Shown here: one piece after another, positions 1 to 64,000 of the stretch | How the letters are laid out: every line of letters starts with the position of its first letter | Position numbering within the stretch: the stretch's first letter is position 1 | DNA from: a virus | Lineage: Duplodnaviria; Caudoviricetes | Strand: one strand, 5' to 3' | Length of the DNA: 64,000 nucleotides | Virus record (IMG/VR): IMGVR_UViG_3300008110_007313 | The notes under the pieces: generated by a model | What the model was told of the DNA's origin: nothing | The model's input: only the letters and a program-made list of their open reading frames with translations | Database searches by the model: none | Program-made: the position numbers and the translations under genes

Positions 1-7
1 ATACTTT

Positions 8-304
8 TTACTTAAACAGAATCAATGCCATCAGCACAGCCTGCACAATAAAACCAACGCCAATTGTGACAATGTTTAGCACATCCTTGAGTACCACAGC
101 TCGTAGGAACATCAAGACTAGGCCAGTCCAAGCAAATAGCACAATGTCCAAGTTAGGTGTGCGATCTGAAAGTCCAGTCATCAAGGCCAACAGTGTGGGA
201 ATGGTTGCGGCATGCACAACAATGGCTGCCAACCATCCTAGAGTTTCTGCAGAGATTTTGGTCAAAGTTGTGGAAAGAAATGTGCGTACTGATTCGATGT
301 TCAT
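8..304 (-). CDS. small membrane protein (about 3 TM segments)
   Basis: 98 aa, almost entirely hydrophobic; 4-nt overlap with the upstream hydrolase gene. Confidence 0.7.
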   Translation of the reverse strand: MNIESVRTFLSTTLTKISAETLGWLAAIVVHAATIPTLLALMTGLSDRTPNLDIVLFAWTGLVLMFLRAVVLKDVLNIVTIGVGFIVQAVLMALILFK

Positions 305-879
305 GTGCGATCTCCGTAGAAAATATGACGTCCAATTTTTTCAATTCGGGGCAGTTTCCAGCCCGGGCTAACATAGTCAGCGTGATAGAAAAGAGCATGC
401 TTTAAACTGGGCAGTCGGAATCCCTCCAACAGCACCTTCTTGGCTACTTCTTCGCTTTCACGCCACAGGGGCGGATGTACCGCTTTCACTTTGTGGTTGC
501 CTTCGCAATACCACGAAAATTGACATACTACTTTTTCGTAGAATATGTTCTTTTGATAAATCACGCCACAAACACCTGTACCAAAGCGGCCAGATTCCAC
601 GCGGTTCATAGTAACTTGGGCAACAGCCACTTTGCCTTCAAAAGGCTCACTTGCGGCTTCCCAGTAGATGTTGCGAGTCAGGCACTCCAATTGCTTGGTG
701 CGCTCTGCGGCTGTAACATAGCCCTCGGGCATGCCAGCTCTTGTTTCGCGTAGACTGTCAAGGCGTGTATTACAAACTGCTATCACACATCCGATCACAG
801 CAACAAAGCCCAAAGTTTTGAGACTCCGCGACAGCCACGACGTCAAGTCGATTTTGTTTAAGGTTAGGTTTGTTTCCAT
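301..879 (-). CDS. SleB-like cell wall hydrolase (Hydrolase_2) with N-terminal TM anchor
   Basis: CLTRNIYWEA-GKVAVAQVTMNRV, CQFSW and FYHADYV-IGRHIFY motifs. Confidence 0.9.
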   Translation of the reverse strand: METNLTLNKIDLTSWLSRSLKTLGFVAVIGCVIAVCNTRLDSLRETRAGMPEGYVTAAERTKQLECLTRNIYWEAASEPFEGKVAVAQVTMNRVESGRFGTGVCGVIYQKNIFYEKVVCQFSWYCEGNHKVKAVHPPLWRESEEVAKKVLLEGFRLPSLKHALFYHADYVSPGWKLPRIEKIGRHIFYGDRT

Positions 880-945
880 AGGCGTTTACTTACTCAGTTG
901 GATTGAATTTCCTGTAAAGACCGGGCCAAAATGAAGCATTTTTGC

Positions 946-974
946 CATTAAGTGGGCAGTTATCCCACTTAATG
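946..974. repeat. perfect 11-bp inverted repeat overlapping a predicted transcription start
   Basis: CATTAAGTGGG-cagttat-CCCACTTAATG directly next to the -10 box at 976-981. Confidence 0.8.
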
Positions 975-975
975 T

Positions 976-1004
976 ATTATAAAACAAATGAGGTTATTTG
1001 TCAA
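976..1004 (-). promoter_or_regulatory. sigma70-type promoter
   Basis: TTGACA-N17-TATAAT on - strand. Confidence 0.8.
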
Positions 1005-1809
1005 CTCTGCACACAGGAATCGGTTCCATCTTGTGCAAGTTTCGGGCACGGATAGCACGATAAGTTTTGAGTTGTGCTCGTTCTTCTTTGCTCATTTGGA
1101 TTGGCAATGTGTTGTACACACACTCTCGATCCAGACGATCGTTGGTCATGGCACGTTCTAAATCTGGGTAGCTCATGCCCAATTGATCTTCGTCTGTGCG
1201 ACCATCTGTCCATAGGCCATCTGTGGGTGCAGCATCAATGATCTCTTGTGGCAAGCCAAATTCTCTGCCCATGTCCCAGACTTCAGTTTTCATACAGTCA
1301 CCGATGGGGCTGATGTCCACGCCACCGTCACCATATTTGGTAAAGAACCCCACACCAAAGTCTTCTACCTTGTTGCCTGTGCCCACAACAATACCACCAT
1401 GACTTTGTGCAATTTGGTACAAGGTCATCATACGCAAACGAGCACGTGAGTTAGCAAAAGCCAAATCAGTTTGCGATACATTACCAGATTCTGGATAACA
1501 GTAAGGATCCACTTTCTTTTCAAATGCAGAAAACACAGGAGTCAAGTCCATGCTCATGTGTGTGACATTTTCTCGGTAGCGTTCCAGCAACCAAGTTGCC
1601 TGCATTGAACTGCGATTGTCCAAGGTCTTGGACTGACGAATTGGCATCTGTACCACAATGGTTTTAAGCCCAGTTTCGGCGCACAAGGCACTTACAACCG
1701 AACTGTCGATACCGCCCGAAATGCCCACTACAAGAGTTGAAATCTTGTTTTTGGTAGCATACGATCGGATCCATTTTGTGATATGTTTGATTCTTTGTTT
1801 TGATGTCAT
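994..1809 (-). CDS. nadE: NH3-dependent NAD+ synthetase
   Basis: VVGISGGIDS P-loop, ARLRM, GTGNKVE-GFFTKYGDGGVD, PTDGLW-DEDQLG; no glutaminase domain. Confidence 0.95.
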   Translation of the reverse strand: MTSKQRIKHITKWIRSYATKNKISTLVVGISGGIDSSVVSALCAETGLKTIVVQMPIRQSKTLDNRSSMQATWLLERYRENVTHMSMDLTPVFSAFEKKVDPYCYPESGNVSQTDLAFANSRARLRMMTLYQIAQSHGGIVVGTGNKVEDFGVGFFTKYGDGGVDISPIGDCMKTEVWDMGREFGLPQEIIDAAPTDGLWTDGRTDEDQLGMSYPDLERAMTNDRLDRECVYNTLPIQMSKEERAQLKTYRAIRARNLHKMEPIPVCRVDK

Positions 1810-2288
1810 AATTTTATATCAGGTTTGGGCATTGATTTGAGTTTGTTCCACATTTCGGCTTTTTCTTTGCACTTCTTTTCCAGTTTGCGATAACGATCAC
1901 CCAGTTTCTTCAAGTCGTCCCATTCCTTTTCAAGTTCAGGATTTGGAGTCAGCATGTTGAGTCGATCTTCTAGTGCTTCAAGAGTCTTCATCAAGCTCTT
2001 GCCATTGATATCAATGTCAGCGTTGGCACCTCGTAAACTAAGCGTGCCTGATTGATTTAGATCCGCGGCACTGGTACCATTCCACCCTGTTGTGGTGTTT
2101 GTGGTCCACATGGTGTTTGAACCGGCAGCGCCGATTGTTATAGCTGGTCCAGCTGATAGAGGCGATATAGTATAAGCCGGGCTGGCCATTGTGATACTGC
2201 TACTGAGATCTATTGTTTGGTAATTGTAATCTTGTGAAGAGATTGCGTCTTCTAAGTTTGAGAAGGAAATGTCTTTTGAATCAGCCAT
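1806..2288 (-). CDS. hypothetical protein with C-terminal coiled coil
   Basis: ORF 1806..2312; start at MADSK assumed; ATGA overlap with nadE. Confidence 0.65.
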   Translation of the reverse strand: MADSKDISFSNLEDAISSQDYNYQTIDLSSSITMASPAYTISPLSAGPAITIGAAGSNTMWTTNTTTGWNGTSAADLNQSGTLSLRGANADIDINGKSLMKTLEALEDRLNMLTPNPELEKEWDDLKKLGDRYRKLEKKCKEKAEMWNKLKSMPKPDIKL

Positions 2289-2425
2289 GAGCCGTCCTTG
2301 TTGTCTATCCACTCAAGTGTGTCGCCTTCTTGCCAACCAAGCTCGGCGCACAACTCGATACCCAGGTCCAGCACAAGTTCGCTGGTATCTGGGTCTTCAA
2401 CTACGTTCACAATCTTTGAGGTCAT
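2252..2425 (-). CDS. AbrB/MazE-like small DNA-binding protein
   Basis: ELVLDLG-LGWQEGDTLEW swapped-hairpin pattern. Confidence 0.55.
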   Translation of the reverse strand: MTSKIVNVVEDPDTSELVLDLGIELCAELGWQEGDTLEWIDNKDGSWLIQKTFPSQT

Positions 2426-2552
2426 TGGGTTGCTGGCACCGATACCAGACAGCAAGTCGAGCTATCTTCTCTTTTATAAGTTGCTCTCTTTGTTCTGGAG
2501 TCAGCACAACGGGCCATTCAGTTTGGTGTAGTTGACTTTCTTTTACAATCAT
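2397..2552 (-). CDS. 51-aa hypothetical protein (not in ORF track)
   Basis: Manual translation MIVKESQLHQTEWPVVLTPEQREQLIKEKIARLAVWYRCQQPNDLKDCERS; ATGA-coupled to the upstream gene. Confidence 0.5.
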   Translation of the reverse strand: MIVKESQLHQTEWPVVLTPEQREQLIKEKIARLAVWYRCQQPNDLKDCERS

Positions 2553-2737
2553 TTTGCGGCTGTCGCCAATGCTTCTTTTTCTGCTGTGATTTCCTTGCGG
2601 CGTTCCTTGATACCTTTGCTCATTTCTTGCAGGGCCTTGCGAGCACGAGCAGCCGCGGCCTTAACACCCTTGGATGTAAACTTTTCATTTTCCGCAATGT
2701 ATGTTTCGTAAGCGGCGACGATTTGTTCATGTTGTGT
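2549..2737 (-). CDS. histone H1-like Hc1-family DNA-binding protein
   Basis: KGVKAAAARARKALQEMSKGIKERRKEI resembles the Hc1 core; RBS-like aaggaa upstream. Confidence 0.7.
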   Translation of the reverse strand, partial: TQHEQIVAAYETYIAENEKFTSKGVKAAAARARKALQEMSKGIKERRKEITAEKEALATAAK

Positions 2738-2769
2738 CATGATGGTTTCCTTTATAAATGACAAAAATA

Positions 2770-2798
2770 ATTATACACAGTCGTGTTGCGACTGTCAA
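2770..2798 (-). promoter_or_regulatory. sigma70 promoter with palindromic spacer
   Basis: TTGACAGTCGCAACACGACTGTGTATAAT; ACAGTCG/CGACTGT inverted repeat. Confidence 0.75.
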
Positions 2799-2822
2799 TA
2801 AATGTGGTAATGTTGACTCCTG

Positions 2823-3071
2823 TTAGTTCAGGTAAATGTGTCGACGATTCCAGGTATCCCAGACTGTGGTATTGGCCATGCTGTATGTCCAAGACACGCA
2901 AAATTTATGAAATGCTGTTTGGTCATGCAACATCATTCGATTGCCAGTGATGTGAACATGGTCCACACGGTTCTCTTTAACCCAAGTTTTGAACAGTATT
3001 TCGGCTTGATCGCTGTTGCGCACAATCACAATATACAGCGGCTCCGCTGTACGATAAGTTGGTATGGTCAT
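2823..3071 (-). CDS. hypothetical protein
   Basis: 82-aa ORF collinear with neighbours. Confidence 0.6.
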   Translation of the reverse strand: MTIPTYRTAEPLYIVIVRNSDQAEILFKTWVKENRVDHVHITGNRMMLHDQTAFHKFCVSWTYSMANTTVWDTWNRRHIYLN

Positions 3072-3141
3072 GAATAAGACAAGGCCGAATTTGGCACTTC
3101 TTGGTTGGCCTTGTATTTACACCTTTAGCAACAAAACGGCC

Positions 3142-3171
3142 AAAAAGAAAAGCGGCCTCTAGGCCGCTTTT
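3142..3171 (-). terminator. intrinsic terminator
   Basis: AAAAGCGGCCT-ct-AGGCCGCTTTT stem with U-tract on - strand. Confidence 0.85.
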
Positions 3172-3192
3172 GGCACTGCTCAAGTCAGTGAC

Positions 3193-3570
3193 TTACATGG
3201 GGGCGTCTTCTACAGCGGCCAGGATGTCACTGGCAGTGACGTTCTTGGTAGGCTTCTTAGCAGGAGCCTTGGTAGCCTTGGTGGCCTTGACACGGACTTC
3301 ACCTTTCTTGGCAATCTTGGCCTTCTCAGCCAGTTTGTTAGCCACAGCAAAGCCAGCATCACCTTCGGTGATACCTTGTTCAGTGAGATACTGGAGAGCC
3401 TCCAGCTTGGTCATCTCGCGGGGCAGTTCAACCAGGTTGATGTCAGTGCATCCGGCCTTGTTGAGGATCTTGACACGAGCCACCAGGTCGTTAGCAAAAC
3501 GGGCCTTGACGGTGCCGTCAGCGTTCTTGGCTGTACCAGCCACGGTAAAAGTTTTTTCAGTTGCGGACAT
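3193..3570 (-). CDS. hypothetical protein with Lys/Ala-rich C-terminus
   Basis: ORF 3193..3585, start MSATEK assumed; own promoter and terminator. Confidence 0.75.
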   Translation of the reverse strand: MSATEKTFTVAGTAKNADGTVKARFANDLVARVKILNKAGCTDINLVELPREMTKLEALQYLTEQGITEGDAGFAVANKLAEKAKIAKKGEVRVKATKATKAPAKKPTKNVTASDILAAVEDAPM

Positions 3571-3635
3571 AATGTTGCCTTTCAAAGTTGCCTATTAAGT
3601 TAAAATTCATGTTGCTTTTTACACAACATATCAAT

Positions 3636-3664
3636 ATTATAGCAAAAGAGCATTTATTGGTCAA
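3636..3664 (-). promoter_or_regulatory. early promoter repeat
   Basis: TTGACC-N17-TATAAT. Confidence 0.8.
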
Positions 3665-3701
3665 GCCTTTTTTGCAATAATTTTGATTCTTTTTGCCCAA
3701 A

Positions 3702-3830
3702 TTACTGGGCCAATTCTTTGCTGGTTTGTTGAATGGTTTCAACGCCACGGTCCAGCATGCGGGCAATACCACCAAAGCCCACACTTGCCACTACCAAACC
3801 AAGCACAAATCCGATTACCAAGTTGCGCAT
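3702..3830 (-). CDS. small membrane protein
   Basis: MRNLVIGFVLGLVVASVGFGG N-terminal TM segment. Confidence 0.6.
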   Translation of the reverse strand: MRNLVIGFVLGLVVASVGFGGIARMLDRGVETIQQTSKELAQ

Positions 3831-4600
3831 TAGATCACCTTTACGCGGTTGAGTTGAGTCTTGCCGTCGCGGTGTGCCTTGACGGTGCCTTTGATCTGGA
3901 TCCAAGATCCAGTTGCTAATTTAGATCGATAGCTGAAGAACACAGCTTGATTGTCTTGAGTGATTGCAGTAACCCAAAAAATACCATAGGTCTGACTGTA
4001 GTTGGCACTGACAATCTCTACGTCAAATTCAACTTTGCTGTCCACTGCGCCCACATAGCCGCCTGCAGCCTGGCGCACCCGGCTTTGAGTCTCTTGGCGA
4101 GCTATAGCACGTTCCTGACTGGCTGGCAAGCATGCAACCAGGGCCAATTCCAACCGGTGAACGGCAGTGTTGAATTCTTCATTTACTGCCAGAGTCTTGG
4201 CCACGTTGAGATCAAACTCAGTGAGCTGGCTTTTGAGCCCACGAAGGGTCAAGTCTTGTTGAAGGAATTTACGGCACTCCTGACCTTGTGCAATATCTTC
4301 TACGGTGAGAAGAGCAGGGTTGGCAAGAATGTCTGCCATGATGTCACGATTGCGAAGTTTTGCAACCACGGTGGTGTTGGTGTTCTCGTCCACTCGGTAT
4401 TCAGTTGCTTTGACATAACTACCATTGATGCGTTGAGCCGCACATGCCGCACCCCACACATTGTCTACAGAGTGAACGACACCTGCAGGTTTGGCACGGG
4501 GCTTCCACGTCGAACGTGGAGTTTCATAGTCGTCATCCATCTGACCCAGGCGTTTAATTTCCTGTGATGTCATGTTACTTACGTCTACAAATCCTGGCAT
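3830..4600 (-). CDS. hypothetical protein with probable C-terminal OB-fold
   Basis: C-terminal beta-rich WIQIKGTVKAH-TQLNRVK; start set after the promoter. Confidence 0.6.
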   Translation of the reverse strand: MPGFVDVSNMTSQEIKRLGQMDDDYETPRSTWKPRAKPAGVVHSVDNVWGAACAAQRINGSYVKATEYRVDENTNTTVVAKLRNRDIMADILANPALLTVEDIAQGQECRKFLQQDLTLRGLKSQLTEFDLNVAKTLAVNEEFNTAVHRLELALVACLPASQERAIARQETQSRVRQAAGGYVGAVDSKVEFDVEIVSANYSQTYGIFWVTAITQDNQAVFFSYRSKLATGSWIQIKGTVKAHRDGKTQLNRVKVI

Positions 4601-4630
4601 GTTTGGCTCCTTGTTTCTTAATATGCTTAT

Positions 4631-4659
4631 ATTATAGCAAATCGGCAATTAAAGGTCAA
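4631..4659 (-). promoter_or_regulatory. early promoter repeat
   Basis: TTGACC-N17-TATAAT. Confidence 0.8.
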
Positions 4660-5125
4660 CCGTTTCCCACGTTTTGATTTCTTCTTCAATCAGTTCGTCT
4701 GCAAATGCTTCGCTCAACGGAACCAATTGGCCGCTCAGTGTGTCTGAACCGTAGTTGTTGCCCACGTACCACACACCGTCCCGCATGATATAGTAGTACT
4801 CGGCTCCACAGCCATCAACTCGCTTCATAAAGTCTTCGAATGTGTGATCTACTGCAAACCCACAACCATTTTCCTTACGATCACGACCGTAAAAAGTAGT
4901 GATGCCTTTGACAGGGTTGTCAAATGTGTGGCGGACACCTTCGGGAATCTCAACGTTTCGATCCAAGCTACTGATATCACCCAAGGCTACCAAGTGATTG
5001 GCCTTGGCACTGTCATAGTGCTCCAGCAAGATCCGGCCGTTATAGTCCAGATAGCCATCCCATTGACAGTAGATTGACTTGCAGACGTCGCCATGCATCA
5101 CACCAATTCTTGAACGTGTACCCAT
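4649..5125 (-). CDS. conserved-looking phage hypothetical protein
   Basis: 158-aa ORF beginning MGTRSRIG-SIYCQWDGY. Confidence 0.75.
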   Translation of the reverse strand: MGTRSRIGVMHGDVCKSIYCQWDGYLDYNGRILLEHYDSAKANHLVALGDISSLDRNVEIPEGVRHTFDNPVKGITTFYGRDRKENGCGFAVDHTFEDFMKRVDGCGAEYYYIMRDGVWYVGNNYGSDTLSGQLVPLSEAFADELIEEEIKTWETVDL

Positions 5126-5126
5126 T

Positions 5127-5324
5127 TTAAGCTACCTCTTTCTGTTGCAACCAAAAATATTCATTGATCAAATCTGCAGGGAAATCCTCATGGTACCAAA
5201 AATAGTACTTGGCAGATTTTAAACCTTGTGCTTTTTTTACAACCTCAAAACCCAGTGCAAGAATGTCATTCTCTGCTGTGAGCTTGGGGTTGACTGCAAA
5301 TACATCTTGTGCAAAACTTGACAT
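5127..5324 (-). CDS. hypothetical protein
   Basis: 65 aa, directly after the promoter and RBS. Confidence 0.65.
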   Translation of the reverse strand: MSSFAQDVFAVNPKLTAENDILALGFEVVKKAQGLKSAKYYFWYHEDFPADLINEYFWLQQKEVA

Positions 5325-5353
5325 CTTTTTTCCTTTTTTCTTACTATACAAGT

Positions 5354-5382
5354 ATTATAGCAAATCGGGAATATTTGGTCAA
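5354..5382 (-). promoter_or_regulatory. early promoter repeat
   Basis: GGTTGACCAAATATTCCCGATTTGCTATAATACTTGTATAGTAA. Confidence 0.9.
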
Positions 5383-5387
5383 CCTTT

Positions 5388-5645
5388 TTAGTCTAGCACG
5401 TAAAACGGCTGATCGTCGATGCCCAGAGCATCGTACACCATCTCGCGAACAGCCGTGTCCATGGCTTCACCAAACGCATCATGTTCTGCCAACTTACGCA
5501 GAGCTTGAAGAGTCTGTGCCCAGGTCAAATTGTGAACTCGGGCGGCAATAACAATACCTTGCACGGCGTGGTTGCCTGTGTCACTGAACATGCCATAATC
5601 GGGCACCACGTTGCCAGTCAAGTTGTATTCAATTTCGATGTTCAT
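5388..5645 (-). CDS. hypothetical protein
   Basis: ORF 5388..5675; start MNIEIE assumed. Confidence 0.6.
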   Translation of the reverse strand: MNIEIEYNLTGNVVPDYGMFSDTGNHAVQGIVIAARVHNLTWAQTLQALRKLAEHDAFGEAMDTAVREMVYDALGIDDQPFYVLD

Positions 5646-5667
5646 GTTGGTTCCTTGAACAATAAAA

Positions 5668-5943
5668 TTAACCAAATTCGTACATGTACTGGGCCACTGA
5701 AGGATCCAGTTTCACAAGATCTCGAGCGGCCGCTGTGAGCTCACGATAACGACGGTTGACTTCTGCACGGGGCAATTCGCCATCACAGCTGAGATTTTCA
5801 GGGCTCAGATCACAGTCAATCATCTCAGCCACACGTTTACGGCCTGCGGCAGTTTGAACTTCGTACAAGGGTTCTGTACGCTGACCCCGGAACAAGGCTT
5901 GGTATTTGTTCTTGTTGTCGATAAATGTGGTAAGTGCTCGCAT
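5668..5943 (-). CDS. hypothetical protein
   Basis: Start MRALTT after AAGGAG RBS; the track's N-terminal extension is translated promoter sequence. Confidence 0.7.
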   Translation of the reverse strand: MRALTTFIDNKNKYQALFRGQRTEPLYEVQTAAGRKRVAEMIDCDLSPENLSCDGELPRAEVNRRYRELTAAARDLVKLDPSVAQYMYEFG

Positions 5944-5973
5944 CGCTAACTCCTTTTTAATTACTATACAAGT

Positions 5974-6002
5974 ATTATAACAAATTGGAAATTTTTGGTC
6001 AA
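5974..6002 (-). promoter_or_regulatory. early promoter repeat
   Basis: TTGACC-N17-TATAAT followed by ACTTGTATAGTAATTAAAAAGGAG. Confidence 0.9.
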
Positions 6003-6286
6003 CCGTTTTCGCGGTCCATGATGTACTCAAAAAGCACAAATTTTGCACGATTTAACAGTTGGCGCTGGGCTTCGATAGTTGCAAAACTGGGCTGTTCGTA
6101 GGCCATCATCTCTTGTGCATCGCTCATCATGCTGGCCACAATCATAGCAGGACCAGAAATTTTGAATGTAATGCTTGATTCGATGCTGTCACGCAGGTCT
6201 GCTTCGGTGCAACCGTACATGTTGATCTGACGTTGACGTTGCATGTCTTGACCAACTGCGGCGCGAATTGATGCTGTTGCTGTCAT
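5999..6286 (-). CDS. hypothetical protein
   Basis: 95 aa; its TGA stop lies inside the -35 box of the next promoter. Confidence 0.7.
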   Translation of the reverse strand: MTATASIRAAVGQDMQRQRQINMYGCTEADLRDSIESSITFKISGPAMIVASMMSDAQEMMAYEQPSFATIEAQRQLLNRAKFVLFEYIMDRENG

Positions 6287-6316
6287 TTCTGGCTCCTTTT
6301 TAATTACTATACAAGT

Positions 6317-6345
6317 ATTATAGCAAATCGGGAATATTGGGTCAA
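6317..6345 (-). promoter_or_regulatory. early promoter repeat
   Basis: TTGACC-N17-TATAAT followed by ACTTGTATAGTAATTAAAAAGGAG. Confidence 0.9.
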
Positions 6346-6388
6346 CCGTTTTGTTCTGCTTAAAAAACAGGCAAATTTAGTGTTGTTT

Positions 6389-6622
6389 TTATACAACAAG
6401 GTATTTGTACGCAAGACCCGCAAGTCCTGTGAGCAACATCACACCGTTTGTGACAATTAAACTGGCTTCGCGCCAGCGGATGCTGACTATGAGCCAAATT
6501 AACCCGCCAACTGCCAGGGTTATTGGACCCTCGGGATAGTAGCCCAGAGAGTTGATTGCAGTTCCTGCAATAAGGATCACAGTTGCGATCCACTTTAGAT
6601 ACCAGTTTAAATCTTTTTTCAT
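6389..6622 (-). CDS. small membrane protein (DUF6552-like)
   Basis: 77 aa with 3 hydrophobic helices; KWIATVILIAG-YYP. Confidence 0.6.
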   Translation of the reverse strand: MKKDLNWYLKWIATVILIAGTAINSLGYYPEGPITLAVGGLIWLIVSIRWREASLIVTNGVMLLTGLAGLAYKYLVV

Positions 6623-6628
6623 ACCCTA

Positions 6629-6657
6629 ATTATAGCAAATCGGGAATATTTGGTCAA
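6629..6657 (-). promoter_or_regulatory. early promoter repeat
   Basis: TTGACCAAATATTCCCGATTTGCTATAAT. Confidence 0.9.
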
Positions 6658-7076
6658 CCAAATGCTGTATCGCGGTATTCTAGGCAGTTTTCTAATTGAT
6701 CTAGAGGTATGTTGTGAGCACGATAGCCTTCGCAGACCAGATTGTAGTAGCCACGAGTAGGCTCTGAATCTTCATGTCCGGGTTGCATGCGGTACACCAG
6801 AGCATGCAACGTTCTTGCGCCATACACAACCGAACTGACCACGCGGTCATAGTAAAAAGGATAACCTTCCAACTGGTCCAGAGATTTTAGATGTTGGTCT
6901 GTGATTTCCCACAACACCCCGTCTACAAAACTGTCGCCACAGGGCTCTACATCTGCATGGCGTGCAAATCTAAAACTGTGATTGACCAAGCGAGCATGGC
7001 CCAAGGACTTTGCGCCTGGGCATCGTTGAAACATTTCCTTGGGGTTGGTATTCATACCATATGCGAAATACAACAT
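6654..7076 (-). CDS. gamma-glutamylcyclotransferase (AIG2/GGACT-like)
   Basis: YFAYGMN, VDGVLWEI and LDQLEGYPFYY motifs. Confidence 0.85.
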   Translation of the reverse strand: MLYFAYGMNTNPKEMFQRCPGAKSLGHARLVNHSFRFARHADVEPCGDSFVDGVLWEITDQHLKSLDQLEGYPFYYDRVVSSVVYGARTLHALVYRMQPGHEDSEPTRGYYNLVCEGYRAHNIPLDQLENCLEYRDTAFG

Positions 7077-7107
7077 CAGCGTTTCCTTTTGAGTTTAGAT
7101 AGCTGAT

Positions 7108-7136
7108 ATTGTAACAGATCTATGTTTTTTAGTCAA
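7108..7136 (-). promoter_or_regulatory. sigma70 promoter
   Basis: TTGACT-N17-TACAAT. Confidence 0.75.
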
Positions 7137-9094
7137 CCAACAGGCCTTGACCAGTTGTCGCGTTTTTCCCAGCCCAGTCTAAATCCATAGTGAAAACCGT
7201 CTAGGTCCGGGTATCCGTTGGGACCACGAGCTTTGAGATCATACTCAAACTTGGCATGCCAATCTCCGCGATGATTGATTTTGAACCAGATGTCTGCGTT
7301 AAATTCATCGCCTTCGTGAAACACTCGTACAGGCCCAAATTCTGCAAGATCTTCTGCATGATCAAAACGCAGTTTGAGTTCAAACTCTCCAACTGCCAAC
7401 CACAGTATTCTCAACAATGGCCATATTTCATTGACCAAGGTGTCGGCCACGGGATTGATTGTGGTCTTAATGATCTGATAATCAAAGTCTTCTTGATACG
7501 GAATCAAAGGACGAATATTAGCCGGAGAATAAGCCAAGGTATAATGATCCTCAACGCCGGGACGTTCAATGTGTTGTCCGTATTTGATACCCTGTTCATG
7601 TCGACGCATGTGATTCATCAAGATGTTCACACTTTTGAGTCGCACCAGTCTATGCGCCGCGGTATTGGTGTGGTCCTCAGTGGTCCATAGTGCACCAAAG
7701 TGTCCGTGGCTGATTCCAAACTTCTCACGCTCTTGACTCAATGGTGTATCAGGCAACACATTACAGGTCTGCACAGCATAGCCAGCAATATTGGTTCTGC
7801 GGGTACGCCACATCAAGGTCATGGTATCTGCAAAATCTTTGGCAGTTTCGCCAGGGAAGCCCACAAACCAGTTGGTAAATGCACTGATACCAACTTTGGT
7901 TATGTCATTGAGATTTTGTTCTACTGATTCTCGTTTGACATTCTTTTTCATGATGTCCAACACTCGCTGACTGCCTGACTCCACACCAAAGTTCAACATG
8001 TTGCAGCCGCTGGCCTTGAGATCTCGAAAGTAATCTATATCCATACGATCATCGTTGCGACAGTATCCTACCCAATGCAGGTCATGCATACCGCGTTCAA
8101 CTACGCCGCGAGCAAAGGCCCGTAGTTCTTTGAGATTACCATTGACCAGGCTGTCAATGAACCAGATAGTACGAACACCAAAAGTTTTATATTGATACTC
8201 AATTTCGTCCACAATGTTGCCAGCCAGCCTGCCACGATATCGCCAGAATGTTGTTTCCGAGCAGAACTGGCACTTGGCCACACATCCGCGACTGATTTCA
8301 GAACCCACTGAAGTGCCTAGTCGATACAGTTCCAGGGGCAGATCGCTGTAGTCGGGCCATGGCATAGAATCTAGATCAATGCGCTGTTCTTTGGGATGAC
8401 GCAGTATGTGATCTGGGATGGTTTCGCCAGCTTCGACCTTTTCTAGAATGTCCAAAAAGATCAGTTCGCCTTCGCCTACCACAATGTGATCGTACAGTTC
8501 GGGACGTTTGACTTTTTCCTGTATGGCCTGTGATCCTCCGGCCAAGAACACAGCGTCGGGCAGGCGTTCACGCAGGCGTTCTACTACCCAGTTGGCACAG
8601 TTGTTGTTGGTGTAGTACAGGCTGAACCCAACTACATCAGGAGCAAATTCTACAATCTGATCAATGTACTTGAGCAACAGAGGTTCGATAACCGGGTGTA
8701 CATCTTGCCAGTATGGTTCTTCTTTGTCCCACTTCCAATCAGTGTAGGGACTCCATAGTTCCTCGCCCAGCTCACTGTAACACAACACATTGAGGTCGTA
8801 TGCACAGGCCGCAAAACCTGAGGCTTTGGCCAGGGCCGTGAGTCGTGCAATATTGTAAGGTGCAATATCCACTGACCAAAATGGAGTCATTACCATGGCC
8901 ACCCGTGTTTGACGAGTGGTTGGGTGAATAATTACCGAACTTAGATTTTTTTGCGGACGACCTCGACTCAGTTCTTCTACCACACTCAACATCTGTGTGT
9001 GTGGACAGTCTGACTGAATCGCTGGAGTACTAGACTTCAGTGCCGGTTGAATCGCAAAGACTTTTTTGTTGATAGAGTCTCTTGCTGTTGCCAT
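7133..9094 (-). CDS. B12-binding domain radical SAM enzyme (class B-like)
   Basis: PDVVGFS-LAGG-HIVVGEGE B12 domain; SRGCVAKCQFC CxxxCxxC; GVESGSQRVL; VGFPGET. Confidence 0.9.
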   Translation of the reverse strand: MATARDSINKKVFAIQPALKSSTPAIQSDCPHTQMLSVVEELSRGRPQKNLSSVIIHPTTRQTRVAMVMTPFWSVDIAPYNIARLTALAKASGFAACAYDLNVLCYSELGEELWSPYTDWKWDKEEPYWQDVHPVIEPLLLKYIDQIVEFAPDVVGFSLYYTNNNCANWVVERLRERLPDAVFLAGGSQAIQEKVKRPELYDHIVVGEGELIFLDILEKVEAGETIPDHILRHPKEQRIDLDSMPWPDYSDLPLELYRLGTSVGSEISRGCVAKCQFCSETTFWRYRGRLAGNIVDEIEYQYKTFGVRTIWFIDSLVNGNLKELRAFARGVVERGMHDLHWVGYCRNDDRMDIDYFRDLKASGCNMLNFGVESGSQRVLDIMKKNVKRESVEQNLNDITKVGISAFTNWFVGFPGETAKDFADTMTLMWRTRRTNIAGYAVQTCNVLPDTPLSQEREKFGISHGHFGALWTTEDHTNTAAHRLVRLKSVNILMNHMRRHEQGIKYGQHIERPGVEDHYTLAYSPANIRPLIPYQEDFDYQIIKTTINPVADTLVNEIWPLLRILWLAVGEFELKLRFDHAEDLAEFGPVRVFHEGDEFNADIWFKINHRGDWHAKFEYDLKARGPNGYPDLDGFHYGFRLGWEKRDNWSRPVG

Positions 9095-9329
9095 GCGGAT
9101 ATTTACCGGCGTGCGTTAGCTCTTTTTTGAATTCCTTGTTGACATAGTAGTCAATCAGTCTACGTTGAATATGTTGCAACAAATCACCGTGATCGTCGGC
9201 CACAATAAATCTTACAGGGCAATGTCCCCATGTTTGTGTGCGCTGAAACTCTGCAAACCACTGACGGTGATTTCGGTCATCTGCGTTGAACGCAATCCAA
9301 GGTCTGTGATGAAAATTAAGAATGCTCAT
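9030..9329 (-). CDS. hypothetical protein
   Basis: 99-aa ORF coupled to the upstream methylase gene. Confidence 0.6.
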   Translation of the reverse strand: MSILNFHHRPWIAFNADDRNHRQWFAEFQRTQTWGHCPVRFIVADDHGDLLQHIQRRLIDYYVNKEFKKELTHAGKYPHGNSKRLYQQKSLCDSTGTEV

Positions 9330-9919
9330 GCTTGCTCCTTATGAGTAGATAACCGTTTTGATTTTTTATTCTCAGAGATGCCAAACAATTTGTTAGCACG
9401 ATCCTTGAACTCTTGCTCTTTTTTAGCGTTTTCTGTTTGCTTCTTTACCTTCGCTGCTTTCTTACGCAAATTAGCTTCGCGTTTCCTGCGAGTCTCGGAC
9501 ATGGGTTTAAATTCGTAACTAAACTTTAATCCATCGGCTTGGTAGATGTTTCTCTCAACAATGTGTCGCAAATCTTCTCTACCGCACAGCAGTCGTTGGC
9601 GGCACAGGTCTACGTTGTCGATCATCAAATCTACACCATAGATAGTAGATAGTGCTTGTTCAAAGGTACTACCATTCTCCATCTTGCGTATCAACACTTC
9701 GCCTAAAAACTGACCGTCGCCACAACTGTTGTCTAGGAATGTCTTAGACGGATCTTGGAACTGTTCGATTGGAATTTGTTCCAGGATCTCACGCACAAGT
9801 TCTGTAGGAGTAAAAACCTCACCGGTGGCCTTTACTCTCAGTTGGTCACGTTCTACTCCGCCCATGTAAGCACGGTCACGGATGTGATCTATAACTTCAC
9901 TTAACGTTGGCTTCGACAT
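9326..9919 (-). CDS. N6-adenine DNA methyltransferase, SAM-binding half (N-6 DNA methylase-like)
   Basis: KATGEVFTP motif X, FLDNSCGDGQFL motif I and YGVDL; no NPPY motif. Confidence 0.85.
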   Translation of the reverse strand: MSKPTLSEVIDHIRDRAYMGGVERDQLRVKATGEVFTPTELVREILEQIPIEQFQDPSKTFLDNSCGDGQFLGEVLIRKMENGSTFEQALSTIYGVDLMIDNVDLCRQRLLCGREDLRHIVERNIYQADGLKFSYEFKPMSETRRKREANLRKKAAKVKKQTENAKKEQEFKDRANKLFGISENKKSKRLSTHKEQA

Positions 9920-12900
9920 AATCTATTTCTTCTTGTGTAAGACCAAAGTGTTGGTAAAGTTCTTGGTCCGTCCAAATTTTACTAGCAAGTTTAGGTAACG
10001 ATGATAGAACTTTTCCATTAAGGAATCCGCTCCACTTACCAGTATTAACAATAAATTTATAAAGTTTACTATCGAGATAACTCAGAATATGTTGTGCCTC
10101 TGTAGAGTCTGCTAATATGTATTGGCATACTTCTGAGGTTCCGAGATTGCCTGCACTAAAAAAAGGTTTAAAATATCCACTGGTGGTCCAAACAATTTTA
10201 GACTTTAAAAAGTCCTTTGATTGTTTTTTGCAAAACTTTGTTTGTGCATTTGTATGGAATGTTGTATATTTGTAAGTTGTATCCTGAGTGTCAGAGAAAT
10301 TATTATTCTTATGGTCACTATGGCAAGATGTATCGCAAAGTATATCTAACTTAGGGTGAGTTGAATTGATAACTTTGTTGTGTATAGGAAATGTCTTTGC
10401 AAAATTTCTTGGCAAGTACTGAAGTTTAGTGATGTCTACTTCAAGGCCGTCGATCACGGCCGTTTGTGTGTTTTTATTTTTTTGTACACACCATGCTGTA
10501 AAACTACTACCAACTGTAAAATATTTTCCTACTTCAGTATCTACCCATACAACAGAATTATCTTTAAACATCTTTAGAAGTTGACTATTTGGACTCATCC
10601 AACTGTCAGGAGTTACAAACGCAATAAATCCATTTGGATTTAACAACTCAATGCCCTTTTCTGCAAATTTGCTCCACAGATTATGGCTTTTTGGTTGTTT
10701 TGTTCCTTTATCGTTATTACCTTGATAAGGAGGGTTGCCTACTATCACATCAAATTTCATATCAAACTCCAATTCTGTAAAATCACCTTGCATTACTACA
10801 ATGCCTGGGTATTTCCGTTTAATCTGATTACAGAGAAAACTATATTTGTCATTATACACAATCTTGTCTATAATATCAATACCAAACATGTCCACTAAAA
10901 CATCTATCTCAGAACCATGTCCGCCGGCCACTACAAGAATCCTCTTGCAATGCTTACTCTTAATAAATCTTTTTAGTTCTCGGTTGCCAAAAATTTCAAA
11001 CCAAAGTTTTGCGTCATCTTTAAGAATAGCGAGTGCGTTATTCTCAATGTGCTTTTGTGTCGTATTATATTTACTCATACGCACAATCATGTCTAGTTCT
11101 GGAATGGGCAAACAGTCCTCGTCTGCTAGAGTCTTGATTGTTGTAGTGTCTACGCCGTACAGTTCAATAAATTCTTTTTGCATTTCTGCATTATTGCCGA
11201 TAATATCAAGGCATTCTAAAAAACTCTCCCCTTGATAATTGCTTAAGGCAAGGACAGTTGTAGCACTTCCGTTAATTGCTCTTTTTGCTTTGTCAAGGAT
11301 TACCGCCAATGGATTTTTTTTTGGTCGGCCATTTTTAGTTGTACCAGCATCAAAGGTCTTTCCAGTCTTGATGATTTTGTCAATTTTAGATTTTTCTGCT
11401 TTATTGCTAGTAGATCGTTTTGCAAGTTCACCCAATGCCTCTACCAAACTTGGTGCAAGATTAACCAAGTCATCTAAGGTCATTTTGCTACGCGAATTAG
11501 CAATCTCCAATAGTTTATTATTATCTTCAAACTGCTTGATAACTTCGTCGGCATCGATCCAGTTACCGGAGACTATGTCCTTGATGTTGACACTATTCAA
11601 TACTTCTCGAACTGCATCGGGATAAGTTTTACCCTTCTGACGGATCAGCAATGCCGCTTCTACTGCCACGCTCATGACAGAGTTACGAGTCTTACTTTGG
11701 TCAAAAGCAAAGTCAAAGATGTGTCCAAACTTTTTGTCGTATCCAGGTGTAAGGCAACGGCTATATTTCTGCATGTAAGGATAAACATCACCACCTTCTT
11801 GCATAAACAAGCAGGCTTGGATCTCAGGAATGCTATAACTACGAGTTCCCATCATGTTAGTAATCACTAGCAGTTTGTCGCGACCTGGGTAGTATCCGTT
11901 TTGTAGGCGGACTAATTCTTCCTTAGTGTCTCCTTCGGAATCTTTGTTATTGGTATAGTCGCCGTTAAGGATTAGAACCTTGTGTTCTGTGCAATGCTTC
12001 TCGATAATTTCTGCCAATGCCTCCATTGCTTTTTTAGAGATATTAACAAACAACATAAGATTGTTAATAATCTCACCTGCAGCCTCACTTAGGTTCATTC
12101 CGTAGATAGGCTGATACCCAAGCATATCTTGGAATGCCGCAGAAATAAACTTTTCTTGCGATCGCGACTTTTCTAAAATCTTATTGATGTTGGGCAAGAC
12201 ATCCTTGTCAAAATCTTCCAATAGTTTGTTCATCTTTGGATTAAACAACATATTATAGAATCGACGCACTACTACATTAGGAATACTTGTATCTTGCTCC
12301 ACCATGCAATAAGGAACACTAATAATTTCGTCAATAGCGTTCTTACCAAATGCCTTGGCAAGGCGACCAATATTGGTTCCGCTGGCGTTAATACGAGTAA
12401 CTGTTTTGTTTTCTAAGATGTAGTCAACTTTTTCTACTTGGCTATCTGTATGAGTGCCAAAGTCGGTTTCTTCTAATAATGCAATATGTGTGCCTGCTAG
12501 TTCGTTGATCCATTCGTATTTTTCTTCTACTTCAGGATTCAGACTGATAAACACAATGGGCATTTTACCATCAGTAATGGCTTGTTTATACTGATCTTCG
12601 GCATCTGAATCTGCCGCGTCAATAAAACACATAGATGCAAAGTCTACATATTTTGCACACTCGTCCTTATAGGATGTCTTGACACTAAGGCCTACCCCAT
12701 ATGCCATAACAAGCATCGAGCTGTGACCAAATTCTTCTTGCATTTCTTTTGCAAGGGTTAAGAACAAAATTGTTTTACCGATGCGAGCCGCAAGTTCGCA
12801 GACAAAATTAGTTGCTAGTCCATTTTGTTTTAAAACATCCAGTACTTTTTTAATAACAAGCTTCTGCACATTTCGTAGACTCACAGATTGTTTTATGTGA

Positions 12901-13346
12901 TTAGGGTTAAGTTTTGCCGCACATGTTCTAATCTTTGTATTGAGCCACTGTCGAATTGGTTCAAAATCTTTTGACTTAACAAACTCGTCAATAAGAAACT
13001 GTTCAACTGCTACCCGAAAGACTTCGTTACGTTTACCTGTTTTGGGGTCTTGGAGTTGGGCCGCAAAAGTTTGACGCACCTCTTTATGCAGAGCATAATC
13101 CCTGTAACCGGGATTAGGAATGGAATCTAATAGATAATGTTGCCATCCCAAGTTTTTAGAACTTTCGTGGCCGCGCATACGACTTTCAATGGTACTAAAC
13201 TCTGCATCAACTCGAGTATCACCGATGCCAAACTCTAAGAATCCAGTTGACACCATAGCCTCGATTCGAGGCTTATTAGATTCAATATAGATGCCTTGGG
13301 AATCTGTTGTAAGTCCTAGTTCCAAAGGACTTTTAACGTAATTCAT
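9897..13346 (-). CDS. multidomain restriction-modification-like protein: T5orf172/GIY-YIG-like N-terminus, SF2 helicase-like core, Eco57I-type adenine MTase with specificity region
   Basis: IGDT-RDYALH-RNEVF; ELAARIGKT Walker A; LLEETDFG Walker-B-like; ASGT; DVIVGNPPY motif IV; FVTPDSW. Confidence 0.75.
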   Translation of the reverse strand: MNYVKSPLELGLTTDSQGIYIESNKPRIEAMVSTGFLEFGIGDTRVDAEFSTIESRMRGHESSKNLGWQHYLLDSIPNPGYRDYALHKEVRQTFAAQLQDPKTGKRNEVFRVAVEQFLIDEFVKSKDFEPIRQWLNTKIRTCAAKLNPNHIKQSVSLRNVQKLVIKKVLDVLKQNGLATNFVCELAARIGKTILFLTLAKEMQEEFGHSSMLVMAYGVGLSVKTSYKDECAKYVDFASMCFIDAADSDAEDQYKQAITDGKMPIVFISLNPEVEEKYEWINELAGTHIALLEETDFGTHTDSQVEKVDYILENKTVTRINASGTNIGRLAKAFGKNAIDEIISVPYCMVEQDTSIPNVVVRRFYNMLFNPKMNKLLEDFDKDVLPNINKILEKSRSQEKFISAAFQDMLGYQPIYGMNLSEAAGEIINNLMLFVNISKKAMEALAEIIEKHCTEHKVLILNGDYTNNKDSEGDTKEELVRLQNGYYPGRDKLLVITNMMGTRSYSIPEIQACLFMQEGGDVYPYMQKYSRCLTPGYDKKFGHIFDFAFDQSKTRNSVMSVAVEAALLIRQKGKTYPDAVREVLNSVNIKDIVSGNWIDADEVIKQFEDNNKLLEIANSRSKMTLDDLVNLAPSLVEALGELAKRSTSNKAEKSKIDKIIKTGKTFDAGTTKNGRPKKNPLAVILDKAKRAINGSATTVLALSNYQGESFLECLDIIGNNAEMQKEFIELYGVDTTTIKTLADEDCLPIPELDMIVRMSKYNTTQKHIENNALAILKDDAKLWFEIFGNRELKRFIKSKHCKRILVVAGGHGSEIDVLVDMFGIDIIDKIVYNDKYSFLCNQIKRKYPGIVVMQGDFTELEFDMKFDVIVGNPPYQGNNDKGTKQPKSHNLWSKFAEKGIELLNPNGFIAFVTPDSWMSPNSQLLKMFKDNSVVWVDTEVGKYFTVGSSFTAWCVQKNKNTQTAVIDGLEVDITKLQYLPRNFAKTFPIHNKVINSTHPKLDILCDTSCHSDHKNNNFSDTQDTTYKYTTFHTNAQTKFCKKQSKDFLKSKIVWTTSGYFKPFFSAGNLGTSEVCQYILADSTEAQHILSYLDSKLYKFIVNTGKWSGFLNGKVLSSLPKLASKIWTDQELYQHFGLTQEEIDYVEANVK

Positions 13347-13519
13347 TCTTCATCTCCATAATCTGCGCTATCAATCTGTTCTTGTTCAAAGGTCTCAGCC
13401 TCTGCTCGAGTAGCAAAGGTGTCACCAAACGTGGTCCAGCCGCCAATGCCGCCGGCAAATTGTACTACCCACTCTCCAGGGCAGATCTCTACCACACGGG
13501 TAGGAACAAGCTCGCTCAT
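13343..13519 (-). CDS. small acidic hypothetical protein
   Basis: 58 aa after promoter and AAGGAG RBS. Confidence 0.65.
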   Translation of the reverse strand: MSELVPTRVVEICPGEWVVQFAGGIGGWTTFGDTFATRAEAETFEQEQIDSADYGDEE

Positions 13520-13549
13520 TGCGATCTCCTTTTTAACTATCTTACAAGT

Positions 13550-13578
13550 ATTATAGCAAATTGCCAATTATTGGTCAA
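13550..13578 (-). promoter_or_regulatory. early promoter repeat
   Basis: TTGACC-N17-TATAAT-ACTTGT. Confidence 0.85.
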
Positions 13579-13583
13579 CCAAA

Positions 13584-13630
13584 GAAATGTGGCTAAAAAG
13601 CCACATTTCCTGCTTAAATTTTAAGCAATT
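13584..13630. repeat. two adjacent palindromes upstream of the promoter
   Basis: GAAATGTGGCT-aaaa-AGCCACATTTC and TGCTTAAA-t-TTTAAGCA. Confidence 0.75.
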
Positions 13631-13634
13631 TTGG

Positions 13635-13895
13635 CTATTTTTTATCCCGTATCTGGTTGATCAAGTCTTCGGTAGCAGGAGACACAACCACATCTGTTTC
13701 TAAATGCTTGGCTCGCATGATCCTAATACTAACTCCTTTGGTTTTGAGATTCTCTGCTTCTTCTTGATCCATACCCTGTGCTACAAGATCGTCGATGGCC
13801 TGTTGAGGTAAATTACTGGGCAGTAAATCGCCACGACTTACAGTGAATACTCTGCCGTCTTTGGCCTCGATAATTTTTTCTATTTTGAATTTCAT
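13635..13895 (-). CDS. hypothetical protein
   Basis: 86-aa ORF, TAATG-coupled. Confidence 0.65.
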   Translation of the reverse strand: MKFKIEKIIEAKDGRVFTVSRGDLLPSNLPQQAIDDLVAQGMDQEEAENLKTKGVSIRIMRAKHLETDVVVSPATEDLINQIRDKK

Positions 13896-14617
13896 TAGTA
13901 GTCGCCCCCACCGAACTTCATCACAAACAACAATCGTTCATATGACAAGGGCCGGTCTTCGCAGCCAGGCATAGTAAATTCAATGCTGTTTACAATTAGG
14001 AATTTTTCTTGCCAAAACACCGCAGTTTTGTACCCGCGATCCTGAATCCACTGATGTGCGTCTTGACCTTCGGAGGCTAAAAATCTAGCATAATCTAAAT
14101 CTTGGCCCCAGCGTTTGAGTTCAGGGGTTTGACACAAGGTATAAGCAAAAGAAAAATTTTGGTACCGGGGCATGGTCTTTTTTCGTAGGCCCAGCTTGAT
14201 CGCTTCTGATCTAAAAAACTTGCGTTCCTCTAGGGATCTAGGACCAACAAATACTGGGTCCATGACCAAATACTCTTCGTCCTTGGACAACCAGGCAACT
14301 GCAAAGTGGTCATGGTAGTAAATGTTTGGTTCGTCCCAGTCAATACCCATCTCATCGTTGTCTAAGGGATTTGGTTTTAGCTCTCCCAACGTTTTTATTT
14401 TGCTTTGATAATTGACTACAGCGTTGATGTTGTAGCGTTTTAGTGCCCACTCGGTGAATCCTTCGCATACAGCTATGCCTTTTGATTCTCGTTTCTGTAT
14501 TATTCCTACGCCACCAATGGTCTGAATAAAATTGTACAGAAGATTTTGAGCAGCATTATAAACCTGTGGATCTTTTTGTTGTTGCTTTTGGTCTCCAATA
14601 TTCACTTCAAAGGTCAT
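13895..14617 (-). CDS. hypothetical protein
   Basis: 240-aa ORF, ATGA-coupled. Confidence 0.7.
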   Translation of the reverse strand: MTFEVNIGDQKQQQKDPQVYNAAQNLLYNFIQTIGGVGIIQKRESKGIAVCEGFTEWALKRYNINAVVNYQSKIKTLGELKPNPLDNDEMGIDWDEPNIYYHDHFAVAWLSKDEEYLVMDPVFVGPRSLEERKFFRSEAIKLGLRKKTMPRYQNFSFAYTLCQTPELKRWGQDLDYARFLASEGQDAHQWIQDRGYKTAVFWQEKFLIVNSIEFTMPGCEDRPLSYERLLFVMKFGGGDY

Positions 14618-14829
14618 GGCAAACTTTCCTGAACATTGTATACAGCAGCCAATGCTTCAGCCAGTCGTCTGTGGTTCTCTTGTGCCGCGGCGTAGCCATC
14701 ATCCCAACCTTCTCGGTAGCGTGGATCTCGAATCAGTCGGTCTTCGGCTCGTTCTCCTATGCTTTCTAATAAGGCACGTAGACGGCCTGAACCGCCGGGT
14801 AAATTGTTGTCGTTGTCTTTCATGGACAT
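14614..14829 (-). CDS. hypothetical protein
   Basis: 71 aa; YREGWDDGYAAAQE motif. Confidence 0.6.
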   Translation of the reverse strand: MSMKDNDNNLPGGSGRLRALLESIGERAEDRLIRDPRYREGWDDGYAAAQENHRRLAEALAAVYNVQESLP

Positions 14830-15028
14830 TCCTTTGTAAAGTAATGTGCTGATCTGCCGTTGGCGTTGTGTAGACCTGTTCTACCATCACCTACCATTGA
14901 TATCATCGCTGGACTACCTGTATGTTCGCTTCCAGCATTGCACTGGGGGCCGGGTAGTATTCTCCGATCAACCTGGAGTAAACTTATTGTATAACACTTG
15001 TGCAGTATTGTCGACGCATTTGAACAAG

Positions 15029-15385
15029 TCAGCGTATTACAACTTGATCTTCCGATCGACGGTCACTGTAGAACCGGTGGCCAATGCGACGAATAGTGTC
15101 GGCTGCTGTTTGCGGATCATTTTCGAACATCTCGCGAATGTCTTCTGCAGAGATCCCTGGTTCAGCACTGCACAGGTAAATTTCGTAGTGACGCTGTGGA
15201 TTAAATTGTGCTCGTAGACGCCAGTGCATTAGATTAGGCATCTCAATATGCCGGGGGCGCTGGCCAGTCTTCAATGTTTCAAACAAAATTTTCTGTTCAA
15301 TGTCTGACACACACACCACAGCTTCCAGTCCGCGGCAGTCCCACATAATAGCAAATGAATGAGTTTGAGAACTGCGGTCAGTCAT
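15029..15385 (-). CDS. hypothetical protein
   Basis: 118-aa ORF, ATGA-coupled. Confidence 0.7.
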   Translation of the reverse strand: MTDRSSQTHSFAIMWDCRGLEAVVCVSDIEQKILFETLKTGQRPRHIEMPNLMHWRLRAQFNPQRHYEIYLCSAEPGISAEDIREMFENDPQTAADTIRRIGHRFYSDRRSEDQVVIR

Positions 15386-15615
15386 AGCATGAACTTTTTT
15401 AATACAGTACGAGCTTCGCTCAAGTCTTCCATGATCAGATCTTCGACTGCTTCTTGTACAATCAAGGTCATGAGAGTCTGACTCATATTAAACTGTTCAG
15501 TATCTAGACAAGACTGCCACGTCTGTAGATCTTCTAATGTTTCAAGACTCCACATAAAGTCTAACATTTCGACCTGTTCTTCAGTGAGATTGGTTAGTGT
15601 AAGAGGTTTGTTCAT
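15382..15615 (-). CDS. hypothetical protein
   Basis: 77-aa ORF. Confidence 0.65.
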   Translation of the reverse strand: MNKPLTLTNLTEEQVEMLDFMWSLETLEDLQTWQSCLDTEQFNMSQTLMTLIVQEAVEDLIMEDLSEARTVLKKFML

Positions 15616-15671
15616 AGTGCAAGTATAAAATTAAAAAGACATTCATACTATAACACTAAACGATATCAATG

Positions 15672-15905
15672 TCAAGCCCAGTGTAGCGTAAAAGCCACAA
15701 AATCTCGTTCAGTGTCAAAATAGAAAATGTAACGTCCGGGACGAGTATCTGTGCTGATTTCAATCAGTTGCCAGCGCCAGGTGGCAATCAGTTCAGTTTT
15801 GGACCAGGCAATGATATCATCCAACACCCCAAAAGGTTTGGTTATTTCCCGTGAGTAAGGAAAGCTTTCTTTACTGCGATGGTCAAGTTTGTCAATAGTC
15901 AACAT
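15672..15905 (-). CDS. small hypothetical protein (C-terminal F-x-F...F-x-L-x-W family)
   Basis: Ends YIFYFDTERDFVAFTLHWA. Confidence 0.65.
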   Translation of the reverse strand: MLTIDKLDHRSKESFPYSREITKPFGVLDDIIAWSKTELIATWRWQLIEISTDTRPGRYIFYFDTERDFVAFTLHWA

Positions 15906-16695
15906 TGTACAAAGAATATTTAACCACTGGAGTATACAGGCGGTTAGATATTAGGTCACTGACAGTGGCCAATCTTTTTATTTTGTCCACAGCACCCAGC
16001 ACAATCACTGCATAACGGCGCCCAGATTCTTCGACCATCAGAGCCATGCAAAAACCCGCAGGGTTTGTAAAACCCGTTTTGCTCACAAGAATATTGTTGA
16101 ATCTAGTTAGAGTAGAAGTATTGGTGTTGTTTAAACTGACCTGACGACTGCGTTTTTTACCTGTGGCCTCCACAGAAATCTGTGTGCGAACGCTGACATC
16201 ACGAATAAATGCATAGCGATCAGCATGTGTGACCATTATAGCTAGGTCACGAGCGGTACTGACATTGAGTCTACTGAGCCCGCTGGCATCGTCGTAGTGA
16301 GTTTGCCACATGCCCAGCCTCTGTGCCTTGGAGTTCATGGCCTCCAAAAATGCACTCCGACCACCGGGGTAGTCTTGTGCCAAGGTTTCTGCGGCACCGT
16401 TGTCTGATTTGACCAGCATGGCCATCAACAGTTCTCTGCGAGTGTAGGTCTGTCGAGGTAAAAAGCTACCCACGCGATTGTCCAACATGATTCGTCGATC
16501 GAGATTCCAGTCTGAGTCCAAGGCAATCATGGCAGTCATGAGCTTGGTAATTGATGCCATGGGACGTTGTTCGTCGGCGTTTACGTTGTATTGCACTGAT
16601 CGATCTGCGGTGTCATAGACCAGTACCGATTGTGTTTTTGCCGCAACACAACCGGATACAAATACCAACAGTAATAAAAGTTGTTTCAACCCCAT
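15892..16695 (-). CDS. peptidase S11 D-Ala-D-Ala carboxy/endopeptidase (PBP7-like), secreted
   Basis: Signal peptide; ASITKLMT (SxxK), SDN (SxN), SKTGFT (KTG). Confidence 0.92.
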   Translation of the reverse strand: MGLKQLLLLLVFVSGCVAAKTQSVLVYDTADRSVQYNVNADEQRPMASITKLMTAMIALDSDWNLDRRIMLDNRVGSFLPRQTYTRRELLMAMLVKSDNGAAETLAQDYPGGRSAFLEAMNSKAQRLGMWQTHYDDASGLSRLNVSTARDLAIMVTHADRYAFIRDVSVRTQISVEATGKKRSRQVSLNNTNTSTLTRFNNILVSKTGFTNPAGFCMALMVEESGRRYAVIVLGAVDKIKRLATVSDLISNRLYTPVVKYSLYNVDY

Positions 16696-16895
16696 TTTAA
16701 CTGATAAAAACTAGCCAAGGCTGCATCGCGAAACCTAAACACAGTCTGGCGATTGCGCACAGCATCGTGCGAAAAGTTGTCATATTCAGCACTGTAATAT
16801 GACCATACAAAGTCCTGCTCTTGAATCAGCCCTGATGCCATGAGCTGATTCTTGTATTCTATGGCCTCATGCGGATATACATCCTGCAGAATCAC
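16686..16895 (-). CDS. small hypothetical protein (C-terminal ...F-x-L-K-W family)
   Basis: Part of ORF 16686..17024; GTG start assumed just after a TAAATA box. Confidence 0.5.
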   Translation of the reverse strand: MILQDVYPHEAIEYKNQLMASGLIQEQDFVWSYYSAEYDNFSHDAVRNRQTVFRFRDAALASFYQLKWG

Positions 16896-16908
16896 TTGAT
16901 ATTTAAGC

Positions 16909-17145
16909 TCAGACAAGCCATTCCTTTCGAATGATACAGTCGCAACTTTCTGGACGACTGTCAAAATATATGCGGTAATCTTGAATTTCAAAGTGTTTGC
17001 AAAAACTAGCCCCGTATCGGGCACCTTTTAGTGCTTCAAATGTGTATTGTTTTTGCCAGGCGGTGTATTGTTCTTGGGTAACCGAACGCGGCGAGCCAGC
17101 GGCAGCAACACCACGGCCAGTAAGTTGTTGAAACACGGTATTCAC
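16909..17145 (-). CDS. hypothetical protein
   Basis: 78-aa ORF collinear with neighbours. Confidence 0.65.
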   Translation of the reverse strand: MNTVFQQLTGRGVAAAGSPRSVTQEQYTAWQKQYTFEALKGARYGASFCKHFEIQDYRIYFDSRPESCDCIIRKEWLV

Positions 17146-17147
17146 GA

Positions 17148-17852
17148 TTACAAAATCTCCAAGTTACCCAGCTGATAGTACACTCGATTGTGATAGTATC
17201 CTCGTGGATGCTTGGCCCAGGCCTGAGCTCGAACATTGATCTCTGGGCGTTTGAACATGTTTTCAACAATAGAAATCAACGGATTGTCTTGTTTGACTAC
17301 CATGAGATAAGGCGCGGTACTGACTGAGCTGGTCCAGTAAAAATCAACATAGTCGCCTATTCGTCTACTGCGTAGCACACGTTCCAGGGGTCGAAGAGCA
17401 CCTTGAAAATTTATGTGCCCAAATGAGATTTCACTTGGATCTTGTGTAGTTGCAAACACTCGATCCTGTGCCTGATCTTCTACATAAAAATAAGGAAGTC
17501 GGTGCAACAGTCCGAGGTCCTCGTGAGTGTATTGGTGTGTGTCATTTACAATGCCGGCTATCTTGCGTCTCAGTACCGTGGTACCTTGTCCTGTTTTCAG
17601 TGCCTGCCAGGTCAGACGTGCGCGATAATACTGTCTTAGATTCTGTGCTGTTTGTCGATCTTGTTCATTGGGTACCACAGCACCAAAATCCAACCAACGA
17701 TTAGCAAAGTTTTCCTGCCAGGCTCTGTAGCTGGCGCAGGTCAGCACTACTGGATCTTCTTTGAAGGTTACCGGAGCACTGTTGCGAGGTTTTTCAACAT
17801 CTGACAGCCACTGGTCAATGACACCTCGGGAAATAACAGAAAGATTGGGCAT
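17148..17852 (-). CDS. hypothetical protein
   Basis: ORF 17148..17906; start MPNLSV assumed. Confidence 0.65.
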   Translation of the reverse strand: MPNLSVISRGVIDQWLSDVEKPRNSAPVTFKEDPVVLTCASYRAWQENFANRWLDFGAVVPNEQDRQTAQNLRQYYRARLTWQALKTGQGTTVLRRKIAGIVNDTHQYTHEDLGLLHRLPYFYVEDQAQDRVFATTQDPSEISFGHINFQGALRPLERVLRSRRIGDYVDFYWTSSVSTAPYLMVVKQDNPLISIVENMFKRPEINVRAQAWAKHPRGYYHNRVYYQLGNLEIL

Positions 17853-17859
17853 AGGTATT

Positions 17860-18345
17860 TTACACAGGGTTGGAATTTTCGTCGACTTCTTGCCAGGTAT
17901 AATCACCTAACCAGCGGACTCGGCAGATGTACTCATATTCTTTGGGTGCGGCAGTGGCCCATTCTGTGGGACCGTGCATGACCAGCCGGGTACAATTTTT
18001 TCTATGATCATGACACAACCAATAGATTTGACCATGGGAAATTTGAAACTCATATCGAGCGGCATGAACCAGGTCTGTGATGTCAAGTCTACGCTTGATT
18101 TGATCGGCCTGCTGACTCAGCACTGAGACCAACTGCATGATACGATCGTATTCTTGTTGAGCATGCAGCCTGGCCACATTGATCATGATGTCTTTTTGTT
18201 TTTCAACAGGAACAAGATCAAATTTAAATCCGCCGGCTTCGGTGGCGTAGGGTGTTACGTTGCGATTGAAAAAGTGAACCAGAGTATTACCAGTGGTAAC
18301 ATCAAAGCTGTCACGCCCTTTGGCTGAGTTGGAGTCTTCGCTCAT
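17860..18345 (-). CDS. DUF2452-like protein
   Basis: PYATEAGGFKFDLVPV-QQEYDRIM-GQIYWL pattern. Confidence 0.6.
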   Translation of the reverse strand: MSEDSNSAKGRDSFDVTTGNTLVHFFNRNVTPYATEAGGFKFDLVPVEKQKDIMINVARLHAQQEYDRIMQLVSVLSQQADQIKRRLDITDLVHAARYEFQISHGQIYWLCHDHRKNCTRLVMHGPTEWATAAPKEYEYICRVRWLGDYTWQEVDENSNPV

Positions 18346-19085
18346 CAGTCCCACAAGGCCTGGTAGTACTTGCCAAACAGTCGGAATCCGTTTTGAATGC
18401 GAGCTTCAACCACTTTCATGGCATCATAATCGCACTTGTAGGTGTCTTTGGGACCTTTGCCCATTTGGTAGTACCGGTGCTCGCCTTTGGGCACTTCGTT
18501 GCCGTCGGCATCAACAGGCACCCACAAGATGTCATGTTCGCCTGAGCGGAACTGGTCCTCCCAAGAGTCATCCACTTTGCACTCGAATGCAAAGATCATT
18601 TCGTCCATGGCCCAGTCCCAACGTTTGAAATGATTCTCGTCAGTGTCCCATTCGTTTTCCTTGGCAGGAGCCGCTGTGCTACGCAGGTGTTCGGGCACAT
18701 CTTCGTCATCCACAAAAGGAGCACCATGCTTGGCTTCTTTGAGCTGTTTCAGCATGGGCAGGATAATAGGACTCAAGGTATGGTCCATGCTCCAGGTGTC
18801 CCAGCGATCAATCTTGATGATCTTGATTTCAGGATGCACACGATCCAGAACCCACTGAATTGCCTTGCTGATGGGTTCAAGACGATCACTCCAATGATCG
18901 CACCATTCGGGACGTTCCACATAGGAACTCTTACCACCAGCCTTGACCGTCTCAAGGTCGTCTATAGTGCGTTGCAGGCTCTTGTTGCGACTGCACTTTG
19001 ACCAGTCAGTCCAAAAGAACATGTAGTCCAACATGGTATACGGTGAGATCCAGTGATAACGGGGTTTGCTCAAATATATTTTCAT
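18345..19085 (-). CDS. phage hypothetical protein
   Basis: IDRWDTWSMDHTL-RWDWAMDEMIFAF-NGFRLFGKYY. Confidence 0.75.
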   Translation of the reverse strand: MKIYLSKPRYHWISPYTMLDYMFFWTDWSKCSRNKSLQRTIDDLETVKAGGKSSYVERPEWCDHWSDRLEPISKAIQWVLDRVHPEIKIIKIDRWDTWSMDHTLSPIILPMLKQLKEAKHGAPFVDDEDVPEHLRSTAAPAKENEWDTDENHFKRWDWAMDEMIFAFECKVDDSWEDQFRSGEHDILWVPVDADGNEVPKGEHRYYQMGKGPKDTYKCDYDAMKVVEARIQNGFRLFGKYYQALWD

Positions 19086-19276
19086 TACCAATTTCCTACG
19101 TCTGTTATGTCTTCTTGCAGATCATCATGCCCATGATAAATTGCAGAGTGGCTTGCGCCAATGCCTGATTCTGATGTTTCTTCTATTGTAACACTTTCAA
19201 TGTTTTTGGTCAAGGCCAAAAACACTGCAAGGCGTTCAATCTGATGTCGGCTCAGGGTCACTTTTCGATACGACAT
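19085..19276 (-). CDS. hypothetical protein
   Basis: 63 aa; SGIG motif. Confidence 0.6.
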   Translation of the reverse strand: MSYRKVTLSRHQIERLAVFLALTKNIESVTIEETSESGIGASHSAIYHGHDDLQEDITDVGNW

Positions 19277-19505
19277 TCATGCTCTCCGCTGTATAGTCTA
19301 AAAAATCGCCATGTTTGTTGCGTATCAAGGCAGCATGTGGATCCAGAATTTCAATCTCCACATCATAGTTAGTGACTTCATAGTCCACAAAAGAATGGTC
19401 CTCAGCATACTGCCTAAAGTACACTCCACCCTCAAATCCTGATATCAGGATACCACGCTGTCCTTTTGCTGGAACTTCTAGATTTCCACTGTTTTTAGTG
19501 TCCAA
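19236..19505 (-). CDS. hypothetical protein
   Basis: 89-aa ORF. Confidence 0.55.
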   Translation of the reverse strand: MDTKNSGNLEVPAKGQRGILISGFEGGVYFRQYAEDHSFVDYEVTNYDVEIEILDPHAALIRNKHGDFLDYTAESMNVVSKSDPEPTSD

Positions 19506-20344
19506 TTTGCGGCCTCCGGTTCGTGTCCAATATATCCACGTGGGTTACATACCACACGGGTTTCACCAATCATGTAGTCAAACGGATGGTGAGTGTGTCC
19601 ATGTGTCCACAGTCGGATATGTGGACGTTGCTCAATAAACTCATCTAGGTCTGAACTGTAGCCACCATTCATCACAGTGTCATGTGCATACATTTCGTGT
19701 GTGCTACGACGACTGGGTGCGTGATGCCCAACCACAACATACTTGTTGGGATTTTTGCCCAGCATAGCAGTTACCACTTGAATGTATTCTTTCATCTTCA
19801 CATGTTCAGACGCAGCATCATCTGGGCTAAACTTGCTCACACGAGTTTTAAACTCGCCTTCCTGTGTTCTAAAGTGAACTGGGATAGAGCTGTTGGAGAT
19901 CACACGGAAGTCATTCATCATGGTTCGCATGTGATACAAGGTCAGCGGATCATGATTGTTCATGTCAGTCCACAATGTGCCACCAATAAAGGTAACATTA
20001 TCAATGACTTTGATTTCACGTTCAAGGATATACAAGTTACTTAGATGTGCCAACTTTCTACGCATATCAGTTAATGCAGTTGCAAAATCACTATGGTAGT
20101 ACTCATGGTTGCCCATGACATAGATCACGTGGGCAAAGTTCGAGGCACAGCGTTCAAAGAAATCATGAAAACGTTCAGAGCGATGTCGAGCAAAGCCCAT
20201 TTCTGTTTGGCGACGGTCACGCATGTCCAGGTCAGCGGCTACACAGATATCGCCGCTGAGAATTAGTACTTCAGCACCATCGATGTTGGAAATGTTGATA
20301 TCACCAAATTCAAGGTGTAGATCGGACGCTATTGCTATTTTCAT
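19478..20344 (-). CDS. calcineurin-like metallophosphoesterase
   Basis: SDLHLEF, SGDI, GNHEYY, GHHAP, HGHTH. Confidence 0.92.
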   Translation of the reverse strand: MKIAIASDLHLEFGDINISNIDGAEVLILSGDICVAADLDMRDRRQTEMGFARHRSERFHDFFERCASNFAHVIYVMGNHEYYHSDFATALTDMRRKLAHLSNLYILEREIKVIDNVTFIGGTLWTDMNNHDPLTLYHMRTMMNDFRVISNSSIPVHFRTQEGEFKTRVSKFSPDDAASEHVKMKEYIQVVTAMLGKNPNKYVVVGHHAPSRRSTHEMYAHDTVMNGGYSSDLDEFIEQRPHIRLWTHGHTHHPFDYMIGETRVVCNPRGYIGHEPEAANWTLKTVEI

Positions 20345-20690
20345 CTGGGTTCAATTCAATTTCTTTACGTAGTTTAGCTAAGACGTCAGGATCGCCATCG
20401 ACCACTGTGGCATTGCAATCAGGAAATCTCTTGTTCAAGCGCTCACGTAGTTGAACAATGGATTCACCTTGCGCTACAAAGCTACCGTCAACTACATTAT
20501 ACATGAAATAGTTATTTTGGTCAAACTCTAATTTGAGCTTGATTTCGTTGGCCGTTTCTTCAGGTTGATCTGGACCAGATACTATGTCAGCAAGACGTTG
20601 TATCAATCGTTGAGCCATCCACCTGATGGCCAGGATCGTGATCAAGACTCCAAAAATTGCACCAACAAAAGATCCCAATAACAGTTCCAT
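20310..20690 (-). CDS. membrane-anchored hypothetical protein
   Basis: N-terminal TM helix. Confidence 0.65.
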   Translation of the reverse strand: MELLLGSFVGAIFGVLITILAIRWMAQRLIQRLADIVSGPDQPEETANEIKLKLEFDQNNYFMYNVVDGSFVAQGESIVQLRERLNKRFPDCNATVVDGDPDVLAKLRKEIELNPDENSNSVRSTP

Positions 20691-20691
20691 A

Positions 20692-20991
20692 TCACCCTCT
20701 CATGCTTTCCATAGTAATAATTTTACCCAATTCACGTTCAAAATCCAGTTCGTCTTGAATCACATAGACTTTGCGATAACTGCGATCTGTTTTGCGATCG
20801 TAGTGATTGAAACTCACAATGCGTCCGCCAATGGCTTTGTGTACTTGCATATTTAAGCCTTCTTCTGACTCAAAGTCATCTCGTACTCGAACTGTACCAT
20901 GTTTGCCAGAGTTGAGTCTCAACTCTGGTGGCTCAGGACAATCTTCAACATCGCGCAGTTTGCGTCGAATATAGTGCCATACAAATTTCAT
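20692..20991 (-). CDS. hypothetical protein
   Basis: Start MKFVWH, ATGA-coupled. Confidence 0.65.
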   Translation of the reverse strand: MKFVWHYIRRKLRDVEDCPEPPELRLNSGKHGTVRVRDDFESEEGLNMQVHKAIGGRIVSFNHYDRKTDRSYRKVYVIQDELDFERELGKIITMESMRG

Positions 20992-21440
20992 GCTGTTTTC
21001 CTTTGTTGCAAATATTGTTCCCACTGTACCCATTTGTTCCGGACCAAGAATCCCCAATCACGCTGTTTTGGTCCGGGCATGAACAAGGTCCAACAAGTTA
21101 TCGTAGGATCCAGTTCGATACGGTGGTATGTTTCAGCGCTGGCAGTTCTAAAGCTACCAGGCCCACACCACTTGGCAACTTCGCCAATTTTTTGACCTTG
21201 CTCGTTGAACTGCGGACGCCATTCCCAGTAGCCACCTTTTAAAATCAAAGTAGCAAAAGGCCAGGGATGATCATGTACATCATCAGGATCCGATTTCAAA
21301 AACTTGTGAAGAAACACATTGAAGGGGAAACGCTCTCGTTCTTTGAGAAACAGATAATAGCGTTCCAGGTAAGGTTCATTGTCCACACGATCATAAACAA
21401 TACGCTTGCGACCCAGACGTTCTAGCAATTTGAGAAACAT
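20988..21440 (-). CDS. cupin-fold hypothetical protein
   Basis: LHKF-DVHDHPW-LILKGGYWE-YHRIEL metal-binding cupin pattern. Confidence 0.7.
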   Translation of the reverse strand: MFLKLLERLGRKRIVYDRVDNEPYLERYYLFLKERERFPFNVFLHKFLKSDPDDVHDHPWPFATLILKGGYWEWRPQFNEQGQKIGEVAKWCGPGSFRTASAETYHRIELDPTITCWTLFMPGPKQRDWGFLVRNKWVQWEQYLQQRKTA

Positions 21441-21460
21441 AAAAACTCCTTTGCCCAGCA

Positions 21461-21489
21461 ATTATAGCAAAGATCAATTTAACAGTCAA
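21461..21489 (-). promoter_or_regulatory. sigma70 promoter
   Basis: TTGACT-N17-TATAAT. Confidence 0.8.
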
Positions 21490-21490
21490 T

Positions 21491-21518
21491 AAAAAACCCG
21501 CCATATTAGCGGGTTTTT
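21491..21518. terminator. intrinsic terminator (possibly bidirectional)
   Basis: AAAAACCCGC-catatta-GCGGGTTTTT. Confidence 0.85.
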
Positions 21519-21538
21519 GGTACTGCTAGATCTAACGA

Positions 21539-21805
21539 TTAGACCAGGCCCATGGCCATGGCCTTGTAGCCAGCGGCAATCAGTTTGCGACTTGGAGTGC
21601 CCAAACGATACTCAGTAACTTGAACATGGTTGCCGGCCACACGCTTGTTGGCGTACACAGCATAACCCGCTTGACGGATACGGCTAACTTCGGCACTAAT
21701 GTTCTTGATACCAAAACGCTTGCCGGCTTGGCTAGCGCTCACACGCTCACCAGCTTGAAGAGCGTTCAACAGTTTAAAGGTTTTAGTTTCTTGATTGATT
21801 TGCAT
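21539..21805 (-). CDS. winged-HTH DNA-binding protein
   Basis: LLNALQAGERVSASQ-FGIKNISAEVSRIRQAGY HTH pattern. Confidence 0.7.
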   Translation of the reverse strand: MQINQETKTFKLLNALQAGERVSASQAGKRFGIKNISAEVSRIRQAGYAVYANKRVAGNHVQVTEYRLGTPSRKLIAAGYKAMAMGLV

Positions 21806-21893
21806 TTGATAATCTCCTATATAGATGCTGTTGCGTCAGCATGATGCTATTGTAGCAAACAACACTGGAGTAAATCAAGAAGTTTTGGCACTA

Positions 21894-22547
21894 TTACTTT
21901 GGTACAGTTGACCAAATAACAATAGCTCGTTTGCATTCAACCCCGTGACTGGGGAAATCGTCGCTGGTATGAAACTTGCGTCGATTGGTTGCAAACAGGT
22001 CTCCCCGGCGCCAAGGAAAAACAGCTTCAGGAGTGAGCCATTGTAGGTCTAAGCGATCCACATGTGTAAGGTATCGCTGATGAAATTCGTCGTCTATGGC
22101 ATGCGGCTGTGGTTGAATTTCGTTTACCCAAACATCCAAAGTCTTGATGGTTTCGTGTTGTTGTTCAAACACAATGGTGTTGCTTTCGTAATTGTCCAAG
22201 GGTATAATAAACGTCCAAGCAGCCAGATCAGAACCCGCGGGATCAAAACTCGCACTCATCACGTCTGAATGTATGCCGTAGGGAACATAGGCATTGAGAA
22301 TGTGTGTGGTTGCTAACTGTACATTTTGTCCAAAATGTTGATGAATTCTGGGAACAAGAATGTCTGCTACTGCCTGATACTTTTCCATCCATAAAAAGAA
22401 ACTGTGAGTGACTGCATTATGACCAGCGTTGGTGCCAACATCAATGAACGTTGTTTCAGTTGTTCGATGTTTTTCCACAGTGGATTCAATAATGGAAATC
22501 TCAGCGTCGCTGAGAAAATTTGGGATAGTACGTGATTCAAAGTCCAT
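21894..22547 (-). CDS. 2OG-Fe(II) oxygenase-like protein
   Basis: GIHSD (HxD), WTFIIPL strand, distal FHTS and KRAIV; start MDFESR after TAAATA. Confidence 0.65.
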   Translation of the reverse strand: MDFESRTIPNFLSDAEISIIESTVEKHRTTETTFIDVGTNAGHNAVTHSFFLWMEKYQAVADILVPRIHQHFGQNVQLATTHILNAYVPYGIHSDVMSASFDPAGSDLAAWTFIIPLDNYESNTIVFEQQHETIKTLDVWVNEIQPQPHAIDDEFHQRYLTHVDRLDLQWLTPEAVFPWRRGDLFATNRRKFHTSDDFPSHGVECKRAIVIWSTVPK

Positions 22548-22622
22548 AGTACCATATTTAATTGTAATTTTTAAACGGCGCAGATAAATAACCGTGTACA
22601 AACACATAGAACGGCGTGAAAT

Positions 22623-23054
22623 ATGTTACAAATAATAACATCTCTTAGTGATGACCTTGAGGCATTGATCCGGGACGATCCTGTTCGACCTGAGATTCCT
22701 GTCAGCGACCGAGTTAATCAGAACTCAAGAATCTACATGCTCAAAGAAGGGGACAAGACGCAGGCCGTGACCTGTGTGAAGTTCTTGAACACAATTCCCG
22801 AGGCAGTGGATGACTTGGTTGGTTTGGTTGGGAGTGCCACAACTGCGGTATTTTACACTATTTGGTCGTATTCGGCAGGTGCTGGACGCTCGCTGATTCA
22901 AGAGGCCCAGAAGTCGATTGAAGCTGAGTTTCCCGGAATCGATACCTACGTTACCTTGAGTCCAAAGACCGAGATGGCTCGTCGCTTCCATCTAAAGAAT
23001 GGTGCTGGTGTGTACCGCGAAAATTCTACCACTGTGAATTACATCTATAAGTAA
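22623..23054 (+). CDS. minimal malonyl-CoA decarboxylase-like GNAT-fold protein
   Basis: TAVFYTIWS-GRSLI-EFPGIDTYVTLSP and RFHLKNGA resemble MCD motifs. Confidence 0.65.
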   Translation: MLQIITSLSDDLEALIRDDPVRPEIPVSDRVNQNSRIYMLKEGDKTQAVTCVKFLNTIPEAVDDLVGLVGSATTAVFYTIWSYSAGAGRSLIQEAQKSIEAEFPGIDTYVTLSPKTEMARRFHLKNGAGVYRENSTTVNYIYK

Positions 23055-23124
23055 TTGTGCTCGTGTAGCAATCTTGTCCTGCAAGGGGCGGGACTTGAAC
23101 GACACACATACACAGGAGAAAAAC

Positions 23125-23352
23125 ATGAGCAAAACACCTTACGAGATCCGTCTCGAACTTCTCAAAATGGCCAACGAAATCCTCGTAACGCCAGTCTTCC
23201 AAACTCGTGACGCTATGTTACAGGAATATCATTCCAAGTTAACTGAAGCTAATCGCGAAACTCACCCGTTTCCTACTTTACCAGATTTTCCGTCTAGCAC
23301 AAGTATTGTGAGCAAGGCCGAAGAACTCAAGAAGTTTGTAGACCAGGCGTAA
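23125..23352 (+). CDS. hypothetical protein
   Basis: MSKTPYEIRLELLKMA after AGGAG RBS; followed by a terminator. Confidence 0.75.
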   Translation: MSKTPYEIRLELLKMANEILVTPVFQTRDAMLQEYHSKLTEANRETHPFPTLPDFPSSTSIVSKAEELKKFVDQA

Positions 23353-23356
23353 AAAT

Positions 23357-23380
23357 GAAAGCCCCTTGCGGGGCTTTCTT
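23357..23380. terminator. intrinsic terminator between convergent genes
   Basis: GAAAGCCCC-ttgc-GGGGCTTTC. Confidence 0.85.
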
Positions 23381-23735
23381 ATGGCTGTATGCTTTTAACG
23401 TGCTTACAGTCGCCTCGGAATCGGAAACCGGAACATGTGCATGATAGATTTCCACCATCGTCTGTGACGGTATATTCATCGCCTTTTGATCCTTTTATAG
23501 TCCATGTCTTGGCAACAGGGCGATCATTGTGATCAACAAACCCAAAAATGTTACGCACGACCTCAAACTTGCGTCCACGCACATCAATCTGAATGGGCTT
23601 TTTGAACACTTGCACATCTGCAGGATTACCCCAACGTGCATAAGCATAGGCACGATTCTTAGCATCGTCCATCCAATATACATGTGGAGTTTCTCGACCA
23701 TCGTCCCAGCGAGTCATTTCAATGAACGCTTTCAT
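23379..23735 (-). CDS. SWIM zinc-finger protein
   Basis: YTV-SCTCSGFRFRGDCKHV. Confidence 0.8.
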   Translation of the reverse strand: MKAFIEMTRWDDGRETPHVYWMDDAKNRAYAYARWGNPADVQVFKKPIQIDVRGRKFEVVRNIFGFVDHNDRPVAKTWTIKGSKGDEYTVTDDGGNLSCTCSGFRFRGDCKHVKSIQP

Positions 23736-23833
23736 TTTGCCATGATCCTTGCCAGCACTTCACGAGCAGCCGCCAAGTCCTCCACGGGCCAAGTTGAATA
23801 TTTTTGAGTCCAAGCAATAGAGTACAGTTTCAT
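23732..23833 (-). CDS. 33-aa ORF (not in track)
   Basis: MKLYSIAWTQKYSTWPVEDLAAAREVLARIMAK; GGAG RBS; ATGA-coupled. Confidence 0.45.
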   Translation of the reverse strand: MKLYSIAWTQKYSTWPVEDLAAAREVLARIMAK

Positions 23834-23834
23834 T

Positions 23835-24185
23835 TTATTTCTCCAAGGCGTAGGGAGCATTCCAACGACCAATGTTGACATCGATGTAATGCGAGCAGTG
23901 GAAGTAATCAGTCATTGCATCTGATTCGTCAAAGTATTCAGGACCACGCATGGCCGGAATCACTTCGCTCAAGAAGTCCCGAGCGCGACCAGTATAGTGT
24001 TCTTGATACCAGTAGGGATTGACCTGGATATAGTCGCCGCCAAAGTCAATGTTGCCTTGTTTGACTGTGAGCACCAGACTAGAATGATTGCGAACGCTGA
24101 GTGTGGCTTTGACACCATACCGTTTGCAAATGGCCCGGATAGTGGGTGCCAGACGTGCCTTGTGCTCTTGACTCATGAATGCCAT
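23835..24185 (-). CDS. phage hypothetical protein
   Basis: MAFMSQEHK-YGVKATLSV-SDAMTDYFH; AAGGAG RBS. Confidence 0.75.
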   Translation of the reverse strand: MAFMSQEHKARLAPTIRAICKRYGVKATLSVRNHSSLVLTVKQGNIDFGGDYIQVNPYWYQEHYTGRARDFLSEVIPAMRGPEYFDESDAMTDYFHCSHYIDVNIGRWNAPYALEK

Positions 24186-24196
24186 GTTATATCTCC

Positions 24197-24436
24197 TTAA
24201 GCGATGTTGAGTTGAACTTGCAAACCTTCCCAGGTACCAGCATGACCGGTGCAAGCGGATTCGATGCCAGGACCACTACGATAAAACTCAAGCGAGTCCA
24301 GGGCTTTCTGAACAGCGGCATTGCATTGACCAAGGTCGCCCACGCCACTACGAATCTGTCGGGCAGTGGCATAGAAGCATGCGGCACCTACAATAACACG
24401 AAAACGCTGGGCTTGTTTAAAACGCTTGACTTGCAT
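24197..24436 (-). CDS. hypothetical protein
   Basis: 79 aa after promoter and GGAG RBS. Confidence 0.65.
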   Translation of the reverse strand: MQVKRFKQAQRFRVIVGAACFYATARQIRSGVGDLGQCNAAVQKALDSLEFYRSGPGIESACTGHAGTWEGLQVQLNIA

Positions 24437-24468
24437 GTTGAGCTCCTGTTTTGTTACTCTATGTCAAT

Positions 24469-24497
24469 ATTATAGCAGTTTGGGAAATTTCAGTCAA
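24469..24497 (-). promoter_or_regulatory. early promoter repeat
   Basis: TTGACT-N17-TATAAT. Confidence 0.8.
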
Positions 24498-24584
24498 CCA
24501 TAATCCCGGGCTTAGATCTTACGCTTTGAGCTGTCCTGGTTGAGGGCCGGGGTAAGGAATATCCTTGAATGTAATACTTGAGTA

Positions 24585-24863
24585 TTACATTGACCAATAC
24601 GTTTCTGAAGCCGGGTTGCAACACCAAGGAGTGTCTGCGTCAATTTCCACAGGCTTGCCACTCATCAAATTTTTGACAGTGATTTTTGGTGCAGTGTATT
24701 TGTCACGAGCAATGATGCTGAGATCTGCAACCGACCAACCTGCTTTTCGGCAAAGACGAGTGCGAGTAGCACGGGCGGCACCAAAAGTTTTGTATGCACG
24801 AGTTTTGTTGGGACCGTCTGTAACAATAAGACCGGTACCACGAGCAACGATTACATATGACAT
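24585..24863 (-). CDS. hypothetical protein
   Basis: 92 aa; ends IDADTPWCCNPASETYWSM. Confidence 0.75.
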   Translation of the reverse strand: MSYVIVARGTGLIVTDGPNKTRAYKTFGAARATRTRLCRKAGWSVADLSIIARDKYTAPKITVKNLMSGKPVEIDADTPWCCNPASETYWSM

Positions 24864-24893
24864 CTTGAACTCCTTTTTAATTACTATACAAGT

Positions 24894-24922
24894 ATTATAG
24901 CAAATCGGGATATTTTGGTCAA
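24894..24922 (-). promoter_or_regulatory. early promoter repeat
   Basis: TTGACC-N17-TATAAT-ACTTGTATAGTAATTAAAAAGGAG. Confidence 0.9.
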
Positions 24923-24928
24923 CCGTTT

Positions 24929-24997
24929 TGTTGTAGTGAAAAAACAACACTTTTTTGCCTGTTTTTTAAGCAGATCAAGTGTTGTTTTTTTGCAACA
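24929..24997. repeat. inverted repeat upstream of the promoter
   Basis: AAAAAACAACACTT ... AAGTGTTGTTTTTT 14-bp arms, extended by TGTTG/CAACA. Confidence 0.8.
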
Positions 24998-24998
24998 A

Positions 24999-25291
24999 TC
25001 ACAGCTCAATAGCCCTGCGCGCAGGGTGCCCTTGGCAAACTGTGCTACATGAGTAAGCTCATGCGCAAGGGTAGCACCCAACACGGCTATGTCCTTGACA
25101 GGTCGGAGCACAACCAAGTAGGTGTCCATACCTTTAAGTGGCACAGTGGTGCCTAGATCTTCAAGGTCGGGATCTATTATAACATGCAGGAGCTTCTTGC
25201 TTTTGGTCAGTTTTAACTGTTCCAACATAGAAGGAAGCAGACTCTCAACAAAACGTTTGGTTTTGGTACTGCCTTCGACATGAAATTCCAT
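24999..25291 (-). pseudogene. HExxH metallopeptidase-like gene, apparently internally deleted and frameshifted
   Basis: LAHELTHVAQ; after GTLR the frame runs into promoter sequence while RRAIEL-stop lies in another frame. Confidence 0.55.
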
Positions 25292-25320
25292 GCATTACTC
25301 CTTGTTTTTAATGTATTCTA

Positions 25321-25349
25321 ATTATAGCAAAAGGCGAATTATTGGTCAA
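25321..25349 (-). promoter_or_regulatory. early promoter repeat
   Basis: TTGACC-N17-TATAAT. Confidence 0.85.
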
Positions 25350-25413
25350 CCACAGGATATAGGAATATATTAGTAGAAACCACTAGTGGTAAATACTGAG
25401 AAGGAAAACAAAC

Positions 25414-25584
25414 ATGACCGCAACCATAGCACGACTACTGGAACGCCTGGCTGAAATGTTCCCCAAGCAAGATTATCAATCACGTTTGGACCGCTACCTG
25501 AACAGCAAAAATGTTCAAAGCACGGCCGAGTTAGAGCACTGGGCACGCCAGTACGATCACAACCAACGCGGGTGGTCAATATGA
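25414..25584 (+). CDS. DUF3563-like small protein (not in track)
   Basis: LLERLAEMFPKQDYQSRLDRYLNSK-ELEHWARQY; TAAATA at 25390 and AAGGA RBS. Confidence 0.65.
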   Translation: MTATIARLLERLAEMFPKQDYQSRLDRYLNSKNVQSTAELEHWARQYDHNQRGWSI

Positions 25585-25673
25585 AAAAAGCACTGCAAAC
25601 AATTGTGGATTTTTTTATTGAGTACGGCGAATACCGAGCCAAGACTTACCACAAGTACAAGTCTTGGTATTGA
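25581..25673 (+). CDS. 30-aa peptide (not in track)
   Basis: MKKALQTIVDFFIEYGEYRAKTYHKYKSWY; ATGA-coupled. Confidence 0.5.
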   Translation: MKKALQTIVDFFIEYGEYRAKTYHKYKSWY

Positions 25674-25684
25674 CTAAAATCTGG

Positions 25685-25933
25685 TCAACTTGGACGTAAT
25701 AACCAGCCTTGGCCAGAAATTCGATGATACCAGCAATAAAAAGGTTCATCGATGATCAATTTGTAGTTTTTGCATAGATGCCAATATTTTGGCAAAATTT
25801 CCATGCCATCAATAAACACTGTGTCTGTGCTGGAAAACTGCAAGACATCATGTAGCCCTGCACGACTCAAGACTCCGTTGCATTCTATATCCAAGTGGTA
25901 GTCAGTACCCAGCAGATCGAAAAAGTTGTTCAT
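25685..25933 (-). CDS. hypothetical protein
   Basis: 82 aa; EPFYCWYH-GQGWLL. Confidence 0.65.
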   Translation of the reverse strand: MNNFFDLLGTDYHLDIECNGVLSRAGLHDVLQFSSTDTVFIDGMEILPKYWHLCKNYKLIIDEPFYCWYHRISGQGWLLRPS

Positions 25934-27176
25934 ACTCTGGTAGATAGTCTAAGATGCTGTTTTTGCGATTGCCTTCGAGCTGTTTTAAAAACTGCACCAA
26001 GTCTGGCAAGCGATGACTTTCGTCTGGTTTGTTTTTCAAGTAGTTTACATAACTCTGTAAATCTTGTACGACCTGTTGCTGGGCAACGTTAGGGTTTCGT
26101 ATGTTTATTATGGTTTCAGAATCAACAGTATGTTGGTCAACCCAGTGCTGTAGCTCATCAATAATATGCTGTCTATATTCAATTGGCAACACCGCAGGTC
26201 TCAAACATTCTGGCTGATTTAAAAAATTACAACTTTCCACAGTGATGTTGTGATTCCAGGCATATTCATAAATTTCCAACATGTGTCCAACTGTGAGTGC
26301 AGTGGGGGTAATTCTAAATTGGGTAAGCCATTCATGTTCTTTAGCCACAGCAAGCCAACGATTCATGGTCTCAAACACTGTAGACAAGCTCACAGGGTAA
26401 CGAACGTAATCATTAACGTGTTTGAAACTTTCTACGCTCATTCCAAGATTTACGCCCTGGAACTGTTTCAGCAAATCAACAACATCGTCGCGCCAGACAC
26501 CAAGGTTGGTTGTAAATCCAACAGTGGCGGTGCGATGCAAGCCGGCGTGAATCAACGCTTCAAGAATAATCTTAAACGCAGGAGTGATCAGTGTTTCGCC
26601 GCCAATGAAATGTAGATACTGTATGTGCGGACTAGAAACAAGGGCGTCAACTAGTCGTTGCACCAATACAGGATCGTCGGTCCAATTGGCAGGTACATTA
26701 TCGCTGACTATTCCAATCTTTTTAAATTCAGCAGCCAGACGAGAACTCGAATGAGGGCTACAAAACACACAGGCGCCGTTGCAATAATTGCCAAGGTCTA
26801 TTTGCCAGTCCTGGGGCATTTGTGTGGTTGTAGCACCTTTGGCAAATTCCTTGGACCAAGGGCTAGATACCAGTGTTTTTTCAAACTGTTCGATACGAAC
26901 ACCTATTTTCAGCAACTGTTTTTGTCGGCCGCTGACTTTGTTGTGTTGCTCCATCTGTGTGCAGTCAGCACAGCCCACTGGCAATTCACCATTGAGAAAC
27001 TGTTGCCTGACCGCAGACATTTGATGCTGAAAGAACTCTGCCGGTGTTGCAGTGCGTATACTGCCAGCAGAATTTCTTTGATCTTTGGTAGCCCAACGAC
27101 AGTACTCATAGTGGCCAGCATTGTTGATTCTCATATGCAGCCAAGGGCTAGAACAGAAGTTGGACTTTAAATTCAT
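25902..27176 (-). CDS. radical SAM enzyme with N-terminal SPASM/twitch-like Cys domain
   Basis: CSSPW-YCRW-CADC; DLGNYCNGACVFC; HFIGGET; FTTN. Confidence 0.88.
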   Translation of the reverse strand: MNLKSNFCSSPWLHMRINNAGHYEYCRWATKDQRNSAGSIRTATPAEFFQHQMSAVRQQFLNGELPVGCADCTQMEQHNKVSGRQKQLLKIGVRIEQFEKTLVSSPWSKEFAKGATTTQMPQDWQIDLGNYCNGACVFCSPHSSSRLAAEFKKIGIVSDNVPANWTDDPVLVQRLVDALVSSPHIQYLHFIGGETLITPAFKIILEALIHAGLHRTATVGFTTNLGVWRDDVVDLLKQFQGVNLGMSVESFKHVNDYVRYPVSLSTVFETMNRWLAVAKEHEWLTQFRITPTALTVGHMLEIYEYAWNHNITVESCNFLNQPECLRPAVLPIEYRQHIIDELQHWVDQHTVDSETIINIRNPNVAQQQVVQDLQSYVNYLKNKPDESHRLPDLVQFLKQLEGNRKNSILDYLPEYEQLFRSAGY

Positions 27177-27799
27177 CAGGTTCGGTTTTCTACAATCTTA
27201 TCAGCAAGACCCATATTTACTGCTTCTTGTGCTGACAGGAAAGTATCGAACTTCATGAGCTGGTAAAACTCGTCGTAGGTCTTGCCTGCGGTGTTGTGTT
27301 TGACATACAACTCAGTGAGTCGACGATTTACCCGCTGACTTTCTTCAAACGCACGTTTTGAGTCTTCAAATTGCAGTTCTTGCACATGCACTGAACCACG
27401 AGTGCCCGGGGTACCAGAACTAACACGATGAATCATAGTGCGGCTTTCAGGCAGTACAAATCGTTTGCCCGCGGCACCTGCTTGTGCTAAAAATGAACCC
27501 ATAGAGCAAGCTTGACCAATCACAATGGTATGCACATCAGGACGAATAAACTGCATGGTATCGTAGATGGCCAGGCCGGCTGACACTGACCCACCGGGCG
27601 AGTTGATGTAAAAACTGATGTCTTTGTCAGGGTCTTCGGCTTCTAAAAACAGCAACTGGGCCACAATCAAACTGGCAGTATGCTCGTTTACATCTGTGTC
27701 CAACATCACCACGCGGTCTCGTAGCAAGCGACTGTAGATGTCGTAGCTACGCTCGCCTTTTGAGGTTTGTTCAACAACCATGGGGATCAAACTGGGCAT
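27176..27799 (-). CDS. clpP: ATP-dependent Clp protease proteolytic subunit (canonical type)
   Basis: [35 protein letters not shown] (Ser), MIHR (His), FDTFLSA (Asp); start MPSLIP. Confidence 0.95.
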
Positions 27800-27860
27800 A
27801 AATTCTCCTATGTTAAGTAATGCGTTAGGATAAGTATAACATATTCTTCCGGAAAACACA

Positions 27861-29405
27861 ATGAGAGACCTGCTCAATATACTCGACTCAGTACTCAATG
27901 AGGTAACAATTTCCAAGGCCAAATATGGTCCTGGCACCCAGTTCTCGCTCAGTGGTGGCGCGGCTGGGCAAAAAATGCTGGCCATGATGCAACAGCAGGA
28001 ATTTGACCCTACTCCTCCCTTAACCATGCAAGATGTCAACAGCATGAGCAACGAAGAAATTCTTGGTTTGCCCACGGTCACTGTGGGTTCAGGTCCTGAT
28101 GGTTATGTGTTTTCCAACAACGCTGGTCAAATGCTGTTGGTAACCGGCAGTGCCAGTGCTATTGGTCCCATGTTCAATGCCTACAGTGGTGCAGGTGCTC
28201 AGTCCGACGACGCCGAAGGTAAGATTGCTAACCGTGGAGAAACTTCTGAAGGTATTTTAGGAGCTGCCATGTTTGCCAAGTTCACCAAACGTGAACCCAA
28301 TGAAGAAATTGGCACAGTAACACCGCAAGATATTAACACAGTGCTTGACAATCTCAAACAAACCGGCGAAGATCAATACGAAGTCGAAGTACAAGATTTT
28401 GATAATAAACATGCTGACTCAGTGACCTTTGTGTTGAGACTGAAGTCAGGACCTTATGCAGATTTGATGGATCCCGCCAAACGCGGACTGTTGGCCAACG
28501 AGTTTTCCAGTGCCGCAGGCTACGTCAACAGTGCCGATGCCGAACGCTACAGTCGTTACTTTTATATCAACGGCAAAGCAGATCAGATTGTGATCATGGC
28601 CGACGGAGTCACTGGTGAAAAAACACAAAAGACTGATGTCTGGGTCTACGTCACAGATGAAAATGGGCAGCCGCGCAAACTACGACTCAACACCAGTTTG
28701 AAAGTTGGGGGTATTGGACAGTTTGGTCAGGTAGGTGGAGACAGCGAAGAAACACAACAGACCTTGTGGAACTACTTTGGTATTGATGTTGATCCGGCCT
28801 TGAAGAATTTTGGAACCAAGGTCAAAAAAGATCCACGACAAGCTTTCAAAAATGTGTACCAATATGCAGCCAAACAAATTGACGATCAACTGCAAGGTGC
28901 TGATGCTGACCAAGAAGCTGCTGTGATCAACAACATTGCACAGGGTATCACACACTTTGCTACCTTGGGCGATCCTCGAGTCGAACTGGTAGACTTCAAC
29001 AAAGGTGGATTCAAAATTCTAAGGTTCAACAATCTGGTGCAAAAATTGCAAACTGTTAATCTAGCAGCCAGTTATGTAGACGACAAAAAATGGCCTGAGG
29101 TTTCAATTCACGAACGTGGCAATCCCAAAAACAAACTGCTTACCGTGCGCATGAAAATTGAAAACAAGCCCACTAAGAAAAACCCTGATGCACTGTACAT
29201 CCGCAACTATATTGAAAAAGAATCTTTGTTGGAAAAGCTCACTGAATATCGCAGAGCTAGTTGGGACGAAGCCGGTGGTGTAAGTACAGATGATTTAGAT
29301 CAACAGTTGAAAAAACCACGACTGCGTGGTCCTGGCGCCAAAGCAGCACAACGATCAGTGGAACCCAAGACTGACGTTGAGACTTTGGGGAGGAAAAAAC
29401 GATGA
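27861..29405 (+). CDS. large hypothetical protein, possible PD-(D/E)XK nuclease fold and virion-packaged protein
   Basis: KTDVWV-TSLKVG pattern; N-terminus [14 protein letters not shown]. Confidence 0.5.
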
Positions 29406-30250
29406 GAGCACAAGAATTTGCAACTGAAGCACAAGAACTAGATGAGATAGTACGCCTGGGTGCTGCTGGGTTCAGTGGTGGTAAAGGATATCTCAACTCC
29501 TATGGCAGAGAAAAGTCAGTGCGTGAACTTCCTGGTGGCAGTGGACTATTGTATAGCGTGACCAAAGACAGTGGTGATTTCATAATCAAAATGTGGGATC
29601 CTGTCAACAAAGGTGAATTTCAACCAGCACCTATAGGTCCTCGTCCGTCATATTATACTAGACGTGAATGGCAAAGCAGAATTGAATACCTGCAACAACG
29701 AGATGTTCGACGCAAGGCAGAGTTTGATCGAGCTCCTGGTAACCTGATTGGACAACTTACAGTTGATAGCGTGGGTCGCAGTTTCCCCATGCCTGGTGCT
29801 GTGCAAGTAGGAACAATCACTGTGGATGAAGACTATCGCGGTGGCGGTATTGCCAAAGCATTGTATGGCATAGTACTGACCATAATGAAACGTCCCTTAC
29901 TGGCGGGCACCAGTCAAACGCCCGGCGGTCGTAAAAACTGGCTGAGCCTGAGTCAGATCCCTGGCGTGCAAATGAAAGGATATTTCAGCATAGATGACGA
30001 TGAACTAGATACTGATCCAAGAATTAACAACCCAAGAAGTTCTAAACGAGCGGATCAGAACATTGATACCATCATGGGCAAGCTGGGCGGAGAATATATA
30101 GGACAAGGCTATGATGGACATTATTTTGCCTTTGATGTCAAACCAAACACCTCCAAGCAAGAACTTGAATCATACATAAACACAAATCTAAGCCGAGTCT
30201 ACGGCGGTGGTTATGGTTCGGGTGGCCTATACGCTGTTTGGACTGGCTGA
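29402..30250 (+). CDS. GNAT acetyltransferase-like protein, possibly virion-packaged
   Basis: ITVDEDYRGGGIAKALY acetyl-CoA motif A; QTPGGRKNW; N-terminus MRAQEFATE. Confidence 0.7.
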   Translation: MRAQEFATEAQELDEIVRLGAAGFSGGKGYLNSYGREKSVRELPGGSGLLYSVTKDSGDFIIKMWDPVNKGEFQPAPIGPRPSYYTRREWQSRIEYLQQRDVRRKAEFDRAPGNLIGQLTVDSVGRSFPMPGAVQVGTITVDEDYRGGGIAKALYGIVLTIMKRPLLAGTSQTPGGRKNWLSLSQIPGVQMKGYFSIDDDELDTDPRINNPRSSKRADQNIDTIMGKLGGEYIGQGYDGHYFAFDVKPNTSKQELESYINTNLSRVYGGGYGSGGLYAVWTG

Positions 30251-30252
30251 GC

Positions 30253-30825
30253 CTAGCGAGACAACTGGCTGATGTGGTCACAGATACCTAGTTTGAGTGC
30301 TTCTTCGGCACTCAAGTAAACATCATGTGGGGGCAATAGGTACTGTTTGATTTCGTCTTCACTCAGTCCGGTACAACTCACATAGTGATTGACCATGCGT
30401 GTTTGTGTGAGTCCAAACTCTTTCATTGTGGCCAACAGTTCATGATGTTTACCATCACTGCCCCAGGCATACTGATGACTCATGATTGACGTGTTGGGAG
30501 TAAGTGTTCTGCGCCCTGCACTTCCTGCCAAAAAGATCAGCAATCCTGCTGATGCAATCTGTCCCAGACCCACTGTTTTGATAGCTATGTTGGAACTGCG
30601 CATCACATCAATCAAGGCAAATGCGGCACTCATGTCTCCACCTTCGCTACAGATCATCAACAGTAGTTCTTTTTTCTTTTTCTTGGTCACAAAGTTTTCG
30701 TACAAAATCCATTCTACTATGGGCGCGATACTGTCTTGTGTGACTTCGTCCATGAACACATACATGCCGTTGTCATGCAGTGCTTCACTGTGGTTGGTTT
30801 CTGGTACGTTGGTGTCTTGAGCCAT
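30253..30825 (-). CDS. clpP: second, divergent ClpP-family protease
   Basis: ICSEGGD, IASAG (Ser), MSHQ (His), HDVYLSAEEALKLG. Confidence 0.85.
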   Translation of the reverse strand: MAQDTNVPETNHSEALHDNGMYVFMDEVTQDSIAPIVEWILYENFVTKKKKKELLLMICSEGGDMSAAFALIDVMRSSNIAIKTVGLGQIASAGLLIFLAGSAGRRTLTPNTSIMSHQYAWGSDGKHHELLATMKEFGLTQTRMVNHYVSCTGLSEDEIKQYLLPPHDVYLSAEEALKLGICDHISQLSR

Positions 30826-30832
30826 GTTTTAT

Positions 30833-30862
30833 AAAAGAAAAAAGCAGCCCGGAGGCTGCTTC
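30833..30862 (-). terminator. intrinsic terminator
   Basis: AAGCAGCC-cgga-GGCTGCTT with A-tract on + strand. Confidence 0.8.
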
Positions 30863-30876
30863 TATTTATGGGCAGT

Positions 30877-31452
30877 TTATTCAGTGCGTTTGCCTTGTGT
30901 GTCAAGTTCTTTGAAAGCCGCATCTGACTGTCGCTGTACTTGATTTTGTGCACGAATTTGATCACGGCGTTGTTGTATTTGATTGGCAGTGCCTGTGGGC
31001 AAAGCAACCAACACATAACTACGGAATCTAGCGCCTTCGGCCAATCGTTTTACTTCTACAATTTCAGCACCTGTTATGTCCACGGTACGACACATTGATC
31101 GAATTGCAACCGAGCTATTTTCCACACTTTGTTCGCCTACGTCAGCACGGAATAGCTTGGAGTTTTTGTCTACTTCTCCACCAGCGGCCATGCAAATTTT
31201 ACCAAAAGCTACTGTTTTAGCCTTTTCGTCAGCCATGGACAAATCTGCACTGACCGCACTACCGTTGGCATAAACAGCGGCGTTGGATTTGGGCAATTCA
31301 GTCATCCACTTAGGTGCCTTGTCGATAGCTCGTTCAGCATATTGCTCACGCTTCTGCGTTTCTTCGTAGGCCCTGCGTTCATACGTTTCTTTGGGAGCGG
31401 AACTGCAAGCAGAGAGAGCAGCCACAGCAATAAGTGTAATAAAATGTTTCAT
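30877..31452 (-). CDS. lipoprotein (LPP20-like)
   Basis: Lipobox LSAC; PKWM-AVYANGSAVS-A-A pattern. Confidence 0.75.
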   Translation of the reverse strand: MKHFITLIAVAALSACSSAPKETYERRAYEETQKREQYAERAIDKAPKWMTELPKSNAAVYANGSAVSADLSMADEKAKTVAFGKICMAAGGEVDKNSKLFRADVGEQSVENSSVAIRSMCRTVDITGAEIVEVKRLAEGARFRSYVLVALPTGTANQIQQRRDQIRAQNQVQRQSDAAFKELDTQGKRTE

Positions 31453-31462
31453 AGATTTGTCC

Positions 31463-31585
31463 TTAACGTGATTTAACCCAATCGCCAGCTTTTTTCAAGT
31501 CATCGCCGGCACCACCTACCAAACCGCCTACAGTACCACATGCAGACAGCACAAACGCAACAGCCAAGATTGCGATATGTTTCAT
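31463..31585 (-). CDS. entericidin EcnA/B-like 40-aa lipoprotein (not in track)
   Basis: MKHIAILAVAFVLSACGTVGGLVGGAGDDLKKAGDWVKSR; GGAG RBS. Confidence 0.65.
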   Translation of the reverse strand: MKHIAILAVAFVLSACGTVGGLVGGAGDDLKKAGDWVKSR

Positions 31586-31612
31586 AAAAACTCCAAAGTT
31601 ATAAAGATACTG

Positions 31613-32200
31613 TTATTGTACACGAGGAGACTGTTTGATGTCAACCACTAACCAGCGATTGTCAGTGGTTTGGCAAATTATCCCGCCGATGCGACCAGAA
31701 GGGTGTTTGAATTCCAAACAGGTACTACCAGGATACTGTTGGTGACTGAATGGTCGTCGACCATGATTGTACAACGGAAATTCGTGCAGTTGTCCAGCAT
31801 ACCCCACAGCATACACTGTGTTTATTCTTGGGGTTCCCACTTCTGGGGAGTCATTGCAGTTCAGGGTTTTACGACTGGCCACTTGGATACTGCCAATTTG
31901 TTCGTGTATGGCGTCTTTGGCTCGCTGTGTGGCCATGGTACAAGCTTCCGAAGCTGGCCTGCCATCTGCCCAGGCAAAACGACCAGTGCCTACGAATTCC
32001 ACATCATTGTGTTCGGCCTGTACCGTAGACACACATTCTCGCCAGCCGTATGCCTGTGTCCATACTGAGCTGTCTAAAATTTTGATCTTGTTTAACACAC
32101 TCACTCCTTGTGTTACGGTGCGCGAGCTCATTGAGCACACGTCAGGCTGACCTGAGGCCAACGCCGGCACCATGGTTAAAAGAACTAGTAATTTTTTCAT
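31613..32200 (-). CDS. exported Cys-containing hypothetical protein
   Basis: Sec signal MKKLLVLLTMVPALASG; several Cys. Confidence 0.7.
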   Translation of the reverse strand: MKKLLVLLTMVPALASGQPDVCSMSSRTVTQGVSVLNKIKILDSSVWTQAYGWRECVSTVQAEHNDVEFVGTGRFAWADGRPASEACTMATQRAKDAIHEQIGSIQVASRKTLNCNDSPEVGTPRINTVYAVGYAGQLHEFPLYNHGRRPFSHQQYPGSTCLEFKHPSGRIGGIICQTTDNRWLVVDIKQSPRVQ

Positions 32201-32247
32201 TTGAATTCACAAACCTGTTTGGCAAGTTCTTTAATTCGTTCGTTCAT
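32197..32247 (-). pseudogene. 16-codon remnant of an MNERIKELA-type small phage gene
   Basis: MNERIKELAKQVCEFK-stop; resembles the N-terminus of the family that includes the 32378..32566 protein. Confidence 0.4.
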
Positions 32248-32378
32248 AGAAGTCTTTTCCAAGTTTAGCATCTACCATTCTATGACCATGCACATCCGCC
32301 CAGAACTGCTAACGCCACATAGGCAGCATGAGCCATGGCCGTGTGCAGTGTTTCAATTGGGTTTGTTGCTTGTGACAT
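32231..32378 (-). pseudogene. internally deleted, frameshifted small gene
   Basis: Frame 1 MSQATNPIETLHTAMAHAAYVAL; another frame QFWADVHGHRMVDAKLGKDFYERTN-stop. Confidence 0.45.
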
Positions 32379-32566
32379 TATTCTTCAACTCCGAAATGTT
32401 TTAGGATATCAAAAGCATTGTCATCGTCTGCAACAAGGTCAGCACATTCACGAACAATCAACTCGGCATATTTTTCCAAAGCGGCTTCCCATGGGACTCG
32501 CTTGGCACCAAGTCCGTATACATCAAGACCGCTTTGTCGTTCAAATTCTCGAAGTAGTTTGTTCAT
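32378..32566 (-). CDS. small phage hypothetical protein
   Basis: EKYAELIVRECA-KHFGVEE motif. Confidence 0.75.
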   Translation of the reverse strand: MNKLLREFERQSGLDVYGLGAKRVPWEAALEKYAELIVRECADLVADDDNAFDILKHFGVEE

Positions 32567-32712
32567 TGTATTTCTCGGTTAGGATGTTTTGGATTACGAC
32601 GGTATTCGGTCTTGGGACGTTCCACACGACCGCGGAAAGGCAAGTCCTGATCAAACAGAGCACGGTGTCGACGCTCCTTGGGTATTTGTAATCGAAATTG
32701 TATAGGTTTCAT
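32563..32712 (-). CDS. ArfA-like (alternative ribosome rescue factor A) 49-aa peptide
   Basis: ALFDQDLPFRGRVE-YRRNPKHPNR aligns by eye to E. coli ArfA [23 protein letters not shown]; ATGA-coupled. Confidence 0.55.
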   Translation of the reverse strand: MKPIQFRLQIPKERRHRALFDQDLPFRGRVERPKTEYRRNPKHPNREIQ

Positions 32713-32924
32713 TCTAACTCTCCAGTTACGACATTGACTTTGCCATTGTACACAGCACAAACTATTTCCTGGTTGGCAACTTTGAATGCAGTTTCATTGA
32801 AACGGTCAATGTATGCCTGTGCTTCTACGGCAGTGTCAAACTCTTTTTCCAATCTAACTTTGTGCAAATTGGGCCGTCCCAACTCAACAGGGTGAACTTG
32901 AACAATATGTTTAAATTTTGCCAT
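32709..32924 (-). CDS. hypothetical protein
   Basis: 71-aa ORF with AAGGA RBS. Confidence 0.65.
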   Translation of the reverse strand: MAKFKHIVQVHPVELGRPNLHKVRLEKEFDTAVEAQAYIDRFNETAFKVANQEIVCAVYNGKVNVVTGELE

Positions 32925-32945
32925 TTCGATGATCCTTGCAGTTTA

Positions 32946-33182
32946 TTAACCCCAATCTTTTTTGTCGCCATTGGCTTCATTGTCGCGATAACCTGCTGTA
33001 TAGGCCGCGAGCTCTGATGGGGTCATCTGCTCCATGTCAATGCGACGACTTCTGTGAGTGTCGCCTGCAAAGTAATGAGGCCAGTAGTCACGACCGTAGT
33101 AGCTGTCTGCTACGCCGCGATCGTATGGACTGCCATGGCGTTGATCATAATGACCAGATTGTGTAGTTGTTTCTGCCAACAT
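32946..33182 (-). CDS. hypothetical protein
   Basis: HGSPYDRGVADSYY-AYTAGY; start MLAETT after the promoter. Confidence 0.7.
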   Translation of the reverse strand: MLAETTTQSGHYDQRHGSPYDRGVADSYYGRDYWPHYFAGDTHRSRRIDMEQMTPSELAAYTAGYRDNEANGDKKDWG

Positions 33183-33209
33183 TTTGTGTTCCTTTGTGTC
33201 TATGTGAGT

Positions 33210-33238
33210 ATTATAACAAATTGGCAATTTTGAGTCAA
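33210..33238 (-). promoter_or_regulatory. early promoter repeat
   Basis: TTGACT-N17-TATAAT. Confidence 0.85.
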
Positions 33239-33240
33239 CC

Positions 33241-33266
33241 AAAAGAAAAGCCCCTTGCGGGGCTCT
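33241..33266 (-). terminator. intrinsic terminator after the phasin-like gene
   Basis: AGCCCC-ttgc-GGGGCT with U-tract on - strand. Confidence 0.85.
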
Positions 33267-33285
33267 AAAATGTAGTACTTGAGTA

Positions 33286-33561
33286 TTACTTTTTAGATGT
33301 GGTAGCTGTGTAGGCTTTCATGATGCCTTCACCAAATTTGGTGTAGTCAAATTTCATAGCGTCTTGTGTGGCCTTGACCATTTCTGTGGTCAATGTGGTA
33401 AATGTGTCCATGCTCACTTTGGTGGCCTTTTTGGTGTAGTCAGCTTGAGCATCAATGAACTTGATCATTGCGTCTTTGGCTGTTTCATTTTGAACAAAAG
33501 TATTCACGAAAGTCTTTTTACCGGTTTGTACGGTGTCGATGATTGCGTCTGCTGTAAACAT
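33286..33561 (-). CDS. phasin-like helical protein
   Basis: 91 aa, amphipathic helix-rich (AMIKFIDAQADYTKKA); AGGAG RBS; PhaR-type box upstream. Confidence 0.55.
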   Translation of the reverse strand: MFTADAIIDTVQTGKKTFVNTFVQNETAKDAMIKFIDAQADYTKKATKVSMDTFTTLTTEMVKATQDAMKFDYTKFGEGIMKAYTATTSKK

Positions 33562-33640
33562 GTGTTTCTCCTAATTTAAGCGAGTTTGCTATAGGACCCG
33601 GCCTATCCAGCGTCCTATGTTGTATTATATATGATAATTT

Positions 33641-33655
33641 TGCTGCATTGCAACA
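33641..33655. promoter_or_regulatory. PhaR-type operator overlapping the -35 region of the phasin-like gene promoter
   Basis: TGCTGCATTGCAACA; reverse complement contains TGCAATGCAGCA, matching TGCRNYGCASMA. Confidence 0.55.
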
Positions 33656-33736
33656 TATTTTCAGCACTTTAGTGACCATTCACTAATTTTAAATACATTG
33701 GCTGTGTCGATAGTAAATAGTATACAGGAGAACTTT

Positions 33737-34048
33737 ATGCTAAAAGCAATTTTTGATTGGTTTAAAAAACCCAGCCCTGCGGCACAAGCGCCAGCAGTAC
33801 AACCAGAAGCTGTGCCCTACAAAGTAGAAGCACCTGCTCAGGTTGCCCCAGTGATAGAAGCCGCACCTGTTGTGGCCGCACCTGCTGACGTTGGCAAACC
33901 TGCAGATGACCGAGTAGAGGCCACTGCCCGACCTGCTCGCAAGCCCCGAGCCAAGCCAGCGGCAAAACCGGCAGCTGGATCAGCAACAAAACCGGCAGCG
34001 ATCACAGCAGCCAAAAAGCCCCAAGGCCGCAAGCCAGCACAAAAATAA
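33737..34048 (+). CDS. Ala/Pro/Lys-rich low-complexity protein
   Basis: TAAATA at 33714, AGGAG RBS; KPAAKPAA repeats. Confidence 0.7.
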   Translation: MLKAIFDWFKKPSPAAQAPAVQPEAVPYKVEAPAQVAPVIEAAPVVAAPADVGKPADDRVEATARPARKPRAKPAAKPAAGSATKPAAITAAKKPQGRKPAQK

Positions 34049-34073
34049 AAAAAGCCCCAGAAGGGGCTTTTTT
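34047..34073. terminator. bidirectional intrinsic terminator
   Basis: AAAAAAGCCCC-agaa-GGGGCTTTTTT. Confidence 0.9.
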
Positions 34074-34074
34074 A

Positions 34075-34362
34075 TTAAGTCAACATCCTGACCAAACCCA
34101 CAGTGTCAATAGTGGTCAGCAATAGATAGTTAGCCAGCATGCCAAAACTTCTCCGAGTCCAAGCAGCCCAAGCATAGAGAGCACAGCCAAAGATCCAAAC
34201 AGGATAAAGAGCAAGAAGCGGAGGATTGGGGACTGTGAGCGCCATAGTAATACTGCAACCAATACTGATAGCCCAAGCAAGCAACTCAATAGCAAAGCGA
34301 ATTCTGTTAGACTTAAAGTCATCTCTGATCCAGCTAAATGTGTTAAGCAGTATATCGTTCAT
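34075..34362 (-). CDS. small membrane protein
   Basis: 95 aa with 3 hydrophobic segments. Confidence 0.7.
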   Translation of the reverse strand: MNDILLNTFSWIRDDFKSNRIRFAIELLAWAISIGCSITMALTVPNPPLLALYPVWIFGCALYAWAAWTRRSFGMLANYLLLTTIDTVGLVRMLT

Positions 34363-35368
34363 AAACCTGTTGACTGGCTAGATTCTTGCCTTTGGCCTCA
34401 CACTCAATATCAAACTTGTCAGCAAAGGACAATGCCCAATCAGTCACAGCATCGTTCCAGTAGAAGTCACTGTGAGCACGGAGCTTTTGCTTTTTATAAC
34501 CTCTACCAAGAAGGGAAGCAAGGTCTGGGCGAACTCGTCGATCATGGTCAACCAAAATATCTTCGCGACTAACTGAGTAATGAAGAACAGGACGAATACC
34601 ACGCCAAGAGTCAATAACCCTTGCAACGCGATCATCTTGTGGGGAGATGTATTCGCCGCTGTTGATCCAATGGTGGTGTATGTCCAGTACGAGAGCCACA
34701 TGCTCAGCCACAAGTAAAGTAGTGTCAAGTCCATTAGATATTTCGTCGTTTTCTATAGTTATGAGATTTCGAGCCTCGGGACTCAATCGCTTGAGTGTTT
34801 GTAAAAACTTAGCAGGGCCGCCTTTGCCTGACAGGTGCACGTTGATACCAAAGCCATGATCATGCCAAGTGCTACCATAGCCCATCCAACGTGCCATGTC
34901 TGCATGGTATTCAAATTCTTCCACGCTACGATCCACAATTTCGTCGCTTTCCGAAGCCAGCACACAAAACTGTCCTGGATGAAAATCCAAACGCACATCC
35001 AGCCTGCGAGCAGTTTCGCCAATGGGTGCAAATATCTTTTCAAGATGACGCTGAATGTCGGACTGTTGCCACCAGGCCTTCCAGTCGCGTTCAGTGTAGC
35101 CTTGTAGCATTTCACTGCCCAGACGCACCATGCGTCGATTTTTAGGTAGTGTAGCCACACGCTCGATCATTTTTACAGCGGCAGCGGCATTGTGATTCAT
35201 GATATCCCACTGTCGCTGTTCGGCTTCGTCGCGATGCTCGCGCAGCCAGCGCATGGTAGTTGAACGCCCGTTAAGGTCCCGATCTTTTGCATTGACTTTC
35301 ATGCCGCCGCATTCGGACGGATCATTAAGCCACTTGCAACAAAAGCCAATTCGAGGATGTGTATTCAT
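34343..35368 (-). CDS. uvsE: UV damage endonuclease
   Basis: RIGFCC, RLGS, RLDFHPGQFCVLAS, IENDE, LDIHHH, HYS, RAHSD, EAKGKNLA. Confidence 0.93.
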   Translation of the reverse strand: MNTHPRIGFCCKWLNDPSECGGMKVNAKDRDLNGRSTTMRWLREHRDEAEQRQWDIMNHNAAAAVKMIERVATLPKNRRMVRLGSEMLQGYTERDWKAWWQQSDIQRHLEKIFAPIGETARRLDVRLDFHPGQFCVLASESDEIVDRSVEEFEYHADMARWMGYGSTWHDHGFGINVHLSGKGGPAKFLQTLKRLSPEARNLITIENDEISNGLDTTLLVAEHVALVLDIHHHWINSGEYISPQDDRVARVIDSWRGIRPVLHYSVSREDILVDHDRRVRPDLASLLGRGYKKQKLRAHSDFYWNDAVTDWALSFADKFDIECEAKGKNLASQQVYERYTA

Positions 35369-35374
35369 GCAGTT

Positions 35375-35403
35375 ATTATACAATAATCTGCATATATTAT
35401 CAA
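35375..35403 (-). promoter_or_regulatory. sigma70 promoter
   Basis: TTGATA-N17-TATAAT. Confidence 0.7.
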
Positions 35404-36320
35404 CCTTGAGATGCCCGAATTAGGTCTAGCGTAACACAATGAAATCCGCCGCCTAGTGTGCGACTGTGGCGTAATTCCAACGGAATCACAGTGAAACCTT
35501 TCTTTTCCAGGGTATTGGCAAGAGATGTCTGTCTTTTATCACATATAACTGTGTTTGGGTCTACTGCAAGCATATTAAGGGCAATCCATTTTGATGCATA
35601 CGGGTACTGATAAAAGTCTTGGGGCACAACCTCATCCACAAAAATCTTCTCCCAATCGCGGAACACGTTTGGGCAGTTGGATTCGTTGACTCTTGATCCA
35701 TTTAATAACACCAACCCTTCTCTCAGCGGAACCACGGTTGAATCAATATGCACGCCAGCATAAAAATTACACAATTCGATTTCTACCGTGGGAAATACAT
35801 CACACAACCATTCGTATGCTGCTCGATTGCCTGAAGCTGATTCTAAGAACAACATCCGGTCTCCCAGACGACAGATATTAGCAGCATCTAGCACCATGCC
35901 TGAATTTCTGGGCATAAAATGATAGTGTTCTACAGCATCCACAATATCGTGATAGCACTGTAGTTCCATGTCTCTACAGGGATACATCATGGCAGGATCT
36001 ACAATGGTGTTGCCGTAGACCAACAGCCGGTCACGAGGGCAATAGTTATACATGCCGTCGTGCACTTGGAAGTTCAGTGGTTCTGGACGCACAACTTCGA
36101 CCCCTAGGCTCGACAGTGTCATTGCCAGTTTGTTGAGATCCTCGTTGGTTTCGTCAATGATGTGTTGTGGCACTGGACCGCTGGGCACAGGCGTTTCAGT
36201 CCAGGTTGTTTTTTGTGATTCTTGAGAAAATACAGGATCCAGCACAGGCCAGTTGGCATGGGAAGCATCACCGACCACAATTTTTTTCAGTGGGCTCCAC
36301 TCGTCGTAGCTAGATATCAT
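35400..36320 (-). CDS. amidinotransferase (glycine amidinotransferase / StrB1-like)
   Basis: EWSPLKKIVVG, YCPRD, LDAANI, HIDST, TLGGGFHCVTLDLIR. Confidence 0.9.
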   Translation of the reverse strand: MISSYDEWSPLKKIVVGDASHANWPVLDPVFSQESQKTTWTETPVPSGPVPQHIIDETNEDLNKLAMTLSSLGVEVVRPEPLNFQVHDGMYNYCPRDRLLVYGNTIVDPAMMYPCRDMELQCYHDIVDAVEHYHFMPRNSGMVLDAANICRLGDRMLFLESASGNRAAYEWLCDVFPTVEIELCNFYAGVHIDSTVVPLREGLVLLNGSRVNESNCPNVFRDWEKIFVDEVVPQDFYQYPYASKWIALNMLAVDPNTVICDKRQTSLANTLEKKGFTVIPLELRHSRTLGGGFHCVTLDLIRASQG

Positions 36321-36835
36321 AGGTGTCCTGTAATTTGCAATGTATAACGATCTTCTAAACCGACGTTTGCTGCCATGTGTGGTGTGTTATAAACCCATTC
36401 TACTGTGTCTCCGGCACGCCAGTTTACGTATGGTTTGCCTTCAACTTCTAAATAGTGGCCTGGTTTCCAATCTTCCAGCAACAGCAATGCCCGTCTAATG
36501 GTATGTTCATGACCTTCAAGATCAAACAGTTCAATATAGCGTTTGTAAAGATCACTGTGTACTGGCATCACTGTGCCTGTGGGCATGCGATAAAAAGCAA
36601 GACCAATATTTCGCCAACCTTGCTCGGCATAGATGTTGATGAACTTGCTAGCCCAGTTAGGTAAACGATGTCGCATGTCGCACAAGTCGCCACAGATTTT
36701 ATCGTTGTATCCTTGACTGAGCCATAGGCTCACTGTGTCAGGATCATTGAACGGTTCTTGGATGTAGTCCAGTGTTTTGAACTCATCATCCCAGAACCGG
36801 TCTATGTGATACTTAATGCTTACGGGTGTTGCCAT
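36317..36835 (-). CDS. 2OG-Fe(II)/Asp-beta-hydroxylase-like dioxygenase
   Basis: MPVHSD (HxD), PHMAANVG, RYTLQITG. Confidence 0.75.
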   Translation of the reverse strand: MATPVSIKYHIDRFWDDEFKTLDYIQEPFNDPDTVSLWLSQGYNDKICGDLCDMRHRLPNWASKFINIYAEQGWRNIGLAFYRMPTGTVMPVHSDLYKRYIELFDLEGHEHTIRRALLLLEDWKPGHYLEVEGKPYVNWRAGDTVEWVYNTPHMAANVGLEDRYTLQITGHL

Positions 36836-37997
36836 AGTGAACAACTTTGACTGAGCTGGTTGAAGCCAGTTTGCGCCACGGATCAACAATTACTGATCCT
36901 GGTTTGATATCACAATAGGCCTGTGTGTCTTTTTGTTCACCGGTGTACTCATAAGTGATCTTGCGATTGTGTGCCCACAAATACACAGCAGGTTGGTTGA
37001 CTTCTGTAACCACTTCGTCCTGGTTGTCTGCTAACGGATCGACATACACCACAGGCATGCCTGCTTCTTTGACATAGTGTCCAACCAAGGTAGAGTATGA
37101 ACCAATACAGTATTCAACATCGGGCTTGTAGGCTTTGCCGTGAATCACAATAGGCAGGCCTGTTTTCTTAGCCTCTTCAACCAGGAACAGACCCAAGTTT
37201 TTGGCCTGGATCTCACGAGCATGCATAATTGTGTCAAACAAGTCATAGCCCACTTCATAGTGTTCGGCCAACCAACGCAGGGCAATGGGACCTTGCAGTC
37301 GCATGGTACTGCGAGCCAAGGCGTTGGTAACAACGTCAACGTTGATGTTGCCAATCTTCATGGCAAAGTCTTGAATCATGTTCACAATACCAACCTTAGC
37401 TGAAATGTAGGTGTTGTAGAAGATCTTGATGGCTTCGCATTCGTCCCAGGTACCAATCTCGTAGCGTGGATCGTTGTTCATGATGGTCTTGTACAGTTCA
37501 ATTAACTCACCAGCAACGCCAGTAAGGTCACCATCTTCTGTGCCAATGATAACCATTTCAGGATTGGCCATATCCCACTTCACTGAGCCCATGGCAATCA
37601 AGTACGGGTTGTACAAGAACTGGTGTTTAGGATCTAGCAATGTAATAAATTTGCTACGAGTAGTACCGGGCAATACTGTACTAATCAATACAACCTTTTT
37701 GCTGGACTTGGCGTGCTGATTGACTTTTGTAATAGCGTCAATTACAGCATCGTGGCCAAAGTCTCGAGGCTCCATGTGACTCGATGGCACTGAACCGTCA
37801 TAGCCTTCGGCATGCGGAGTGGGCACTGCAATAAAGATCCAGTCACTTTTGTTCACAAGTTCTTCAATGTCGCAGACTTTTACACTGTCGCTTTGTCGTG
37901 GGTAAATATCGTAACCACGCACTTCGTGCTTTTCTGCCATAACTTCGGCACAATCAAGGCCAAGTTTACCGATACCAATAAAACCAATTTTTTCCAT
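36813..37997 (-). CDS. ugd: UDP-glucose/GDP-mannose dehydrogenase family protein lacking the catalytic Cys motif
   Basis: GIGKLG Rossmann, FIAVPTP, ISTVLPGT, YNP, K-FYNTYISAK, GKAYKPDV, VDPWR; GxxCxPxD segment absent. Confidence 0.85.
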   Translation of the reverse strand: MEKIGFIGIGKLGLDCAEVMAEKHEVRGYDIYPRQSDSVKVCDIEELVNKSDWIFIAVPTPHAEGYDGSVPSSHMEPRDFGHDAVIDAITKVNQHAKSSKKVVLISTVLPGTTRSKFITLLDPKHQFLYNPYLIAMGSVKWDMANPEMVIIGTEDGDLTGVAGELIELYKTIMNNDPRYEIGTWDECEAIKIFYNTYISAKVGIVNMIQDFAMKIGNINVDVVTNALARSTMRLQGPIALRWLAEHYEVGYDLFDTIMHAREIQAKNLGLFLVEEAKKTGLPIVIHGKAYKPDVEYCIGSYSTLVGHYVKEAGMPVVYVDPLADNQDEVVTEVNQPAVYLWAHNRKITYEYTGEQKDTQAYCDIKPGSVIVDPWRKLASTSSVKVVHYGNTRKH

Positions 37998-38000
37998 ATA

Positions 38001-39263
38001 ATGAGCGTTCCTTTAGATAGATTATACAATCACATAGACAGTCTTTGCGACCATGACGTAATAATTTATCGCTTTTTTCCGCATGGTTCGAAAAAACTCA
38101 GTGATTTAAAAATGTTACAATCATGGAACTGGTTTGAATATATGACTCGACCATTGGCAATATTTCACGATCAGGAGCCGTTAGACTACGATCTCTACAG
38201 CCAACAAGAAGTGTTAGCAACCATTGAGTGTTATGGATTGCCCGCGGTCATGCAGGACATTGCCAAACATACACATTTACGCGGAGTAACCTCGGGGATT
38301 CTGGGAGTGTGTGACAAATCAATCATTGTTCACTCAGAGCAAAACAGTAGTGAAATTCAAAAATATGAACACAATGATTTTGTTGGCGTGTATTGGTGGA
38401 GTCATGCAGCAATTGCAAGAGATTGGTTTAGATATGCCGAGCATGATCCTAACTTAACATTCCGGCACAATCGCAGTCACAAAGATTTCCTGATCTACAA
38501 CCGAGCTTGGCAAGGAACCAGGGAATACAGATTAAAATTTGCTGAACTGTTGGTGCAGGCTGATTTGATAAAAGACTGCAATACAAAATTTTCAGCCACA
38601 GACAACCAACAGTACTACAGTCAACATCAGTTTGTCAACCCACAATTTCAAGTTTCTACGGCTCTAGAAAACTATATTCCTACAAACAACCATGATGCCA
38701 GCGCCAGTGCTGACTATGACAGCAATGACTATCAGACGTCAAACATAGAAGTAGTACTAGAAACACTGTTTGATGACACACGATGGCATCTAACTGAAAA
38801 AAGCCTAAGACCTATTGCTGTTGGCAAGCCATTTTTGTTGATGTCCACACCTGGCAGCTTGAAATATCTTCGCAGTTATGGGTTTGAAACTTTTGCGCCG
38901 CTGATTGATGAAAGCTACGATAGTATCGTTGATCCTGTAGACCGCATGCTCGCAGTGATCAAAGAAATGCAACGTATATCTCAACTGGGTGCCAGTGCAA
39001 AAACAGCATTGTATCAAGAACTCAATAACATCGCTGCAAGAAACAAACAACGTTTTTTCAGCAGAGCTTGGCAAGATCAAATATTTGCTGAGTTGAAAAC
39101 GAATCTAGAAGAAAAAATCAATTACTTGAACAACAACTGTGTTGGTGCAAAGTTTTGGAAGCAGGCTAATCCTGAACCAGCGCAACGATTAGTTGGTATA
39201 AAAACAGCCGTTGGCAACGAAATAGAACAGTTTAGTCAGTGGATGAAGTCAAAAGGCCTTTGA
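38001..39263 (+). CDS. glycosyltransferase-like protein (GT10-like E...TEK motif)
   Basis: EVVLETLFDDTRWHLTEKSLRPI-LRSYGFETF-IDESYD; start MSVPLD assumed. Confidence 0.6.
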   Translation: MSVPLDRLYNHIDSLCDHDVIIYRFFPHGSKKLSDLKMLQSWNWFEYMTRPLAIFHDQEPLDYDLYSQQEVLATIECYGLPAVMQDIAKHTHLRGVTSGILGVCDKSIIVHSEQNSSEIQKYEHNDFVGVYWWSHAAIARDWFRYAEHDPNLTFRHNRSHKDFLIYNRAWQGTREYRLKFAELLVQADLIKDCNTKFSATDNQQYYSQHQFVNPQFQVSTALENYIPTNNHDASASADYDSNDYQTSNIEVVLETLFDDTRWHLTEKSLRPIAVGKPFLLMSTPGSLKYLRSYGFETFAPLIDESYDSIVDPVDRMLAVIKEMQRISQLGASAKTALYQELNNIAARNKQRFFSRAWQDQIFAELKTNLEEKINYLNNNCVGAKFWKQANPEPAQRLVGIKTAVGNEIEQFSQWMKSKGL

Positions 39264-40095
39264 GTCTCTCAAAAACTGCATCGTAGTTGTTGACAGTGTC
39301 CGATGCAAAATCAAAACTCAACATGTTCATCTGTGGGTTTTTGTCACTGATAACATTGAAGGTTTGTGGAAAATCATTGTGTGTGACTTGCTCTAGTTTC
39401 TTAAATTCAAACCGACGTTGTTCTACTAGATCAACTGCACTGCCTTGTGCCAGTACCCAATTACCCAAAACTTCATACTCACTGAACCACTTGACATTGG
39501 CCACATAGTCCCACGGAGTGTATTCAATCATAGCATCCAGTACATTCATGCCATGACGTTGTTCAATAAGGCGTTTTAGATTAGCCCAGTCCTGACTGAA
39601 CACAGGCATCATGTCGCATACAAAACAGTGAGGGGTCTGTCGCTCTAGACCAGTGATTGCTTGGAACCCTTCGTAGTATCCAGGAGCATGTTTTATGTTG
39701 GGCAGGTTCCAGAGTTGCAATCGCCCTTCAACTTGGTACTGATATGGGCTAGTGCAAAAAGTATCTGCATCGTGCAAGAACAATATGTCATGATCCAACA
39801 AGTCAATCATGGCCAGTTTCAAGGCCTGTTGAAACAACCAGGCACCGCGATAGTCGCCGCTAATGTTCCAGTTTTTTACAGTTGGGCGTTGATCAATAAC
39901 TTCTTGGTCAGTGAGATACACAAAGTTTGAAGTATCAATGCCGTATTTGACAAACACAGAATTTAATCGTTGTCCATTCAATGGCGAAACAATGTAGGTC
40001 TGGTCTACAGGCTGTAGATAACGATCAAATTGCAGTGTTAAACAGGCGTTGCCAATACGATGGGCGCCTACTGGCATTATTCGTGCTGTTCTCAC
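39232..40095 (-). CDS. DUF6492-like / GT-A-fold protein
   Basis: GAWLFQQALKL, HDADT (DxD), FSEYEVLG. Confidence 0.65.
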   Translation of the reverse strand: MRTARIMPVGAHRIGNACLTLQFDRYLQPVDQTYIVSPLNGQRLNSVFVKYGIDTSNFVYLTDQEVIDQRPTVKNWNISGDYRGAWLFQQALKLAMIDLLDHDILFLHDADTFCTSPYQYQVEGRLQLWNLPNIKHAPGYYEGFQAITGLERQTPHCFVCDMMPVFSQDWANLKRLIEQRHGMNVLDAMIEYTPWDYVANVKWFSEYEVLGNWVLAQGSAVDLVEQRRFEFKKLEQVTHNDFPQTFNVISDKNPQMNMLSFDFASDTVNNYDAVFERLKGLLTSSTD

Positions 40096-40114
40096 AATGA
40101 TTCCCGGTAAAATC

Positions 40115-40477
40115 TTATTTACCGGGTTGTGTCAGTGTTCCGTCCCAGTCGTCTGCTGGCGGGGTTTCTCGGAATGTTTTAATACGTTCTAAAAGATTGT
40201 CGTAAAAACTGTCAAGCTCGCCAGACCATTTTCCCTTGAGTGTTTCGCCGATGGCCTGCTCGCAGTACTCCCAGTGACGTTGCTTGTAGTGTTTGATTAC
40301 ATTTTCGTGCAGCTCTTTGAGATTTGCTGCCACAGGAAATTCGGTTAGTGGAATGCGCTCAATTAAACAGTAAGCAGTCACCGGCAACATTTCTGGTGGT
40401 CTACGCACAGTGTCTAGTTCCAATACCGTATAGCTGTCAGGTACGTTTTGTGCCACTTCGCCAAATATAATGTGCAT
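40115..40477 (-). CDS. hypothetical protein
   Basis: 120 aa; YTVLELDT-GKWSGELDSFY. Confidence 0.7.
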   Translation of the reverse strand: MHIIFGEVAQNVPDSYTVLELDTVRRPPEMLPVTAYCLIERIPLTEFPVAANLKELHENVIKHYKQRHWEYCEQAIGETLKGKWSGELDSFYDNLLERIKTFRETPPADDWDGTLTQPGK

Positions 40478-40498
40478 GTTAATTCCTTTTAAATATGT

Positions 40499-41290
40499 AT
40501 GATGAGTTTTGTATTTGATTTAATTTCTGATTTACATGTTGACACATGGGACGAAAACAATTGGGAAGGTATTGCTACCAGCCCAGTTTGTGTGGTGGCA
40601 GGAGATGTCAGCAAAGATCGAGCCCAGGTAGTTGACACACTGCGACGACTGGGTAAAACCTACCAAGCGGTGTTCTACATTGATGGCAACGACGAACATC
40701 AGGCCTATCTTGGTAACCTGGGCTACAGTTATGCTGATCTAGTTGGCAAAATTAACAAAATACCCAATCTAGTCTATCTACAAGACAACGTGGTTGTGAT
40801 AGATGGTGTGGCCATTATTGGTACCAATGGTTGGTGGGGATTTGATTTTGATCTAAGTGTAGACGGTCTTGCTAGTGCAGAATGGTACAAAGAAAAATTT
40901 TCTCTCAGTAACGAAGCCATCAAGGCTATCAGCAAAATGGCTACCAACGATGCTATGTATCTAATCAATTCAGTAAAACGCCTACAAACTCATTTGGACG
41001 TAAACAAAATTGTAATAGTAACTCACACTGTGCCTAACGCTGCATTGATCTCGCATGACATTGATCTAGAAGGCAAGCTCAAGTTTAATACCATGGGCAA
41101 CCGCTACATGGATCAGGTGCTAGATGCAGACACTGAAAACAAAATACATACCTGGTGCTTTGGACACTATCATGGCTCAGTGGATCAGCATAAAAATAAT
41201 ATTCGCTATGTAAACAACTGTAGAGGCAGGGGTGATACACCTTATAAAAAATATGTGTACCACCCTTTGCGTGTGGTTATAGATTATTGA
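40499..41290 (+). CDS. calcineurin-like metallophosphoesterase
   Basis: SDLHVD, AGDV, DGNDEH, THTVP, FGHYH. Confidence 0.88.
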   Translation: MMSFVFDLISDLHVDTWDENNWEGIATSPVCVVAGDVSKDRAQVVDTLRRLGKTYQAVFYIDGNDEHQAYLGNLGYSYADLVGKINKIPNLVYLQDNVVVIDGVAIIGTNGWWGFDFDLSVDGLASAEWYKEKFSLSNEAIKAISKMATNDAMYLINSVKRLQTHLDVNKIVIVTHTVPNAALISHDIDLEGKLKFNTMGNRYMDQVLDADTENKIHTWCFGHYHGSVDQHKNNIRYVNNCRGRGDTPYKKYVYHPLRVVIDY

Positions 41291-41595
41291 ACAGTGTCTG
41301 GTTCAAGTTTGATCTGCAATGGATAACTTTGAGCTCGGGCACTTACAGTAACTTCAATACCTTTTTGTTCAGCAATTTCGTAGGGCAACACCGCAACCAC
41401 AGCCGAACCTGCTTCATGAATATCTTCTGTGATGGTAAACGCAGTTTCTTCAGTGTAGTCAAAAAACTCCATTAAACTTTCAATCACAAACTCCATGGTG
41501 GTCTGATTGTCGTTGAGATAGATCACCTTGTACATCGGCGGTTCTTTGATTGATGTATTTGTTTTGACTCGTGATCTGATTTCAGATTGCGACAT
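41284..41595 (-). CDS. clpS: Clp protease adaptor ClpS
   Basis: PPMYKVIYLNDNQTTMEFVI-IHEAGSAVV-YEIAE-YPL; start MSQSEI. Confidence 0.92.
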   Translation of the reverse strand: MSQSEIRSRVKTNTSIKEPPMYKVIYLNDNQTTMEFVIESLMEFFDYTEETAFTITEDIHEAGSAVVAVLPYEIAEQKGIEVTVSARAQSYPLQIKLEPDTVQ

Positions 41596-42271
41596 TTTTT
41601 TCTCCTTTGTTGTAATGTGCATGAATTTGCACAAGGTCTTTGTTGATAAACTTGTTGTATTTGTGCCAGTTTCCTGAGCAATGTATCTGTGATGCCAAGA
41701 AGAATACACCACTACCAGCAGTATAACGGAAAACACCGTCGGGTGTCAACCAGTCCAAAAAGTGTTGCTGATGAACTGGGTCAATTGAATGTTCAAGATC
41801 TTCAGTTTCGCTGATGTTGCAGATCTTGGTTGCAGGATTGGGCGCAGGTGTAGCCCAGTCGTACAGCATTTGACTCAGGTGGTCGTTGCTGTTGGCTTCT
41901 TCTTTGCACAGTATCACATTGAATTCGGGATGCGTATCCAATGCAATAATAACAGTGTAGGTAGGAACATCAAAGTGTTTGCAGTAATCGTCCACATGTG
42001 TGCTGTGGGGCAGACTTTGACGCTGATAGTTGGCCCATATGTTTTCACACCCAGGCAAAAAGTGATGGGTGACTCTTTGTACAATATCCCAGCACTGTTG
42101 ACTTTTTGAAGGTTCAATCAACAGTCTATGATCAATTATGGGTCCTTGGTCCACCATGAGATGATCATCGGTAGTAGCATTCACGTACTTTTCTGTAGAG
42201 AATGTGTTGTAGTATTGTTTGAATAATTCAATCTCATCTGCAGAAATGAGATTGTGTTCGATTTGAGCCAT
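41582..42271 (-). CDS. 2OG-Fe(II) oxygenase-like protein
   Basis: THVDD (HxD), YTVIIAL, QIHCS; similar layout to 21894..22547. Confidence 0.6.
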   Translation of the reverse strand: MAQIEHNLISADEIELFKQYYNTFSTEKYVNATTDDHLMVDQGPIIDHRLLIEPSKSQQCWDIVQRVTHHFLPGCENIWANYQRQSLPHSTHVDDYCKHFDVPTYTVIIALDTHPEFNVILCKEEANSNDHLSQMLYDWATPAPNPATKICNISETEDLEHSIDPVHQQHFLDWLTPDGVFRYTAGSGVFFLASQIHCSGNWHKYNKFINKDLVQIHAHYNKGEKNVAI

Positions 42272-42319
42272 GGTGTTCCTAAACAGTGGCAGTTTCCTGC
42301 CACTGTATTTACTCTGACA

Positions 42320-42778
42320 TCAAGCAGTGTAGCTGATAGCAATGGTCTTTGGCTTGGCGTCTTCAGGAACTTCACGTGTTAGGTGTATGTTCAAGATGCC
42401 CAGTTCAAGATGCGCATTGCTGATCTCCACGTGGTCAGCTAATTGAAATTCTCTACGAAAACTTCTTTCACTGATGCCTTTGTGCAGATATTTTGCAGTG
42501 GCGTCTTCATTGTCCACAGTTTCGCGGCTGTGTTTGCCTTCGATGATCAAGACTTTTTTGTCCTTGGTCACTGAAAGATTGTCGTGCCCAAAGCCGGCTA
42601 CGGCCACGCTGATCATGTACTCGTCATCATTGATTTGTACAATATCGTAGGGTGGGTAGTTGGTGTTGCCTTGTTGCGCATTCAATCGCATTAGTTCATC
42701 AAACATTGAATCAAAACCGATACCAAATTTGTGAATTGCGGGAATGTCGAAAGAACGAAGGGTGAGAGTTTTTGTCAT
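42320..42778 (-). CDS. small heat shock protein Hsp20 (IbpA-like)
   Basis: NYPPYDI, AVAGF, YLHKGISERSFRREFQL, GILNI. Confidence 0.95.
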   Translation of the reverse strand: MTKTLTLRSFDIPAIHKFGIGFDSMFDELMRLNAQQGNTNYPPYDIVQINDDEYMISVAVAGFGHDNLSVTKDKKVLIIEGKHSRETVDNEDATAKYLHKGISERSFRREFQLADHVEISNAHLELGILNIHLTREVPEDAKPKTIAISYTA

Positions 42779-42870
42779 TTGTTTTCTCCTTTATTAAGCA
42801 AGATGACTTTTGAAATGTAGCCCGACCATCGGCACTACAAACATATTTATACAGGAAATCTCAACTCTTG

Positions 42871-43089
42871 TCAAGATTTTTCGATATTTTTTATTTCGTA
42901 ATCGCATGCAACCCAGGTCATAGCAAAAAGAGTAAAATGCTCTGGGTGATTTAACCCAAGTCGATATTTTAAGCCTTTGGCAACTTTGGTTGTGTAAGGT
43001 ATCTTGTAGCGGTTGGCCCAGGCGTTAACTGTATCTTTGAGACTATCGAAACTGTCCATGCTTGTGACAATATCAAACTCAATGTACAT
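42871..43089 (-). CDS. small hypothetical protein (...F-x-x-x-W family)
   Basis: 72 aa; HFTLFAMTW. Confidence 0.65.
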   Translation of the reverse strand: MYIEFDIVTSMDSFDSLKDTVNAWANRYKIPYTTKVAKGLKYRLGLNHPEHFTLFAMTWVACDYEIKNIEKS

Positions 43090-43313
43090 TAGAACATTTT
43101 TTTGGGCAGTTCTTGTTCACGCAGTTTCTTACGCCAGCGTTGTTTGGCTGCTGACGCTCTGAGTTTGCGTTGAGTTGTGGGTTTGATATAGTGTTCACGA
43201 TCTCGCAGATCATTTAGCATGCCCGAAGCAGCAATTTTCTTTTTGAATTTACGCAAGGCACGATCTACGTTGCCGTCTTGTACCAGTACTGATCTTCCGT
43301 GTAGTTTTTCCAT
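43089..43313 (-). CDS. rpsU: 30S ribosomal protein S21 (bS21)
   Basis: NVDRALRKFKKK-REHYIKPTTQRK, basic C-terminus. Confidence 0.92.
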   Translation of the reverse strand: MEKLHGRSVLVQDGNVDRALRKFKKKIAASGMLNDLRDREHYIKPTTQRKLRASAAKQRWRKKLREQELPKKMF

Positions 43314-43314
43314 G

Positions 43315-44502
43315 TCAGAGTTCTTTTGGACTATTTACCAAAGTTTTGTCAATATCTACGTGTTTAATGCCGTCTGAACGATAACGGCTCAGATTGTACA
43401 TGTGCGGCAGTAACACACGTTCAAGTTCTGAGTGCAGACCACGAGCACCTGTTTTGTTTTTAATGGTACGTTCAGCAATGAGATCCAGACTGTCCTTGGT
43501 AAACTCTAGGTCAACATCATCCTGCTTGAACAACCACTGATACTGACTCACGTAGTTGTGCTTGACTTCTTGCAGAATACGCACAAGATCTGCTTTATCC
43601 AGTTCTTGTAGAGCCACCCAAGTAGGAAAGCGCCCAACAAATTCAGGAATAAGACCAAATCTCACAAGATCATCGGGGGTCGTTTGATCTAGTTGACCCT
43701 TGACATCGTCTGTTATTTTAGCCCCAAATCCAATACTGGTGCCTTTGATGCGATTTTTTACAATGTTGTCTAGTCCCACAAAGGCACCGCCGGCAATGAA
43801 CAAGATGTTGGTGGTGTCGATTTCCACAGTTTCTCCTGTGGGATGTTTGCGTCCGCCTTGTGGAACAATACGACATTTGGTACCTTCTACCAACTTCAGC
43901 AAGGCCTGCTGGACACCTTCGCCTGACACATCGCGAGTGATACTGGCGCTTTCGCTTTTGCGACTGATCTTGTCAATCTCGTCCACAAACACAATACCAC
44001 GCTGTGTTTTTTCAAGGTCAAATCCCGAAGCGGCATACAGCCTTGAGATCAAACTTTCCACATCATCGCCCACATAGCCTGCTTCGGTCAGGCTGGTAGC
44101 ATCAGCAATCACAAAAGGCACATCCAGGTAACGTGCTACTGTGCGGGCCAGCAAGGTCTTGCCTGATCCTGTGGGTCCAAGCATAAGAATGTTGGCTTTT
44201 TCAATTTCGGTATTCTTGTCTTGATTGCCAATGCGTTTATAGTGATTGGCAATGGCCACGCTGAGTACCATCTTGGCCGCATCCTGACCGATCACATACT
44301 GGTCTAGATGGCGACGAATTTCTCTAGGATCAAGGCTGGGACGAGTTTCAGTATTTGTTACCGGCTGGTCTACTAGTAAATTTTGACAGAGGTCCACGCA
44401 CTCATTACAAATTGCAACGCTTTCGCCTACAATTAGTTTAGTCACGTTGTCTTTGTGTTTGCCGCAAAAACTGCAGGTATCAATAGATTTATTTTCGCTC
44501 AT
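43315..44502 (-). CDS. clpX: ATP-dependent Clp protease ATP-binding subunit ClpX
   Basis: CSFCGK-CNEC Zn finger, GPTGSGKT, TEAGYVG, DEIDK, RDVSGEGVQQALL, IGF loop, GARGL. Confidence 0.97.
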   Translation of the reverse strand: MSENKSIDTCSFCGKHKDNVTKLIVGESVAICNECVDLCQNLLVDQPVTNTETRPSLDPREIRRHLDQYVIGQDAAKMVLSVAIANHYKRIGNQDKNTEIEKANILMLGPTGSGKTLLARTVARYLDVPFVIADATSLTEAGYVGDDVESLISRLYAASGFDLEKTQRGIVFVDEIDKISRKSESASITRDVSGEGVQQALLKLVEGTKCRIVPQGGRKHPTGETVEIDTTNILFIAGGAFVGLDNIVKNRIKGTSIGFGAKITDDVKGQLDQTTPDDLVRFGLIPEFVGRFPTWVALQELDKADLVRILQEVKHNYVSQYQWLFKQDDVDLEFTKDSLDLIAERTIKNKTGARGLHSELERVLLPHMYNLSRYRSDGIKHVDIDKTLVNSPKEL

Positions 44503-45941
44503 GTGTTGGGTTTTGATTCGAGACGTTGTGCTACCTGAATTTGTTCGCTTTCGCTCAACATTTCAGGGTCGTATTCACCTGTTTCAATTTTGCTAATTAG
44601 GTGATCAATATAGGCCATATCGTAAGTATAATTGTCGTTTTGGTTTTTGTCAACCTGTATCCATTGGTTGCCATTGAATTTATGCAATATATTGGGCACA
44701 TAATCGGTGTTGATCCAAGTATCGCCTTTGTTTGGATTAGAAGGGAAAAGAGAACCAAAGCCAAACTGTGGTTTTTGCTCAAGATATTTGATCCATGGCA
44801 ACTCTGTTATTGACCCACGCTCCAGCAAAGAACGCTGATGCTTCAACGTGTCAGTGGGATTTTCTTGTTTCCAACGACTCATTGCCAGTTTCATGTCTGA
44901 ATCTTCTTCGTCATCTATGTTGTATGACAACTCAGGTTCCTCAATCAATGGTTCAGGTTTGTGGACTATGGGCTTGAGATCCTTGAAATGAGCAAATCCC
45001 TGAGTAAGATAAGGATGTTGCTCTAGTATGGATTTTTCTGGTTCTGGTTTGTCAGGCGACGGGAACATCCAGCCGGTGGGATGTGGGTCTTGAATAACTG
45101 GTTTATCTGCAACAGGCTCTACTTCTGGTTCAGGATCTGATTCAGATTTTTGTCCAGGCGCTAGACCAAGACGTTCAAACACTCGCTGTCGTTCCCACTT
45201 TAAACTTTCTGTAGCTGCCAACAGCATCATGATGGCCAAGGGATCAAACACAGCAACAATCACAATGATCACCCAGGTCACTGCTTTTTCCAGCAGATTA
45301 GCATCTGGGTTGTCCCCGTAGATCAACTTGGCAATGTATTTGATAGGGCCTACTTCGGCTTCAACTTTACGTACCTCAGCGGCAATAGGCGCTCGCTCTT
45401 CATTAAGCTGACTAATTGTTTTCTGTTCGGCTGCAATCTCGGATTGAAGTCTAACACGTTCTTTGGCTTGCGTTCTGCGGACCGCCACTGCTTTGTCGGC
45501 ACCCGTTTCCGTAGTACTGCGACCCATAATCTGGTCGACAGCTTCATCCATTTGTTTAAGAGCTTTGCGGTTTGCATCTATATTGTCCTTTGCTGTCTTA
45601 ATCTTTTCGTCGTACACTGCAACCTTGGCCTGCACGTCTCCGCCCACTAGGCTTTGGTCGCTGTGTGCTTTCGACAAGAAACCAAAAATGCCCATTGACG
45701 TGATCAGCATCAGCACAGCCACGGCAGGCACCAAGTAAGCTTTCATCAAGAATCGGCACTGTCGCCAGTATTCGTGCAGCCACAATGTGACCACAACCTT
45801 GCCCACCTCCAATATGCCGCCCATCACAATAATAGGGATTACAGCCGCGGCAAAAATTGCAGTGAGACCTGCAATGCTGTAATAGGCGGCAATGACTGAC
45901 AAACTCAGTGCTACTGCCAGTGTAACGTAGCTGAGAAACAT
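44499..45941 (-). CDS. membrane-anchored coiled-coil protein
   Basis: N-terminal TM segments, coiled coil, EVGPIKYIA, Pro/Glu-rich tail; start MFLSYV 5 nt after TAAATA. Confidence 0.7.
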   Translation of the reverse strand: MFLSYVTLAVALSLSVIAAYYSIAGLTAIFAAAVIPIIVMGGILEVGKVVVTLWLHEYWRQCRFLMKAYLVPAVAVLMLITSMGIFGFLSKAHSDQSLVGGDVQAKVAVYDEKIKTAKDNIDANRKALKQMDEAVDQIMGRSTTETGADKAVAVRRTQAKERVRLQSEIAAEQKTISQLNEERAPIAAEVRKVEAEVGPIKYIAKLIYGDNPDANLLEKAVTWVIIVIVAVFDPLAIMMLLAATESLKWERQRVFERLGLAPGQKSESDPEPEVEPVADKPVIQDPHPTGWMFPSPDKPEPEKSILEQHPYLTQGFAHFKDLKPIVHKPEPLIEEPELSYNIDDEEDSDMKLAMSRWKQENPTDTLKHQRSLLERGSITELPWIKYLEQKPQFGFGSLFPSNPNKGDTWINTDYVPNILHKFNGNQWIQVDKNQNDNYTYDMAYIDHLISKIETGEYDPEMLSESEQIQVAQRLESKPNT

Positions 45942-45945
45942 AAGA

Positions 45946-46266
45946 TTATTTATTGGTGGCACCAACTACCCTAACGGCTAATTTTACACTGATCCAACTG
46001 GCAAAGCTAGCGTCAGGAACATCAAACCATACATTGATCTTCTTGCGCTCCCAGTTGTTTTCAAGTTTGCGTTTTATACGACTTTGGCCAGACCAATTGC
46101 CGTGGCCAAAAACTCGTTGTGCTTCGCGGATGATAGAGTACCACTGTTTTGCACTCTCTAATTCAACCACGATGCGGCATAGGTGCATAGCGTCGGTCGT
46201 TGTTTTAAGCGGGTCAAGAGACTGCAACGTGCTATTGCTAGCAGAGGTTTCAATATTAACAGACAT
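45946..46266 (-). CDS. hypothetical protein
   Basis: 106 aa; AAAGGA RBS. Confidence 0.7.
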   Translation of the reverse strand: MSVNIETSASNSTLQSLDPLKTTTDAMHLCRIVVELESAKQWYSIIREAQRVFGHGNWSGQSRIKRKLENNWERKKINVWFDVPDASFASWISVKLAVRVVGATNK

Positions 46267-46269
46267 AAA

Positions 46270-46460
46270 GTCCTTTCACTGTTGGTTCCTACTGGGCTTA
46301 CACTCGGGTACCAGCCGAGTTTTGACTTGCGTCTAGGACAGTGCCACACCTCGTGGACTTACGCTGAAGAGCCACGGTGCATGTAAGGATCGATTCAAAG
46401 AGCTCACCCCCACAACCGTTCAGCCGCACACCATATCCTGGCCAGGTCCGACACTATGCA
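46270..46460 (-). ncRNA. candidate structured ncRNA or 5' leader
   Basis: About 190 nt non-coding after a TTGACA-N17-TAAAAT promoter (46467-46495); several hairpins and a possible pseudoknot. Confidence 0.45.
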
Positions 46461-46491
46461 ATAAACATTTTACAGAAATAGTCGATGATTG

Positions 46492-47400
46492 TCAAGAAAA
46501 TTCTGCAACAATTTGATCTAATTCTTCTATCAAGAAGTGGTCATCGGGATTGTAAGCAACTCCTTGCCAACGCTTGACCTTGATTGGTTCTTCGGGTTTC
46601 CAATCATTATACCAATATTCACCGTTCCAGCCGGCGTGGTATTCATGACCAGTTTGAGTCTCAACGTTGTATTTGCCCTCACGCACAGGTTTGACTTTTG
46701 AAGGGAACCAATCAGTCAATTTGTACTTGATGTCGTCCATGTCGCGGTAGCGTTCGTATCCTGAGCCTTTGCTGGAGCCAGCAATGTAGAACGCATGATC
46801 AGAACCTTTGCCATTGGTATCGCCACCGTAGTTGTCCAGTTCCTGATCATCGTATTCCACGCCAACTACAATTTCGTTTGCGTCAAAATCACAAAGGTTC
46901 AACAACAGTTTTTCGGGGTCAAAAGGTTCTGTGAGTTCAATATCGGCTTCAAAAAAAGTACCCTTGTCGGATGTATAGCCAAAATACACAACAGTGCCAG
47001 GTGGTTGACTGTCAATCCAGACTTCTTCAAATGTGCTGAGTTGCACATCACACCCATCTAGGCCAGACAGATCTCGTTCGTAGACCACAGTACCATTTTC
47101 GTCAAGAACCTGCATGGTGCCTGCGTTACGGTCAACACCACTAACATGTCCAACGTCGTCGCAGTCATAGTATGATCCTGGTTCAAATGGTCGCATGTCT
47201 TCAGGAACATCATCAAACTCATCTCCACCCCAGGCATAGTCGGGTACACTGAGTCTGTGTTCTCTAAAGTAGTCGTAGATTTCACGTGACACCGTGCCCA
47301 TCACATACTCACCACCATAGCCCCACAGTTGGATTTTGTAGGTGCGTGGAGTGAATTTCAAATGTGCAATGAGCTTTTCTTGTTCTTCAATTGTGGCCAT
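46492..47400 (-). CDS. acidic hypothetical protein
   Basis: 302 aa; TGA stop in the -35 box of the next promoter. Confidence 0.75.
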   Translation of the reverse strand: MATIEEQEKLIAHLKFTPRTYKIQLWGYGGEYVMGTVSREIYDYFREHRLSVPDYAWGGDEFDDVPEDMRPFEPGSYYDCDDVGHVSGVDRNAGTMQVLDENGTVVYERDLSGLDGCDVQLSTFEEVWIDSQPPGTVVYFGYTSDKGTFFEADIELTEPFDPEKLLLNLCDFDANEIVVGVEYDDQELDNYGGDTNGKGSDHAFYIAGSSKGSGYERYRDMDDIKYKLTDWFPSKVKPVREGKYNVETQTGHEYHAGWNGEYWYNDWKPEEPIKVKRWQGVAYNPDDHFLIEELDQIVAEFS

Positions 47401-47854
47401 TATCTTTTTCCTTTACAAGTTTGCATACCAGCTGAAACTGTTCGTAGGCGTCACGAACAGCAGGGTGTGTCATGAGTTTATCTGCTTCGGCCTGCATGGC
47501 CTGCACCCCAGCTTCGGCACAGTCGCGCACACTGAGCCCATACAAGGTGCATAGTTCATCGCCCATTTCTTTGGCTAACTTGCGCCATGATTTTTGTTGT
47601 GCTTCTGTGATTGGGGTTTTCTGAGGACGTAGTTCTGCGGCTTTGTTGATAGCACGACAAATAGCATCTTCTGCGTAACGCCCTGCGGCAATCATAGGAG
47701 CAAGTGCTGGGTCAATGTTAAACCTACGACTAATCCCACCAGGATACACCATCACAAGGTGATTGCCTTTGTGAAAACTGTCCATGAGATCACTGTCGTA
47801 TTCTGCCACAGGTCTGTACCTGCGACCTTCTTTAGTGTAGTAAATTTTTTTCAT
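47387..47854 (-). CDS. hypothetical protein
   Basis: Start MKKIYY, TAATG-coupled. Confidence 0.7.
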   Translation of the reverse strand: MKKIYYTKEGRRYRPVAEYDSDLMDSFHKGNHLVMVYPGGISRRFNIDPALAPMIAAGRYAEDAICRAINKAAELRPQKTPITEAQQKSWRKLAKEMGDELCTLYGLSVRDCAEAGVQAMQAEADKLMTHPAVRDAYEQFQLVCKLVKEKDNGHN

Positions 47855-48165
47855 TACAACCATGCATGGCATGACCATGTATTAAGATATCGCATACTGC
47901 CGTTAAATGTACCAAAATGTTTTTTGTGAAAGTTATCATACGCCTTCTGCCATTTCTTTTGAATAGGCTCAGGACTGTGACAAGCAAGATAGTGCAAGCG
48001 ACCAAACTGTCGGAAGACTATCTTCCGGTTGATCCTATATCCTACAGGATACCATTCTACACGGCTCTGCCAGTTGTAGTTGTCAGTGTGACCATACAGT
48101 CTACGCATCTTCATGATGCGTTTGGTATTCATGCTAGAACTAGGACGAAACTTATTTGCGTTCAT
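47854..48165 (-). CDS. hypothetical protein
   Basis: 103-aa ORF, ATGA-coupled. Confidence 0.6.
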   Translation of the reverse strand: MNANKFRPSSSMNTKRIMKMRRLYGHTDNYNWQSRVEWYPVGYRINRKIVFRQFGRLHYLACHSPEPIQKKWQKAYDNFHKKHFGTFNGSMRYLNTWSCHAWL

Positions 48166-48587
48166 TGGTAGTTCTTGTCCAATTTGGTGTTGGTGAGACC
48201 AGCCAGCATTTGAAATTGATCCCAGGCTTCTTTTACAGCTGGACGAGTTTCTAGTTCTGAATCCGGCAACACAGTTTCCAACCAGATTTCGCGACGGCGT
48301 GGTGGATGAAACCCAAACTTGCGAGGCTGGTGCAGTTTGCCTGATTCCCAGAGTTCAATGCTGACTTCACGAAAACGAGCTTCGTCTGTGTAGCCGTCCC
48401 ATTCAGGAGTACTCCACCCACCACCTAGATTCTGGCCACCACCGTAGCCTTGCCAGATGCTGGTCCATTGTTCGTCAATGCGTGGATCAAAGTCAGTGCG
48501 AGTGATCAACACCAACACATCGCGAATGTCAACTGTGCCGTCCACGATGTCACGCACACATCGACTGTAGCTGAGTCCAATTTTCAT
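48162..48587 (-). CDS. phage hypothetical protein
   Basis: MKIGLSYSRCVRDIVDG-GKLHQPRKFG. Confidence 0.75.
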   Translation of the reverse strand: MKIGLSYSRCVRDIVDGTVDIRDVLVLITRTDFDPRIDEQWTSIWQGYGGGQNLGGGWSTPEWDGYTDEARFREVSIELWESGKLHQPRKFGFHPPRRREIWLETVLPDSELETRPAVKEAWDQFQMLAGLTNTKLDKNYQ

Positions 48588-48589
48588 TG

Positions 48590-48820
48590 TTATTCTCCAA
48601 AATACTTGATCACAGCATCCAGGTGATGGACCATGATTTCGTTTATGCTCACATCTTCAGGGTGCATCCACACGCCGCTAGGATTGGCGTCGGTCCGAGG
48701 ATTCTTTTTCCACTCCTTGAGTTCTTTCTTGAGATAGGTTCTCTGCTCTTTGAGTGTGAGCACAGTGATTCGATCAGCGGCTTCGCCGTCCAGTGTGATA
48801 GGTCCAATTCGTTTGCTCAT
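48590..48820 (-). CDS. hypothetical protein
   Basis: 76-aa ORF, ATGA-coupled to the ligase. Confidence 0.65.
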   Translation of the reverse strand: MSKRIGPITLDGEAADRITVLTLKEQRTYLKKELKEWKKNPRTDANPSGVWMHPEDVSINEIMVHHLDAVIKYFGE

Positions 48821-50187
48821 AATTTTTCTCCTGGTTCAAAGCCACGGAATCGTTTGTGACGGGGGAATCTCAGTGAGTATGTTCCGTCTTGGTTTTGCGT
48901 AACTGCGTCAGCTTCAACTTCACCAATGACGCCAAGTAGGCGATCCCGTGCGGCCCAAAACTCATCACGATCGCTATCGCTATAGCCAGTACCAACATTA
49001 ACCCGAATATTTCTGTCATTGTCAACTCCTTCGTAAATTATAGCACCTAACCGGCCTGCATTGCGACCAGTTCCTTCTTCAAAACCCACAATGGTCAAGT
49101 CCACTGTGATAGTAGGCTTCCATTTCATCCAAGAATCTGAACGCTTGCAGATGTAAGGTGCACCGAGCTCCTTGATCATAATGCCTTCGTAACCTTGTTC
49201 CACACTGGCTTCGGCAAAGCGGCGCATGACGTCATGACCTTCTGCTGTGTCCAAATCCACATTCATGCCGGGCATGATCTGCACACAACCGTCCTCGGGC
49301 AGGGTGGATTTGGCACTTTCAAGCCACTCCAAGCGAGCCTGCTGTTTTACATTCCAGTGTCCTTCTTCCAACGCATCCAAGGGCAAGATATCAAATACAT
49401 GATAAACCATGCCATCTGTCTTGGCATCGCTTTTGCGGTGTGCCTGCTTCATGAGCTTTTGAAAGCTTTCGCCCACAATCTCACCATCCAGCACAAAGTT
49501 GCCGCCGGTGCCACGACCATATTGGAATGCCTTGCGAGCATCTTCTACAGCTTCGGCAATCTGCGGAAAGTTTTCAAAGATCTTGCCGTTGCGACTGTAC
49601 AGTGTGCAAGTGGCACCCTGTACCACAGCAATCACACGCACACCATCCAGTTTGACTTCCAGGCGCTTGATACCTTTGAGCTTTTGCTGTTGATCTGAAC
49701 TGTCCTGTGCTAACTGACAAGTAAACACAGGAATCTTCCAGTCAGTTTTGCCCAGTACTTTGTTCAAGGTCTTTTCTGAGATGCCGCAACGCAGATCTTT
49801 GATGATCACACGACGAGCAAGGCCGTTCCATTCTTCACTGTCGAACTGCTCTGACATTTCCTTGATAGCGTCACGAGCACGACCGCCAGTGATACCACGT
49901 GTTCGCAGATCTTCCAACATGGCCCAAAAACGAGTCCAAGGATTGGCACGACCTTCAAGGCCTTGAGTTTCTGGCACTTGCCGAACCCCAAACACATAGA
50001 ACGGATTGTAAGCCTGGTAACAGTTGAAAAGAAAACACTGGGCGTCTGCTGAACCCAGCTTGGCCGCTATGAGTGCTTTTTCAATTACTGATTCTTTGTG
50101 GAGCCGGCTGTCAGAGCTTTCTAAGTCGCGAATCCAACCTGCGGCCATTGCCCCATCAAACCTTTCGTTGCTGTAATCTACTGTCAT
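48817..50187 (-). CDS. ATP-dependent DNA ligase
   Basis: EVKLDGVR (motif I), LDGEI, FDIL, EGIMIK, KWKP, SLRFP OB-fold. Confidence 0.95.
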   Translation of the reverse strand: MTVDYSNERFDGAMAAGWIRDLESSDSRLHKESVIEKALIAAKLGSADAQCFLFNCYQAYNPFYVFGVRQVPETQGLEGRANPWTRFWAMLEDLRTRGITGGRARDAIKEMSEQFDSEEWNGLARRVIIKDLRCGISEKTLNKVLGKTDWKIPVFTCQLAQDSSDQQQKLKGIKRLEVKLDGVRVIAVVQGATCTLYSRNGKIFENFPQIAEAVEDARKAFQYGRGTGGNFVLDGEIVGESFQKLMKQAHRKSDAKTDGMVYHVFDILPLDALEEGHWNVKQQARLEWLESAKSTLPEDGCVQIMPGMNVDLDTAEGHDVMRRFAEASVEQGYEGIMIKELGAPYICKRSDSWMKWKPTITVDLTIVGFEEGTGRNAGRLGAIIYEGVDNDRNIRVNVGTGYSDSDRDEFWAARDRLLGVIGEVEADAVTQNQDGTYSLRFPRHKRFRGFEPGEKL

Positions 50188-50197
50188 ATTTAAGACC

Positions 50198-50611
50198 TTA
50201 CCATGAGCTATTATAAAACACTTTTAGACCCAAGAACAATTCTGCTCGGGCATTTTTAATAAATTCAAGATCATGATCGTAGTAGTGCTGATCTGAGTCG
50301 TTGCCAAAAAAGAATCCAGCTGTCGAAGGCAGTTGGCGCTTCTTAATTGTGTGCTCTAGCTGATCTAAATCTTCAGCAGTGAGTTCGAGTTCAATGCCGT
50401 TGAAAGTATCATACTCTAAATTTTTTTGTTCTGCGAGCTTTTCCATCCAGCCATGCAGGTTAGGATGTTTACGCCAGTAAGCAATCTCACGTGGCTTGGT
50501 CACTGTGTTGTTTTCGAATTCGCGAGTTGTTTCGTTAAACTCAGCGCCTTCGTAGTATTCCTCTTGTTGACCTGCCCTAGTGGCCACATAAGCATACATG
50601 TCGAGACCCAT
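50198..50611 (-). CDS. phage hypothetical protein
   Basis: MGLDMYAY-EIAYWRKHPNLHGWM-YNSSW. Confidence 0.75.
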   Translation of the reverse strand: MGLDMYAYVATRAGQQEEYYEGAEFNETTREFENNTVTKPREIAYWRKHPNLHGWMEKLAEQKNLEYDTFNGIELELTAEDLDQLEHTIKKRQLPSTAGFFFGNDSDQHYYDHDLEFIKNARAELFLGLKVFYNSSW

Positions 50612-50769
50612 TATTTTTCTCCTTGTTGATGCCGGTACTCACGCTTGAGCCACCAGCGATATCGTTGAAAGTAAACTTGCATTGGATAGGTAGGCAAACT
50701 ACCTGTCCATTCTTCTATTTCCAAACAGTGGCTATACCACTGTTGTTGCAACCAAGTCCGAAATGTCAT
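50611..50769 (-). CDS. 52-aa hypothetical protein (not in track)
   Basis: MTFRTWLQQQWYSHCLEIEEWTG-FQRYRWWLKREY; coupled on both sides. Confidence 0.55.
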   Translation of the reverse strand: MTFRTWLQQQWYSHCLEIEEWTGSLPTYPMQVYFQRYRWWLKREYRHQQGEK

Positions 50770-51038
50770 GCCGCCTCCAACATGTTAGCAGGCACATTGA
50801 ACACGCCACCGGGGGTGTTGACCAGGATATACTTGATCTTGACTTTGCGTACAGTGCCAACATAGGTCAGACCGTTGCGGTTGCTGGTAAACTTCACAGA
50901 GTCTCCAAGTTGGAATGCTCGTTTGTTTTGTTTGGTCAGTTGCGAACGGGCAAACTTCACAGCATCGATCACACTCGACAACTCAGTGTTGGTCAATTTA
51001 CCAAACATGATAGCAGAATTGATTGCGTTGACGTCCAT
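50766..51038 (-). CDS. hypothetical protein (SH3/KOW-like C-terminus)
   Basis: FQLGDSVKF-YVGTVRKV. Confidence 0.7.
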   Translation of the reverse strand: MDVNAINSAIMFGKLTNTELSSVIDAVKFARSQLTKQNKRAFQLGDSVKFTSNRNGLTYVGTVRKVKIKYILVNTPGGVFNVPANMLEAA

Positions 51039-51070
51039 TTTGGGCTCCTGTTTTGTTACGCTATGTCATT

Positions 51071-51099
51071 ATTATAGCAAAACGGGAATATTCAGTCAA
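51071..51099 (-). promoter_or_regulatory. early promoter repeat
   Basis: TTGACT-N17-TATAAT. Confidence 0.85.
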
Positions 51100-51127
51100 C
51101 CGTGCAAAAGTAGTACTAAAGTACTAG

Positions 51128-52708
51128 TTAAATGGGTATTGTTTTGAAAGTAGTGCTGACAACTTCGCCCGATGCATAGCGAACAGACAGCTTATTTGAA
51201 TCACTGATAGGAGGAGATACCAGCGACGAGTATACTCGATATCCGTTGGCGTCAAAGGTGCCCGAACCTGTGGGCCAGGTGCTGGTCCAACTGGTGCTCC
51301 AAGTAAATTCTGTGCTGGGCGGTCCTCTAAAGGTCACAGTTACCGGGGTTCCGTACACAGTTTCGTTCACGCTGTTGAACCATCCGTCCTGTGTTACCGT
51401 AGCAGTCTTTGGATAGTTAGTAGCAACAATTTCTAAATTTATAGAGTCAGACCTGGTAGGGCCACCGGGCTGGCTAGCAGTCATAGTCAATAAAACAACA
51501 CCCAAGTTGGGAATCAGCCATCCTGGTACTTGAATTTGAACGCCGTTGCCATTGTTTAGGTCAATGCCAGGAAGTGTGACATAACTGCCTGCTGAAGTAG
51601 ACAATGTGACTCGAGTGTTTGCGTCTGATGGCTGAACCACAGCATTGATCCAGAACGAAGAATTTTGAATCAACGTAGTCGACACATTGCCGGGCTGTTG
51701 AGTCGATGCCTGTTGCTCATAAACTTGTGCTATTCGTACCACAGCAGGTGCAGACAAGGATGTACTGGTAGAGGTTGGCGGCACCAATGGATTGAGCTGT
51801 TGCGATTCCACCAACTGTCTTGCTTCTGCTACAGTGTACGAAACGCTAAAAGGATTTGATGTGGTTTGATATTTAGGCAACGGTAACGTCACACTGGGTT
51901 GACCCAGATCAGACACTGCACTGGGAGGAGGCAATACACTGGTCTGCAAAATTGGTGTGCCTGTACTGCTCGGCAATCCAGGCCAGTCGTTAGACACACT
52001 GAATCCTCCCACTGGAATTCCAGCTTCGTTGAGTGTTGATTGATTCTTACCTTCACGAATAGCACCTACCACAGCCTGTCCTGCCTGAGTGCTAGTGTTG
52101 GCAATTTTCAACATGTAGTCATACTGCCCGCTGGGTGTGTTATAGTTGCCCACTTGAGCCAAGGTAGACACCAAACTGTAAACTGCTGACGGACTTCCAG
52201 CAGCCTCTGCATCGTAGTTAATGCCAGCAGCGTTTTGAAAATTTGCTTCTGATACGATTCTTTGGCAAACAGCATTGAAATTTTCATTCATTACTGTGGT
52301 CTGAACAGGATAGGTTGCTATCAGCGCAACAATTTCAGCATTGGCAGCTGGAATCAAACCTGTTGTAAAAGCAGTGTCAGCATCAGCATAGGTTCCGGCT
52401 GCAGGACCCGAAGGTATCACAATAGGTCCGCCCACTGGTCCAAATGTGCCTTGCACACAGGCCTTCATGTTATCATACACAGCTTTTAGATTGAGCAAAG
52501 TTATGCTGTTAAGAGCACTGGTAGCTTGATTCAACGCATTAGTAGCTACCGCACCGCTGGCAATGCCAATAATGTCTGTTACAGTAGGGACACCAAAGTC
52601 ACCTGATCCAGTGGCTACATTGGCACGAATGTAGGAATTCACCGCTGTGGGCACAGGCGCAGCTAAATTTTCAATTAAATTTAACCCTTTGAGTGTGTCT
52701 ATGCTCAT
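51128..52708 (-). CDS. putative virion (baseplate hub-associated) structural protein
   Basis: 526 aa, Ala/Thr/Ser-rich, beta-rich C-terminus; in an operon with PAAR. Confidence 0.55.
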   Translation of the reverse strand: MSIDTLKGLNLIENLAAPVPTAVNSYIRANVATGSGDFGVPTVTDIIGIASGAVATNALNQATSALNSITLLNLKAVYDNMKACVQGTFGPVGGPIVIPSGPAAGTYADADTAFTTGLIPAANAEIVALIATYPVQTTVMNENFNAVCQRIVSEANFQNAAGINYDAEAAGSPSAVYSLVSTLAQVGNYNTPSGQYDYMLKIANTSTQAGQAVVGAIREGKNQSTLNEAGIPVGGFSVSNDWPGLPSSTGTPILQTSVLPPPSAVSDLGQPSVTLPLPKYQTTSNPFSVSYTVAEARQLVESQQLNPLVPPTSTSTSLSAPAVVRIAQVYEQQASTQQPGNVSTTLIQNSSFWINAVVQPSDANTRVTLSTSAGSYVTLPGIDLNNGNGVQIQVPGWLIPNLGVVLLTMTASQPGGPTRSDSINLEIVATNYPKTATVTQDGWFNSVNETVYGTPVTVTFRGPPSTEFTWSTSWTSTWPTGSGTFDANGYRVYSSLVSPPISDSNKLSVRYASGEVVSTTFKTIPI

Positions 52709-53865
52709 GACAACACCCTCGCTAGAGTTGCAATGTCAGTGTTGGCAATATTTGGTATCTGACTCATACTGACCGCCAATGCCACGCTGGCCACTGCTTG
52801 ATCTTCTGGAACTATCTTGCTCAATTCATCGCAACCTGTGATGTTGCTGTTGGGACCAACGTCTATAGATCCAATGAATGTTTTGACAATTGAATTGGCT
52901 GTGCCGTCGCTGTTGTATATAGACTGCGGACCGTTGTCTGTGGGCACAGATAGACTCCGCCAACTTTCGCCAAACAACACAGTAGGATTCAGTAGATCAG
53001 CTAGAGTATTGACCCCGGGTGTAGTAACATCCAAAATGTCTAAAATTTCTGCGAGATCAGCGCCGGTTATTTTGAGCATGGCATTGTAGGCTTTTCTTTG
53101 CAGATTATTAAACTGACTGCGAGTCAAATCTAAACTTGACTGACTAGGTGTGCACAATCTTACAATTTCATTTTCAGACATGCCTTGCTCAAACAGCGCC
53201 AAAGTGATCGACGGCAAGGTGCCACGTACTATGTTACCATAAATGCTTATCTGTTGCAAAACACCAGCAGGTGTTCCGATCTCATTAAGTTGTTGAAGAC
53301 TCAACGCATTGCCCATGGCTCTAAGATCTTGTGCAAATGCTGGCATTGCCATGGTCACCTTGGTGATGTCACCAGTGACCAAGTTGTTCATGTTGGTAAA
53401 AGTGGCTGCCATTTTGTTGGCATTGACTGTGCTGTAAATCAGTTGTGTTGTTTGTGATTGATAGCTAGTAGCTGCCGACCAAACTTCTGCAAACTTACTG
53501 ATGTCTCCGTTGCCGAGATATTTGTTGCCGGTGTCTAATACAAATTGAGCAAACCCACCGGTAGTGACAGTAGGTATAGTAGCCACAGTTTGCACGCCAG
53601 TAATGGTATTAGCATAGGCAGTGGGCACACTGGCACCAAGAGCCGGGCAATTTGACGCACCCAGAGTTTTTAACTGAGCAATGGTCGCGTTGGCTAGGCC
53701 ATACGAACCAGCCAAGCTCAAGGTATCTAAAAGAGAATCAATGGCAGGTACTGCGTTGTAGCTGGCCACTGCATTAGACAACGTGGTGCTGACTGCTAGA
53801 CCTGTGTTGGCCAACAATCCTGTCAATGCTATCAACTGCAACGGAGTATACAACCCTGTGGCCAT
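52705..53865 (-). CDS. putative virion (baseplate hub-associated) structural protein
   Basis: 386 aa directly downstream of PAAR. Confidence 0.55.
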   Translation of the reverse strand: MATGLYTPLQLIALTGLLANTGLAVSTTLSNAVASYNAVPAIDSLLDTLSLAGSYGLANATIAQLKTLGASNCPALGASVPTAYANTITGVQTVATIPTVTTGGFAQFVLDTGNKYLGNGDISKFAEVWSAATSYQSQTTQLIYSTVNANKMAATFTNMNNLVTGDITKVTMAMPAFAQDLRAMGNALSLQQLNEIGTPAGVLQQISIYGNIVRGTLPSITLALFEQGMSENEIVRLCTPSQSSLDLTRSQFNNLQRKAYNAMLKITGADLAEILDILDVTTPGVNTLADLLNPTVLFGESWRSLSVPTDNGPQSIYNSDGTANSIVKTFIGSIDVGPNSNITGCDELSKIVPEDQAVASVALAVSMSQIPNIANTDIATLARVLS

Positions 53866-53866
53866 G

Positions 53867-54145
53867 TTATCCTATCCTCACGTTGTCACTGCCGCCTACT
53901 CTTTTATGATCTTTGCAGCTATCGGCATTGCCAGTGACATTGACAGGTTTGTTGCCGGCACGAACGCTGCCAACGCCATTGGCTGTGGTGATACTTTTGT
54001 GATCGTACTGCTTGGCCTTGGCGTGGTCGGCTACCTTGGATCCATTCACGCTGATTGCTTTGTTATTGACTCGCACAGAACTAAAGCCGCTTGTAATAGC
54101 GGCTCCGGCATCATTTGCATCACCTACACGTTGCACTGCGGGCAT
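53867..54145 (-). CDS. PAAR-motif spike tip protein (gp5.4-like)
   Basis: MPAVQRVGD-VRVNNKAI-DH-H-VRAGNKPV-DSC-H-GGSDNVRIG. Confidence 0.85.
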   Translation of the reverse strand: MPAVQRVGDANDAGAAITSGFSSVRVNNKAISVNGSKVADHAKAKQYDHKSITTANGVGSVRAGNKPVNVTGNADSCKDHKRVGGSDNVRIG

Positions 54146-54146
54146 G

Positions 54147-54455
54147 TTATCCTAGGATTAGTTTTTTGTCTGGAACCTTGATCCCAGTGGTGGCTTCAAG
54201 GTATTTCATGCGCACAGAATCATCAGTCGGGGCACACAAAGCTATACTGCCAGTATTTAGCTTGATTTCGGCACTGGGATCAGCGGTAAACAAACTAGGG
54301 ATCAATCCCATTCCCTGTGGCCCAGGTGCAATGCTTACTGGCTCTTCAAGGATGATCCAATCTCCTCCTGACATTTTTACCTTGGCAACTATTTCTTCGC
54401 CAGAGTTCATTTTAAATGTGTATACTTTATCCGTTGTTAGTGCTAGTTGTGTCAT
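54147..54455 (-). CDS. Sm-like conserved phage protein
   Basis: KMNSGEEIVAKV-LEEPV-GLIP. Confidence 0.6.
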   Translation of the reverse strand: MTQLALTTDKVYTFKMNSGEEIVAKVKMSGGDWIILEEPVSIAPGPQGMGLIPSLFTADPSAEIKLNTGSIALCAPTDDSVRMKYLEATTGIKVPDKKLILG

Positions 54456-54685
54456 TAGACGCTTTCTGTTAGTTTTGCTTTGAGTTCTGTAAATCCGCCA
54501 ATCAGTTCTCCGTCAAGGATGATCTGTGGTACGGTTCTTGCTGTGGGGATTGCTTCTAGCAATTCTTCTTTTGTGTATCCGTCACCAATCTTGCGTTCTT
54601 CAAAAGCAATGCCTTTTTGTTTTAGCAGTGCCTTGGCTTGATCGCAATAGGGACAGTGATATTTGCTCCATACAATAGCTTGCAT
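54455..54685 (-). CDS. glutaredoxin
   Basis: CPYC, ARTVPQI, IGGFTEL. Confidence 0.95.
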   Translation of the reverse strand: MQAIVWSKYHCPYCDQAKALLKQKGIAFEERKIGDGYTKEELLEAIPTARTVPQIILDGELIGGFTELKAKLTESV

Positions 54686-54686
54686 A

Positions 54687-55097
54687 TTATTTTCCTTCAT
54701 TTGATTTATCATAGGTCTTGGCAAAGATGTCTGTTTTGACAACACCATAATCGCCAGGTCCGTGCTTGACAATGTAGTCATTGCCTTTGGTGTATTCTAA
54801 GTTACCCCAACTTGCTCGAACAACACCGTCATGGTCAGCCAACTTAGCAACCTTCATAATTTTCTTTGGCGTAGCTGTGCCATCACCATTGTCATCATAG
54901 TAGGCGTTAAACTTAATAGGGCTCACCGGGTACCGCTCGCCTTTGGGACCAGTGATAATCTTGTGTCCCACTGTGTAATTCACAGGACCTTCTAGTGTGT
55001 CCACAGTGCCATTGTCTGTAGCTGTTTCGTACTTGATAGGTGTGGGATGTTTGTAGGTTTCAAATCCACCCTGGGCAAACCAATTGTCGTCGATCAT
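54687..55097 (-). CDS. PGDYG-family protein
   Basis: TLEG-GPKGERYPV and DYIVKHGPGDYGVVKTDIFAKTY. Confidence 0.75.
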   Translation of the reverse strand: MIDDNWFAQGGFETYKHPTPIKYETATDNGTVDTLEGPVNYTVGHKIITGPKGERYPVSPIKFNAYYDDNGDGTATPKKIMKVAKLADHDGVVRASWGNLEYTKGNDYIVKHGPGDYGVVKTDIFAKTYDKSNEGK

Positions 55098-56197
55098 AGT
55101 TCAGGTAGTTCCTCGTAGTCAATGCTGTCGCTCATTACACCAATAACATAATTAGTGCTTTCGTTCTCTTGCAGTGCAGTTTGTTTCTTGCTGGTGTCAA
55201 CGTGTTTGTTGAACCAAGGAATAGGTGTGCTCTTGGGTGCAGGTTCCTGATACTTGATACCAATTTCGTGCAAGGCGTTCTTGGCAGTGTAGTCCACAAA
55301 GTCTCTCAAGATGTTGGCATTGAGTCCAATCACAGGACCATGTTTGAACAAATAGTCTGCCCACTCTTTTTCTTCACGAATAACATCCATGTATAACTGA
55401 TACACTTCTGCTTCGCATTCCACTTTGGCGGCGGCAAAGCGTGGATCTTCTTTCACAACTTGATTGATCAAGAATGCAGTCCAGTCCTTGTGCAAGATTT
55501 CGTCTTGCAGGATCAACTGAATGATGTTGCCGTTGCCAATAAAGATTTTGTTTTCTACCATGGCCAATGAAGTAGCAAAGCTAACCATAAAGCGGAATGC
55601 TTCAAGTGCGTAGCTGGCATTTAGTGCCAACCAGATTGATTTAATATGAGCATCATCAGAAACTAAATCAAATCCTAGTTCTTTCTTGCAATTCATTTGA
55701 TGCAAGTCATCATAGTACTTGCCCACACTAGAAGCCATATCAATGATCTCTTTGGTGTCGTGGATTGTATTAAACATGTCCTTGGGCACGTTGTAGATGT
55801 TGCGAATGATGTGGCTGTAGCTACGTGAGTGAATGTTGGTCTCAAAGAATCCCCAGTTGTACATCAGGCTTTCAAGTTCAGGGATTGAGCACACAGGAGT
55901 AAACACCTGTGTAGGACCGCGACCTTGCAAACTGTCCAGCGCGGTTTGACGCAACAGGTTTGATGTAAAGATGTGCTTGACTGTGTCTGACGCATCTTTA
56001 AAGTCTTGGCTGTCTTTGGTTAGTGAAATCTCTTCAGGCACCCAAAAGAAACCACGTGCTTCTTGTTCAAACTTTTGTAGTTTGTTGTACTTGACTTCTT
56101 CAAACCGTTGAATGGTCACAGGGCCTGCAGGATCCAAGAACATCTTGCGGTTGAGATAATCTGTTTTTGTTTTTAAGTTGTATTGTGCTTTGCTCAT
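55094..56197 (-). CDS. nrdB: class Ia ribonucleotide reductase beta subunit
   Basis: FFWVPEE, DSLQGR, ETNIHSRSY (Tyr radical), LEAFRF, DEILH, ALQENE. Confidence 0.96.
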   Translation of the reverse strand: MSKAQYNLKTKTDYLNRKMFLDPAGPVTIQRFEEVKYNKLQKFEQEARGFFWVPEEISLTKDSQDFKDASDTVKHIFTSNLLRQTALDSLQGRGPTQVFTPVCSIPELESLMYNWGFFETNIHSRSYSHIIRNIYNVPKDMFNTIHDTKEIIDMASSVGKYYDDLHQMNCKKELGFDLVSDDAHIKSIWLALNASYALEAFRFMVSFATSLAMVENKIFIGNGNIIQLILQDEILHKDWTAFLINQVVKEDPRFAAAKVECEAEVYQLYMDVIREEKEWADYLFKHGPVIGLNANILRDFVDYTAKNALHEIGIKYQEPAPKSTPIPWFNKHVDTSKKQTALQENESTNYVIGVMSDSIDYEELPEL

Positions 56198-56198
56198 G

Positions 56199-57125
56199 TT
56201 AATCTTTCAGTGTGTAACTAATCTGCCCACTTCTAATGTTGTGCTGTACAACAAGGTCTCGGTCCGGGCGAACTAAAATTATAGGATCTTCGCCTGGTCC
56301 CCAGTGCCCATCATCAAGGTACAATGTGTCATTGTCTTGTTTCATCCCCATTCTTGGCACAATCAACACACATTGATCTTTCCATGACTGAGTAGAAACT
56401 GTCAGTTCAAAGTGACGTTGTTCAGGATGCCAATGTTGCGCATGATAGCTAGCCACTACTTGACCAGCTTTGACAGCTCGCATGTACGGAATCCATCCCC
56501 AATCGGTTTCCTGCTGGCGCGGGAAGGTAACGATGCCAGGAGTTAAGTTAACTTCTGTCACATTCATTATGTTTCCGCGCATGGTATTAACAACGTGAAT
56601 GAATTTTTGATCAATGTCCACTGCTGGATTGAATCCTCGTGGCTCTGAACAAGGTCTGCATAGTCCTTGAGCAAAGCGTTCAGGAATTGGTATTGCCCAC
56701 AGTTCTAAAAAGTATGTGCTCGGAAGAAACACACGCGAGTTATCTGAAGGCAGACTGTTCCATAAACCTTCCCACCAAAGATTTCCGTTTACTGTTTCAG
56801 TAAACGTAACAGGAGTAGATTCAATGTCCCTGGTGTAACGTTTGTTTACCAGTTCAATTCGATCTTGAAGGCCCAGCCGTTTTATAATCTCACAGCCCAA
56901 GTGGTAGCGATTTACATCACTTTCGAATGCACGTATGTGACGAGCACCATGTTTCAAGGCCATGATTGATAGTAGTCCTGTGCCAAAGCCAATGTCAGTA
57001 CAATCTTGGTCTTTGACATATCTACTGAGTACACGGTCATAGAATTGATTGCGAAGAAAATCGTTGATCATTCCGAGGTTAACTCCATCGTGATTCGTCC
57101 AGTCAATGTGGTTTAAAAAATCCAT
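56199..57125 (-). CDS. class I SAM-dependent methyltransferase, protein-arginine methyltransferase-like
   Basis: NDFLRNQFY, DIGFGTGLLS, GA-IRAFE, ETVNGNLWWE (E-x8-E), FLP. Confidence 0.7.
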   Translation of the reverse strand: MDFLNHIDWTNHDGVNLGMINDFLRNQFYDRVLSRYVKDQDCTDIGFGTGLLSIMALKHGARHIRAFESDVNRYHLGCEIIKRLGLQDRIELVNKRYTRDIESTPVTFTETVNGNLWWEGLWNSLPSDNSRVFLPSTYFLELWAIPIPERFAQGLCRPCSEPRGFNPAVDIDQKFIHVVNTMRGNIMNVTEVNLTPGIVTFPRQQETDWGWIPYMRAVKAGQVVASYHAQHWHPEQRHFELTVSTQSWKDQCVLIVPRMGMKQDNDTLYLDDGHWGPGEDPIILVRPDRDLVVQHNIRSGQISYTLKD

Positions 57126-57316
57126 TACCAATGTCTAATAGTATTTGCTATGATAAAAAAACATGTAACCACATGTATTATAACCCAAAAAGTCTTTAAG
57201 AACAAGGCTATTCGGGCTTCTCGAAGAGTTAATATAGGAACATCTGGGCGATCGTGATCTGATTTGCCCATTAGGTGTCCGGTTGCTCGAGCCCATATAC
57301 GTTCGATGCTGTTCAT
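57125..57316 (-). CDS. small membrane protein
   Basis: IWARATGHLMG; C-terminal TM helix. Confidence 0.7.
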   Translation of the reverse strand: MNSIERIWARATGHLMGKSDHDRPDVPILTLREARIALFLKTFWVIIHVVTCFFIIANTIRHW

Positions 57317-59505
57317 AGCTTGCAGCTCTCACAGTCTTCTTGATCATCAAAGTCAATCTCTTCCAACGGTGCGTCTTCTGCTTTTTGTTTTGAACCTGCT
57401 TTGTTGATCAAACTGTAGTAGAACGTTTTCAATCCCCAGTAGTGTGCCTGCATCAAGTTCTTGGCAATCAGGGTTGTGGGAACCTTACGATCTGGGAAGT
57501 GTGCAGGATTGTAGAATGTGTTAGTGCTGATTGACTGATCAATGTAGGCTGCTAACACAGCCGCTGTTTTCAAGTATCCGTCGCAGTCCTTTTGTGCCCA
57601 CATCTGTTGATATCGATTTTTCAACTTGTGATACTCGGGCACAACTTGTGTAAGACTGCCTGCTTTAGATTCTTTTACTGAAATCAAGCTCATGGGCATT
57701 TCAATACCGTTGGTTGAGTTAATAACCACTGAGCTGGACTCTACTGGGGCAATAGCCATCAGCGTGGCGTTGCGAACACCATGTCCACGCATTTGAGCAC
57801 GTAGACCTTCCCAGTTTAGTTCAGGTGTAAAGTCAGCTAACTCGTTAACACCTTGTGCTCTGCGCTCCCAAGGAAATATACCCTGGCCATAGAATGTGCG
57901 ATCACTATCTTTGCAACGTCCACGTTCCTTGGCCAGCTCAACTGTGGATTCTGTGAGATAGTAAGCTTGATGTTCCATCCAGGATTTGACTTCAGCTAAG
58001 GCATCTTTCTCGCCATAATTAAATCCGCGCTTGGCGTGCCAGTAAGCAAGATTCGTAACACCGATACCGAGCGGCTGGATCTCGTCGTTGGATAACTTGC
58101 TTTGAATTGAGAGGAAGTCCTGATAGTCAAGGATATTACACAGACTCCTCTGCAGAATCCTACAAGCCCGGCGCATGTCCTCTGGATTACGGAATGCTCC
58201 CCAGTTAATGGACCCAAGTGTACACAGCGCGATGCGACCTTGATCATCGTCCAGTCGTTTGAAAGGTTTTGTAGGAAGGAGAATTTCACAGCAAAGGTTA
58301 CTCTGGTAAATGGTATGATACTCAGGATCAAAAGGACCTTGATTCATCACGTTGTCTATGAATACCAAATAGATACGTCCTGTGTCAGTGCGTTCTTTGA
58401 GAATACCGCCTTTGAATACTTCTTCAGCTGACATGGTTTTCTTGCGTAGGTCTTTTCTCTTTTCATAGGCAACATATAGTTCTTCAAAGCGAGTTGTGTT
58501 CTTGTAAAATGCTTCATATAAGTCTGGCACTTCATTGGGGTCAAAGAACGTTATGTTTTCTTTGTTCTTGAATCGTCTCCAGAAGAAAGCTGACAGCACA
58601 ACCCCATAATCCATATGACGGACTCGGGTTTCTTCTGTTCCTTGGTTGTTCTTAAGGACAATAAGATCATCAAACTGATGATGCCAAATAGGATAAAAAA
58701 CAGTAGCACTTGCATTACGAATACCTCCTTGAGCACGTTTGCTAGCATACTTGGCCATCATTTCGCCACTAGCAAAAATACTATCGAGATCATCGTCACT
58801 GCGGATAAGAACGCAAGAGCTAAACTGCTTAGTAGGAGTGCCCAGTCCAGCAAGGACAGGCGTTGCAAGAGTAAAGAGACCGTCTGATGCCGCATTGTAG
58901 TATTCTTTGATATAGCGCATACGAGCTGAGTTCGGTTCTTCTTTATGAAATACAGTAGCGGCCGCCACCATGTAACGAACTTGAGGAGTTTCATAAATTT
59001 CCTTTGTTGAACGATTCTTGACCAGATACTTTTCAATCAGTTGTTCAATGGCCGCATAGCTGTACTGTTCGTCTTTGACATGATCAATCATGTCATTCAT
59101 ACGGCTCCAATCGGCCTCATCGTACCATTCTAGGAGCTCGGGAGTGTACAGGCCTGTGGCCACATTACGCTTCACAATCTCATACAAGTGGGGAGGCTCG
59201 TAGCTGCCGTAAACGTCTTTGCGCAACATACTGAGACGTTGTTTCCCTGCTACATATTGGTAATTGGTGTGCCCTACATCTGGATTGGATTCTACGTCAA
59301 TGAGATCCACAATAGCACGTAAGGTAATCTCGTCAATTTCTTTGGTGGTAATACCATCATAAAAATGCAACTGAGCTTTAATCTCTACCATGCTTTGACT
59401 TACGTCAGCAATGCCCGAGCATATTTTAGCAATCTGCGTTTGCCACTTTTCCAAGGCCAAGGGCTCACGCTGGCCACTACGTTTAACGACGGTAATGTTT
59501 TTCAT
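57313..59505 (-). CDS. nrdA: class Ia ribonucleotide reductase alpha subunit with internal in-frame deletion
   Basis: ATP-cone, FSSCVL, SNLCCEI, ALCTL, FYY, C-terminal CESC; SKRA joined directly to QGGIR. Confidence 0.95.
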   Translation of the reverse strand: MKNITVVKRSGQREPLALEKWQTQIAKICSGIADVSQSMVEIKAQLHFYDGITTKEIDEITLRAIVDLIDVESNPDVGHTNYQYVAGKQRLSMLRKDVYGSYEPPHLYEIVKRNVATGLYTPELLEWYDEADWSRMNDMIDHVKDEQYSYAAIEQLIEKYLVKNRSTKEIYETPQVRYMVAAATVFHKEEPNSARMRYIKEYYNAASDGLFTLATPVLAGLGTPTKQFSSCVLIRSDDDLDSIFASGEMMAKYASKRAQGGIRNASATVFYPIWHHQFDDLIVLKNNQGTEETRVRHMDYGVVLSAFFWRRFKNKENITFFDPNEVPDLYEAFYKNTTRFEELYVAYEKRKDLRKKTMSAEEVFKGGILKERTDTGRIYLVFIDNVMNQGPFDPEYHTIYQSNLCCEILLPTKPFKRLDDDQGRIALCTLGSINWGAFRNPEDMRRACRILQRSLCNILDYQDFLSIQSKLSNDEIQPLGIGVTNLAYWHAKRGFNYGEKDALAEVKSWMEHQAYYLTESTVELAKERGRCKDSDRTFYGQGIFPWERRAQGVNELADFTPELNWEGLRAQMRGHGVRNATLMAIAPVESSSVVINSTNGIEMPMSLISVKESKAGSLTQVVPEYHKLKNRYQQMWAQKDCDGYLKTAAVLAAYIDQSISTNTFYNPAHFPDRKVPTTLIAKNLMQAHYWGLKTFYYSLINKAGSKQKAEDAPLEEIDFDDQEDCESCKL

Positions 59506-59511
59506 TATATG

Positions 59512-59937
59512 TTACTTTATTTCTATTTTTATTTGTTGCTGACTGATGCAGTGTTGAGTTTTTTTGGAACTCAGGTTGATATTTACGATTTGATCTCGAT
59601 CCCAATTCAATATATATTTTCCTTGGTCAAATAGGACTAAATTGTCACTACCCATTTCGATCATTTCAGCGTCTTGCATGTCTGCGCGATCTAACAGAAC
59701 TATAGTATACATGATTCCTAGCCCGCGAGCAAGTCCACAGTAAATGTTGTCATCCAATAACTGCCATGGGTCAGGCCAACTATTTCGTTCATCCCAGTGT
59801 AAATGATAAGGAGTCCAAGGTGTGTCAAACCACCATGCATTGATGGTCTGCAGAGCCAATTCAGGCTCTAATACCAAACACTGTCGGCGAAGATTGGACC
59901 AACTTTCAAGTCGGTCCGCAAAGGTGCGTGGCCACAT
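59512..59937 (-). CDS. Trp-rich hypothetical protein
   Basis: 141 aa; WPDPWQLL-YCGLARGLG; TAATG-coupled to the tail gene. Confidence 0.7.
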   Translation of the reverse strand: MWPRTFADRLESWSNLRRQCLVLEPELALQTINAWWFDTPWTPYHLHWDERNSWPDPWQLLDDNIYCGLARGLGIMYTIVLLDRADMQDAEMIEMGSDNLVLFDQGKYILNWDRDQIVNINLSSKKTQHCISQQQIKIEIK

Positions 59938-61736
59938 TAGGCTAAATGAGTGATACTGTAGTCTATAGTACCGGCAGAACCGGTGGAAGATGAGCTATAC
60001 GCCACTGTGATATCTCCGCCTGGAGCAGCTTCAGTGGCGGTTAATGTAACACCAGTAGATGCGTTTTCTGTATAGCTGTCGGTGTAAGAGAATGACCCAG
60101 TGGCCGCGCTGACTGCGGTCAGCGTTCCGGTGCGTACTGTGGTTCCACGAATGATAGTATAATCCATCTTGAATGCCTTAAACACCGCGGTGTCTATCAA
60201 AAACAACGGACCTGAATTGTTGTCGCTGATGATAGAGTGTACACCTGTGGTGCGGGTGTACTTACCTAGCTGCATCTCAGTGGCTATAGTATCGTCACTG
60301 ACTCCACTTACTGTAAAAGAAACCCCACGTATGTTCATGCCCAACGCAATGCTGGTTGAATCGTTTAATGCAATACGTGGATATGTAGCACTTTCTGACG
60401 TGGTGCGCTCGAACATGTCACCGACGCTGATATTGTTGTTGGCATCAATGTCTATTACAGGAGTTTGTGCAACTGTGTTGATGTGATTACCAACGTTTAA
60501 AAATGTGTTGTAACCAGTGGCATTGAGTTTGACTCCTTGAATCACAATGCCTTCAGCATAGACATTGTCAAATATGTTATTCAGAATTCTAAATCCAATA
60601 GGACCGCCGTCTACTGGAGTCAAGCTACCTAGAACAATGCCCTGAGTAAGTGAATCAAAATAGCTGTTGCTCACTGTCACTGCCTGTACCTGTTGGTCTG
60701 TGTTGAAACCATAGGTACAGCCTGAAAACTTGCAGTCATCAAAAATCACCTGACGAGTTATCAACGCCGAGGTGCTGGCAAATTTCACTGCCGACAAGTC
60801 ATCAAAGGTGGTGTTGCCATCGTTGGTGGTAAACGGTCCATCAAACGTACACTCTTTGAAACTGATTTGTTCAGCTCTTTCTACCAACAAAATGTTATGA
60901 CTGCGAGCAGAGTCATTGCCAAAGTTGACTGTTTTCCAGGCCATACTTTGTACTTCTACATTTTCAGGACGTGTGGCGCTGTTGCTGAGAATATTGCTGC
61001 CAGTCTGTTGCAAACTGTCAGCGGTACGTACCACATACTCGGGCAAATCTTCTTCTACCCAGTAAGTGGTATTTGTTGGCAGAATAGCAGCACCAATGCT
61101 GTCCTCAACAGGTACAGCACTCAGCGAGCGATAGTAACGATCGTTGGTGGCATAATAGACCAGTACTCCTTGGGCATAAGGGGTGAAAGAAACCCAAGGA
61201 TTAGACTGAAACAAAATAATACTAGAGTCTGATCCTTCGCCATATAGTCTGGCATGCGGGGGTATTAAAATTGTGTCAGTGATCAAATAAGTGCCAGCTG
61301 GGAAAAACAAACTGCGACGAATTTGAGGGTTGTTTTGTCGGCAATACAACTGAAACAGTGCACGATTGATTGCCGCTGTGTCATCAGTTACACCATCGCC
61401 TGTGGCACCAAAATCTTTGACACTGGCAAACTGATCCAACCAATTCTGTAGACTCTGAGTTACAGGACTACCTGAAGTAGCACCTGTTTGTACTGCATAA
61501 CCTGTGGCTTCTAGACCACTGTAGGTGTAAGCACCGCTCAACGCTAATACGTCTGAAAATTCTGTGAGGATTTCAGTGTTGCCTACTACTGGAGCACCTT
61601 CGGCTAATTCTCCGTTGCCGATGAAAAGTCTGCGCTGATCTACTGCCCAGCCAAATTCAGCGCCGGCTAGCGGCTGGGGAAGGTCATCTAATATGCCCTT
61701 GCGTTGGGTAATGCGTGAAATCTGTAAAATAGCCAC
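59937..61736 (-). CDS. virion tail/baseplate protein with pectate-lyase-like beta-helix
   Basis: GTG start; LAGAEFGWAVDQRRLFIG; SVKDFGATGDGVTDDTAAI; FFPAGTYL. Confidence 0.85.
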   Translation of the reverse strand: MAILQISRITQRKGILDDLPQPLAGAEFGWAVDQRRLFIGNGELAEGAPVVGNTEILTEFSDVLALSGAYTYSGLEATGYAVQTGATSGSPVTQSLQNWLDQFASVKDFGATGDGVTDDTAAINRALFQLYCRQNNPQIRRSLFFPAGTYLITDTILIPPHARLYGEGSDSSIILFQSNPWVSFTPYAQGVLVYYATNDRYYRSLSAVPVEDSIGAAILPTNTTYWVEEDLPEYVVRTADSLQQTGSNILSNSATRPENVEVQSMAWKTVNFGNDSARSHNILLVERAEQISFKECTFDGPFTTNDGNTTFDDLSAVKFASTSALITRQVIFDDCKFSGCTYGFNTDQQVQAVTVSNSYFDSLTQGIVLGSLTPVDGGPIGFRILNNIFDNVYAEGIVIQGVKLNATGYNTFLNVGNHINTVAQTPVIDIDANNNISVGDMFERTTSESATYPRIALNDSTSIALGMNIRGVSFTVSGVSDDTIATEMQLGKYTRTTGVHSIISDNNSGPLFLIDTAVFKAFKMDYTIIRGTTVRTGTLTAVSAATGSFSYTDSYTENASTGVTLTATEAAPGGDITVAYSSSSTGSAGTIDYSITHLA

Positions 61737-61755
61737 AGTGATAATCCTTGATCTA

Positions 61756-62472
61756 TCACATATTTAGCAAATAGTACTGTTCAACTCTGCGCCACCATTC
61801 TGAACGATATTTTTCAAATTCTGCGCCTTCTAACACAAACTCTTGATACTGCGGTTTTCCCACAATGTTGTGGTCCTTGTCAAGATCTGGTTTGACGCAC
61901 ATTAAAACTACGCCTTTTTTGATACGTGTACCATGTAGTTCGTTGTGCGCTTCTGCATAGGCTGCCAACTGCATGAAATAATCTTCAATCCATTCTCGCC
62001 GTTTGGGCTTGTTGGTCTGTTTGTAGTCTAAAATACTTTCGTCATTTAGATGTATACCTGCACCGTCTGTGGTACCTGCGTAAATTCCCGGGAAATACAA
62101 CGGAACTTCAATGCCCCAAAATTCATTAACATTTATCAATCCTTTGTTGACAACTTCTTCGGCCATGACATGACTGGGCCAACTAAAGGGATTTGATCCA
62201 CGCGGAGGCATGGCACCGTCTTTGATGTACTTTTCTAGATAGGTGTGCATGCGTGTGCCACGGTTGGCAGCTTCGGTGGTAATTTGCTGTGCCTTTTCGT
62301 AGCCTACACTTTTACGCCAACGCTCTAGAATTTGTTTCTTTTCTTCAGACTTGGTTTTGTCTAGTATGGTGGTCACTGAGGGCAGATTTTTGCCATCTGG
62401 TGTGGCATAAAAACGTTTGCCTTCAACAACGACTCGTGGAATGGGTTTGTAGTCAAATTTAGGATTGTACAT
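61756..62472 (-). CDS. PD-(D/E)XK exonuclease
   Basis: RFYATPDG-PSVTTIL, RGTRMH, EVPL, AGTTD, ILDYKQ, QLAAYA. Confidence 0.9.
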   Translation of the reverse strand: MYNPKFDYKPIPRVVVEGKRFYATPDGKNLPSVTTILDKTKSEEKKQILERWRKSVGYEKAQQITTEAANRGTRMHTYLEKYIKDGAMPPRGSNPFSWPSHVMAEEVVNKGLINVNEFWGIEVPLYFPGIYAGTTDGAGIHLNDESILDYKQTNKPKRREWIEDYFMQLAAYAEAHNELHGTRIKKGVVLMCVKPDLDKDHNIVGKPQYQEFVLEGAEFEKYRSEWWRRVEQYYLLNM

Positions 62473-63841
62473 TGGGAACAAAAATCATGGATTGGTGTAA
62501 ACTAACGCCTGTGTCAATTTTATTGCAAATTGTTGCAAACTGTTCTTGATCAGATTCATTTAGTACATTATACAATCTTTGATTGTACTTTGTAAAGTCC
62601 ATTTTTGTTTTTTGATCAAAATATGCGGTATGATTAAGATATTTTTTCCAGAGTTGATCATTGTCAGGTGCTGTATCTAGTTCGCCAATGGTAGTCACAA
62701 TAAAATTATAAATGCCGCGCATTTGATCTGGCCATTGTTTGAAAATTCTATGATCTAAACACTGTTGTAGCTTTTTGGCCAATTCAGGTCTATACCGTTG
62801 TGGCAGGGCCTGTACATCAAGATGTTCAGTCTGATCTACTAAATTGGCAGCATAATTATGAAATACAAAACCACGCTGTTCGTACCAGTTGCACCAGTAA
62901 TTCAACCAGTCATCAATGTAGAATATGTTGTTGAGACTAAACACAGGACTCACTGCACATTTCCAAATGGGACGCATTACCTTGCGACCCTTTACAATGG
63001 TCATTTGATTTTTGTAACTGATCAAGGTATCTAGATTTCGTTCAATTTTTTCAAATCGTGCAGGCCAACGAATGTAGCTGTAGTTTTCTCCCACCGAGTC
63101 TATGCTGAGCAGAATATCCACACTTTTGAAACGGCTTAACAATTCCATTAGTTCATCTCTGGGGTTCACTGTCATGGCAGTAGTCAGTCTGAGATTGATT
63201 TTTTCAGCGATGCCTTGCTCGCACATCCAACTCAATAACTTGGTCATGCCCGGCTGAATCAGTGTTTCGCCACCAATGAAATGCACAAAAAAATGTTGAT
63301 ACCTGTTGTGTTTTTGCATGATAGCATTGGTTATAAAATCCCAATGCTGCTCGCTGTCGCTGATGTCAGTTTCAAAAAATTCATTGACTACGTTGTTGGT
63401 AATTCTAGCAAAGGTACTGCTTTCAAAAGGACTACAACTACGACAACTGAGATTACACAAATTACTGAATTTGATTCTAACTTCGAACTCTGCTACCTGT
63501 TTGCTCTTGATAAAATGTCCCAGCCGATCCTGCGGCATTTCAACAAAGCTGCGCAGTCGTTCACTTTGTCCACCATTGGTTTCTTCTTTAAGACAGTGCC
63601 TGCAAGCATCGGGCCATTGACCCTGTGCTTGTTGTTGCTTAATTTCAACAAAAGGATCTGAACCTTTGCTGGGCACAAACAATGCCGCATCTAGATTGCA
63701 ACAGCAGGTCTGAAATATTTGATTTTTTGAAAACTCGCTGTGACGAATGTCAAGTGTGACATAGGGTGCTGGGCACAGTGCAGGATGTTCTTGCGCCCAG
63801 GCCATGCGTTTGTGCAAGGCCTGTTGAATGATATCACTCAT
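62459..63841 (-). CDS. radical SAM enzyme with N-terminal SPASM/twitch-like Cys domain
   Basis: CPAPY-TCCC-CRHC; [12 protein letters not shown]; FIGGET; SIDSVG-YIRWP. Confidence 0.88.
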
Positions 63842-63999
63842 ACCCTAAAACTTTCCCCACAACCGCAGCGGTCACGCTCATTGGGATTTCGAAATTCAAA
63901 TCCTTCGTTCAGTCCGTTGCGCACAAAATCAATTTCTGTGCCTTGTACATAAGCACAACTTTTTGGATCTATAAAAACTTTGCAGTCAAGACATTCAAC
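63838..63999 (-). CDS. iscA: IscA/HesB Fe-S cluster assembly protein (3' part, truncated by window edge)
   Basis: Manual translation [45 protein letters not shown]. Confidence 0.92.
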
Positions 64000-64000
64000 A

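Follow-up and report, generated by a model that had tools for sequence, protein, structure and literature searches.

A stand-alone protein of 143 residues with the catalytic core of malonyl-CoA decarboxylase in aquatic phages and marine alphaproteobacteria

We describe a short phage gene whose product is homologous to the catalytic domain of malonyl-CoA decarboxylase (MCD). It lies in a stretch of 64,000 nucleotides, hereafter the window, which is DNA of a giant lake phage and carries genes for a ribonucleotide reductase, an ATP-dependent ligase, a tail-spike-like protein and a methyltransferase; the nearest near-complete relative is an IMG/VR contig of 331.7 kb (95% complete according to CheckV). 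The open reading frame starts with ATG and encodes 143 amino acids followed by a stop codon. We regard the protein, which we refer to as mini-MCD, as a minimal, free-standing GNAT protein from the MCD branch that would decarboxylate malonyl-CoA or a very close β-carboxy-acyl thioester, and we give this reading a probability of roughly 0.6. Being the bare catalytic core of MCD, the protein probably destroys, within infected cells, the building block of fatty acids. The gene and the codons of its key residues are located as follows:

22623..23054, plus strand: mini-MCD gene, encoding a GNAT-fold core with homology to the catalytic domain of MCD (Pfam, profile search, AlphaFold, Foldseek, VIA-align, hhalign)
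22851..22853, plus strand: codon of Phe77, corresponding to human MCD Phe288 on strand β4 (AVFYTIWS aligned with AIFYSIS / AVFYSIS)
22878..22886, plus strand: codons of Gly86-Ala87-Gly88, the short GNAT-type pyrophosphate-binding loop, motif A (conservation)
22959..22961, plus strand: codon of Ser113, corresponding to catalytic Ser329 of human MCD (VTLSP aligned with LSP / VTLSP)
22989..22991, plus strand: codon of His123, corresponding to catalytic His423 of human MCD (RFHLKNGA aligned with NFHLQNGA / RFHLxNGA)
23046..23048, plus strand: codon of Tyr142, corresponding to MCD Tyr456, the residue that holds the catalytic His (TVNYIY aligned with MVNYLY)

A minimal MCD-like catalytic domain had been proposed for this gene in a first-pass annotation, which quoted motifs from the DNA and set them against known MCD motifs. 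The former, TAVFYTIWS (with F77), GAGRSLIQ (residues 86–93), EFPGIDTYVTLSP (with S113) and RFHLKNGA (with H123), are all present in the translation, where S113 is part of a VTLSP segment and F77 of AVFYTIWS. The latter (AIFYSIS, FLIKRV, EFP...LSP and NFHLQNGA) are found in the human MCD chain 4f0x when it is aligned to the family profile. The domain assignment itself is borne out by several searches. The window protein matches the MCD C-terminal domain of Pfam (PF05292) with 30.0 bits and an E-value of 5e-7, above the gathering threshold of 23.2 bits. Our family alignment comprises 82 diverse members with 32–63% identity to the window protein, of which 40 match PF05292 at E ≤ 0.01. The profile of these 82 sequences, searched against the PDB, retrieves the five solved MCD structures only (2ygw, 4f0x, 4ksa, 4ksf and 4ks9; E 1e-6 to 2e-5), and the hhalign comparison with full-length bacterial MCDs yields a probability of 98.4% (E 4e-15). 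In the profile alignment to human MCD, the equivalent segments run from DDPVRP (human VHPVK) to TLSP, skip the MCD insert and continue with FHLxNGA. Judged from these sequence comparisons, the resemblance of the window protein to MCD is far beyond chance. PHROGs and NCBIfam assign no family to it.

The structural comparisons point in the same direction. An AlphaFold2 model built from the family alignment (pLDDT 96.2) contains a complete GNAT core, at whose strand β1 the protein begins. The earlier proposal was to fall if the structure failed to superpose on the catalytic domain of MCD, and it does superpose. In a Foldseek search of the PDB, the ten best-ranked hits are MCD chains (TMq 0.66–0.85), and VIA-align, which is independent of Foldseek, places human MCD first (2ygw_A; Z 15.6, rmsd 2.1 Å, 143 of 143 residues, 27% identity), followed by the SxtA decarboxylase domain (Z 14.3), the MCD of C. 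metallidurans (13.7), GphF (13.2), serotonin N-acetyltransferase (13.2) and CurA GNAT_L (13.1). The nearest structural kin of mini-MCD are thus the GNAT proteins that decarboxylate.

These neighbours also bear on two other readings of the protein. It could be an acyl-CoA-dependent acyltransferase, as is usual for GNATs, modifying a protein or some small molecule, perhaps via an invariant cysteine, Cys51. Consistent with this, it has the GNAT fold, ordinary acetyltransferases follow close behind in VIA-align (Z 13.0 and lower, with many at Z 11–13), its P-loop has the short canonical xxGxG/A form, and two of the 82 family members touch the Acetyltransf_1 family (PF00583). The window protein itself, however, has no PF00583 match, and decarboxylases account for five of the six best VIA-align chains. 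Moreover, Ser, His and Tyr form the decarboxylase set, with His123 at the position of the general-acid Tyr of canonical GNATs, which has given way to His in MCD/CurA-type enzymes (PMC3701320). We therefore regard an acyltransferase as rather improbable.

Alternatively, the protein could decarboxylate by the same mechanism another physiological substrate, such as malonyl-ACP, methylmalonyl-CoA or a different β-carboxy-acyl thioester. Its structural neighbours of the SxtA, GphF and CurA type are listed among the carrier-protein-dependent GNATs (PMC11685415), its pocket is reshaped by three deletions, and the residue at position 77, whose MCD counterpart is believed to sit beneath the leaving carboxylate, varies in the family. 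On the other hand, identity over the aligned residues in VIA-align is 27–28% to MCD and only 13–18% to the polyketide synthase (PKS) decarboxylase domains, sequence searches find MCD only, the glycine loop for binding the pyrophosphate of CoA is preserved, and a gene for an ACP-like protein is present in just one of five near-complete phage genomes. Together with the genomic distribution described below, this makes a different substrate unlikely, and a decarboxylase of malonyl-CoA or a very close relative of it is the reading we prefer.

The roles of the active-site residues are known from mutagenesis of MCD and CurA (PMC3701320). The MCD dyad Ser329–His423 is equivalent to CurA Thr355–His389, the S329A exchange costs MCD 110-fold in kcat, Tyr456 holds the catalytic His through a hydrogen bond, and Phe288 is placed beneath the leaving carboxylate (PMC3701320). 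The earlier claim that both catalytic residues are retained in a protein of only 143 amino acids holds well beyond the window, as Ser113 and His123 are each kept in 81 of the 82 family members. Tyr142 is kept in all 82; it lies next to the end of the model, where residue 143 pairs with residue 457 of 2ygw_A. In the pyrophosphate-binding loop, G86 is found in 77 of 82 sequences and G/A88 in all of them. Other positions count against a decarboxylase. Phe288 is strictly conserved in MCD, but its counterpart, although present as Phe77 in the window protein, is Phe in only 53/82 family members; the MCD loop bearing a conserved Asp is deleted, with Asn134 (75/82) being the residue nearest to it; and Asp19 and Cys51 are invariant and specific to the mini family, in place of His and Glu/His in MCD, which would also suit an acyltransferase.

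Pseudoenzymes usually lose their catalytic residues. Here, the dyad and the Tyr are kept in 81–82 of 82 sequences that share only 32–63% identity with the window protein, which argues against a non-catalytic binder of malonyl- or acetyl-CoA that would serve as a sensor or sequestering factor. Such a role might suit a very small protein without the MCD oligomerization domain, yet we consider it highly improbable.

For the preferred decarboxylase, we infer the substrate and the reaction as follows. The β-sheet core would bind the CoA thioester and carry the Ser113–His123 pair, with Tyr142 holding the His. This pair would polarize the thioester carbonyl, upon which CO2 would be released and acetyl-CoA left, as in MCD and in CurA, GphF and SxtA. 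In the infected host, the malonyl-CoA pool would thereby be drained, de novo fatty-acid and phospholipid synthesis throttled, and carbon returned to acetyl-CoA. [quoted passage not shown] What the phage would gain is uncertain, because a decarboxylase acting alongside an active host acetyl-CoA carboxylase would set up an ATP-wasting cycle.

The family is large. A phmmer search of 1.84 billion representative proteins yielded 353 clusters at 50% identity, nearly all of them 136–160 amino acids long, and with clustering at 90% there are 5,166 matching proteins of 78–251 amino acids. A few of them already carry the JGI label ‘Malonyl-CoA decarboxylase C-terminal domain’. Longer, apparently fused relatives (179–359 amino acids) contain no further informative domain, and their gene calls probably extend too far. 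At least 586 mini-MCD loci are found in IMG/VR, whereas the 50,697 GenBank phage records contain a single copy, Mosig_00145 of Pelagibacter phage Mosig EXVC030M, which is annotated as a hypothetical protein. When 185,579 species genomes were scanned with a pattern, 19 loci came up, each of them in a metagenome-assembled genome (MAG) or a single-cell genome, and some of these are truly chromosomal. In one genus of streamlined marine Paracoccaceae with genomes of ~2 Mb, for instance, 6 of 15 genomes encode mini-MCD, and one MAG has two copies. Mini-MCD is thus not phage-specific, as it is also a common cellular enzyme. Phage-type forms with up to 76% identity to that of the window also occur in MAGs titled Haliscomenobacter, Beijerinckia and Polynucleobacter (loci L082, L083, L084 and L088); these contigs, assigned to unrelated phyla, are probably mis-binned phage DNA, so the titles should not be read as hosts. 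Our literature search returned no paper on a short form of MCD, phage or cellular, and nothing relevant on phage-encoded or auxiliary-metabolic MCD.

A further pattern is seen in one order of alphaproteobacteria with SAR11-sized genomes (0.8–1.5 Mb; 121 genomes sampled). Mini-MCD is encoded in 70 of these genomes and full-length MCD (431–445 amino acids) in 18, and none has both (Fisher p 2e-8 for the 121 genomes, a statistic that ignores kinship). The mini form thus appears to stand in for full-length MCD, an indirect hint that it catalyzes the same reaction; the mutual exclusion likewise speaks against a different physiological substrate. A study of SAR11 has described ‘mlycd’ as differentially distributed among the genera of Pelagibacteraceae and under strong purifying selection (PMC12636525). 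A replacement of one form by the other in the same genomic position is unsupported, as the positions differ. We also considered a split gene in which the N-terminal domain of MCD (MCD_N, PF17408) is encoded separately. MCD_N is absent from the SAR11-sized genomes with mini-MCD, from Mosig and from the near-complete phage genome closest to the window, and it was detected with 92 bits in the full-length-bearing genome that served as positive control. Because MCD_N was found only there, the mini form is not one half of a split gene, in line with the stand-alone protein envisaged in the first-pass annotation.

Phylogenetic trees were rooted on full-length MCD and rest on ~145 alignment columns, which are too few for the deeper branching order. 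The short forms all lie beyond a single long branch that has full support. Those of Paracoccaceae are one tight clade nested among the others, and the clade that contains the window protein, which is well supported (99), consists of phage sequences only. The Mosig copy is nearest to the SAR11 forms, with up to 63% identity; this closeness resembles the pattern expected of an auxiliary metabolic gene.

The gene neighbourhood in the window says little on function, because it is conserved only in close relatives. Other phages usually show a different setting. A DnaB-type helicase gene lies within 6 kb of mini-MCD in 63 of 141 non-redundant phage loci, mostly upstream of it in the same orientation at a distance of one to six genes, and the block around it comprises a primase gene, a carbamoyltransferase-like gene, the helicase gene and a nucleotidyltransferase-like gene. 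In Mosig, mini-MCD is located between thyX and a gp59-like gene. At four Paracoccaceae loci, the gene for an EamA-family transporter follows ~100 nt after mini-MCD (e.g. L090:6004-7463, L092:5962-7425 and L094:4967-6429); among them are both copies of the two-copy MAG, although their surroundings otherwise differ. This pairing with an exporter is more typical of acetyltransferases and therefore counts in favour of an acyltransferase and against a decarboxylase.

Two further neighbourhoods may be recorded here. In 29 of the 141 non-redundant phage loci (e.g. L059:3418-4113, minus strand), a gene for a membrane protein of the Bax1-I/YccA family lies near mini-MCD in the opposite orientation, and in 21 of these 29 it is the immediate upstream neighbour. 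In a cellular locus (L274:1-11166), the SAR11-like mini-MCD representative P0222 shares a block of co-oriented genes with three that encode radical SAM/SPASM proteins, a setting that differs from the other cellular contexts of mini-MCD.

In the window, mini-MCD and the 75-residue open reading frame behind it lie on the plus strand amid minus-strand genes, and the following elements surround them:

22583..22590, plus strand: box GATAAATA, similar to a T4-type late promoter, 33 nt ahead of the mini-MCD start codon (conservation)
23125..23352, plus strand: open reading frame of 75 amino acids with an AGGAGA ribosome-binding site (sequence reading)
23357..23378, no strand assigned: G+C-rich hairpin of 9 pairs at the end of the two-gene unit and of a convergent minus-strand gene (terminator scan)

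The ATAAATA motif upstream of mini-MCD is invariant in 13 related phages, in which the flanking intergenic DNA has diverged so far that it is barely alignable. Within the 64-kb window, this motif occurs only four times, compared to eight times expected by chance (22584-22590 on the plus strand, and 30863-30869, 42844-42850 and 45947-45953 on the minus strand). According to the coordinates of the open reading frames, each of these sites either shortly precedes the start of a same-strand frame or coincides with it. Since this holds for four of four sites, ATAAATA looks counter-selected except as a possible T4-type late promoter. We infer that the box acts as a promoter and that mini-MCD is expressed late; in this phage lineage, it would probably be transcribed together with the 75-residue open reading frame. 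The latter, whose AGGAGA site is strong, has no Pfam or NCBIfam match, and among 100 related loci just 11 retain it. The hairpin was called on the minus strand by the terminator scan; being palindromic, it may serve the plus strand as well, where the T run is weak.

The other genes nearby are mostly small. Divergent to mini-MCD is the gene of a 217-residue protein (21894-22547, minus strand; the probable start is the internal methionine of MDFES) without a match in Pfam or NCBIfam, nor in a tblastn search of 100 related loci, and further along lies that of a 157-residue protein with an HDHPW motif and without a Pfam match (20988-21461, minus strand). Additional small minus-strand genes around mini-MCD, at 21539-21805, 23379-23735, 24884-25291 and 25902-27176, include those of a winged-helix HTH_39 protein, of a protein with a SWIM zinc-finger-like C-terminus, of a DUF6782 metallopeptidase-like protein (below the cut-off) and of a radical SAM enzyme.

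A possible connection to lipids emerges from the gene content of the phages that encode mini-MCD. One diverged mini-MCD gene is located 43 nt downstream of, and directly adjacent to, a gene for a membrane fatty-acid desaturase. All five near-complete jumbo genomes with mini-MCD that were tested encode such desaturases, with one to five genes each, as do Mosig (Mosig_00080) and two of four half-complete mini-MCD contigs. These desaturases are homologous to each other, and each has three His boxes. Conversely, mini-MCD is present in five of six near-complete genomes with a desaturase. The two genes are within 6 kb of each other in only 1 of 148 non-redundant loci, and no desaturase was found in the window itself. 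As the genomes are related and large and the comparison has no control set without mini-MCD, the link is a lead and suggestive only. When the desaturases of Mosig and of the closest relative were used as tblastn queries, no counterpart was found in any GenBank phage record other than Mosig, and with no other cultured phage matching, this search is uninformative as a base-rate control. Short membrane desaturases of 216–264 amino acids with three His boxes are very common in uncultured aquatic phages, with at least 597 loci in IMG/VR (examples of the family: L183:274-978, minus strand; L108:1377-2081, plus strand; L185:1179-1829, minus strand; L184:1030-1800 and 7896-8690, minus strand). Taken together, mini-MCD could drain malonyl-CoA late in infection and thereby freeze lipid synthesis, and the desaturases could remodel the existing acyl chains of the membrane. 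We regard this scenario as doubtful, though with some chance of being correct; if true, it would define a new class of auxiliary metabolic genes, directed at a committed lipid precursor in very abundant aquatic bacteria.

The kind of enzyme is already known, and its domain is flagged by Pfam-based pipelines. The present analysis adds the conservation of the promoter-like box, the setting near replication genes, the clade from Paracoccaceae and its EamA neighbours, the quantified exclusion between mini and full-length forms, the negative result for a split gene and the co-occurrence with desaturases. If active, mini-MCD would be the smallest known malonyl-thioester decarboxylase, with 143 residues compared to about 450 for MCD, and would indicate that the GNAT core alone suffices for this reaction. 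Carried by a phage, it would count as an auxiliary metabolic gene that targets malonyl-CoA, the precursor committed to membrane lipids, and our literature search returned no description of such a gene. The ecological scale is considerable: the family comprises thousands of clusters, is common in aquatic phages and, among the SAR11-sized genomes sampled, occurs in over half. One cultured system is available, namely Pelagibacter phage Mosig with Candidatus Pelagibacter ubique HTCC1062.

Among known systems, mini-MCD is most similar to MCD (MLYCD/MatA, EC 4.1.1.9), with which it shares the GNAT-fold core, the Ser–His dyad and its supporting Tyr, and the VTLSP and FHLxNGA motifs, as well as, in the window protein, the FY pair on β4, whose Phe varies across the family; even its N-terminal DPVRP...R segment pairs with HPVK...RR of human MCD. 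It differs in size, as MCDs have about 420–490 residues, and lacks the N-terminal helical oligomerization domain (PF17408). The helical insert between β5 and β6 is also absent, leaving a gap of 53 residues in the hhalign alignment and only 9 residues between Ser113 and His123. Furthermore, the 14-residue β6–β7 loop, whose conserved Asp occupies the position of Arg404 in CurA, is deleted, and the P-loop is 5 residues shorter in the hhalign alignment.

In being a GNAT domain with a His-Thr/Ser dyad and without the MCD helical domain, mini-MCD resembles CurA GNAT_L (2ree/2ref), GphF (6mfc) and SxtA (7uci), which it matches with Z 13.1–14.3 over 141 residues. These, however, are domains of megasynthases with aligned stretches of ~190 residues, whereas the window protein, at 13–18% identity to them, is free-standing, does not possess the Arg404 of CurA and has no PKS or ACP neighbour, the adjoining genes being small and unrelated. 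With canonical GNATs (PF00583), such as RimI and serotonin N-acetyltransferase, it shares the fold, the size class and the short pyrophosphate loop, but it carries His123 where these have their general-acid Tyr, on the helix after β5. Finally, the cellular mini-MCDs of SAR11-sized alphaproteobacteria and marine Paracoccaceae as well as Mosig_00145 belong to the same short family and are either labelled hypothetical or left without annotation. Unlike the window protein, the SAR11 forms have a basic N-terminal extension of 25–50 residues, and only 33% of the window residues match Mosig_00145; nonetheless, all short forms are one group, set apart from full-length MCDs by a long and fully supported branch.

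Follow-up and report, generated by a model that had tools for sequence, protein, structure and literature searches.

The 64,000-nucleotide stretch of viral DNA analysed here (referred to below as the window) contains a 49-codon open reading frame, P0001, whose product resembles the bacterial ribosome rescue factor ArfA. The question that this locus raises is whether a phage encodes a rescue factor of its own and, if it does, how such a peptide would act in the infected cell. ArfA is a back-up factor encoded on the chromosomes of beta- and gammaproteobacteria; characteristically, it is made from a non-stop mRNA that is under tmRNA control. It binds RF2 on the ribosome and is disordered when alone. 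An earlier note, made from the letters of the sequence, had described P0001 as a natively short ArfA-like peptide that would be a constitutive rescue factor and might counter mRNA- or tRNA-cleaving defences.

P0001 as a gene of a phage operon

Direct reading of the window bore out the 49-aa frame and its ATGA coupling on both sides, as it had been noticed earlier. The translated protein begins with MKPIQF, has the core ALFDQDLPFRGRVE...YRRNPKHPNR and ends with EIQ followed by the stop codon. Plus-strand positions 32709-32712 read tcat (ATGA on the minus strand), i.e., an upstream 71-aa ORF stops within the ATG of P0001. Positions 32563-32566 of the plus strand also read tcat, and there the TGA of P0001 overlaps the ATG of a downstream 62-aa ORF. 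The coordinates of these and other features of the locus are collected in Table 1.

Table 1. Features of the P0001 locus and of the phage bS21 gene, in coordinates of the window
Feature	Coordinates	Strand	Details
Terminator-like hairpin	33247..33266	minus	8-bp stem with 5 GC pairs, then T-run; closes the preceding gene (33286-33561)
Putative σ70-type operon promoter	33210..33238	minus	TTGACT, 17 nt, TATAAT with TG extension; 11 of 12 consensus matches
First gene of this unit (called with 78 aa in related contigs)	32946..33182	minus	ATG 27 nt past the -10 hexamer; 78-aa frame
Upstream 71-aa ORF	32709..32924	minus	TGA overlaps the P0001 ATG (ATGA)
ArfA-like gene P0001	32563..32712	minus	49 codons plus TGA stop; sequence, translation, homologues, dN/dS, ArfA homology
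Downstream 62-aa ORF	32378..32566	minus	ATG overlaps the P0001 TGA (ATGA)
Phage ribosomal protein bS21	43092..43322	minus	83% identical to the Pfam-positive bS21 of a relative (G001); separate transcription unit

A word-indexed search of 5.8 billion proteins retrieved 66 close homologues of P0001, which are 57-87% identical to it and nearly all 49-52 aa long. Twelve residues (R14, H16, L19, F20, L24, P25, F26, R27, R29, Y37, R39 and H43) are invariant in the alignment of these 66 sequences. Beyond them, an exhaustive profile search of 1.84 billion representatives revealed a wide family of 156 clusters (50% identity) at E<=1e-3; among the 150 clusters listed, most are proteins of 35-60 residues, with about 20 longer ones. 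When the codons of P0001 were compared with those of 11 relatives, pairwise dN/dS ranged from 0.05 to 0.17 (median 0.12), and synonymous sites were nearly saturated. P0001 is under strong purifying selection. Records of the identical protein exist for at least 21 contigs, and sequencing runs of 15 studies, labelled as lake water, freshwater or “fungus metagenome”, contain the DNA stretch. Being very short and under most ORF cut-offs, the frame might be taken for a chance opening between real genes. We regard this as negligibly probable: it is contradicted by the low dN/dS at saturated synonymous sites and by the number of clusters of relatives, while the position in the gene order is kept and relatives possess dedicated promoters. 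P0001 is a real gene, beyond chance.

P0001 is the third cistron of the unit headed by the σ70-type promoter listed in Table 1. The function of this promoter is predicted from its consensus match; it is followed by a leader of ca. 27 nt with an AAGGAA Shine-Dalgarno sequence. Since the terminator-like hairpin closes the preceding gene, it marks the start of the P0001 transcription unit. The 64-kb window contains 19 promoters of the σ70 type, every one of them on the minus strand. This is the pattern that would be expected of early genes read by unmodified host polymerase, and early timing is suggested by the pattern itself.

The window has the contents of phage DNA, including genes for ribonucleotide reductase, ATP-dependent DNA ligase, tail-spike-like and virion proteins, and a DNA methyltransferase. 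It also encodes a ClpX-like ATPase and has two ClpP genes. The earlier note had placed P0001 alongside bS21 and ClpXP. All of these genes are present in the window, but they are located 2-11 kb away from P0001 in other transcription units, and no functional link was seen. Locally, the genes run from UvdE through small genes to the ArfA-like gene, then through further small genes to ClpP; this order was seen again in other metagenomes and in a JGI contig of 348 kb. Only the closest relatives keep the upstream 71-aa ORF linked to the ArfA-like gene; in the 348-kb relative this linkage is lost and the gene is on its own. The idea that P0001 forms a functional trio with its two ATGA-coupled neighbours was therefore dropped. 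No near-identical cultured phage was found when 6 kb of the window was compared by megablast with a cultured-phage collection. The bS21 protein of the window was compared with 401 genomes of one phylum, where the best identity was only 52%.

Relationship of P0001 to ArfA

The ArfA HMM check suggested in the earlier note came out negative for P0001 itself: the Pfam ArfA model (PF03889, curated cut-off 25.5 bits) gave no match even at E<=1. The same model was weakly matched by two of the 66 close relatives (best E 0.009) and by one of the 118 wide-family members (E 3.7e-4). P0001 had no match in NCBIfam, and a phmmer search of PDB sequences with the single P0001 sequence returned nothing. Matches were obtained with two uncharacterised families. 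In PHROGs, P0001 matched phrog_6310, whose annotated function is unknown (E 2e-4). In Pfam, it matched DUF7230 (PF23876) with 16.4 bits (E 0.01), over residues 28-47 only and below the 27-bit cut-off. DUF7230 was also matched by 50 of the 66 relatives, none with E below 1.2e-4; these weak matches cover the Arg-Val-Glu...Lys-His part of the protein.

When the profile of the 66 homologues was compared with 177,635 distinct PDB sequences, six were retrieved at E<=10, all of them ArfA (best match 5u4i_w, E 7e-4). The wider profile, built from 118 sequences, likewise retrieved ArfA alone from the PDB (E 4.5e-3). Alignment of the family with E. coli ArfA by hhalign resulted in a probability of 88% and E 2.9e-6 over 41 columns, with K12-Q49 placed on ArfA K12-G55. 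The reference sequence of E. coli ArfA was taken from NC_000913.3, and the ArfA motif given in the earlier note proved correct against this gene. The two families are bridged by a protein of 51 aa from Pseudoalteromonas phage J2-1, which shares 51% identity with P0001 over 37 residues (E 4e-10) and scores above the cut-offs of both Pfam ArfA (41.3 vs 25.5 bits) and DUF7230. Since this protein passes both, DUF7230 overlaps the ArfA superfamily. The protein-atlas neighbours of P0001 include ArfA and DUF7230 clusters, and the JGI annotation of several P0001 homologues is ArfA. Some relatives already carry the ArfA label from automatic pipelines (JGI; GenBank for J2-1). As judged from these sequence comparisons, the P0001 family is a diverged branch of ArfA, and the relationship is real but remote. 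The ArfA-like identity proposed earlier thus holds in the sense of genuine remote kinship, established by the profiles and the J2-1 bridge, and needs qualifying in that P0001 falls below the Pfam model and has an unrelated N-terminus.

What ArfA does on the ribosome is known from five cryo-EM studies reviewed in PMC8012679. At the decoding centre, residues 15-24 of ArfA are folded into a short helix, Phe25 together with the Gln27-Glu30 strand docks on the domain 2/4 sheet of RF2 and recruits it, and the basic C-terminal part with a Lys-His motif fills the empty mRNA entry channel, where KH binds a pocket (PMC8012679). The N-terminal segment becomes ordered on RF2 opening and is tied to activation; in A18T ArfA, binding and RF2 recruitment are kept and activation is blocked (PMC8012679). 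In total, 46-48 residues of ArfA are ordered, and a 40-residue truncation is inactive (PMC8012679).

The homology of P0001 to ArfA spans residues 12-49, and the peptide covers all of the ArfA that is ordered on the ribosome. In the alignment, phage Ala18-Leu19 corresponds to ArfA Ala18-Leu19, Phe26 to Phe25, Arg29-Val30-Glu31 to Arg28-Val29-Glu30, Tyr37 to Tyr39, Arg39 to Arg41, Lys42-His43 to Lys44-His45, and Asn45-Arg46 to Asn47-Arg48. The register shared with E. coli ArfA runs from the short helix that holds Ala18-Leu19 through the Phe, then the Arg-Val-Glu strand and a basic loop, to Tyr-x-Arg-x-x-Lys-His-x-Asn-Arg. At the sequence level, the RF2-recruiting elements of ArfA (Phe25 and the Gln27-Glu30 strand) are present in P0001. 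The basic C-terminal Lys-His segment is present too, and with 49 residues the protein is longer than the 40-residue limit at which ArfA is inactive. It has the same size as the active truncated form of E. coli ArfA (YhdL; PF03889; PDB 5MDV, 5U4I, 5H5U, 5MGP). By analogy with E. coli ArfA, P0001 presumably targets the vacant mRNA channel and RF2.

Conservation was assessed in the close family of 66 and in the wide family, which was represented by 118 sequences at 50% identity or less (29-61% identical to the window protein). In the close family, Val30, Glu31, Lys42 and Ala18 are each conserved in at least 90% of the sequences. In the wide family, the best-conserved positions are L19 and R39 (100% each), K42 (99%), P25 (98%), K/R29 (95%), F26 (93%; aromatic in 99%), Y37 and H43 (87% each). 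Position 18 is occupied by Ala in 33% and by Val in 33% of the wide family, and Ile and Glu also occur. In the alignment, then, the best-conserved residues of P0001 coincide with the RF2-contact Phe, the beta-strand and the Lys-His mRNA-channel motif of ArfA.

P0001 also differs from E. coli ArfA in several respects. Nothing in the ArfA N-terminus corresponds to its first 11 residues, an inserted Pro precedes the Phe, and three residues of the Lys-Gly-Lys-Gly loop before the Tyr are missing. Arg14 and His16 are conserved positions that are new to the phage family. In an AF2 model of P0001, built from a 118-row alignment, the protein is an extended chain with a single short helix at residues 17-20 (pLDDT 81, pTM 0.26). 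This helix falls inside the region that corresponds to the ArfA helix 15-24. The extended model would fit a peptide that stays unfolded until it meets its target. A Foldseek comparison of the model with the PDB gave no match, as expected for an extended chain of 49 residues. A predicted complex of P0001 (66-row alignment) with E. coli RF2, which may not match the RF2 of the host, reached a score of 0.20 against a mark of 0.32, which speaks neither for nor against the complex.

The mRNA of bacterial arfA is cut or terminated inside the ORF, so that tmRNA normally destroys the product (PMC8012679). As a control, we folded the 3' part of E. coli arfA, and the known hairpin was recovered with -37 kcal/mol and z -5.06, none of 200 shuffles being as stable. 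The 3' region of P0001, in contrast, folds no better than its shuffles (z +0.49). P0001 ends at a true TGA at codon 50, overlapped by the next ATG, and is devoid of the hydrophobic tail. Genuine stop codons after 47-54 residues were found in all 25 relatives inspected. The description of the protein as natively short, with a real stop and no tail, is thus confirmed. Since P0001 has a true stop and neither the hairpin nor the tail of arfA, the tmRNA-coupled control of bacterial arfA cannot operate on it. P0001 hence departs from ArfA in two of its marks, the Pfam cut-off and the non-stop design, yet keeps the sequence of the working parts.

Distribution and expression of the family

In IMG/VR, we found 45 loci with a family member, on contigs of 4 kb to 349 kb. 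Among 185,579 species-representative bacterial and archaeal genomes, no family member was detected in two pattern scans, which used back-translated motifs and the degenerate pattern R-x-H-x-[AV]-L-F-D-x-x-L-P-F and catch only members that keep the core motifs. Four matches of the degenerate-pattern scan turned out to be unrelated frames once translated. The P0001 family is found in lytic-type phages, whereas ArfA resides on the chromosomes of beta- and gammaproteobacteria.

Completeness is 97-99% for two of the IMG/VR relatives (349 and 343 kb), both of which carry bS21. Neither contains an RF-1 (release-factor) domain, SmpB or a tmRNA above the Rfam cut-off. A release factor or tmRNA supplied by the phage as a partner of the ArfA-like protein was therefore rejected; since these near-complete relatives are without release factor, tmRNA and SmpB, a host factor must supply any hydrolysis. 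In this they differ from the phages of a huge-phage survey, which carry tmRNA, SmpB, RF1/RF2 and RRF and for which ArfA is not listed (Al-Shayeb et al. 2020, PMC7162821). The literature searched, from which most subscription journals were missing, yielded no description of an ArfA or DUF7230 protein encoded by a phage.

Among cultured phages, a close counterpart is the J2-1 protein (ATN93434.1, MF988720.1), whose CDS name, “alternative ribosome-rescue factor A”, is an automatic annotation. It is phage-borne and short, and its real stop overlaps the next CDS, as in P0001. Unlike P0001, it has retained an N-terminus of the bacterial type (GKxKDN), and it stands as an isolated case, from a cultured phage of 142 kb. 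A protein homologue search with J2-1 ArfA as the query returned only the query itself, and no paper on this protein was found. A tblastn search of cultured phages with two distant family members gave nothing.

Promoters of the relatives were examined in distinct viral loci. In the window phage, the ArfA-like gene belongs to a conventional operon, whereas in 29 of the 36 loci it is preceded by a promoter of its own, with the pattern TTGAC[CAT]-17/18 nt-TA[TC]AAT. Only 6-9 nt separate the end of the -10 hexamer of these promoters from the ATG, and a Shine-Dalgarno sequence is lacking. It follows from this geometry that the mRNAs of the relatives should be leaderless or have a leader of ca. 3 nt. 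The relatives' own promoter is often preceded by a terminator, and the -35 box of the next such unit often begins with their TGA. In both arrangements, the gene appears to be wired for immediate expression by host polymerase, and the phage probably makes P0001 regardless of the cell's main rescue system. In one freshwater metatranscriptome run, which contains a small part of the stretch, the only contig exact to it lies at 32069-32219, outside P0001.

Proposed ribosome rescue and alternative readings

We propose, with somewhat more belief than doubt, that P0001 is an early gene of a freshwater jumbo phage and a diverged, phage-specific descendant of ArfA that acts in RF2-dependent ribosome rescue. 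Host RNA polymerase would transcribe the P0001 unit soon after infection. The peptide would be made freely and constitutively, because its mRNA is not non-stop and would hence escape tmRNA tagging. At ribosomes stalled at the 3' ends of truncated mRNAs, the basic tail of P0001 would thread into the vacant mRNA entry channel, and the Phe together with the central Arg-Val-Glu strand would dock host RF2. The latter would hydrolyse the peptidyl-tRNA, so that the nascent chain is released and the ribosome is recycled without tmRNA. In a T4-type infection, shut-off and degradation of host mRNA would create such non-stop complexes while the tmRNA supply is no longer renewed. The gain for the phage would be that ribosomes trapped on decaying host messages or cleaved messages return to the pool, independently of limited host tmRNA-SmpB. 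Nothing in the sequence supports the additional role, put forward in the earlier note, of countering mRNA- or tRNA-cleaving defences. ArfA-type factors require an empty mRNA channel (PMC8012679); since tRNA cleavage leaves mRNA in the channel, stalls caused by it would not be direct substrates.

An alternative that we consider unlikely is that P0001 plugs the ribosome: it would bind the vacant A site as well as the mRNA channel, and perhaps RF2, without triggering hydrolysis and would compete with tmRNA-SmpB and host ArfA/ArfB. As a result, tagging and ClpXP-directed destruction of unfinished proteins would stop, or a host response that senses stalled ribosomes would be blunted. The tail motifs are the most conserved part of the protein, the segment at the N-terminus to which RF2 activation is linked shows no conservation with ArfA, and position 18, where A18T in E. 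coli yields a factor that binds and recruits RF2 with no activation, varies between Ala, Val, Ile and Glu in the wide family, all of which would suit a plug. However, Phe26 and the Arg-Val-Glu strand, which recruit RF2 and are unnecessary for a plug, are conserved as strongly as the tail, and stalled ribosomes left in place would cost the phage translation capacity. The family's own N-terminal R14 and H16, moreover, could replace the ArfA N-terminus in activation. A precedent exists in BrfA, whose unrelated N-terminus still activates RF2 (PMC8012679). BrfA of B. subtilis and ArfT of Francisella are small basic rescue factors that depend on a release factor, to which they add a beta-strand, and their basic tail lies in the mRNA channel, with a KH motif in BrfA (PMC8012679). 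Neither has a detectable sequence relationship to P0001, and brfA, unlike P0001, has the non-stop mRNA design.

The partner in an ArfA-type rescue might also be another one, namely RF1, either release factor (as for Francisella ArfT) or the RF2 of a host that has no ArfA. We give this little credence. A divergent N-terminus and a shortened loop point in its direction, as does the occurrence of relatives in phages of varied hosts, e.g., Erythrobacter phage XM05, which has a 42-aa protein and an alphaproteobacterial host; ArfA/RF2 pairs and other release-factor-dependent rescue factors are known to be species-specific or adapted (PMC8012679). Against it, the Phe that gives ArfA its RF2 preference is kept, as the conservation of F26 demonstrates. 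To a similarly small degree we credit the view that P0001 has no role on the ribosome and is a small, basic protein that binds nucleic acids, its likeness to ArfA being compositional or convergent. The protein is indeed very basic (14 Lys+Arg, net charge +8), the single sequence has no significant ArfA match, and E-values are fragile for basic peptides of 49 residues. On the other hand, two independent profiles single out ArfA from the whole PDB set, the alignment stays in register along 38 residues that include the non-basic Leu, Phe, Val-Glu, Tyr and His, and an intermediate sequence, that of J2-1, passes the Pfam ArfA cut-off.

If P0001 works like ArfA, as we favour, phages would manage the pool of stalled ribosomes during infection, an activity absent from the inventory of PMC7162821 and from the literature found. 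The rescue module of ArfA, made of an RF2-docking strand and a channel-binding tail, has been acquired by phages, freed of tmRNA control and put behind host-type promoters of probably immediate-early timing. It has diversified into at least 156 sequence clusters, which we found in viral contigs only. The family would also represent a natural set of minimal constitutive ArfA variants with a different N-terminus, which would show what RF2 opening needs.

A more far-reaching interpretation, which we put forward as a doubtful one, is that this exclusively viral, deregulated offshoot of ArfA, shared by lytic phages of aquatic habitats (contigs of 30 kb up to jumbo genomes of 350 kb) and turned on immediately by consensus host promoters, often on leaderless mRNAs, serves to take over host ribosomes in the vacant-channel state and not as a back-up rescue factor. 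If this is true, tmRNA-SmpB would be outcompeted, unfinished proteins would remain untagged and stalled-ribosome signals would be silenced, or else ribosomes would be stripped from host messages destroyed by the phage. Phage takeover would in that case regularly be directed at ribosome rescue.

A peptide of 49 residues can be synthesised, which makes the claim of RF2-dependent rescue cheap to test, and related genes are available in cultured phages, namely J2-1, XM05, pf16 and Arash. Canonical-looking ArfA ORFs in cultured phages were sought with E. coli ArfA residues 1-55 as the query. This search revealed gp99c of Salmonella phage Arash, which is annotated as “ribosomal protein L2”, and an unannotated frame in Pseudomonas phage pf16. 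The protein of Erythrobacter phage XM05, XM05_102, is likewise a canonical-looking ArfA.

Promoters of the ArfA-like gene and of the window

In 29 of 36 distinct relatives, found at the IMG/VR loci L009-L053, the ArfA-like gene is preceded by a consensus promoter of its own (TTGACC-17-TATAAT). Since this promoter ends 6-9 nt before the ATG and no Shine-Dalgarno sequence is present, the mRNA of the ArfA-like gene in these relatives should, judging from the sequence, be leaderless. In many cases the -35 box of the following unit, which is identical, begins with the TGA of the ArfA-like gene; the result is tandem arrays that consist of a promoter and a leaderless small gene.

The window itself contains 19 near-perfect promoters of the TTGAC[CTA]-17/18-TA[TC]AAT type, all of them on the minus strand. 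Several are followed by an almost identical leader (ACTTGTATAGTAATTAAAAAGGAG), and the arrangement looks like a reused promoter-leader cassette. At the promoter located at 6657-6629 (minus strand), the ATG lies 6 nt past the -10 hexamer, and the 77-aa gene behind it is a candidate for leaderless expression.

Locations of promoters, genes and reading frames
Feature	Location	Strand	Remarks
Promoter of the relatives' ArfA-like gene	~45 nt upstream of each ATG, L009-L053 (example L014:2956-3003)		
Window promoters (14 of the 19)	51099, 33238, 25349, 24922, 24497, 21489, 13578, 7136, 6657, 6345, 6002, 5382, 4659, 2798	minus	TTGAC[CTA]-17/18-TA[TC]AAT match
16-codon remnant ORF (MNERIKELAKQ...)	within window 32214-32380	minus	directly precedes 195-aa lipoprotein-like gene
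Ribosomal protein bS21 gene	window 43092-43322	minus	83% identical to Pfam-positive bS21 of the 349-kb relative
ClpX-like ATPase gene	window 43315-44502	minus	
Arash gp99c (L066), Salmonella phage Arash	OQ632216.1 57934-58158		ArfA-like ORF; labeled "ribosomal protein L2"
pf16 frame (L067), Pseudomonas phage pf16	KU873925.1 ~131775-131927	opposite pf16_199	ArfA-like; no annotation
XM05_102 (L068), Erythrobacter phage			ArfA-like, 42 aa, real stop
Candidatus Berkiella MAG, 34-codon frame	L059:2306-2407	minus	degenerate family pattern match; reads ...RRLHQVLFDLDLPFHH...QYKVHKGRYHP

ArfA-like frames in cultured phages and a pattern match in a cellular genome

ArfA-like ORFs that are wrongly annotated or lack annotation are present in the cultured phages Arash, pf16 and Erythrobacter phage XM05. 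In the Arash and pf16 ORFs, the Lys-His motif is lost directly after GKGSYRR. The stop of the pf16 frame is located inside a predicted hairpin, an arrangement that may correspond to the non-stop design of bacterial arfA mRNA. The frame in the Candidatus Berkiella MAG, which has no clear start codon, could be either a decayed relative of the family or a chance match.

Surroundings of the ArfA-like gene and the translation-related genes

Downstream of the ArfA-like gene, 72- and 78-aa genes replace a 32-aa ORF of the 32214-32380 stretch in related strains. Between 32247 and 32380-32444, metagenome contigs are joined in many alternative ways, and their summed depth is very high at 32204-32267. 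The stretch resembles a hot spot for recombination or gene swapping that is delimited by a motif common to many phages. In the freshwater metatranscriptome run X20, an exact 151-nt contig, possibly due to DNA carry-over, matches window positions 32069-32219, at the 195-aa gene's 5' end; no contig of this run covers the ArfA-like ORF.

No true tmRNA above the model cut-off was found in the two complete relatives, G001 and G002. Sub-threshold matches to the tmRNA model clustered at G001:C1:341131-347104 and G002:C1:96460-105627 are most likely tRNA gene clusters. In the window, the bS21 gene is located immediately downstream of the ClpX-like ATPase gene and slightly overlaps it.

Follow-up and report, generated by a model that had tools for sequence, protein, structure and literature searches.

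A PhaR-type palindrome at the promoter of a small phasin-like gene in an uncultured freshwater jumbo phage

Can a phage gene be made to read the PHB reserve of the host cell through the host's own regulator, PhaR? This question is raised by a one-gene unit within a stretch of 64,000 nt of DNA (the window) from an uncultured freshwater giant (jumbo), T4-like phage, which carries phage genes together with auxiliary genes, such as those for ribonucleotide reductase, radical-SAM enzymes, UvdE, ClpP and Hsp20. At phaP genes, it is established that PHB granules draw PhaR off the DNA, by which the promoter is opened, and PHB is one of the main forms in which abundant freshwater bacteria store carbon and energy. 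In this study, the promoter of the phage unit was found to carry the kind of site that PhaR uses on real phasin genes, which suggests that the phage probably reads the PHB reserve of its host (and perhaps temperature) before making the protein. The reading that we favour, with a probability of roughly 0.6, is that the unit encodes a phage-specific phasin-like protein and is a cassette that would be switched by host PhaR.

Anatomy of the one-gene unit and its phage family

The unit and the surrounding features discussed below are as follows.

33561-33286, minus strand: gene for the 91-aa protein (open reading frame)
33572-33568, minus strand: SD sequence AGGAG
33619-33556, minus strand: ROSE_3-like element of the 58-nt leader, with the ATG at 33561-33559
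33629-33624, minus strand: -10 element TATAAT (promoter scan)
33653-33648, minus strand: -35 element TTGCAA (promoter scan), inside the operator
33640-33656: putative PhaR-type operator, a 17-bp near-palindrome that reads ATGTTGC-AAT-GCAGCAA on the minus strand, with its core TGC-N3-GCA at 33652-33644
33266-33247, minus strand: intrinsic-terminator-like hairpin (8 pairs, 5 of them G-C, a loop of 4 and a T-rich tail)
33670-33685: another conserved inverted repeat in the intergenic region of the divergent pair, TAGTGA-N4-TCACTA
33737-34048, plus strand: divergent partner gene (open reading frame), whose product has an amphipathic N-terminal helix, an APYKVE motif, an Ala/Pro-rich linker and a Lys/Pro/Ala-rich basic tail
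22623-23054: MCD-like gene (Pfam MCD, 30 bits)
42778-42323: hsp20 (Pfam HSP20)

The predicted sigma-70-type promoter TTGCAA-18-TATAAT (33653-33624, minus strand) scored 10 of 12 in the promoter scan, and transcription is predicted to start near 33619-33616. One metatranscriptome contig spans 33517-33619 and then continues into promoter-like sequence of a relative, and is therefore evidence of neither transcription nor a start site; the public RNA runs consisted of contigs only and gave no start site. The central 15-mer of the operator (33641-33655) reads TGCTGCATTGCAACA on the plus strand and TGTTGCAATGCAGCA on the coding (minus) strand; it is a 7-1-7 palindrome with a single mismatch and includes the -35. 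The operator extends over the -35 and into the spacer, a position compatible with repression of this predicted promoter, and the box sequence has no further copy elsewhere in the 64-kb window. The layout described by an earlier, sequence-only reading of this DNA, namely a box over the -35 TTGCAA, a TATAAT and a helical 91-aa reading frame downstream, was therefore confirmed in every part by the promoter scan, the open reading frame and an AlphaFold model.

A search of a large protein collection returned 1356 homologues of the 91-aa protein at E <= 0.01, nearly all of them metagenomic and on contigs of up to 360 kb; most were 80-92% identical, and an exhaustive search gave 149 clusters at 50% identity. 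In IMG/VR, at least 80 loci were found, several of them on records 320-364 kb long with a completeness of 92-100%, and the neighbourhoods of the relatives are those of related jumbo phages, with ClpP, radical SAM and UvdE. The only two matches in species genomes both lie on short or stray contigs in MAGs. One stray phage contig had been binned with a Polynucleobacter MAG, from which Polynucleobacter was chosen as the candidate host group and 26 genomes of the genus were searched; the G+C content of the sampled Polynucleobacter DNA was 44.4%, that of the window 44.7% and that of the phage loci 42.9%. The family profile found nothing in 80 further Polynucleobacter genomes, which, together with the metagenomic phage homologues, argues that the gene is phage-specific rather than recently copied from a host phasin. 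Moreover, tblastn of the window protein, a host PhaP and the divergent orthologue P0281 against 50,697 GenBank phage records gave nothing meaningful.

The architecture of the divergent partner protein recurs beside the 91-aa gene in most relatives, and this protein had no family match in Pfam or PHROG. Between the two genes, most relatives, also those that lack the PhaR-type box, have the repeat TAGTGA-N4-TCACTA with conserved arms and a centre that varies. The repeat is present as a single copy in the window and is nearly unique in two complete relatives, and no enrichment of it was found in the Polynucleobacter genomes. A CIRCE reading of this repeat was rejected, because half-sites and spacing do not fit, and a sigma-54 promoter reading was rejected on the same kind of misfit in spacing and half-sites.

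The 91-aa product and its ROSE-like leader

AlphaFold modelled the product as three helices (residues 4-22, 26-70 and 73-89; mean pLDDT 87). The mean hydrophobic moment was 0.30, compared with 0.19 +/- 0.04 in shuffles, which places it above 99% of the shuffles, and the sequence is that of a soluble amphipathic helical protein with no membrane segments. The sequence-only reading had called this protein phasin-like. The window protein gave no match to Pfam Phasin_2 (PF09361; curated cut-off 24.9 bits) at E up to 1 and no informative match in PHROG and, being below the cut-off, is not filed as a member. Across 47 diverse members of the family, Phasin_2 was the top weak Pfam match (12 of 47, best E 8e-4), and the phasin family TIGR01841 was the top NCBIfam family (5 of 47). 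Furthermore, two orthologues of the most divergent subgroup scored above the Phasin_2 cut-off, P0281 at 26.5 bits (E 7.8e-6) and P0285 at 26.1 bits, both in a consistent register (protein 5-70 on profile 30-94), and a third orthologue, P0282, reached 24.7 bits. P0281 shares 34% identity with the window protein (E 9e-19) and the P0282 locus is syntenic with the window locus; the link to Phasin_2 runs through these intermediate orthologues. Among some other members the Pfam registers disagree, so that part of the Phasin_2 signal may be composition, and hhalign of the family alignment against 18 Polynucleobacter PhaP proteins gave a weak match, with 24% probability over 22 columns.

Structural comparison was of little help for a protein so simple and helical, on which fold searches are uninformative. 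A profile search of PDB sequences found designed helical proteins only, and Foldseek found nothing in the PDB at E <= 0.001. A shape-based atlas search returned the family's own viral clusters and unrelated helical proteins, and a feature-based one returned its own viral clusters, with a bacterial cluster containing 13% Phasin_2 members at rank 69 (score 0.87). Taken together, the designation as phasin-like is weakly to moderately supported: the part that stood is that divergent orthologues pass the cut-off, whereas the window protein misses it and the profile-profile match is weak. It is plausible, from these sequence relationships, that the protein is phasin-like and represents a probable remote branch of Phasin_2.

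The leader of the gene gave a full-length match to Rfam ROSE_3 (RF02523) at 24.1 bits (E 0.006), and the same match recurs at the same place in 5 of 18 relatives, at about 21.4-36.5 bits; since all of these scores lie below the gathering score of 43, the leader is called ROSE-like and not a member. A search of the whole window with Rfam at E <= 0.1 returned nothing, as E-values grow with the length of the searched sequence. The folded leader begins with a 5' hairpin (33618-33591) that has a bulged G, and the second hairpin is formed by the SD AGGAG and an anti-SD, CUCGCUU (33584-33578; CUUGCUU in relatives), with a G bulged out; this is the U(U/C)GCU-SD pairing of ROSE elements with a hairpin ahead of it. 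Its minimum free energy was -17.2 kcal/mol (z -2.6). In a MAFFT alignment of 26 leaders, 85.5% of the cells were paired, compared with 35-56% in slid controls, and 40 cells were compensatory, a number reached in none of 500 shuffles (15.7 +/- 3.6), where the structure tested came from one of the 26 aligned leaders; RNAalifold on a MAFFT alignment gave 3 pairs only. The computed mean unpaired probability of AGGAG was 0.17 at 5 C and rose with temperature, reaching 0.46 at 42 C. A search of five Polynucleobacter genomes for ROSE_3 gave no match. The pairing of U(C/U)GCU with the SD in the second hairpin suggests a probable second level of control, at translation, which would respond to temperature or to some other RNA-melting condition.

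ROSE elements normally serve heat-shock genes, and the leader of the phage hsp20 gene has the same layout as that of the 91-aa gene. Both facts favour an alternative in which the promoter is indeed PhaR-controlled and the product is not a granule protein, being instead a stress- or chaperone-like helical protein or another early phage factor, timed to a carbon-replete, stressed host. The Phasin_2 miss of the window protein and the weak match to host PhaP point in the same direction, as do the lack of a host homologue and the gene content of the phages: PhaC and two PhaZ families were searched for in five near-complete relatives, and none was found. We nevertheless regard this alternative as unlikely, given that phasin families are the top match in two libraries and two orthologues lie above the Pfam cut-off, and that a phaP-type product offers the simplest explanation for an operator of the phaP type. 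Phasins have also been reported with chaperone-like activity, so that the phasin and chaperone readings overlap.

The same gene content bears on a further proposal of the sequence-only reading, which had joined the 91-aa gene with the MCD-like enzyme as a phage system that taps carbon reserves. The MCD-like gene lies 10 kb from the 91-aa gene and has no PhaR-type box, and with no PHA synthase or depolymerase in the five relatives, such a carbon-tapping system is unsupported by gene content.

A putative PhaR-type operator and its conservation

In R. eutropha, the EMSA-verified PhaR sites are palindromes of degenerate sequence around one central nucleotide, YTKNTGCRNYGCANMAR (PMC12849132), and DNase footprints of Bradyrhizobium PhaR gave the consensus TGCRNYGCASMA, with a phaP4 site that overlaps the -35 (PMC6201568). 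The window site agrees with the R. eutropha consensus at 16 of 17 positions and with the Bradyrhizobium consensus at 12 of 12. By these loose published consensus sequences alone, the window match is not beyond chance: one exact match to TGCRNYGCASMA was seen in 64 kb with 1.45 expected, and two 17-mers fitting YTKNTGCRNYGCANMAR with at most one mismatch were seen with 1.5 expected.

The boxes of the candidate host group were more discriminating. Phasin_2 genes are present in all 26 Polynucleobacter genomes, and the palindrome ATGTTGC-N3-GCAACAT or a near variant precedes the main PhaP1-like gene in most of 25 genomes, 9-10 nt ahead of a TATAAT. Genes of a second phasin class are preceded by 2-3 boxes. 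In all five complete genomes checked, boxes also lie directly upstream of phaR, which is the classic signature of autoregulation. Across five complete genomes, the 15-mer with at most one mismatch occurred 12-24 times per strand and genome, compared with 0-5 times for the reversed control. In one genome, further boxes precede sdhC, sucC, ilvD/edd, malonyl-CoA decarboxylase, atpI, a branched-chain amino acid permease and others; judged from their positions, the Polynucleobacter boxes form a pleiotropic carbon regulon like that of Bradyrhizobium. On a weight matrix built from 29 distinct boxes upstream of Polynucleobacter phaP and phaR, and hence from this candidate host group only, the window site scored 23.4 bits, above the median of the host boxes (21.0 bits), and the next-best site within the 64 kb scored 10.9 bits; the best of 30 shuffles reached 17.5 bits. 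The box form is common to R. eutropha too and therefore points to PHB-storing Burkholderiales and not to one genus.

Of 69 distinct sequences taken upstream of the gene in relatives, 45 have a perfect core TGC-N3-GCA, located between -85 and -110 relative to the ATG. In these 45, the arms TTGC and GCA are invariant while the central triplet takes 13 different forms, and in 40 of them the operator lies 10-11 nt from the -10. Many relatives carry the perfect palindrome TGTTGCA-N-TGCAACA. The syntenic orthologue with 34% protein identity retains ATGTTGCAATGCAATAT, 8 nt ahead of a TATAAATA box, so the core is kept down to that level of divergence. In four of five near-complete relatives (320-364 kb), the box before the gene is the only perfect one. 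In about a third of the relatives, the box is degenerate or absent: about 10 have a degenerate arm or a four-base spacer, and in about 7 an ordinary TTGATT -35 replaces the box, which indicates that the operator is dispensable in some lineages. As a side observation, a second PhaR-type box precedes a micro-protein operon in two relatives; at the homologous operon of the window (25414-25673), no PhaR-type box was found in a scan with the host matrix.

Given the weight-matrix score and the conservation in relatives, the site is more than chance. A search for a PhaR domain in five relatives, 92-100% complete, was negative; in phages without PhaR, the site would have to be read by a host protein. 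As far as sequence can carry the claim, the PhaR box of the sequence-only reading was upheld: it matches both PhaR consensus sequences and the palindrome of host phaP and phaR genes, overlaps the -35 and is conserved across a phage family without its own PhaR. The identification of the palindrome as a PhaR-type operator is thus well supported in silico.

A different account would be that the palindrome is the operator of another regulator, of the phage or of the host, or a mere palindromic -35, and that its likeness to PhaR sites is coincidental. The chance-level frequency of the loose consensus matches and the relatives without a box are in keeping with this account, as is the second conserved inverted repeat 15 nt upstream of the PhaR-type palindrome, which suggests that other factors act at the locus. 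Against these points, the site exceeds the median of the host phaP/phaR boxes and stands 12 bits over the rest of the window, the motif marks phaR and several phasin genes in host genomes, and published footprints and EMSAs tie the motif to PhaR. A dedicated phage regulator would moreover need its own gene and the same 17-bp recognition as PhaR. We therefore hold a coincidental likeness to be very unlikely. Least probable of the alternatives is that the box does not regulate the gene and is a functionless leftover from the capture of a host phaP promoter, or a PhaR decoy on replicating phage genomes: the promoter architecture is near-identical to that of host phaP, as capture would predict, and each phage genome has one strong site, but the arms of a remnant would not stay invariant through 13 changes of the central triplet and down to 34% identity, and a decoy has no need to overlap the -35 at a fixed distance from the -10.

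Proposed mechanism and comparison with known systems

Under the favoured reading of a phasin-like gene switched by host PhaR, the phaP-PhaR mechanism would be transferred to the phage gene by analogy, and it is in this sense that we infer PhaR binding, repression, granule binding and a benefit to the phage. Host RNA polymerase would read the cassette early in infection from the sigma-70-type promoter. Where the cell has no PHB granules, free PhaR of the host would occupy the palindrome (about -38 to -24) and keep the promoter shut; in a PHB-storing cell, PhaR would move onto the granules and the promoter would open. The ROSE-like leader may add a translational gate that responds to temperature or to another RNA-melting condition. 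The 91-aa product would most likely coat PHB granules or another hydrophobic surface in the manner of a phasin, and once the granule surface is filled, PhaR would be displaced back to the DNA, which would make the loop self-limiting as in the host.

A more far-reaching version can be put forward only tentatively, and we think it rather doubtful. In this version, two host states would be sensed at one gene, PHB through PhaR and temperature or stress through the leader, to deploy a viral phasin; together with the Lys/Pro/Ala-rich, PhaM/PhaF-like tail of the divergent protein, granules might be remodelled or re-tethered and stored carbon directed to phage production. If a viral phasin with dual sensing were confirmed, this would be the first known virus plugged into the control of polyhydroxyalkanoate storage; in the literature, no report was found of a virus that reads or manipulates PHB. 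More generally, the PhaR reading, if true, would mean that the expression of viral genes in lakes is linked to how much carbon the host has in store. The family is large (more than 1300 protein variants, on contigs of up to 360 kb), so that any function it has would be ecologically common. The unit would also offer a compact natural cassette, with a PhaR operator and a thermometer-like leader, and a minimal phasin-like protein of 91 aa, which could easily be tested in Cupriavidus necator.

One of the closest known systems is the phaP1-PhaR circuit of R. eutropha H16 (Cupriavidus necator), in which PhaR represses phaP1 until PHB granules titrate PhaR (PMC12849132). Here likewise, the gene of a small amphipathic protein has a sigma-70 promoter flanked or covered by YTKNTGCRNYGCANMAR palindromes. 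Unlike that circuit, the phage gene lies in a jumbo phage without phaR, phaC or phaZ (as seen in the five near-complete relatives), has one operator and not three, carries an added ROSE-like leader and encodes a product of 91 aa that falls below the Pfam cut-off, compared with about 190 aa for PhaP1. The second comparison is with the PhaR regulon of Bradyrhizobium diazoefficiens, whose consensus the phage site fits at 12 of 12 positions and whose phaP4 site also overlaps the -35 (PMC6201568). That regulon is pleiotropic and carbon-centred, as the Polynucleobacter sites are, but it is alphaproteobacterial and chromosomal, and its footprints lie on cellular genes only.

Two further comparisons concern the parts of the unit. 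Like the Rfam ROSE_3 thermometers, the phage leader has a 5' hairpin with a bulged G and the U(U/C)GCU-AGGAG pairing, whereas its score stays below the gathering score and the gene it would control is not a chaperone gene. The model of the product aligned with PhaP of Aeromonas hydrophila (5IP0) in VIA-align over residues 1-70 (rmsd 2.3 A over 70 residues, Z 7.1); the identity was 10%, and 5IP0 ranked 20th among unrelated helical proteins with tied Z, which indicates a common helical arrangement at most, and the alignment was not used as evidence.

In kind, the unit resembles the auxiliary genes of cyanophages that carry boxes of host regulators, such as PhoB sites upstream of pstS and phoA, and NtcA sites. 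In both cases, a lytic phage gene has a site for a regulator of host nutrient status, by which its expression would follow the physiology of the infected cell. The present case differs in that PhaR senses a storage polymer through sequestration on granules, in that the product would be a structural, coat-like protein and neither a transporter nor an enzyme, and in that the host group is another one. If the favoured reading is true, the unit would be a second and mechanistically different case, beside the PhoB and NtcA sites of cyanophages, of a lytic phage borrowing the nutrient sensor of its host. The unit would belong to a known kind, that of a phage gene under a regulator of the host's nutrient state.

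The upstream region of the phasin-like gene among relatives

The PhaR-type box, which lies over the -35 element of the phasin-like gene in the window, was missing upstream of the orthologue at seven loci of relatives (L039, L040, L045, L046, L049, L076 and L015). At these same loci the -35 element read TTGATT or TTGATC, and its distance to TATAAT was unchanged. These promoters are natural operator-less variants. In addition, TGCTGCGACCGCACA, with a centre of four bases, was found further upstream of the orthologue at L013, L021, L025, L051 and L085. A second element of this region was an inverted repeat:

33670-33685: TAGTGA-N4-TCACTA inverted repeat; the PhaR-type box lies 15 nt downstream

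This repeat occurred only once in the window, and in nearly all relatives, with or without the box, its arms were conserved around a variable centre. No enrichment of the repeat was detected in the host genomes.

PhaR-type boxes at other phage and bacterial genes

Five Polynucleobacter genomes (G003, G006, G016, G020 and G024) were scanned for the PhaR-type 15-mer, which was present at some 15-25 places per 2-Mb genome. These sites included the regions upstream of sdhC, sucC, ilvD/edd, atpI, LrgA and a branched-chain amino acid permease, a distribution which suggests that PhaR controls a broad carbon-metabolism regulon in Polynucleobacter. Moreover, in G003 a PhaR-type box (L137) was located 148 nt upstream of the full-length host malonyl-CoA decarboxylase (MCD) gene. 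Two loci of the window are listed here:

22623-23054, + strand: MCD-like gene, 143-aa protein, Pfam malonyl-CoA decarboxylase C-terminal domain
25414-25673, + strand: micro-protein operon, 56 aa and 33 aa

The 143-aa protein matched the Pfam domain with 30 bits (cut-off 23.2), a match that covered just 46 residues. The 56-aa micro-protein carries an FP..YQSRLD..YL motif, and in two relatives (L144, G028:16516; L147, G029:115703) the homologous operon was preceded by a PhaR-type box adjoining ATAAATA, a late-promoter-like motif. No PhaR-type box was found in the upstream region of the operon in the window.

The leader of the phage hsp20 gene

42778-42323, - strand: phage hsp20, Pfam HSP20, 3e-16
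42780-42875, - strand: hsp20 upstream region (promoter and leader)

The phage hsp20 gene has a TTGACA-type promoter and shares a two-hairpin leader layout with the phasin-like gene. The hsp20 leader contains GUGCCG...CGGGCUAC, followed by CUUGCUU against AGGAG, and yielded only a weak freshwater-2 match in Rfam.

Genomic surroundings and the divergent gene

The phasin-like phage gene was also present on contigs assigned to bacterial MAGs, namely L085 (Haliscomenobacter, 70 kb), L086 (Polynucleobacter, 6 kb) and L124 (Polynucleobacter, 1.9 kb). These MAGs came from one study and belong to two different phyla; the three contigs are probably phage DNA mis-binned into MAGs, and they should not be taken as prophages or as proof of a host.

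In most relatives, the phasin-like gene was accompanied by a divergent gene with the same architecture as that in the window:

33737-34048, + strand: divergent gene, 103-aa protein

On four phage contigs of 22-239 kb (L001-L004), the region beyond this gene carried an unusual combination of auxiliary genes, coding for CsgG-like and CsgF-like proteins, a FecR-domain protein, a fatty-acid desaturase and a CHASE2-guanylate-cyclase protein.

The 103-aa protein had no family match in Pfam or PHROG. It has an N-terminal amphipathic helix (MLKAIFDWF) and a basic tail of the KPAAKPAA type, together with the conserved motif APYKVE and a linker rich in Ala and Pro; in some relatives, instead, the N-terminus resembles a membrane anchor or the protein carries a Cys-rich insert. 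The basic tail is reminiscent of PhaF, PhaM and AlgP, whose tails are histone-H1-like.
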